A stretch of 64,000 nt of DNA from Fimicolochytrium jonesii (taxonomy: Eukaryota), in NCBI RefSeq assembly GCF_025526975.1, contig NW_026515700.1, positions 1 to 64,000 of the forward strand. Direction: 5' to 3'. The notes under the pieces were generated by a model. The model searched no databases, had not been told where the DNA came from, and was given only the letters and a program-made list of their open reading frames with translations. The position numbers and the translations under genes are program-made. Shown here one piece after another: positions 1-64,000 of the stretch (its first letter is position 1; the number at the start of each line of letters is the position of its first letter).

Positions 1-2132
1 GCTAGAGTACTTCCTTGCTGCACGGCTGCATCTTTTGCCGAGGGCAAAGAAATTACAGCTTTGGACCTTCCCCGACTCCCAGCGTTTGAAATCACAGATT
101 GTCTTTGCCTGCTTTGTGGATGCACCGAACCATCAGCAGAATACCGCAATTCTTCGAGTTCTACTCAAGGAATTCCAGAAGCACTCAATTCCTGTTATCT
201 CAGTGTCGTGCGATGGGGCAAGTCATTCTCTTGCAACACGGGGGCTTGACCACCCGAATTTATTACTGCGGTAGGTTTGCTTGCTGCAACTCCAATAATG
301 AACAGTAACTCATCGTGTCATGTTTAGATTTGGCGCGCCGAGCTGGATGCGGTTGTGAAAGAGGGCAGGAAGAAAGCCGAGATCGTGGAATGTCTGAAGG
401 AAGAGGCCCATGAATATATTCTGCAATCCCGTGCTCAACAGTGGGATGGCATGCCCTATGGAATTGGCACACAATTTGTTCCACATCTACCTGCGGGTTT
501 GGAAACACTGCTGAGAAACTATCGCAGTGAGGGCGCCCCATTCTTTGCGACGATACTTGAGACCTACCTGTTTTTGCACGCATGGACTTGGTCGGCATCC
601 CTGAGTTGCAAAACCTTCTGGAGACGTCCAGATCTGGGCACTGACACGACAGGAACAACAATTCCGCATGTCGACATTATTGCCAGGCCAGGGGGGACAT
701 CCTGTTAACCTTGGACGAACTCCCACGATCTCGGCGCTTATTGTGGCAGCGAACACAAATCGTACATCTATTTCGCCATTACGAGAATGGCTCACACGTA
801 TCTGAGTGGAAAGGCGAATGGCTGAGAGGAGGACATCTGGCGACGATTTTTTTTTTCCCCTTATGTGCCGGAAGTGAACCCTTCTACCCGGGACCTTCCT
901 TTGATCATTTCCATAGACCCGGATCACATCATGAAGCGATTTAACAAACATGTTACGACATCCGGGTTCGGAGCCCACTTGAGGAAAGAAGCCTGGCTGA
1001 GCATCGCGGGAATGCCTGAACACGATGGGGTGTTTGGAACTTGGTGGTATAAGCGTGACAATCAGTGTGATGCTGATGCGAAGACCGGGTTTTGCAAGCA
1101 GGTCGCAGATATTCTGGAAGCAACGGGTTATGCAAAGGAAGCTGAGTTCTGCAATGTTCTCCGAGAATTCTTTGAAGCACTTGATCTGTCTGGTATTTCG
1201 CAGGATGATCGAGAAGGAAGGGTTGATCGTATGATTGATTGGCTGGCCGACAAGGTGTTACCTTTCATGTACGGGGAACCCTGCTTGTTGCATCTTCCTC
1301 AGACACCTTATGCATACCGCCACTCGAGGCTCACCTGCCCCCCAGCGCTTCTGCACGATGAAGAGACTGCTCTTCCCATTGAACTGTTGGAGGCGACACT
1401 AATCCTGTGTTTTGGGCGAAGAGCAATGATTCGCTTCTTGGAAAGCGTTCCTTGCAACAAAACATATGCCGAAACCTCTCCCGATCCTGAGAAATGCACC
1501 CCAGTCTTCAACGATTGCTGGCGACAGTCCAATGATGTGGAGAATCACTTTTCAGCATTCAACCAAATCCTCGGAAAAGGTATGCAACTTTATTCGTCGG
1601 CATAATATCGCGCCACTTACACTCTGGAGTTTGCATAGGTGGACGTGGGCAAGTCAACAAAGCCTCCCCAACCGATGCTTTCCTTGCGCTGAAGAAGCTT
1701 CTCATTGTCCACAAGGTACACGTGACAATTTTTGGTGGCAGATGCAAAATGACTGATCCTTGGCACCGCTTCCAGCACGAGATGAGCGTACCTGGCCAGC
1801 TTGGATACTCGCGACCCGTCGCACGCGGCCACTCTTACGAACAAAAGAGCTACTGCAAAGACATCACCAACTTGAGCGAGTTGTCAACCGGCCAGACACG
1901 TACTCAAGCCCGTAAAGTCACAACACTCGTGGGAAAAAGGGCCCGTGCCAACACGACCGCAACACCGTACCATGCCATTCGCTCCCTTCACCGGGTTGAT
2001 CACGATGTTGTTGGGCGTACAGCAAGTATCGCAACCACTGTACACTTGGCAACACCAAGCTCTACACCGACAATGACCCCACGTAAACGTGCACATGTAG
2101 AATTAGGCGTAGATAGCAGTTCACCAAAATGA
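1..2132 (+). pseudogene. P-element/THAP9-like DDE transposase, 5'-truncated by the window edge, decayed
   Basis: Motifs in order: VSCDGASH (catalytic D), GDDFFF..YVPE, SIDPDHIMKRFN (DxxH motif), RDNQCDADA, RQSNDVENHFS (catalytic E). Introns at ~275-328 and ~1580-1638. Apparent in-frame stops at 272-274 and 803-805 and a frameshift in the T/C run at ~847-862. Confidence 0.65.
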
Positions 2133-3657
2133 TTCGAAAAGACTTGTATATATTTGATACATAGTACGGTACATACAAAAACACACTCTACGACTCGACA
2201 TCTCCAGTTTTCCTCTGTACAGCATTGCGTACTTTGCTTTGCATATACATCGAATGCACATAACGATTGCCGCTCAAGTAGTCTGTCACTGAATGATGAA
2301 GAAGGTTGGCTCAGAACAGGGTTAAGGTACCCACTTCCTGCTTTAGAACAACACCTGCATCGATGAGTTCAAGATCTCCCCCATTGCCGAAGTCGCCAAA
2401 GGTGTACTGAGCTGTGAAACCCTTGTCCTTGACATCGAAGTGGCAATCGACTGTCGAATTCCAAATGTGGGTATGGGTGGACCAGCAATCGTCTTTTGGG
2501 AGAAATCCCTTGTTAGAGTCGATGAGACCCTTGATCATGTCACGGTTGGAAAAATATTCATCGGGGGAGGCGATCCAAGCCATCGCAAGTTTGGCGATAC
2601 CATGCTTGAGGTAAGCCTGGTGAATGGCATCAGCCCCAGGAGCCCTGCAGGGACTCGAAAATTAGTTGGGAGCTTTCATCAAGTCAACGACATCTACCAT
2701 CATACCTGTCAGCATTCTTACTACCAGTCACTTCGCCCACTGGAGTGACAGTTCCATGTCCACGACGAACCCAGGTTCCCGAATGAGTCGATCGTCATGT
2801 CTCGTACAACCTTTCTCGATGACTCCCAGCTCGCTCATGGGTATAGCAAACACTTGCTGTCCGAGAAACAGGTTGCAAATCTGGCCAAGGGGCTTGAATC
2901 CAGGCTTGATAGCACTTGGTCATTTCGTTCATTGCTTGCTTGCCAAATGCATTGGGCATATACAATGCAAGAATGATGAACTTATTGTCGCTGTCGAGGC
3001 CATAGATGATCGAGTCGGTAGTGAGAAGCAGAGTCGGAGGCTTCAAGTCTGCATCAGGTGGAGTTTGATGGAAGCAGCCTTGTACACGATTTGGAATCTG
3101 AGCGACAATGGTTACTGTCTCTTTGTTGTCAAGCCACTCCTGTACTTGTTGTGGGAGCGACACCCCAAAAGCAAGTGCCTTGGCATCGAGCTTGGGTGAG
3201 ATGCGAGGGGATACCAGCACCACTGGGCGATTGTACCCATGCTTGTCGACAACTCCAATCTGCGAGAGTGAAGGTGGTCTTCCAGCTCGATCGTCGTCCA
3301 CCAGTTTGTTGAACTTTTCTCGTTGCTGCAGGTCCCGAGCCCCTGGTGTCGTTTTCCTCTTCTTTGCTCGCACAAAGCCTGGGTCCTCCTAGGTCTCGCT
3401 GCCCCAACCACCGAGGACAGCGAGCCCCTCAGTGCCCCACAAAAACTGTCCCCCCACTCTCTCGTTTGCCCCCTTTGCATTCTCTGCATTGCCCCCCTTC
3501 GCTGCCCTCGCTGCTGCAATCCCTCCCTCTAATTCCTTCCAAATCCTTCTTTGGTGATATCGGGTGGGGCGACAGTCCTCACACCACCAGCAAGGGTTCT
3601 TGATAACAGCGCTCATACAGCAGAGTCGGTGGAACCATCCCCCATGTTCGCATACAT

Positions 3658-4188
3658 TGTTAAGAATGGGCGGAGCCGACGGAAATAGAGGCGACTTGTG
3701 GTGCAGGTTGTTGACAGGTAATGGTATTCAGACCGAAACAAGAACTAGAACAAGACTAGGAAGAACTGGTGTTGATCTGCTGGGGGATCAGGAAGTGGGG
3801 AGCTCAGGGGAGGCGGCTATTTATGCTTTTCTCGGAAGGCTGGGGAAGCGTGGGGAAGCAGAAGGGTACGGAATGAGAGGGAAGCCAAGAGAAGCGCCAA
3901 GGGTGGGGGAAGCATAGAAACAGAAGACTGGGGATGGGGTGGCTACGCTGAGGCTGTGGGCGGGTACGTGGGGAAGTATGAAGAAGGGTTTGTAAGCGCC
4001 GAGTGTTGGGAGGTGCGGCTACGTGCGGCTGCGTGGAGAAATGAAGGCAGTGGCAGGTGTGGGGTAGCGCGGCTGCGTGCGGCTGCGAGGTTTGGCAGAT
4101 GTCAGGTTTTGACAGGGAATTGACATTGACTGACTGTTGGGATGCTGTCATGAGGTAAGCGCATGGTATGGACGCGCCGTCCATAACA
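3658..4188 (-). repeat. 3' LTR
   Basis: Direct repeat of 9008-9538 with 5 differences found by eye; TGTTA...TAACA ends. Confidence 0.97.
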
Positions 4189-4200
4189 TCACCCCCTCCT

Positions 4201-7200
4201 TTAGCCACGGCGTCCGGATGTTGTTTTGATGTTGGCAGGCTTTGGTCGGGGCTTGTCGGGGTACTTTTGGTGGAACTGGGCAACAAGCTCTTGACAGCGG
4301 GCAAGGTGTTCCACTGGCTCCCATGTGTTCTCCGAGCTTGGCCAACCCTGCCACTTGATGAGGTACTGAAGGTGCGTGCGTCGAATATGGGAGTCAAGAA
4401 TGTCTTCCACAATCCATTCCTCCTGTCCTTTGACTTCTTCTGGTGGGGTGGGTTCTGGCTCAGTTCGCTCCGGAATGGTGAAACGTGGTTCAAGAAGGGA
4501 GACATGGAAGACGTTGTGAATTTTGTAGGATGGGGGAAGCTTGAGGCGATATGTGACCGAGTTGATCTTCTCCGTGATTGTGAAGGGGCCAATCTTACGG
4601 TGATCAAGTTTCTGGGAAGGTTGGAGAGTCTTGAGATTCCGCTGTAAGAGCCAGACACTGTCCCTGGGTTTCATGTCTGGGCCAGGTGCCCTCTTAGCAT
4701 CGGCAAAGCGCTTCATGCGTCCTTGGGCCTCCTTGAGCTCAGTGGCAAGCTGTTCATGGATTTCCTTGAGATGGTTGGCACGAGCTTCGGCTGCAGGATT
4801 AAGGGATTCGGTTGTGGTGGCGGAAGCCAGACTGAATCGAGGATGGAACCCATAGTTGGCGTAGAAGGGGGTTGTCTGGGTGGCGGAGTGGATGGTGTTA
4901 TTGTAAGAGAACTCAGCAGAAGACAAGAGTTCCTTCCAGTTATCTTGTTGATAGTTGCAAAAGCAGCGAAGGTATTGCTCAAGAATCTGATTGGTCCGCT
5001 CGGTTTGTCCATCGCTCTGGGGATGGAACGCCGATGAGAGGTTGACCTTGGTTCCCAGGAGAGCGAAGAGACGTTTCCAGAAGTGGGAGTTGAACTGTGG
5101 GCCACGGTCAGATACAATATCGTCGGGGAGTCCATGGAGCCGGATGACATGGTGCCAGATCAGATCTGCAGTTGACTCAGCGGTGGCAGTTTTCCTGCAC
5201 GGTACAAAGTGCGCCATCTTGGTGAACCGGCAGATGACAACGAGCACAGAATCAACCCCATCACTGGCGGGTAGATCCGTGATGAAGTCCATGGAAATTG
5301 ACCCCCAGGGGCGGTCAGGGACCTGCAGGGGTTGGAGGAGACCGTAGGGCTTGTGTCTGCTGGTCTTGGCTTGAGCACATACGTCGCAGGACCTGATGTA
5401 GGACTTGACAAAACGCCACTGGCTAGGCCACCAGTAGTTGCGTGAGATGAGCTCCAGGGTCTTTGACATGCCGTAGTGTCCTGCCAAACGCGTGTCATGC
5501 ATGCCCCGGCAGATCTCAGCACGGAGCTTGTTGGTGGGGACGTAGACAAGGTTGTCGTACAGCAGAACCCCATTTTTCTCGGAGAATCGCTTTATCCGTT
5601 CTTGGTCTTCTTGAGATTGCTGGGCAATGGGGGCCCTAAGCTGTCGCCGGATGGTTTGCGCAAACACATCGGATGCCAGGGCAGCTTTGATTTGGTCAAG
5701 GAGCGAGGAGTCCAGTGGGGTCAGATAAGTGGTGGCCAGGCGGAGGTGGTCAGGGGTGAGGATCGTGGTTTCCTGGGAGCGGAATGCTTCTTCCCCCTCC
5801 CTTAGCTCGTATTCAGAGCGACGAGAGAGGGCGTCAGCTTGGTGTTGCTGGGTACCAGGGCGGTATGTGATGACAAAGTCGAAATCAGCAAAGAAGATTG
5901 ACCAGCGGGATTGGCGGCGGTTGAGGGTACGGGTAGTCATGAAGTACTGGAGGTTCTTGTGGTCACAGTAAACAATGACCTTGTGGCGGGCACCAATGAG
6001 GTGGTGTCGCCATTGAGCAAATGAGTCTTGGATAGCCAGGAGTTCCTTGTCGTAGATCTCATAGTTGATTTCCTCAAGAGTAAATTTGCGGGAGTGAAAG
6101 GCCACGGGGTGGAGTTGATCTGTGTTGTCGGGTTGAAGGAGGACGGCGCCAAGGGCAAAGTCGGAGGCATCGGATTCGACAATGAAGGGCTTGTCAGGGT
6201 CGGGGTGAGTCAGGATAGGTGCGGAGGTGAAGGCTTTCTTGAGGGTTTCAAAAGCTAGGTGTGCAGCGTGGGTCCATTTGAATGGCAAGTCTTTGCGAGT
6301 GAGCGTGGTCAGGGGTGCAACGATCGCAGAGTACCCTTTGATGAATCGCCGGTAGAAGTTGGCAAAACCAAGGAAGCGCTGGATGCCTTTGACATTCAGT
6401 CGGGGGTTCCCATTCGGTAATGGCAGCCGTCTTCTTTGGGTCCATGGAAATGCCTTGCTGGGAGATGATAAACCCCAGGAACTCAACAGAGTCACGATTG
6501 AATTCGCATTTTTCCGGTTTCGCATACAGCCCGTGCTGGCGGAGTCGTGAGAGCACCTCTCGGACGTGGTTGGGGTGGTCTTCTGGGTTTTTTGAGAAGA
6601 TCAGAATGTCGTCAAGGTAGACCACAACAAAAACGTCGAGAATGTCACGGAATATGTCGTTCATGAGGTGTTGGAATACTCCAGGGGCATTGGTGAGCCC
6701 AAACGGCATGACATTATACTCGAATAGGCCGTAGCGACATCGGAACGCTGTCTTCCATTCATCCCCTGGCCGGATCCGAAGAAGGTTGTAGGCTCCCCGG
6801 AGGTCAATCTTGGTGAGCCGGCGTGCCCCTCGAAGACGATCCATGATGCTGTTAATCAAGGGCAAGGGATAGCGATTCTTGATGGTGATATTGTTGAGTC
6901 CACGATAGTCGACGCACAGACGGAGGGAACCGTCCTTTTTCTTGACAAAGAGGACTGGGGCACCGGCGGGAGACTTGGAGTGCTTGATGAACCCCTTAGC
7001 TAGGTTCTCTTCAAGGTAGTCACAGAGTGCCTGCATTTCAGGCTCGCTGAGACTATAGATCGGGCCGAACGGTGGCTGTTTGCCCTCTTCTAAGTCGATG
7101 GGACAGTCGTAGGGTCGGTGCTCTGGGAGGGTATCCGCGTTCTTCTTGGCGAAGACGTCCGCAAAATCTTGGTATTCTTCAGGAATGATGGCCTTCGGAT

Positions 7201-8056
7201 CTTTTGGAGGAGTGGTCGCCAGGGCTTGGGAATCTGACTTGGTCGGATTGGCGTAGGCAATGAATGCCTGGTCATGCCTTGCCGCCACACGGAAAGCTGG
7301 GGCGCTGATAAACGATACGTGGATCGGTGTGGGTGCTGGGTCCAGTGTGTTGGGTGTCTGGGCTAGGGAGACTGAAATCTCGTCTTGATGGATACGGATC
7401 AGAGGTTCAGGGGTTCTTGAGGGCTTCGGGCTAGGTTCTGTTGGCAGGGCATCCCAGGAGGCGTATTGTCCAAAACCGCAATGGCAGCGGACGCAAAGAG
7501 TGCGAGTCTTCCAGTGTAGCTCCACATCATGGAGCTCAAACCAGGGAAGCCCCAGGATGATTGGCGCATGCGGGGAACATGTCACATGGAATACCACCTC
7601 CTCAAAATGGTCGTTGACCCACATGCCCAAAGGTTGGGTGTGATGGGTAATGGAGCCCGCATGGCTGGGACGTCCGTCAACCAGTTCAAGCGCAATGGGG
7701 TCCTCCTTCTTGACAAGTGGGATGCGGTGCTTGCGGGCATAACTTTCGTCGATGAAGCACGACATCGCACCGGTGTCAAGTAGTGCTGAAAGCTGAACTG
7801 GAGCTCGCTGGGCCGATATCTGCAGGGTAACAGGGTACTCGAATGGTGAGGATGGGCCCAAAATCCGCATGGGTGAGGGTATCTCAGATCGGAGATTGAC
7901 ATTGTTGGTGGTCAGGAGAAGGGTGTTGCTGGAGATGCCAGGATCGGAGCAAGGTTTTGTGGCTTCTCCCTTGGCAGTACTTGCGTGGTGAGAAGGCCCA
8001 GGACAGGTGTTGCCCAGCTGCTCGGCCTTTACTGCAGCTGGACTTGGGCAAAATCC
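4201..8056 (-). CDS. pol: Pol polyprotein (protease, RT, RNase H, integrase, chromodomain), one frameshift near 6397
   Basis: LLDTGA, YLDD, ESDASD, H..GH..C..C, SMDFI, VSDRG, GQTER, GPF, and chromodomain EWIVEDIL...YLIKWQGW...TWEP. Confidence 0.96.
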
Positions 8057-8956
8057 TGGATGGGTGCAGGTTCCTTAACCGCGACATTCGCCGTGCGTAT
8101 CTTGTTTGGGCAGAGTTTGGCTATGTGGCCAGGTTTACCACAATAGAGGCAAAGTTTGTTTGTGATGCGGTGTTGGCGCTCTAGCGGTGTGAGGGGTCCT
8201 CGCGGACGAGCAGCGTCAATGACCATAGGGTCGTCTGGGCGGTTGTCGGGGCTCATGAGGGTGGGGCTAGTGGTAACTGGCACATATGGCTGTCGGTTCC
8301 TGCTTCGCTCTAGACGGCGCTCAAACAATCGGTTGTCACATTGGATGGCCTGTTCCATCACGGTGTCGATTGAGGCGGTAGGGGGCATCGTGAGCATTAA
8401 GTCCTTGACGTCCTTCTTTGAGGCCGCGACGGAAGGTGGCAATCAATGCCTGGTCATTCCACGACACATCGCATTGCAGCTGTCGGAATTCAGCTACATA
8501 CTCTGTTGCTGCACGGGTTTGTCGAAGGTTCTGGAGCTTGTTTTCGGACGTGCGGATCCTGTCGCTGTCTCCAAAGACTGCTTGCATTTGCTGGATGAAA
8601 TCATCCAGGTTCGTAAGGGAATGATGGTCTTGTTCGACAAGGGGCGCCAGCCAGGCCTGGGCGGTGCCAGTGAGGTAGGTGCCAATAGTTCGTATCTTGG
8701 TCTGATCGTTGGGGTAGCGCCTGGGTTGGAGGGCGAACATGAGCCGGATCTGGTTGAGGAACCCACGGAACTTGCTTCGGGTGCCATCAAATTTGTCTGG
8801 GAGACTGATTTTGGGTTCGGGGGCGTGGGTGGCAGGGGCAGTGGTCTGGGTTTGCGCTAGTTCGGCTTGTAGGGTGGTATTCTGTGCTCGAAGTTCGTCA
8901 ATCGCATTGCACATGGCTTGCCAGGCTTCGGCCGTGAGGGGAAGGGCGTCGGACAT
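8029..8956 (-). CDS. gag: Gag (PEG10/Ty3-like capsid + CCHC knuckle), one frameshift near 8413
   Basis: EPKISLPDKFDG, LQNLRQT..EYVAEF, FRRGLK/DVKD across the frameshift; LCLYCGKPGHIAKLC zinc knuckle. Confidence 0.93.
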
Positions 8957-9007
8957 GGTGATTTGGCGTGGAGGTACAGCGGCTGGGGGTTGTTGAGCAG
9001 ATCAAAC

Positions 9008-9538
9008 TGTTATGAATGGGCGGAGCCGATGGAAATAGAGGCGACTTGTGGTGCAGGTTGTTGACAGGTAATGGTATTCAGACCGAAACAAGAACTAGAA
9101 CAAGACTAGGAAGAACTGGTGTTGATCTGCTGGGGGATCAGGAAGTGGGGAGCTCAGGGGAGGCGGCTATTTATGCTTTTCTGGGAAGGCTGGGGAAGCG
9201 TGGGGAAGCAGAAGGGTACGGAATGAGAGGGAAGCCAAGAGAAGCGCCAAGGGTGGGGGAAGCATAGAAACAGAAGACTGGGGATGGGGTGGCTACGCTG
9301 AGGCTGTGGGCGGGTACGTGGGGAAGTATGAAGAAGGGTTTGTAAGCGCCGAGTGTTGGGAGGTGTGGCTACGTGCGGCTGCGTGGAGAAATGAAGGCAG
9401 TGGCAGGTGTGGGGTAGCGCGGCTGCGTGCGGCTGCGAGGTTTGGCAGATGTCAGGTTTTGACAGGGAATTGACATTGACTGACTGTTGGGATGCTGTCA
9501 TGAGGTAAGCGCATGGTATGGACGCGTCGTCCATAACA
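9008..9538 (-). repeat. 5' LTR
   Basis: Direct repeat of 3658-4188; TATA-like ATAAATA on minus near 9168-9174. Confidence 0.97.
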
Positions 9539-10945
9539 TACATCGCCCTTCCCCTCGCACCAGAGCCACCCCCCCAACAGAACCCTCTTTGCTACCATCT
9601 CCCTCGTTTCGTTTGGTTTGTTGCTTTCCCCACTGGTCCCAATGCCCGCAGCATTGTCGCTGTCACTGTCGCCCATGGTGGCCTTGTTGGCCATTGCAAT
9701 TACATCCGTCGCAATTGCAGTCTCGGTGGCAGGAAGTCTTATCTGTGAGAAGAGGTGAGTGAGTGTGTGTTTGTGTGTGTGGGTATGTGTGCGTGTGGGA
9801 GAAGCAGCCTTACTAGCTTGCACTGTTTGTGCCCACATGTCCTTTCGAGTTCAGGTATGTCGCGCAATTGCATTGTCGCAAAGCAGCCTCGAAGGTCAAC
9901 GGTGTCAACGGTCAAAGTCTGTGCATAAAGCCATGGCTTTTCAGTGGAAAGCCATGGCTATTTTGTGATACGCGCGGCACGGTCACATCCGATTTCGATT
10001 TCCTTGCCTTTACACCACCCTGCCTGCAATGCACGCCAAACGTACCCCCGGTTTCCCACGCAAAACTTACCCCACGCCAAAGCGCTCATCCGAGATCAAT
10101 TTCGCCACAACATATCAACCGCCTCTCCCTCTGATGACTATGATGTCACTCGTGGCCTTCGTGGGTTCGGAAAGGACGCTCCACAGTAGGCGGTGAAAAG
10201 TGAGGAGACGGTGGCCGAGTTTTGGTGAGTTACTCAGGTTGGACGCCGGCCCGCCCCCCCCCCCCCCCTCCCTCTTCCTCCAACAGTCGGGGCCTGTCAA
10301 TAGTCTGTCAGTCAGACCTTCGGCGGGGTCTATCTTTTTATCATTATAGAACAAAGTCTTTTGACACACAAGTTGCAAAAACTACTACATACAAACAAAG
10401 CCACCCATACAATGAGATTCAGTATTTTCTAGCACCCCCTCCTGTATTAGAAACTGCAGCTTCCCGTTTGGGACACTCTTCATAAAGCTTCCTGAGGGTG
10501 GAAAGTGGAATCTTTTCCCCCATTGAAAGCGCAGCTCGACGTAAGCGCGGAATTCTTATCTGAGTCAGCTCGTCGCGCGTCGGTGGAGTCGAAACCTATC
10601 ATTTGGCAGCATTTGGCGCGGCAGGCAGCGCGGCAGGGAGAGCTAGCTGGCGATCGCCCTCGCAATACGGGCGTCCGCGTTGTCCGTATTTTATTAGATG
10701 GGCACGTGACCGCGATTGGAGCTCCCTTTTGGAGAACGCTTCTGGGCACTGGGCAGGCTTCTGGGACTTCGCCAGATTCACAGCACAAGGGCAGACTCCG
10801 ATCAGAGCTCCCTCCCCTGCAGGTGACTTCGAGGAAGACAGTCAAGCGCCGCAGCCCTCCCACTCAACCCAACTTCAACACGGGTCCTTTCGGAAACTGT
10901 GTCCACGCAGAGCAACGCCGCAACTCATATTCAGGAAGTTCAGCA

Positions 10946-25293: not shown

Positions 25294-25552
25294 GGCGGTA
25301 GGTGGTTCCGAAGTACGAGCAGCTATTTAGTTCCTTGGACTGTCACCACCGGGTTATCTGTGCTATGTATTCTGTTCCGGTTTCGTTCAGTTCAGCGGTT
25401 ATGGCCATGCCCTGGGTTATGGCGTGCCAAATTTCAACTTGCAACCAGTGCAACCTCGTTCGCGTCTCGTATGTAGAACCGAACTTGCGCAACTGTCCAG
25501 GTTTCGCCATTGCCCTTACACTCTCTCCAAACGACTATCCGGAGCCTTCAAT

Positions 25553-27185
25553 ATGCTCAAACATCAGACTGACGGGTCCGCGCTAGGCCCTCATTACTCG
25601 TCCGACGCGGAGAACTTCTTCCAATCCGACCGCGATCTAGAGATTGCACGAGCACGCGAACAGAAGAAAACGCAACTGTCTGGGAAGAAGGCACCCGGGA
25701 ATCCTTACCAGCTCACCTCTAAGGTGTTGGCGTTCTCAATTGTGGAAAACATTCCTGCAGGGGCGGCCGAGTACGCCTACATTGCGGAGTCTGGACATGT
25801 TGCGAGGAAGATAGAGCTGAAGGCAAGGTGACGAGCTCTTGGCTGGAGCGGGTTAACTTTGAAAGACGAAGGGCCCTGGACTGACTTACTGGGGACAACC
25901 TCCTTTTCCATACGTTCATGAAGACTGGCAAGCCCATCATGACATTCAGAGGGCATTCCGGGCCGGTAACAACAGTAGCAGTGGTGCACGATGCTTCGGG
26001 AAACGACGTACAATTGTTCACAGGGTCGTGGGATAAGACGGTCAAGAAGTGGGATGTGAAGGTACGTTGAGCGGAGCGGAGTCAGTTGCGATTCTACCGT
26101 GCCTGCTGACTTACTGGCCACCCAAATAGACAGGCGTTCTCTTAGCGACCTTAGAGGGCCATTCAGACTTCGTCAAACGAGTGATCACTTTCCACAAATG
26201 GATCTTCAGTGCATCCAGCGACAGCACGATACGGCAATGGGACATTGCGACGGGGGCCTGTGTGCGAGTCTTCAAAGATCATAACAGAGCTGTGGAGGAT
26301 TTAGTGATTGCAGAGGACGGCCTCCATATATTCTCTGGGTCGTCTGATACATCGATCAAGAAATGGAACATTGCAACTGGACAGGTTGTTGAAAACCTGA
26401 CTGGGCATCAAACCTCGGTCTATGCGTTGCAAATTGCGGAGGGGTCTCTGTGGTCAGGTAGGTGGTGCTACCTGTCGCAAGGATGTACAGGGCGGAGCTC
26501 ATGAAACCACCCCTTTTACCTCATAACGCAGTTTCCGCGGACAAAACGGCAAAACGATGGGATCTGGAGGTATGCTGCTTACCATCGCTCAAACCTCTGT
26601 TGTCTGCTCGAAAAGACTGCCGTTTGACGTCAGGACTTCATCAGACAAACATAGCAGATTCGACGTTCGAGCATCCCGACTTCGTCCGCTCGCTTTGCGT
26701 TTTCCCTGGTGGAGCGCACTTGGCTACTGGCTGTCGGGACGAGAATGTTCGGATATGGGACGTCGGCGTAAGTTTTCAACATCCAGGCCAGAGCCCAAAC
26801 CTTATGCCATTGACTTACAGGATTTTGTAAACAGACAGAAAAGTGTGTGAAAGTCCTGACCGGGCATTTTGGAGAAGTTTCGGATATCAAGCTCCGAGGC
26901 TCTACACTATGGACCGCCTCTTTAGATGGGACGATACGGAGTTGGGCCATCACACGTAAGTTCATATGGTGCATTCAGCTCGCTCTGACTTTTGTGATAA
27001 ATCATGCTTCTATCAACGTACTAGCGAAAGACCTCGAGAAAGGTGCGAGCACGGCTGAAGAGCCATTGAAGATACAAGCGGACGAACAGATCATCCCGAA
27101 AGCAAAGTCAAAATGGAAAAAGGAGGTCAAGATGACGGCAGAGGAGGAACAGGAGCTGGCGGATTTGATGGGTGACGATGAATAA
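25553..27185 (+). CDS. WD40-repeat protein
   Basis: Repeats such as GHSGPV..FTGSWDKTVKKWD, GHSDFVK, SASSDSTIRQWD; C-terminal MTAEEEQELADLM. Confidence 0.88.
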
Positions 27186-27424
27186 TGCATTCGATACGAG
27201 TGTGGCCGGTGGATACACCTCTGTCGCCACTCGTATCTAGGGGTCACTAGGACATCTGTCGTCAGGTTGGGGATATTCGGACAGTCGTATGTCTGGCCAA
27301 CGCTATTAGCGTAATGAGTTGGGATGTCCAGCAGAATGGGGAGGGAGGCCATTGACGGGGACAGCCCTTCATATAATCGAATGCATAAATGATGGGTGTC
27401 ATGCAAAGCTGAAGTGACTGTGTC

Positions 27425-27521
27425 TGAGATCATGGTGCATATACTGTACAAGTTGCCATCATCGGCGATGCCTCCGGCAGAGGTACAATAATGTGGATGG
27501 CAGATAACCACCACGGAAAAT
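27425..27521 (-). ncRNA. Putative Fanzor omegaRNA (scaffold ~27521-27442 plus flank-derived guide)
   Basis: Lies between the Fanzor stop and the element 3' end. Foldable stems GTGGTGG/CCATCCAC, TGCC/GGCA with CATC/GATG, and TTGTAC pairing with terminal GTACAG. Confidence 0.7.
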
Positions 27522-27541
27522 GGGATGGGGTGAAATCTAGA

Positions 27542-30500
27542 CTACCGGTTACGGGAAAATGCGTCTGGTCTGCGGCCATTGCCAAACACCACCGAACGCA
27601 CAATCGAGAGGAAATTCTTGGTGCTCAGGACGTCCCGATTGTGCACTTTCATCCGTAGTGGTTGTCTCCCAGGAATCTCAAATGGCGTCCAGTCTTGGTT
27701 GATACATTCGGGGTTGGGGCAACCCAGCAATCCATGGACGTATTCCATTCTTCCCCTTCTAGCTTGCCACGGCCAAGGTGACAGCCGGCGTCGGATGTTT
27801 TTCTTCACACGGCCGTGGCAGTCTGGGCACACGGACGACGTTCGATACTCATCCAGCAAGTAGCATGGAATGCCGTTTCTCGCAAAGAGTGTGCGGAATC
27901 CGATTTCCATGATGAGTTAGCATATTAAAATACATAAAAAACAATGATGGTCACTCACCCCTTGGTCTTTGATGACTCCTGAAAGCGCATTGTTTTTCCA
28001 GCATCGCTCCAATCACCCAGGATGACCGAAAAATGCTTTCCATACCGGTGTCGCATGTTCTTAATGAGCTTGCTCTCAGACTTTTGCCGCAGTGAGAACG
28101 CCTTGAATCTGCGAGCGACGTGAATCTCATCCCGGTAAAACTCATCCAGGGCGGGATCTTGAATATGGATGTCAGCCCATGTTTACCCAACTTTGAAGAC
28201 GATACATGATACATCATACCTGCATGTATGTGATCCACAATGAACGCTGAGAACTCCTCGATGTTCATGCTCTTGTGCGACGGAATCTGTGATTCCATCT
28301 CAGCAACGCCAGCATTGATCTTCCGCTCTGTCATGTCTCTCCGAAAGTACCGCGATTTTGTCTCGACCGCCCGTTGATTGGATGTGTATCTGGTATGGGG
28401 TGGTGCATTGTGAGAACGCTGCAACGGAATGTCGCCGCAATGGGGATGGTGGGCGGAGACGGGAGGCTGGCGGGCGGAGACGGGGGGCTGGGGGCGGAGA
28501 CAGGGGGCTGGCGGGCGGAGACGGGGGGCTGGCGGGCGGAGACAGGGGGGGGGGTAGCGGAGACGGGGGGCTGGCGGGCGGAGACGGGGGGGGGGGGTAG
28601 CGGAGACGGGGGGCTGGCGGGCGGAGACGGGGGGCTGGGGGCGGAGACAGGGGGCTGGCGGGCGGAGACGGGGGGCTGGCGGGCGGAGACGCGGGGGGGG
28701 GGGGGGGGGGGGGGGGAAGGGGGGTAGCGGGGACAGCAGGGCAGTAGTAATCAACTGAAACGTACCGAAATGGCCGCTCCTTCTCAATATCTCGACAGAA
28801 CAGGAGGTCACGCTTGCCCGGATCAATGCAGACGATGTTTGGAGCCTCCCGTAGTTCGGCGATGTGGTGCTCAAAATACAACTGCTTGACTTCTTCCCGC
28901 ATTTGGGCCTTGCTGCGCTTCCGGGCCCGATGCCCATACTTGAGCCCTGGCTTCTTGAAGTGGATGGTAACGGAATACCCGTTGGTGCTAATTGACCCAT
29001 CGAACTTGAGACCAAGCTTCTTTCGATGTTTGAAGACCTTGTCCTATAATCCGTCATTCAGCGAAGTAATCTGATTGAAATAAGCACATAAGGATAGAGA
29101 CTTACATTCACGTTGATAAACTGCCCCCACAGCTCCCGCTTGCGTTCATCAGTGAGTTTCCCCATGCGACGTCGGCCAACATCCAGGATATGAGTGCCTA
29201 GGATCAGCGTGTCGATCCGAACAGATGACTGGATTCGAGATTTGCGCAGTGGGATAGCGGAAAACAGCCGCATTCCACGGCGCTCATAGAGGCATGAGAG
29301 CTCACAATAGGCACCTCTGGTGAGACAGGAGTGGACCATGATTAGACAAAAGAGGAAGCCAGGGGGAGGGGGGGGGGGGCGAAGGGGGCGAGCGGTTAAG
29401 TCGACGCCGTGGCGGTGGGCAAGAGCATCGGCCGTGCCCCGGGCCCGCTGTGCACGCACTGGGGGCGTCGTCAAGGCGGGGGAGGAGGGGGGGAGAAGGG
29501 GAGGGGGGGGGACCCGCAGGAGCCAAGCGTGCGGGCACCCCAGCGGCGACAGCGCATCGCGAACCACGTTGGCCGGGGTCCTGGCAGGCAGCCACTCAGC
29601 CAGGTCGGCATACCAAGCGAGGCACTGCACAGCCACGCACGAGCCTGGGGGGGGGGGGGGTGAAGATACAGGATGCAACCCACCTAAATATGGCATTGCG
29701 TCCACCGCAAGGTTGTACGCAAGCGGCTCATCCTGGGGAGGAAACAGAGCCCATAGCTCGTCGAGGACAGTCTGCTCAAGTCGTGTGAGGCGCGCAAACT
29801 CCTCTTCGGTTGGAAACTCTTCAAACGTCGCAAATTTTGTAAATTGACGGACCCGCTGATAATACTGTCTCCGCTGCGCTCGGTTGACTCTGGCTCTCCG
29901 GAGATGCAGTGCGACTTGCTTCAAACCAATCCTTTCGTTGATGTAGCGCAGAAGCATTTGCATGAAATGCTCTTGTACGTTGACTTTGAGGTTTGTGAGG
30001 ATGCTCTGAGCCGTGTATGCTGCCGTCTGTTGGCAATTTCGCATGCGTATGGGGGCGAATCCGTAAACATTACAGTAGTCTTGAACCCATGGACGCAACT
30101 CTTGCGTGATGACCGGATTGCCGTTGTAGCCCGGATTGTTTAGCAGCTCAAATATCATGCCGATGTGCTTGTCCATGATGTCTGGGAAATCGTGCAGAGG
30201 ATGATCAGCTGTGGTGGGCAGACGTAGTAGTCAGGACATTGTTTCAGGAAATATACAGTGTAGTGTACGCCAAAAACTCACCAAGGTAGTACTTCAGGAA
30301 GAAGGTGGTGTGGCGCGCAAGGATGTGAACATTGCCGATGAATGTTCTGAGGCGCTCCCTTTGAACTTGATTCTGATGATTCTGATTATGGATTCGATGA
30401 AGGGAAACCTTGGTGCAGGCATGCGTCTGCGGGCGGGGTCGTTGAGCAGGGGGTGGAGGCGGGGGTGGAGGCGGGGGTGGAGGCGGGGGCTCATACGCCA

Positions 30501-30846
30501 GGGGTCCACCCGGTGTGCTGGGAAAACGGAAAGGGATGTCAGCCGGGAGGTTCAACGGACGCTGCAGACCCCTTTTCACAGGTGAAAGCCCTCGATGCTG
30601 GTGCTGCCCGTCGTCATCGCCGGAACTCTCGCTGACCATGTCTGCAATGGCTTCGGGCAAGTGGCGACGGATAGACGGTGGGAACTCAAATCGCGGGGGT
30701 GATTGCAATGGTGTCTGCACAGTTGGCAGACGTATGGGCAACCGCGGGGTAGCCGGAGCAACCTTCCTCCTCTTCCGCCGTGGTGTGGTTGCTCCAGTAA
30801 AGATGCCACACCACAGGTGCCCCTGGAGCGCCTGGTGTGATGACAT
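27542..30846 (-). CDS. Fanzor1 (eukaryotic TnpB-like RNA-guided RuvC nuclease), ~7 exons; start uncertain
   Basis: Spliced product: TKVSL..HTTFFLKYYL, FSAIPLR, FDGSISTNGYSV, CIDPGKRDLL (RuvC-I D), FRYTSNQR, ILGDWS, LLDEYRTSSVCPDC (RuvC-II E + Zn), VHGLLGCPNPEC, HNRDV (RuvC-III D). Introns 30209-30281, ~29316-29683, 29044-29105, 28390-28765, 28158-28219, 27900-27958. Confidence 0.92.
28449..28716. repeat. GC-rich ~21-bp minisatellite plus poly-G inside a Fanzor intron
   Basis: Roughly 11 imperfect GGCGGGCGGAGACGGGGGGCT units followed by a G run. Confidence 0.9.
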
Positions 30847-31456
30847 GTTGGGTGTGCTGTGCCTTTTGCGTGCCTGCTAGAGATGAGGTGTATGCAGGTG
30901 ATTGCCGTGATGGATTGCCGGGAAGGAAGGGGGTTGAAGGAGTAGAGTGGGGATCCCCACGTTTTTTACACGCGTGTAAAGGATGTGGGGCAGCTCTGGG
31001 GTTGATTGTGGAACTCGTTACTTTATTCCCCTTCACACATTGGGAGCCGCCGGAGGCGAGTGACGGCTATGGCAGCAAAGTACAGTATGTCAAGTTGGCA
31101 AGCGCTACACTGCGCTATATACTAACCCTCCCTACGCAGCCCAACCACAGTGATTCGCAAAAAGCTAAGCTATGTAAATGTGGGAATCAATATGCGCTTA
31201 TAGGGAGATTGATGAATTGCACGCATTTTTTCACCCATAATCATCGGATCTCAGCAGAGATGGAGGTGGGCGGCGTGAAGTAATGAAGTCTTCTTCAGAA
31301 AGCAGTTCCATCATGGTTGTGGCTTCATCACCGGTGAGCGTAGTGCCGCTAGACCAACGTATTGCTAGAGCAACATATTGGATGCTGATGCCTTGGGGCT
31401 TGAATGCAGTGCTCAGGCTGAAAGAGTTGTCGCCTTTGTTCTCGACTATGACAGCG

Positions 31457-31650
31457 AAGCGATTGCGGAAGGCGAGAGAGCGTACCGCGAGTGCCCAAAT
31501 CCAGGCTGCACCTCAAGCGATTGCAGGAGTCGAGAGCGTACCGCGAGTGCCCAAATCCAGGCTGCACCTCAAGCGATTGCAGGAGTCGAGAGCGTACCGC
31601 GAGACTGCCCCTATTCCGGGCTGCCCCAAGCGATTGCGGAAGGCGAGAGC
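31457..31650. repeat. 56-58 bp tandem repeat (~3.4 copies)
   Basis: AAGCGATTGC unit starts at 31457, 31515, 31571, 31628. Confidence 0.9.
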
Positions 31651-32869
31651 AGGACGTTGAGCAACGTCGACGGCGAAAGGATGTACTGTACAGACAGGTT
31701 TGAATTACTGCTGGGGCAAGAATGAGAAGACTGGTTTTGGAGTCACCTTGTAAACAAAAAGCGAAACAGGAAGCTGACGTGACGGGTGTGCTGTAGGTGT
31801 GTAGTTCAAAGTTGAAAGATCTTGGCAATGGCGATGGCAATGGTGTTGGCAATGGGGGTGACCATGGCGGTGGCAATGGCGGTGAGCGGATGTGGAAGAA
31901 CCGGTGAAGAAAACCTGCGGCTATGGGACAGCGTAGTAACAAGGCTGGCCACGGCGGCGTTGCTAAGTGCAGGTCCAGGGCTGGCCAGAAGTGCAGTACC
32001 GTATATTGGGTACATTTTGACTGTCGGATGATGGTCAGAAGTGGTTAATTCCCAAATACAAGACACGGGAAAGCTGTGCAGCAATCCACTCTTTGCCGCG
32101 AGCCACACGGAAGTGCTCGATAAACGGGTCTCTCGCGCATCTCGAGCCCAACTCGATTTACTAATTGTCGATCCCAGTAAATTGGGGGCCTGAAACGGGA
32201 GGAATTAAACGAAAAGGACCGTGAGGCAGAGGAAAAATGGTCGTGGCTCGAGCTGTTTGAGAGTGGGTAAGGTTGCTTTCTGTTGCGATAGTACGTACGG
32301 TAGTTGTGCTGTTCAGTTAACACCCACGAAGCGCCGAGCGCGACAGTAGTTACCACGCCGCGCCTAGCGCGACAGGGGTCATAATCTGAACAAAGAAGTT
32401 GTCTGGGAGTGGGAATTGAACTCGCTACCACGTCTGCATGGAGAGCAATATTCAACTGTGCCAAAGCGCCAGTGTTGTCAGAATGCAATTACAGTAGTAC
32501 CAGAAGGGTGTACTGTACGGTACAGGTCAAAAGAGCGTCCGAGAGAGCGTTCCATCACGTGGGTTTCATCACGTGAGCGTTGCGCAGGCTTTAATAAGTC
32601 TGATGTACGCATTTTGTGTCTGCACGTTTCGTTCTGGATCGACGTGTCTTGCTTTCTTGAACTTCCAAGCGACCCCAATTGCCACATAACCATCGCCTCC
32701 AGCACAGCCGTAACCAACGTATTCTTCGTTTGATACCGTGAAGACAGCACTGCTCTAGTACAGTGTACTCTGTTCTCAAGACCTCGTGAGTGCCTTCACA
32801 GTATCCAACGAATAGTCCTTTGCATGACACTGTTTTGCTCACCGCCTCGGCAGAGAATTTATCGCACAT

Positions 32870-33870
32870 ATGGACCCAACAGACCCTCAACAACAGTCCA
32901 CACTCTCAACGTCCACCCTAGACGCCCACATCCGCCGACGTATCACCACGTTCCAATACATCATCTCCCTCTACGAAGGGAAAGCCCACTACCTCGGAAT
33001 CGTCCAATTAAGAGCAGAACATCTGCTCCCCCCAAAAGCCGACCACATCAAAATCCGCAGGCGGATACAGCGATGGATCGGGTTGGGCCATGCGTTGGGC
33101 AATCTGCTGGAGATAATGACCGTCGGTGACTTTTTGAGGCAGCTTTCAGGCGTGTTTGGGGATATGGAGAGCGAAGGCGCTGGGGACGTGAAGACGGGAG
33201 GGGCGGGGGAGGGTGGGGGGGTCGGGAGTGGGCAGGGGAGCAATGCGCGGCAACGCATGGTGAGTGATGATGCTGCCATCGTGAGGGTCAACGATGGCTT
33301 ATGAGATTCGGGTGGGTGGAAATTAAATGAGGGGTCTTGACATGTTGGCTTTGATAGAAACGGATATTCTTAGGAAAAGCGTCTCGACTAAGTCCTCTCA
33401 CCGACACCTCCACCACTCTGTCAATCTCAGACCCCATAAATGACGCATATGCCGATTCACATCATATCGTACGTGGCACCATCATCCGTCTTTCCAGTCC
33501 AGCGGACGCACTGATCACTTGTAAACTAACGCCCTTGATATGCAGCCGTTCGACTTCGATTACTCGCAGATCCTCTTCGCCTTCTTCGACCTGCTGGTAA
33601 TCGCCTACAGCAAGTTGTTGGTCAACCCAGAAGCATTCAGAAACCAGACGTATGTCGAGTATTTCACGAGGACCGATTCGAAGATCAAGGTACGACGGAA
33701 GGAACTCGGAGAGCTTCCCGTTTCCAGCAGATTCAAGGATCACCACGCATCTCGCTGACTGTTGATTTATATGTAGAAAATCATTGCCCTGGTGCTCAAT
33801 GATGTAGAAACGGTTGCCCGGTCCTTCCTAAGAGATGAGATGCGGATGTTGATGACCTTGGACACATGAC
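32870..33870 (+). CDS. Conserved fungal hypothetical protein (YKL075C-like)
   Basis: RRITTFQYIISLYEGKAHYL; PFDFDYSQILFAFFDLLVIAYSKL; FTRTDSKIKK; canonical introns. Confidence 0.6.
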
Positions 33871-34260
33871 AGAGTATAACCTTCAGCACCGTAGCTACGT
33901 TCACATACCCACATAGGGACGTTTTCGCAACTGTTGGGCAGTCTGCACGGTACGACAAGCTGGACACTGGAAAGGCAAGCCTCCACGCTGCAAGTCCGTG
34001 TGCGCAAGGGCTCAGCCAGGAAGCTTTGATTTGAGGAGAGGGCCGCGCGTAACAAAGGGGTGTTCATCAGGGCAACCGAAGATGTTACCCTCGCGGTCTG
34101 ACTGAAGGATACGTGTTACCCATGGGCAACTAACACAAAGTCTTGATACCTCATGAAACATCTGTTACGTAACATCCTTAACCTATACTCGTGGATGCAA
34201 CATGGAGATTGTTGCAAAACACTGAACCTATACCAAAAAAACTGCGCTATCTGCCGATCA

Positions 34261-36366
34261 CTACGGAGGTGTTCTGGAAGACTGCCCCTGCTCGCCCTGC
34301 GGTGCTTTCAGTGTGGTCACCAAAATATGATGCATGACGTTCATGTTGGACCAGTAGGAGAAATGCGCTCTGAGCCCGGACAGATACTGAAAGTAGGGGC
34401 AAAATTAGCCGTCTACAATAAGTCCCTAGCTTAAGAAATAATACCGCCCACCCACCTGCTGGAAGACGTTGTCGATAATATTATCCTGCACATAAAAGTC
34501 CTTCCTCTCCGCGTCCGGCGGCGGTGAGAAATGTTCGGGCCTATCAGAAGCCTGATCTTCGGGCTGCGTCCCATTCGTCTGCCCGCCAGCAGAGTACGGC
34601 CGATCGTGCGCATGCGACAGATCATTCGCGACTAACCGCAGCGCTTCTTCGCGGCCTACCAACTCATCGACTACGTCCCTTGTTGTTCCAAGAACGCCTG
34701 GGTTGTCGTTATCGGACTGCTGGTGGTCATCGTCGGGTGCCAGTCCGTCGAGATCGGAGTCGGATGGGTCGACGGTAGGCTCGGTTTCGGCGCCTGCTGA
34801 CCCACTGGAGAGGCTTTTAATGGACTTCATCACCATGTCCGCGACGGAGGACGCGTATGAGCGCGCGGAGCTTAGTGGATCAGTTTCTTGTCCTGACGAT
34901 TGTGGAGGCGGGGTTACGGAAGAGTCACCAGCACTCCTTCCATTCTCATTCCCATTTCCATTCCGCCTAGGCCGCCGGGGTTTCCGACGTGGCGGCCGAC
35001 CACCCAAATCCGTTGGTCCAGATTGCATATCCTCCACGTCAGCCGAGACTGCGCGTCGTTTTCGCTTGCGACTGCTACGCTGGTGTAGGGACGTGCCCTC
35101 GTCGCCATCGCTTTGAATTTCGACAGCGAACGGGGATAGCGTATCGCCGTCCAGCCGCCGCCGTTTTCTCGGCAGCCACCCCGCTTCTGCATTGTCTGCC
35201 GCTGCCACACGGGCAGCCTCTTCTGCCATATCAATGTTCTCGCTCCAAAACCCGCTGGCTGCCCACAATGATGGCATGTGGCCTTTGAAGAAGTCCAGCG
35301 TTGGCAACGGTAACGAGGGCCGGGGGAGTTGCAGCTGCGATATAATGTTTGGAGGCATGGTGGGCATAGCGGGCATTGTCGGCATCGTCGGCATGGCGGG
35401 CATCGCTGGCATAGTCGACAGATCGGGCAGTTGCGAGAAGAAAAGGTTCCGGTAATACGTGATGGTGGGAATGCGAGCGCTAGGCCGCTGCAAACATACA
35501 GGACCGACTTCTACGTAGCGGGGATCGAATAGCGGCTCGATCCGGTACGCCTGCATTGAGCGAATACGGGTTTAGCTGCGCGCTATGCGGGGACACGTAA
35601 ACGAGAGGGAATCATACCAGCGGATCGTACAGATGGAAGATGTTCTGAAACTGAATCTCCGGTGGTGGGTGGTACGTCAGCGGCGATTGGCCTCTCATCG
35701 TGAGCACCGCACCTATAGGAGACCCGAGCATGAACAACGCGCCTGGCCGGAATTTGAGCTGCGGGTACCGCAATGGGAAGTGGGTTGATCTCTCGCGGTC
35801 GGGAGTACTTGCGGGTTTCGAATTCGCTGGGTCATCGATGTTGGAAAGCAAATCATAGCAAATGACGCCGCCAAGAGAGTGCCCAATCAGAACGATATGT
35901 CCATCGAAATCCGGGTGTTCTACCAAGAAATCGTCGTATGCTTGGTTGAGCCGTCGGACGATGATGTCCAGTATCGTCTGGCCATGATAGCTTGAGAAAT
36001 AGTAGAGTACGTCTGCTAGGATATCGTTGTTGATGGCCCGTAATATGGAGCAGGTGGGTAAGGTAATGGAGTTCATGCGCCTGTCCTTGGCAATGTAAGG
36101 GATGCTGTGTTTCGAGAGATACTTGCAGAAGCTGTGCAGAGGACTCACCGGTCGACAGAGTCAAGGGCATGAAGTTCCTGATGCCATTCTATTGGTATCC
36201 ACGCAACTCGCGAATCTTCATCGGCAAATTCTTCCTTTAAGACTTCTTTACAGCCCTTTCGGAGGGAGGCCATGTTCTCGACGTAGCGCCGCTGGCGCCC
36301 CATCCCGTGAACGATAAAGCACACCTGGGAGACTTTGCCAGTCTCCGAAGCGGAGTCGGCGGACAT
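34261..36366 (-). CDS. DDHD-domain phospholipase A1
   Basis: FIVHGMG, IPIEWH, DVLYY, IGHSLGG (catalytic Ser), MLGSPIG, NIFHLYDP-AYRIEP, AHFSYW. Confidence 0.93.
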
Positions 36367-36684
36367 GTCGTCTGGGGGAATGAGGAGGTTGAACTAGCGC
36401 GGCGGAGTTTGTAGACCTGTGGAAGAGAGGTTCAGGTCATCGAAGCCCGACTTTATATGTAGCGAAGGGGATAAATGCTCGCTTGCTGGCCTTCCAAAGC
36501 AAGAGGGAGCATACGCCGGCAGCAATTGGGGCTCTCACCTCAAATGGGCGCGGGAGAAAGCCTCGTCTACCCGCGAGAACCCCGGAGACGGGCGGAGAGG
36601 GGCTTTCGCACGCGCAGTCCCCTTTCGCCGCTTGGACATCAAAAGCTCGCACATCTCCCCAGCAAGCCAGACCACTACCCCAAG

Positions 36685-37152
36685 ATGGTTCTAAGGACAA
36701 AGTACCCGGACCCCCGCCGCCCCGAGAGTATCATAACCCTCGGCAAGGAGCCCATCGACAAACCCGGAGAGAGCGACCCCGGCTTTGCATTCACAGCAGT
36801 CGCTCTCGCCGCGGGTGAGTCCGGCAACTCCCCACCATCATAACGCCGTATTCGAAACTCACGTCTTCTCCCTCCCATGAAAAGGTGCTGCCGGATTCTT
36901 CTTCCAGAATCGCTGGCCGCTGTGGGTAGCGTTGTTTTTCGCGGTTTTGGGGTTAACGAACCATACTGGGGGGAATAGTAGTTCGGGATCACCGCCTACG
37001 GGGATTTTGACGTAAGTACTATTACCGCGGGACGTTTCTCGGTGGTTGGAATGCTGGGAACTCAGCGTTGTACGTTTCGCAGATTCGCTATCATGGTCTT
37101 GGTCAGCACTTATGCCAAGATGATCAACTCAGGGGAGCTCTTCAACGTCTGA
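36685..37152 (+). CDS. Asterix/PAT10-like small ER membrane protein (3 exons)
   Basis: Missed as a whole by the ORF track. MVLRTKYPDPRRPE..., NRWPLWVALFFAVLGLTN, FAIMVLVSTY; introns with GTGAGT and GTAAGT donors keep the frame. Confidence 0.7.
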
Positions 37153-37704
37153 GACTGCTTAGGAGTGCCCGTTGAGCGAGCCTGCGGGGGTTCATGCGTA
37201 CGACCACGAGTCCAGGCGCAGTGTTCATGGACGAGTCGACGGTCCAGATTCCCCTTGATATCCGCCGCGATCGGCATCGCTACCGATGAAGTCTGAGGCG
37301 CCGCGCGCGGCCGAGTCCTAGATGATGGGGCGTCTGATCCGAGAAACTCGGCTGTATCGCATGAGGGTGCCAGTTTGTACCAGTGTGTAGCATAGAGAGT
37401 GCAGAAACATTTTGGAATCTATGGTACATGGAACGAAGGACTGTTCCGATCACCTGTACGGTAAACCCTGGCTGGTCAAACATGTCGACCCGCTATTGAG
37501 CAGCAGCTTGACGGGAGAGACCTACGAACCGCTATTCCGAGCTATCAATGTGCTTTACATATACGCCTTGAGACAGTAATCGACCCGGTCGTCCTGTGCT
37601 AGCTATGCGCGAGTACACCTAGTGTTGCGTAGTGTAAAATCGCACCGCCCCTGCACTTCCGTAGGCGATGTACCCGAATGAAGCACACGACAAACCCGCA
37701 ATCC

Positions 37705-38917
37705 CCTACTTGCGATCAAACGGTGTCCGATGCCCGTACTGAACAGCGCAAGACTGTCAAATAAAGTCCAACACAGAGTTTGAAACCTCAAAGTCGCCAC
37801 TCACCGACGCCAACACCCCCACAGCGCTCCTCAACCCAAACTGCACAACATTAGACACCTCCGCGGTCGTCCGCCCAAACGTCGCGACATCCTGCAACCG
37901 CCTGTCCAGGAACTTCCACGTCTCTTGGAAGTCGGGCGATTTGTCTTGCGTCATGTAGACTTCAGTGGAGGTGTAGACCCCCGCGAGCATGGCGCGTTTG
38001 CTGTACCAGTTCATCTGTTCCGCAGGGAGGGCTTTGGTAAGAGTTGATATTTGGAGCAAAGGGAGGGTTGCTACGGCAACTCACATCAACGGATCGGTCG
38101 CCGGCGAGATACCAGATCTCATCTACCAGTTCGCCTAGATTCCGCAGTGACATGGGCACGTTTTGCGGTTGGGCCATCACCGCAAGAGCCTGTGGGATTC
38201 GTGAACCTGTCAGCACGTTGCATCAGGACAGTACATATGCCTGAAATTCAACTTACGTCTGGCCACTTGGATATAAACGGCGCCGTCAACTGCAGCCGCT
38301 TAACACACGCCGTCCGAATCTTCACCGGAATCCGCATGCTAAACCCAACATATTAAGCCTCCACCCATTCCTCCAACCAACTCTCACATTGCCGTCCAAC
38401 CCGCACCTGCTCAAATCCATCCCCTCCAACTCCGCCCGCATCTCATTCTTACTCTTCCGCAAAAAATAATCGATCAGATCCGCGCCTCCGCCTGGAAAAA
38501 GGCCGTGCAGGACGGACGGGTAGCCGAGATCTTTTGCGGCGGCTGCTAATGCGTCGATGGTCCAGCCCTTTGCGGGGACGTGGGAGAGGGCGGTTTCGGC
38601 GAGGCGGGTTTTGATATCGCTGTCCGGGTTTGGGGTTTAGCTACCGAACTCCGCATTCCGCACTTCCTCACCAAGGGACCCGCCACCAACCTCGTTGAAG
38701 AAGCCTCGATTGTCGGGGTCCCCTTCACCCGTTCCCGAAGGCGAATGTTATAGTCTAAGCTCTCCGTAGAGTCGGGACCTGTTGAATAGTTGGACGCCGT
38801 TGGAGGTGACAACCTCGTCGTTCTGCATAGTAGAGCGGCGCATCGAGTGCCGGTTATGCTGGGGGTCGGACGGAGGGATGCTGGCTTGGTGGCGGCTCTC
38901 CGGAGTGCTGCCATCAT
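37705..38917 (-). CDS. COQ9: Ubiquinone biosynthesis protein COQ9 (3' end approximate)
   Basis: HVPAKGWT, HGLFPGG, VDEIWYLAGDRSVD, NWYSKRAMLAGVY, TWKFLDRRL. Confidence 0.93.
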
Positions 38918-39137
38918 AGAAGTTGTTCTCGGGTTGGGTGTCTGGGGTCGATGTAAGAGTGCGAACGGTTGAGCGGCGGAGGAGTTGAGCCTGTTCCGCC
39001 TGTTCCGCCGGGACGCGTGCGAAAGAGGCGAAAAGCCCCCCCTTGAAGTTGCCTCACTTCTTCGACCGCCATTCCCCGTCACCTTCGCAAAACCCCCGAT
39101 ATCGGCATCTGCTCACTGACCCGTAGGCTTGCCAGCT

Positions 39138-41311
39138 ATGTCGGCGTTCCTCGCAGTCTTCACTGCCGTCCTCGCCGTCCTCGCCGCCCTCATCCTCGGA
39201 ACCCTTCACAAAAGCAGCCGCCGGCGGAGATCATTCCCAACAAAACGCAACCCCGTCCTCGGGTTCTTCCATCCCTACTGGTACACCTCACCCGCCCGAT
39301 CCTCCCCACTCAATATCCAGTTCCTAACCCCTCCTATCGCTACAGCGACGCAGGCGGCGGCGGCGAACGCGTCCTCTGGTCCGCCATCCGCGCCATCCAA
39401 ACCCACCACCCACGCACAACATGCGTTATCTACACCTGGTCCAAAGCCGGGCCGCCTTCCCAGATCCTCGCTAAAGTGCGGTCGCAGTTTGGCGTGAAGG
39501 TGGATGAGGGGAGGGTGGAGTTTGTGCGATTGGAGACATGGGGATGGTTGGCGGCTGATCGGTGCGTTCTGGGGTTGATGTATGCATAGGGCTCGGGTGG
39601 GGGATAAGCGTGCTGACCTGTGATGTGTGTCGTGCAGGTATCGCTTCATGACGCTCCTATTGCAAAGCCTCGGATCGCTGATAACGGCATGGGAAGCGTT
39701 GCGTTTATACACGCCTGATGTTTTCGTGGGTACTTTGAGATGCGGACCTGTCCTATCCCACCCAAACGTCAATGAAGGGTCATCTGAACGTTTTTCTCGG
39801 GGGCCATGTTTTTCCAGACACGGTCGGATTCGCATTCACCTACCCTCTCGCGAAGCACGTCTTTGGCTGCAAAGTGGTCACGTACGTGCATTACCCGACC
39901 ATAAGGTATATATGCGCGTGTGCTATCCCCCATCCCTGCCCCCGACCGCCGCTGACATCTAACTACCCGACACCAGTTCCGACATGCTAGGACGCGTAGC
40001 AGCTCGTAAAGCTGGGTATAACAACTCGGGTGCGGTGGCGAGGAGTTCGGCGTTGACGGGGGCGAAGATATGGTAAAAACGTTCACCCACTCGTGCCTGC
40101 GTGTATGGTGCCGACACTGACATCAAGCGTGTGCAGGTACTACCGGCTTGTGGCATATCTATACGGCCACGCCGGCCGAGCCGCAGACGTCGTCATGGTA
40201 AAAAAAAAAACACACGCCCCCTCTCCCTCCCTCGTCCCCCGTTCATTTAGATCATCCCCCCCACATAGCTGACATCCCGCCCCTCCGAAAGGTAAACTCG
40301 ACATGGACCCTCAACCACATCACCACCCTCTGGCGCATCCCGACCCGCACTTCCATCGTCTACCCGCCGTGCGACACCGCCGCCTTGAAATCCTTCTCCC
40401 TCGACGATCGCGAGGAGGTGATTGTGGCTGTCGCGCAGTTCCGACCAGAAAAGGACCATACCCTACAACTGGACGCGTTTGCGAGGCTGCTGGACAAGTA
40501 TCCCGAACATCGCGACCGGTTGAAACTCGTGATGATCGGGGGCAGCAGGAACGCGGAGGACCGGGGACGGGTGGCGGTGTTGGGTGAGCGGGCCCGGGAG
40601 CTGAACATCGCGGTATATATCCATATTCTGTGCGAGCTAATATGGCCCATCTTGGGGGTTTGGTCTGCTTATCTTTTCTTTTGTCCGATTTTATGTACCC
40701 TTAGGAGCAAGTACAAATAATAGAAAACGGCTCCTACACCATCCTCCTGTCCCACCTCCGCAAAGCCTCGCTGGGCCTGCACACGATGCGGGATGAGCAT
40801 TTCGGGATAGGGATTGTTGAGTATATGGTGCGTGGCGCGCCACCTAAATTCACAATACGCATATGGGGAAGTCAGTTTATGTGGAAGGTTGGGGATGACT
40901 AATGTACGTTTTATGATGCTTTTTTTAGGCGGCTGGTGTGATACCCGTAGCGCATAACTCGGGCGGGCCCAAGTTGGATATCGTGACGGAGGTTGATGGG
41001 GAGCCCACAGGTATGTACGGGCGGTTGGTGTTCTCGGAGAGAGGGAAAGGCGCAACTACTCTCTACCATCGGGGTAATGGGACCTTGCACTGATGCTGTT
41101 GTGATGACTAGGCTTTCTAGCAGAAACAGCAGAAGAGTACGCCGACGCGCTGCACCGCGCGCTAAAGTTGTCAGGCGATGCGCAAAGGGCGATGCGGAAC
41201 CGCGCGCGGGCGAGCGTTGTGGATCGGTTTTCGGAGGAGGTGTTTGCGCGGGGGTTTGTGGAGGCTTTGGGGCCTTTGTTGGCGGGTGGCGGCGATAAGA
41301 GGGAGGATTGA
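39138..41311 (+). CDS. ALG11: Alpha-1,2-mannosyltransferase ALG11
   Basis: [56 protein letters not shown]. Confidence 0.95.
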
Positions 41312-41451
41312 ACTCCGTCGACCGGTTCAAGATCAGGCCAGCTGATAAATGCATGTATGCAGGTGACTCCGTGTATATAGAGCGAGTCTTAGAAATGCGG
41401 GGAAGTCCCGGCCGACGGCAAGGTGCATATTGTGCCGCAAATCCATGGATA

Positions 41452-43370
41452 TCATATAAAATACTCCTGCACAACCTATCAAAGACCCATCCAGTGAATC
41501 AATACCCCGTCCCCCATCGCCCAACCCCCATACCCCACCCACACACCCATATCCCCTTACCTTAGTCAAATCGGCCCCCATTGGGATATTAAACGCATCA
41601 TCCACCTCCAACGGATCCCTCAACGCGCCGTACACCTGCTTCTTACTCGCTGCCTGCTGGCGTTTGCGCCGCAACAGCGCCGCGTTGCCGTAGCTTTCTT
41701 CGGGGTAGTGGGCTGTGAGATCGTCGGCGGGGTCGGGGTTGGGGTTGGCGGAGTCGCGCTCTTGGTCGGGGCAGGGACCGAAGACGTTGAAGTAACGTTG
41801 CAGGCCGGGCCCGATTTGGAGGACGGAGGCCTGACAAGGAGACGGTCATCGTTAGGTTTGAGAGGACATGCACGCGTGTGTCGGAGCGCGGGTGTATTGG
41901 GAACCACCTACCATGTTTCCAGCCCGATAGCAGTAATTCGGCGCAGACCATACGGTCGAGAGCATATCATCGAACAGAATCTGCCAAAAAGTCCGATGAG
42001 TCCCCCATCTCCTGCTCTCTCGTCTCGCCCATACAAGTCAAGATCGTGTCCCGAACCTGGTATCCCTCCATACACAACTGATGCGCGCGACAAATATGCC
42101 CCAGCCCATTCGTCTCCAGAAATTTCCGCGTCACCTCCTTCCCGAAGATGTAGCCTGCCCCGCGCGGTGATATTGCAAAGTCGCCTTTTTCGTCGGCGAA
42201 GACGCCCGTGGTGAAGGTGGGGGGTGTGGAGACGGGGTCGGACCAGACGAGGTCGGCCATGGCGCCTTCGTGGGGAATTTCTGCGAAGGGGAGTGTTGAG
42301 TTTTGGGCAGAGTTCATCGAAGAATCACACTGACATGAGCGTACCTCGAAACCGGTCCAAGACTCGTATTTGGTCGACGGTGTGTATAGATGGGCTGAGA
42401 CCTGGATTCGAGATTGAGATCTGCGGTGAGCGCTTTCCGGTTTGATTTCCCCCTTCCCGTCATGGCATCCTCACCTCCATGCACGCAAAAAATCGAATCA
42501 TCAATCACCACAGACAGAACCAGGTAATCGAACAAGTCCGTGAAATAGGACCAGACGTTCGAATTGCCGTATTTCCGCATGCACTCTGTATAGAACCCGT
42601 ATGTCTGCGGGGTCCGAAATCATCAGTATGGCATAGAACGTTCCCGAACCATCAACGAATCAGCAACATTCTTCAACCACGATGCGCATGTGATGAAAAC
42701 TCATCAACCACCAACATCAACCGTCGACCATCAACCTTCAACCGTCAACCATTGAACATCAACCATCAACCACCCATCAACAAACACATGGGGGGAGGGG
42801 AGTATTGCACCTTTGGCGCAATGTGGTGCTCGTTTCCGCTCGCAAGAGATCTGACGCTCGCTGAGGCTCGCCAAGAAATGCGGTGACGTCTGCAAATCCC
42901 ATCGCAAACTAACTCTGCACCTCGCTCGGTGGACTAACCTGCGTAACGGCTCTAGACTCATGGTTCCCACGAATCAGTGTAACCCTCGTGGGCCATCTCA
43001 GCTTCAAACACATAAGCAATGTAATAGTTTCCACGGAATGGTATCCCCTATCGACGTAATCGCCCAGAAAGACGTAGTTGGTTGACGGAGCCCAGCCGGC
43101 GATCTTGAAAATCTCCAATACGTCGAAGAACTGTCTATCCTCCCCCGCCCGAGTCGGTCAATTCACATCTCCAAAACAGATACATCTGAAACTGACGATC
43201 ACTTACCCGTGAACATCACCGACGAGTGTCACGGGTGCAGATACTTGGGTGACGTTTCCTTCTTTGACGAGCAGTTCTTTTGTCTTTTCGCACAGTTCGC
43301 GGATGATGGTTTCCGAGAGGAGTTGGTTGCGGTAGAGCCGCTCGATGAATACGTCGAGGTCCCAGCTCAT
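41452..43370 (-). CDS. PPG1: PP2A-family Ser/Thr phosphatase catalytic subunit, PPG1-like
   Basis: [50 protein letters not shown]-terminal EYFI. Confidence 0.85.
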
Positions 43371-44671
43371 TGCTGGATATGTGGGGACGGGTGTGGCACG
43401 GCAGCTTGTAGATATGTGTATGGGAGTGCGAGGCTCCTAGCGAGTTCTTCCGCGAGGCAGCCTGCCTGATTCTGAATCTTCAAGTTGAACGGGCGACCAC
43501 CGGGCGAAGGGAACGCTTTTGGGCAGACGGCGAGACGCGCCTTCGAGTCAAACGTTCATGATTCATCACATCATATGGCGGGCGGTTTTTGTTCGCGGAC
43601 GACGTTGGCTTTCCCGCAGGACGGAACTCACATCTCCGATGGCTTGCCTTGAGGAGACTTCCCTTCCCTCGGCTTGCGCTGGCTTCTTTTCAACACTCAT
43701 GAGCTCTGATGCATCAACTACGCCTGGCGACATCTGTTATTCATCCTCTTGGATACGTTGCCCGTCTATGTAGATTATGCGATTACATTGATGCGCCCAG
43801 TGATGGGATCGAAGGAGATATGAAACATCACGGCAATGGCTGGCGTTCCACATGTTCCTACGTATGTCTGTGAACAGCAGGCATCACTCTATGAGACGTC
43901 AGGAATCCGGATGAGAATAAACGAAAGCCCTGATGATCTTTGCTTTCTGATAACTCATGCATCAATGGAATGAGCGATTTGGCAAGTGATGTTTCAGACG
44001 AGAAGGAGGAAGAAAGATGCAATGGATGCAGGAGGTGGCAGAACATGGTATGTTTTGCAAAGAGGCGAGGCGGTGTGGGAGTATTGGAAGGGCGCCGGAC
44101 GGACGGACGGACGGAGACGCGTGAGGGAAGACCAGCGACTGTGGCAATAATCATCACAGGGAATCACGCACGCCCCTGCTCGCATCTCTCTACTCTCTCT
44201 CGCTCGCTCGCGGTGGCCGCTCAAGCCCCCCCCCCCCCCCCCCCCCCCCCCAAAAGGCTCACTCAACATCGACGGCTCATCACTCATACCCTCCACAGAC
44301 TACCTTCTCAATACAAAACTGCTCCCGCCGAAAGTAGCAACCACCGCCAGTAGTCCAAAAACGTTTCTCAACCTTAGTCAGCGCGCCACAGAGTCCCCCA
44401 AAGAAGCACTCCCACCGCTCTTCCACCCACTCCCACATCCGCAATCACGGCCTCACACACAGACCCGGCCCCAGACGACGACAGAAAGCCCTTGCGCGCT
44501 ACCTTCCAACGAAAGAAGGCAGTACTTGAGCAAGGCGCTACTCAACCTCCACCACTATCACCTGCTGCAAATTCAGACACTGAGACTAGTGGTGGTAGTA
44601 CGACGACAACATCAACAAGCGGGAACGACGCCCGCGAAGTGCAGCTGGAACGAGATCTAGGAGACAACAGT

Positions 44672-46201
44672 ATGCGTGGAGTACCAAACCAGGATGAGAA
44701 TAACTCCTCTCCCCCGCTGAGGAATGGAGGGAGGGAGGAGGATATGAACCCTCAATGGGAAGGTAACATCAACAACAACAACAATAACAATAACAACGTT
44801 AATGGCAATGGTGTGTATGAGGAGGGCTGAGCGGAACGGAGTGAGGGAGATTGCTTGAGGTTTCGGTTTCGAGAGAGATGCCTGATGTTCGCGGGCGAGC
44901 GGAGCGAGCCACATTGCGCCAAAGGCGCAATACTCTCCTCACATCGGTCTTCACAACCTCCTCGTCGCGAGCGGAGCGAGCAAGCAGGGTATCGTTCAAT
45001 CATCGTCCAAACAACCATCCATCGCTTCGCTCTGTTCGTGCTTGCGTTCATCCTTCGAGCCTCATACTCACCCCCCTCATTCCCTTTTACACAGCCGAGT
45101 ACTATGACGATGAAGAGGAAGAGACTGGGGAAGAAGAAGAGTTTGAAGAAGAGGAAGAGTTGGAGGAATCTGTGTCTGGCTCGGAATCAGGATCATCGGT
45201 CGTCACATGGGTCAGCTGGTACTGCTCAAGACCAGGTATGAGTCTCCCATCCCCCATTTTCTCCCACAAATCCAATGATGCTTAACCTATACTTCAACGG
45301 CAGGCTACGAATACTTCACCGAAGTCCCCGACGACTTCATCTCCGACGAATTCAACCTCACCGGCCTCCAAAACGTCATGCCCTACTACAACGAAGCCCT
45401 GGACCTTATCCTCGACCTCGAGCTCGAAGAGCAAGTCTCTCCACCCATCATGACCATGTATGAGACCGCCGCGGAGTACCTGTACTCGCTGATCCACGCA
45501 CGCTACATCCTCACCAAGCAGGGGATGGCGGCCATGGCGGAGAAGTTTGAGGCGGGCGTGTTTGGGACGTGTCCGAGGGTTTATTGTGGCGGGGCGGGCG
45601 TGTTGCCGGTCGGGTTGACGGATTCGTTGCATGTGGATAGTGTGAAGCTTTGTTGTGGGCTTTGTGGGGATATTTACGTGCCGAAGGATGTGAGTACCCC
45701 TGTTCTCTGTGTCACCCACATCCCTTCTCCCCATCCTAACATGCCCCTTCCCACCACGGTTGCCAGCCAAAACACCAATCAATAGACGGCGCCTGCTTCG
45801 GCCCCACCTTTGCCAACCTCTTCTGGCTCACCTACCCAGAATACATCCCCCTCCTCCACCCCCCAAAAAACCACCCGACAACAACAAGACCCCGCCGGAA
45901 GCAAAAACTCTTACCCCCGACCGCCGAACCCAACTCCAACTCCAACTCCGATACCTCCAACTCCGACACGGACGATGATGACGAGGACGACGAAGACGAG
46001 ATACCCGGCGACGTGCGTGGTCTACCAGAGCTAGGAGCAGAGGAAGAAGAAGAAGAAGAAGATGACGAATTGGACGAGGAGGTGTACCGGATATACACGC
46101 CCAAAATATTCGGGTTCCGGATCAACGAGCGGAGCAGGGTCGCGAGTCGGATGAAGTGGCTGAGGTGGAAGGAGGGGATGGATGTCAGGGCTGTTAGGTG
46201 A
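44672..46201 (+). CDS. CKB1: Casein kinase II regulatory subunit beta (start approximate)
   Basis: WVSWYC, EYFTEVPDDFISDEFNLTGL, LYSLIHARYILT, FGTCPRVYC, DGACFG, YTPKIFGFRI. Confidence 0.93.
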
Positions 46202-47204
46202 TGACGGGCGTTGGGGGCCCGACCTCCCGAATGTATCACCACCGCGCATCAACGCCGACCGAACTATCATTTACCCTCTGCGAAACCCCCCACTTTCTGA
46301 ACAACACACAGGGCCGCATACCCCACCTAGCACTTCCCTTCAGTTCACACTAGCCGCGTCCTTCTGTTTCCGCGTATTTCTGTTATATTTAGGCATTCGT
46401 CTATGAGCGTCTCCGCGCGTATCAGGGTATATTTCCCGATTCCCGCCACCTGTATATACACTTGTAGAAAAAAAAAAAACTCCCCGGCCCTCCTTTCGCA
46501 CGTTTATGTGCTGTATTGCCCATTTCGTTTGGGGATGCTGGTACTGTATATCTATTCCTGTCTTTGATACACACGGGAGGCTGCTACTCCGGATTCCAGG
46601 GAGGTCGGTATCATGTGCATGTACGTCTCGAGATAGCCGCGGGGGGATACTTGATTTCAGGAGCGCACGCCCCCAGTCTTCTCTCATCACCCTACTCCTT
46701 CGGAGCCGTGCGTTTGCCTTCGGGTGCAGAAGTCTCGCTCCTCGTCATGGCCGCAAGCGCAGCAGCGTCGTTAGCGGTATTGTATCGTTAGGTTTATTGC
46801 GTTTTGCGTCGGCCCGTGGTCCCGGGTGGTGGGCAAATCTCCTCGCACTGCGTTCTCATCCTCACAGCTGCCTGGAGAGGAGACGCAGTGATGCCGCCTC
46901 CCCACCAAACTGGGCGGCGTGTACAGGTTGCTAGCACGGGGCTGTGAGCGGGTTGGTGGTGGGGGAATTCGATGGAGGGGAGGCTTCAGCTGTGGCATCC
47001 GATGTGGATGGTTGTGTGATGATGGGAAGCGAGTGGGGCGCTGTCACCGGGTTTCAGTGGTGTTCGCCTGCATCGGCTCCACATTGTTGACGGCATCTGG
47101 GCAGTCCCGTTTCCGCAGCCCTTGCGGTGTGCACGGGCAGCGGTGGTGGCGGTGCCAATGTCGGGATTCGCGGGCGGGTCCTCATCAACCGCCGTCCCAT
47201 CGTT

Positions 47205-49571
47205 TCAACCGGGGCGTACACCGCCATCTCCTTCTCGCTCCCCATCCACCTTCGGCCTCCATTTCCTCCCCTTCTGCTTCCGCACCACCTTCCCCACCTC
47301 CACTTCCACACGCATTCCCATCTCCTCCACCTCCTCCAGCCGTTCCCTCTTCTCCACCGCCCTCTTCTTTCGCGTCCTCTTCTTCCCCAAAACCTCCAGC
47401 CCAAGCTCTTTCCACACTTTCAGCCCCTCCACTTGCACCACCCCACCGCCGTGTAACACCTCCCACCCTTTATCCATGTCCCCGTCGCCGAGGACTTCAC
47501 ATGCGCGGTAGAAGAGGCGTCGGGGGTCTGTCTGCGGGAGTTTGGGAGGGGTATAAGCATGTACCGCCTGTCGAAGGAGATTCAGTAATTCAGGTGTAAG
47601 CGGCTCTTTCGTGAAATTCCACATGGCTTTCAGCTGGTTTTCGTAGGTTGGTATAGTGGGTTTGTATCCCTTTCCGGTGAGGAGGGCGATCATCTCGTTC
47701 ATTTTGACAATGTCGTGGGCCTCGGAGGTGGCGTAGAGGGCGATCATGGCGTTGATATTGTTCTGATTTTCAAGTTTCGTGTCTTTGATATACTTGTTCC
47801 ACAGGTCCTCGCACTGTTCGCGGTGGCCGTGTCGAGCGTAATTTCGTAGCTCGATCTCAATGTACGTTAAGGGCGAGTGGGGTGTATACGGCGCGTTGTT
47901 GTTGATTTCCATTTGGAGGCGGTACTGCGTGCACAGGCGGGCGGTGGAGAGGGTGCAGTTGGCCTGGAGCAACCCGGTGATAAGGAATTTGTAGAGCTCG
48001 GGTGTTGGTATGAGTTTGACTGAGCGCATGAGATCGCCGAAGGTTCCTTTCCACTTGTGCAGGGCTTCGCCTAGAATTCTCCACGTCATCTGGTCGGCCG
48101 CGACATGTGGGTCTCTCCTAACCCGAAAAAACATCATGACCGTTCTTCGGACGTCGTCGGTTTGGCAGAATGCGTTCAGGATGGCGTTGTAGCTTTTGAT
48201 GCCGGGGGGGAGGGAGTGGGAATCCATCTCGCGGAAGAGGTCGATGACTTTCGGGTAAGTTTTTTCCGTGGCGTATGCCGAGATCAGGGTCGCGTAGTTT
48301 TTCACCGAGACGCCGTAACCTCCTCGGCGGGCCCGGTGACTCATAAGGGCTTCGGCTTCTTTTGGGTTCCGCATGATGACGGCGTAGTAGTGGATCAGGG
48401 CGTCGTAGTCGTCTGCATCGGGCGGGATTCTGTAGTCCCGGCCCAGCTGCAGGGTTCGCTTGAACCGGGGATGGTCTTTGTGTTGGATGAATGCGTGTAG
48501 GAGTACTTTGAACGCCCGGCGGTCGCCTTTGCCTTCGTTATGCTCCGTGGCGAAAGCTTGGAATGCGTCCAAGGCTTTGGCGGGATTGGTTTTGGCCAGT
48601 GCCAGCAACTCGAAATTCCGACCTTCCTTCAACACAAACCCCTGCGAGTTGGCCGCACTCAGATACTCCCGCACTTTGTCCAGGTTCCCTGCTAAGCCGT
48701 AGGCGCGCACGAAATATGCATAGGTGTACACATCTGGTGCGACGTTGTTCTGCTGCATGATCTTCGACACCCATTCCATGTTCTGGATTACAGTCTCACT
48801 CGACCGATCTTCCCACTTCATTATATGATGGAAGTTGACCATCTGGTATAAGAGGGCGTTGTAGTACTTTAATTGAATGTCGGCGGTAGCGCCATCCGCC
48901 TCGACTTTTCGAAACTTTTCCCATGCTTTTGCAGCCTGTCGCGCTCCGATTGCTGTGTAGAACTCGTCGAGGACAGTTTTTTCAGACGAGGGTAGCGGGG
49001 GCGCCAGGTGTTCGACATCCATTCCGGCAAGCTGCTCCAGCTGAACCACGTCCCGCCCAAGTTGCGTCTTCGGGATGACGGAGCGGTTCGTCCCCTCGCC
49101 GGTACGGCGGGCATGAACGAAGAGATCCGTCTTGGGATGGACCTCGGCTGCGGGCTGTGAATCTCGATATTTGCGGAATCTCGGTTTTAGTTCTAGTATA
49201 TCCCTGACGAGGTCCGTCTGAGATCTTATGATCTCTGTCGTGCCGACCTCCGCGGGTGATGGAGGAGCTTGGTGATCTGCATTTGCCACTTCGGTGTTGC
49301 GTCCAGGTGTCCCATCTGCTCCGTTCGCTGTCGTCTCTGTCTCATACGCTACCGACTCTTGTAGCTTCCCCTGCGTACCCTGTACCGTCTCTATGATCCC
49401 CACCTCCGGTTGTTGGGCTGCAGCGCTGTCATGCGACCTCCGAAAGTGATCGGTTCGTGGCGGCAGTTGAGGTAAGACGGCGACGGCTCTGCGACGAGCA
49501 GCCGGCCGCATCTGACCCGCCGCAACAGCACGGGAGGGCCTAAGGGTTCGATATGCCCATGTTCCCACCAT
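47205..49571 (-). CDS. Pentatricopeptide-repeat protein, probably mitochondrial
   Basis: Long ORF with PPR motifs (PDVYTYAYFVRAYG, NYATLISAYA, SYNAILNAFC, PTIPTYE) and an Arg-rich presequence-like N-terminus. Confidence 0.85.
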   Translation of the reverse strand: MVGTWAYRTLRPSRAVAAGQMRPAARRRAVAVLPQLPPRTDHFRRSHDSAAAQQPEVGIIETVQGTQGKLQESVAYETETTANGADGTPGRNTEVANADHQAPPSPAEVGTTEIIRSQTDLVRDILELKPRFRKYRDSQPAAEVHPKTDLFVHARRTGEGTNRSVIPKTQLGRDVVQLEQLAGMDVEHLAPPLPSSEKTVLDEFYTAIGARQAAKAWEKFRKVEADGATADIQLKYYNALLYQMVNFHHIMKWEDRSSETVIQNMEWVSKIMQQNNVAPDVYTYAYFVRAYGLAGNLDKVREYLSAANSQGFVLKEGRNFELLALAKTNPAKALDAFQAFATEHNEGKGDRRAFKVLLHAFIQHKDHPRFKRTLQLGRDYRIPPDADDYDALIHYYAVIMRNPKEAEALMSHRARRGGYGVSVKNYATLISAYATEKTYPKVIDLFREMDSHSLPPGIKSYNAILNAFCQTDDVRRTVMMFFRVRRDPHVAADQMTWRILGEALHKWKGTFGDLMRSVKLIPTPELYKFLITGLLQANCTLSTARLCTQYRLQMEINNNAPYTPHSPLTYIEIELRNYARHGHREQCEDLWNKYIKDTKLENQNNINAMIALYATSEAHDIVKMNEMIALLTGKGYKPTIPTYENQLKAMWNFTKEPLTPELLNLLRQAVHAYTPPKLPQTDPRRLFYRACEVLGDGDMDKGWEVLHGGGVVQVEGLKVWKELGLEVLGKKRTRKKRAVEKRERLEEVEEMGMRVEVEVGKVVRKQKGRKWRPKVDGEREGDGGVRPG

Positions 49572-49879
49572 CTTGGCTTGGTGAGAGTGCTCCCAAAAAC
49601 GTTGGAGCACACTCGACTTCACAGGAAGCGAGGCAGTTCGGTTTATATGCCCGGATCACGTGGACGGCAGATGAGTTTAAATGGGAGCGTTCTGCTTTTA
49701 TGTGCGATCGCAGTGTCACCCCCTCCTCTGCCCTCCTCCGCCCTCCTTGCCCCGGCCAAAAGCACTGCTCTGTTCCAAAGCAAGACCATCTACATCTCCT
49801 TCGGCCAGCACTCAACCGGAACCCGCTTCGCTCGCAATAACCATTTCTGTGTCATCTCCCACCTTCACACTCGACCACA

Positions 49880-63610: not shown

Positions 63611-64000
63611 ATGGTGGAAACACGCGCTTCCAAGGCAAAGAAGGCTGAGGAGCAGCAGAAGGGTGCTGCTCCCGAGAAGTCGGGCGACGTGGTGCCGATG
63701 GAGACGGAGAAAAGCGAAGAAGAGAAGAAGGCTGAGAGTAATGCCCTGGTTCTAGCAGGTGAGGAAGTCGACCCCGAGCGAGTTGACGACATAGCCGAAG
63801 TGGCATACACTGCTGGGGTGATGCGGCTTTCGACTGGAACTAGCGAAGCTGAATGGGCTCGACTGCAGACATCAAGCAGAATCTGGCTTTGCTCGATCGT
63901 GCCGTAGCCACCCTTGAAAGTCGGTTCACAACCCGCGCATTGCGAGCCACCGCGTCAATCAGGAAGCGATTGAATCAGGACCTACTGGCTCAAGCTATTG
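63611..64000 (+). CDS. RPN3: 26S proteasome lid subunit RPN3/PSMD3, 5' part
   Basis: After the intron: DIKQNLALLDRAVATLESRFTTRALRATASIRKRLN. Confidence 0.85.

Follow-up and report, generated by a model that had tools for sequence, protein, structure and literature searches.

The closest described relative of the element reported here is Spu-1 of Spizellomyces punctatus, which carries the Fanzor1 nuclease SpuFz1 (PMC3627910; PMC10432273; PDB 8gkh) and for which Saito et al. found no transposase (PMC10432273). The mariner-type Fanzor1 elements PGv-1, PUl-1, and PUl-4 likewise combine terminal inverted repeats (TIRs), TA duplications, and Fanzor1 cargo, PUl-4 being without a transposase, and share their TIRs with confirmed Mariner elements (PMC3627910). 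PpFz1 of Parasitella parasitica represents a more distant Fanzor1 (PMC11423790; PDB 9cf0). Intron-bearing Fanzors have gained introns up to the density of host genes (PMC10530073), and Fimicolochytrium is mentioned in neither of the two supplements of that study.

Here we analyzed a 64,000-nucleotide stretch of the Fimicolochytrium jonesii genome (contig NW_026515700.1, hereafter the window) containing a genuine element of the SpuFz1 branch of Fanzor1 (Table 1). It is probably one copy of a TA-flanked non-autonomous DNA transposon that has a SpuFz1-type Fanzor1 bearing six introns as cargo, with a guide RNA predicted at the right end, and it is unlikely to give rise to a working nuclease because the last splice acceptor is mutated. 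As in Spu-1, no transposase was found, the TIRs are flanked by TA with CA preceding the left TA, and the right end has an omegaRNA layout. The proteins are 42–44% identical, with SpuFz1 Q129, Q130, R291, Y345, W570, and the D-E-D triad kept, whereas R96 is replaced by G, N133 by A, and N385 by G in most of the family. The element further differs from Spu-1 in length (3.6 kb versus 2.1 kb), in having six introns rather than a single ORF, in a disordered N-terminus of approximately 130 additional amino acids, in the splice lesions of the window copy, and in its weaker, unrelated TIRs (CTGTAC here, GTGCGG in Spu-1). The ends begin with CTG, in contrast to those of the mariner-type elements. PpFz1 shares the fold of the family, although it is only ~20% identical and has other domain insertions.

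Table 1. Features of the Fanzor1 element, with positions numbered along the window
Feature	Position	Strand	Remarks
5' flank CATA	31086..31089	-	TA 31087-31086, candidate target-site duplication (TSD); CATA, candidate TAM; single junction
Left TIR	31047..31085	-	Starts CTGTAC
Palindrome, perfect, 16 bp	30965..30980	.	Inside imperfect 36-bp hairpin 30955-30990, ~120 nt before start codon
Exon 1	30846-30282	-	~130 aa disordered Pro-rich extension, NLS-like basic run PRRKRRK, then WED/REC start
Intron 1	30209..30281	-	73 nt, GT-AG; joined here in 5/6 sister models that have this context
Exon 2 (REC)	30208-29684	-	G215 at place of SpuFz1 R96 (30131-30129); Q248/Q249 kept; A252 at place of N133 (30020-30018)
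Intron 2	29315..29683	-	369 nt, C-rich; GAG acceptor, second AG two bases upstream, frame-shifting if used
Exon 3 (WED)	29314-29106	-	R411 at place of SpuFz1 R291
Intron 3	29044..29105	-	62 nt, GT-AG
Exon 4	29043-28766	-	Y469 (= SpuFz1 Y345); RuvC-I D507 at 28824-28822; G509 for N385 family-wide
Intron 4	28390..28765	-	376 nt, filled by C-rich 21-nt minisatellite; joined here in 24/24 sister models that have this context
Exon 5	28389-28220	-	
Intron 5	28158..28219	-	62 nt, GT-AG; 35/37 sister models join here
Exon 6 (RuvC, GDWS motif)	28157-27959	-	
Intron 6	27900..27958	-	59 nt; GT donor, CTAAC branch site; acceptor CGG, not CAG (end AAATCGG, junction without AG)
Exon 7	27899-27542	-	Catalytic E666 (27850-27848), zinc cysteines, W691 (27775-27773), catalytic D738 (27634-27632), stop TAG
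Predicted omegaRNA scaffold	27442..27521	-	80 nt to outer TA (75 nt to inner TA 27448-27447); TTTTCCG leader, then stem-loop 1 of 7 bp and a stem 2 that closes on TIR
Right TIR	27444..27482	+	
3' TA	27442..27443	.	Candidate TSD
Predicted 15-nt guide from host flank	27427..27441	-	By analogy with SpuFz1

A multi-copy, intron-rich Fanzor1 family

The original prediction of a RuvC nuclease gene spread over seven exons, with the D-E-D triad (D507/E666/D738) and zinc cysteines (C673/C676/C709/C714) in place, was borne out. Joined as in sister copies, the exons encode 767 aa, with introns 1–5 of the six being GT-AG. Using the Fanzor1 motif D-X(125-275)-[TS][TS]XX-C4 zinc finger-RD, with a Glu six residues before the finger, we found D507, E666-YRTSSVC673, C676, C709, C714, and R737-D738. 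The 16-bp palindrome upstream is possibly a promoter element. The open frame of intron 2 (890 aa if retained) was considered as coding sequence and rejected, being absent from SpuFz1 and spliced by 13 sister models.

Sequence and structure comparisons agreed with the predicted Fanzor1 identity, and the proposed likeness to chytrid SpuFz1 held for homology, fold, and end layout. Exon 7 and exon 2 each matched SpuFz1 (E 2e-28 and E 2e-24, respectively), and the sister model P0051 aligned to it over residues 129–759 (E 5e-149), gap-free at all six junctions. The fold was predicted for P0051 rather than for the window copy; the model (pLDDT 74.7, below 50 for residues 1–131) matched SpuFz1 with a Foldseek E of 3e-49 at 42% identity, and its first seven matches in the PDB were all Fz1, led by SpuFz1, PpFz1, and GtFz1. 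Pfam did not recognize the family, the best hit being Cas12f1-like_TNB (E 0.004, under its cut-off), and had no match for sister models P0051, P0059, and P0062.

We detected 57 unnamed F. jonesii gene models, mostly 83–95% identical, on contigs with 31 distinct lengths. They show the family to be multi-copy, and the sister models, which derive from automatic annotation and not from RNA evidence, back all six predicted exon junctions. Seven of them formed a single clade with the window copy (support 100/100), in which the window copy had a short terminal branch (0.02). Scans of metagenomes (16 loci) and viruses (6 loci) recovered relatives with 22–46% identity, none belonging to this family, and intron positions in the window gene differ from those of the metagenomic relatives.

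Damage to the window copy

What had been described as a complete transposon is a minus-strand, seven-exon gene between TA-abutting repeats, but the gene is not intact, as intron 6 is without an AG acceptor. Two sister models that read through this junction carry Arg (MEIRF, SWNRF) in place of the Gly of the window, implying an AG acceptor in those two copies. Among sister models, KT[KE]G precedes the motif in 43 of 46 FRTLFA-type contexts. The intron 2 acceptor is also weak: its GAG competes with another AG, and the junction reads CLTRG in the window, compared with CLITG in sister P0011, which reads through. Finally, the window copy has Trp at residue 691 (R691W), a position held by Arg in 44 of 46 sisters as well as in all 11 outgroups. 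As computed, retention of intron 6 would leave 649 aa lacking the catalytic E and D and the zinc finger, use of its next AG would yield 760 aa with the loss of 7 RuvC residues, and use of the upstream AG of intron 2 would yield 400 aa. These three lesions cast doubt, for the window copy, on the claim that the element encodes a programmable nuclease, and we consider loss of its nuclease function highly probable.

Element ends, predicted guide RNA, and candidate TAM

Imperfect inverted repeats starting with CTGTAC beside TA had been proposed, and we recovered them, with 29 of 41 positions matched (two gaps, TA included). Across 127,757 window positions, each end scores highest, apart from itself, against the other (score 34; next 33 and 30), which together with the TA at both ends supports a non-autonomous TIR element. 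The coding-strand 5' junction CATA/CTGTAC (31089-31080) was also confirmed; it and GTACAG/TA (27449-27442) each occur once in 27300–31200. The repeats are absent from the 25 longest of 164 pairs returned by an ungapped repeat finder. TACTGTA is over-represented in the window (12 occurrences, 2.1 expected), so the terminal match carries less weight. A search of the window for a second copy, or a ghost, of the element ends was negative, and in viral contigs a 17-base TIR pattern had one match with no further likeness, taken as chance. The left flank directly resembles the right end, a likeness spotted post hoc and equaled in score by 218 of 127,964 windows.

The right end repeats SpuFz1 features, namely a U5-C6-C7 leader, a 7-bp bulged stem, a TTATC-G loop, and a TA-closing stem. 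The 7-bp first stem and the TSD inside the last stem, expected of Fanzor1 right-end scaffolds, were found by sequence and folding only. The predicted fold has a z of -2.8, with equal stability in 1 of 200 shuffles, and the outer boundary implies an RNA linker of 2 nt, compared with 6 in SpuFz1. The PpFz1 omegaRNA shares the leader, a TTATCG-type loop, and a CAAT-type linker with the predicted scaffold, while its stem 2 is much shorter. Rfam had no match for the scaffold, and no consensus structure emerged when it was aligned with two metagenomic relatives, few relatives being alignable. By analogy with Spu-1 ghost loci, intact copies could supply proteins that load the guide RNA of the window copy. 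The original prediction had overlooked the omegaRNA-like scaffold, the damage, and an alternative boundary at the inner TA.

For the predicted 5'-CATA TAM, evidence is evenly balanced. CATA does stand at one junction, which would occur by chance in 1 of 16 cases given TA, and residue support is mixed: of the SpuFz1 TAM-contacting residues (R96, Q129, Q130, N133, R291, and Y345), four of six are kept, R96 and N133 being changed to G and A.

Alternative readings

The same element might be an active copy if the G at 27901 is an error of sequencing, or if splicing of intron 6 uses the GG or an in-frame GAG 21 nt downstream. Seven open, in-register exons with triad and cysteines intact, the short terminal branch, and the in-frame rescue AG at 27879 favor this reading, yet three separate lesions make it unlikely; moreover, the rescue AG deletes FRTLFAR, aligned to the helix preceding the catalytic strand, and where the DNA-anchoring loop of GtFz1 has an essential Arg, the window copy has Gly, as do 12 of 15 sisters. 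It is also conceivable that the Fanzor gene is genuine and its flanking repeats fortuitous, the real ends lying elsewhere or having been lost. Repeat identity is low, a chance window reaches 33, compared with 34 for the two ends, and 26 of 2,976 random 200x200-nt pairs (0.9%) reach the local score of the two end regions. Given that the repeats are reciprocal best matches, that the right arm stops where the omegaRNA-like fold stops, and that Spu-1 has the same layout, including the CA, we regard such a coincidence as very unlikely.

Two further readings concern the exact boundary. In this one copy, both ends read TA-CTG-TA, making two nested TA pairs possible, and the true ends could be the inner TAs (31080-27449), inserted in the middle of a host palindrome, ATACTG-TA-CAGTAT, with (C)TGTA rather than CATA as TAM. 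The enrichment of TACTGTA fits this, as does the scaffold length up to the inner TA, exactly 75 nt, with U74-A75 matching SpuFz1. However, the repeats would then mismatch from the second base on, the 8-bp stem spanning the five outermost bases (-24.3 versus -16.7 or -13.2 kcal/mol) would be accidental (chance ~1.5%), and TGTA would stand before the guide at the intact right end, making that end a self-target; we therefore find inner boundaries improbable. Alternatively, with ends at the outer TA and CATA as TAM, the family may have shifted its guide start five bases earlier (27446), into the transposon's own last bases, such that the nuclease cuts the TA-CAG-TA footprint of Tc1-type excision and not the scarless empty site. 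Canonical Sleeping Beauty footprints are TACAGTA and TACTGTA. The scaffold would then have the exact length of that of SpuFz1, with U35-A75 and G36-U74 pairs possible, and the guide would match the modeled CAG footprint with no mismatches directly after CATA, while the intact end shows TGTA and would hence be spared. Against this, free RNA is least stable in this register, the 3' TSD sits in the scaffold and not the guide in every solved Fanzor, and the length match is perhaps chance, and we judge the shift very unlikely. If true, it would explain how an OMEGA nuclease benefits a DDE transposon that leaves a footprint on excision, addressing the open question of the role of OMEGA nucleases for uncleanly excising transposons (PMC13565253, section 6.2).

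Proposed mobility and implications

Under the preferred reading, with outer TA ends and the guide in the host flank, the spliced mRNA of an intact member would encode a 760-aa nuclear protein, and trimming of the transcript 3' end would leave the 80-nt scaffold and ~15 nt derived from the host flank. Once the complex had cut the element-free allele (CATA, then flank), the element would be restored by homologous repair on the filled sister. New insertions would depend on a TA-specific cut-and-paste transposase supplied in trans. Judging from the TA alone, this transposase probably belongs to the Tc1/mariner class; no transposase domain was detected in the 130 scanned of 162 window ORFs (at least 115 aa).

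New here is an unannotated, many-copy, intron-rich Fanzor1 family that can be compared with SpuFz1 residue by residue. The window copy cautions against taking an intact catalytic triad as a sign of an active copy. Natural changes at two TAM contacts offer a ready test of co-evolution between TAM and insertion site, and an intact sister copy could be a new compact editor.

A Fanzor1 gene in seven exons

When its seven exons are joined by the pattern of sister copies (F. jonesii gene models of the same family), the minus-strand gene encodes 767 aa. Five of its six introns are GT-AG, and the junctions of introns 1–6 recur in 5/6, 7/9, 13/17, 24/24, 35/37 and 42/42 sister models, which are automatic annotations. 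Independent, sequence-level support for the junctions comes from the sister protein P0051, whose alignment with intronless SpuFz1 of Spizellomyces punctatus (E 5e-149) is gap-free at every junction. Searched separately, exons 2 and 7 each gave SpuFz1 as the best solved relative, and the first seven PDB matches of an AlphaFold model built for P0051, not the window copy, were to SpuFz1, Parasitella parasitica PpFz1 and GtFz1 (pLDDT 74.7; residues 1–131 disordered; 16-row alignment). The predicted Fanzor1 gene in seven exons is borne out by these results, as are its intact D-E-D triad (D507, E666 and D738, matching SpuFz1 D383, E541 and D606) and four zinc-finger cysteines, which also match SpuFz1. 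A PRRKRRK run is presumably a nuclear localization signal.

Introns in Fanzors have already been published (PMC10530073). Five more distant, SpuFz1-like metagenomic genes (L001, L002, L003, L005 and L007) share an intron after an INLRLG motif, and L002 and L007 have a further one after HGLLG; the window gene has neither. Because the relatives' introns occupy other positions than those of the window gene, the sequences suggest repeated intron gain in the SpuFz1-like branch.

Searching with exon 7 brought up 14 proteins (13 from F. jonesii and one from Geranomyces), and cluster look-ups for 10 of these plus a second search gave 57 F. jonesii models in total on at least 31 different contigs; 57 is not a copy number, since a single locus may be represented by more than one model. 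No sister is identical to the window copy (83%–95% identity in 51 of 53 aligned stretches >150 aa), which makes F. jonesii or a near relative the likely host, and no second copy lies within the window. A tree of 20 rows places the window copy in one clade with seven F. jonesii models (100/100), neighboured by Gaertneriomyces (90/99), with deeper forks unsettled. In one F. jonesii model, P0069, a Fanzor fragment follows an unrelated N-terminal half that by eye resembles a tyrosine recombinase, possibly through annotation fusion or nested elements. The Fanzor element is real, ordinary in kind and of a known type, Spu-1 (encoding SpuFz1) having been published with the same layout (PMC10432273; PMC3627910). 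We found no account of the family among the listed papers naming Fimicolochytrium (judged by title), nor any mention of the genus in the supplements searched for PMC10432273 and PMC10530073; other supplements, Repbase or subscription journals may hold one.

Element ends

Both junctions were found where the original prediction placed them. The element lies about 260 nt beyond the final frame of a WD40 gene encoded by the opposite strand. The predicted imperfect inverted repeats are also present: 29 of 41 positions agree between the arms, whose alignment has two gaps, and each arm is narrowly the other's best non-self match in the window (34 versus 33 and 30; 127,757 positions). Of 2,976 random region pairs, 26 reach the score of the two end regions. 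Both ends read TA-CTG-TA, and TACTGTA, with 12 occurrences versus 2.1 expected (an enrichment of about four to six times), is the top-ranking TA-NNN-TA word in the window; either a host motif or old excision footprints may account for it. Read in direct orientation, the left flank is similar to the right end; this may be chance or the trace of a decayed older end (218 of 127,964 windows score equally).

Coordinates of features in the window
Feature	Position	Details
Element proper	31085-27444	3,642 bp, plus TA on each side; junctions CATA/CTGTAC and GTACAG/TA
Gene	within 30846-27542	minus strand
Predicted guide	27441-27427	host flank
Left flank resembling right end	31086-31103; 27442-27461	
TACTGTA sites	21533, 21538, 30071, 31684, 32490, 32511, 46542, 58376, 59522, 59554	plus the two element ends
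Hairpin	30955-30990	36 bp; perfect 16-bp palindrome, core ACGCGT
Tandem repeats	31453-31650	just outside left end; three to four of 56-57 nt, two identical; no Pfam match in overlapping frames
Ty3/Gypsy chromovirus-type retrotransposon	3800-9000	minus strand; gag, protease, RT, RNase H, integrase and chromodomain in three frames
ORFs beside retrotransposon	826-3400	several of 180-260 aa, both strands; no Pfam match; possibly another decayed mobile element

We take the hairpin's ACGCGT core to be a G1/S MCB box, through which expression could be timed to S phase.

Predicted omegaRNA and TAM

The right end of the element is a predicted omegaRNA scaffold, a feature that the original prediction passed over, and the host flank beyond it would serve as guide. 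A leader, A-UUUUCCG, starts 21 bases 3' of the stop, with U5, C6, C7 and G8 aligning in SpuFz1 numbering. Next come a 7-bp stem carrying one bulge, a UUAUCUG loop, CAUU and a second stem; upon folding, eight basal pairs of this second stem close on the terminal repeat together with its TA. The fold is stabler than 199 of 200 shuffles; a formal covariation test, short of alignable relatives, yielded no consensus structure. The same leader is found in the omegaRNAs of SpuFz1 and PpFz1, along with a loop of TTGTCG or TTATCG and a CAAT linker (PMC10432273), and these RNAs likewise have a 7-bp first stem (PMC11423790); the SpuFz1 second stem spans U35 to A75 (PMC10432273). The metagenomic relative L003 carries the same leader after its stop, and insect-virus Fanzor1 is likewise reported to include TIR and TSD in the last stem (bioRxiv 2023.08.09.552727).

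Possibly the true boundary is instead a second TA pair five bases further inside each end, which would make the scaffold exactly SpuFz1's 75 nt, but at the price of poor termini, less stable folding and self-targeting. With the outer ends kept, a guide starting at 27446 would match a TA-CAG-TA excision footprint directly after CATA with zero mismatches while sparing the intact end, and footprints of this kind are the canonical ones of Sleeping Beauty (bioRxiv 659086). Against footprint targeting, which we consider improbable, all reported Fanzor structures have the TSD within the scaffold (PMC13565253). How Fanzors benefit DDE transposons is an open question in the field (PMC13565253), and a literature search combining Fanzor, footprint and excision yielded no paper on footprint targeting by title or abstract start.

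To treat the predicted CATA TAM as known overstates evidence from a single junction. CA does precede the left TA, as in Spu-1 (PMC10432273), and the window protein retains equivalents of Q129, Q130, R291 and Y345, four of six SpuFz1 TAM contacts (PMC10432273). The other two are changed: Ala replaces N133 in 16 of 17 sisters, and at the place of R96, whose equivalent Arg is essential in GtFz1 (PMC11423790), 12 of 15 sisters have Gly and two have Arg. The odds that the TAM is CATA are about even; failing that, a relaxed variant is likely.

Damage in the window copy

Although intron 6 starts with a GT donor and contains a CTAAC branch site, its 3' end reads AAATCGG. Among stored proteins, 43 of 46 FRTLFA-type contexts are preceded by KT[KE]G, and two of the remaining three translate through the intron 6 end, reading MEIRF and SWNRF where the window reads MEIGF; their Arg implies an AG acceptor in those copies, and therefore an A to G change in the window's invariant acceptor. 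By computation, retaining intron 6 gives 649 aa, ending ahead of E666, the finger and D738, and splicing at the next AG (27879) would keep the frame at the cost of seven RuvC residues. Intron 2 ends in GAG, and use of a second AG two bases earlier would give 400 aa; the translated intron 2 end of a single sister, P0011 (CLITG), suggests a CAG acceptor there. GAG and GG splice acceptors are rare. Residue 691 is Trp, whereas 44 of 46 sisters and all 11 outgroups have Arg. The G of the intron 6 acceptor may be a sequencing error; nonetheless, acceptor, intron 2 end and R691W together make damage likely on sequence grounds, and the description of the element as complete went too far.

Mobility

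No transposase lies within the element, in line with the predicted non-autonomous type; none was detected in the 130 of 162 window ORFs scanned outside it. TA duplication is a mark of Mariner and IS630 (PMC3627910; PMC13565253), and from the TA we infer a Tc1/mariner transposase acting in trans. The distant locus L011 (31% identity) is flanked by 35-bp repeats beginning TA-CAGT, and a scan of nine ORFs there detected no transposase domain. Its positions 3102-7069 form a 4-kb intron-bearing Fanzor1 element with clean repeats and Tc1-like ends, and the 1.8 kb ahead of the gene hold no recognised domain.

A TA-specific transposase encoded elsewhere would have spread the family to many sites. In intact copies, splicing would yield nuclease mRNA and the right end an RNA with a flank-derived guide; together, nuclease and guide would cut alleles from which the element had been lost, and repair would copy it back. 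The window copy is probably a decayed one, now silent or supplying only a guide.
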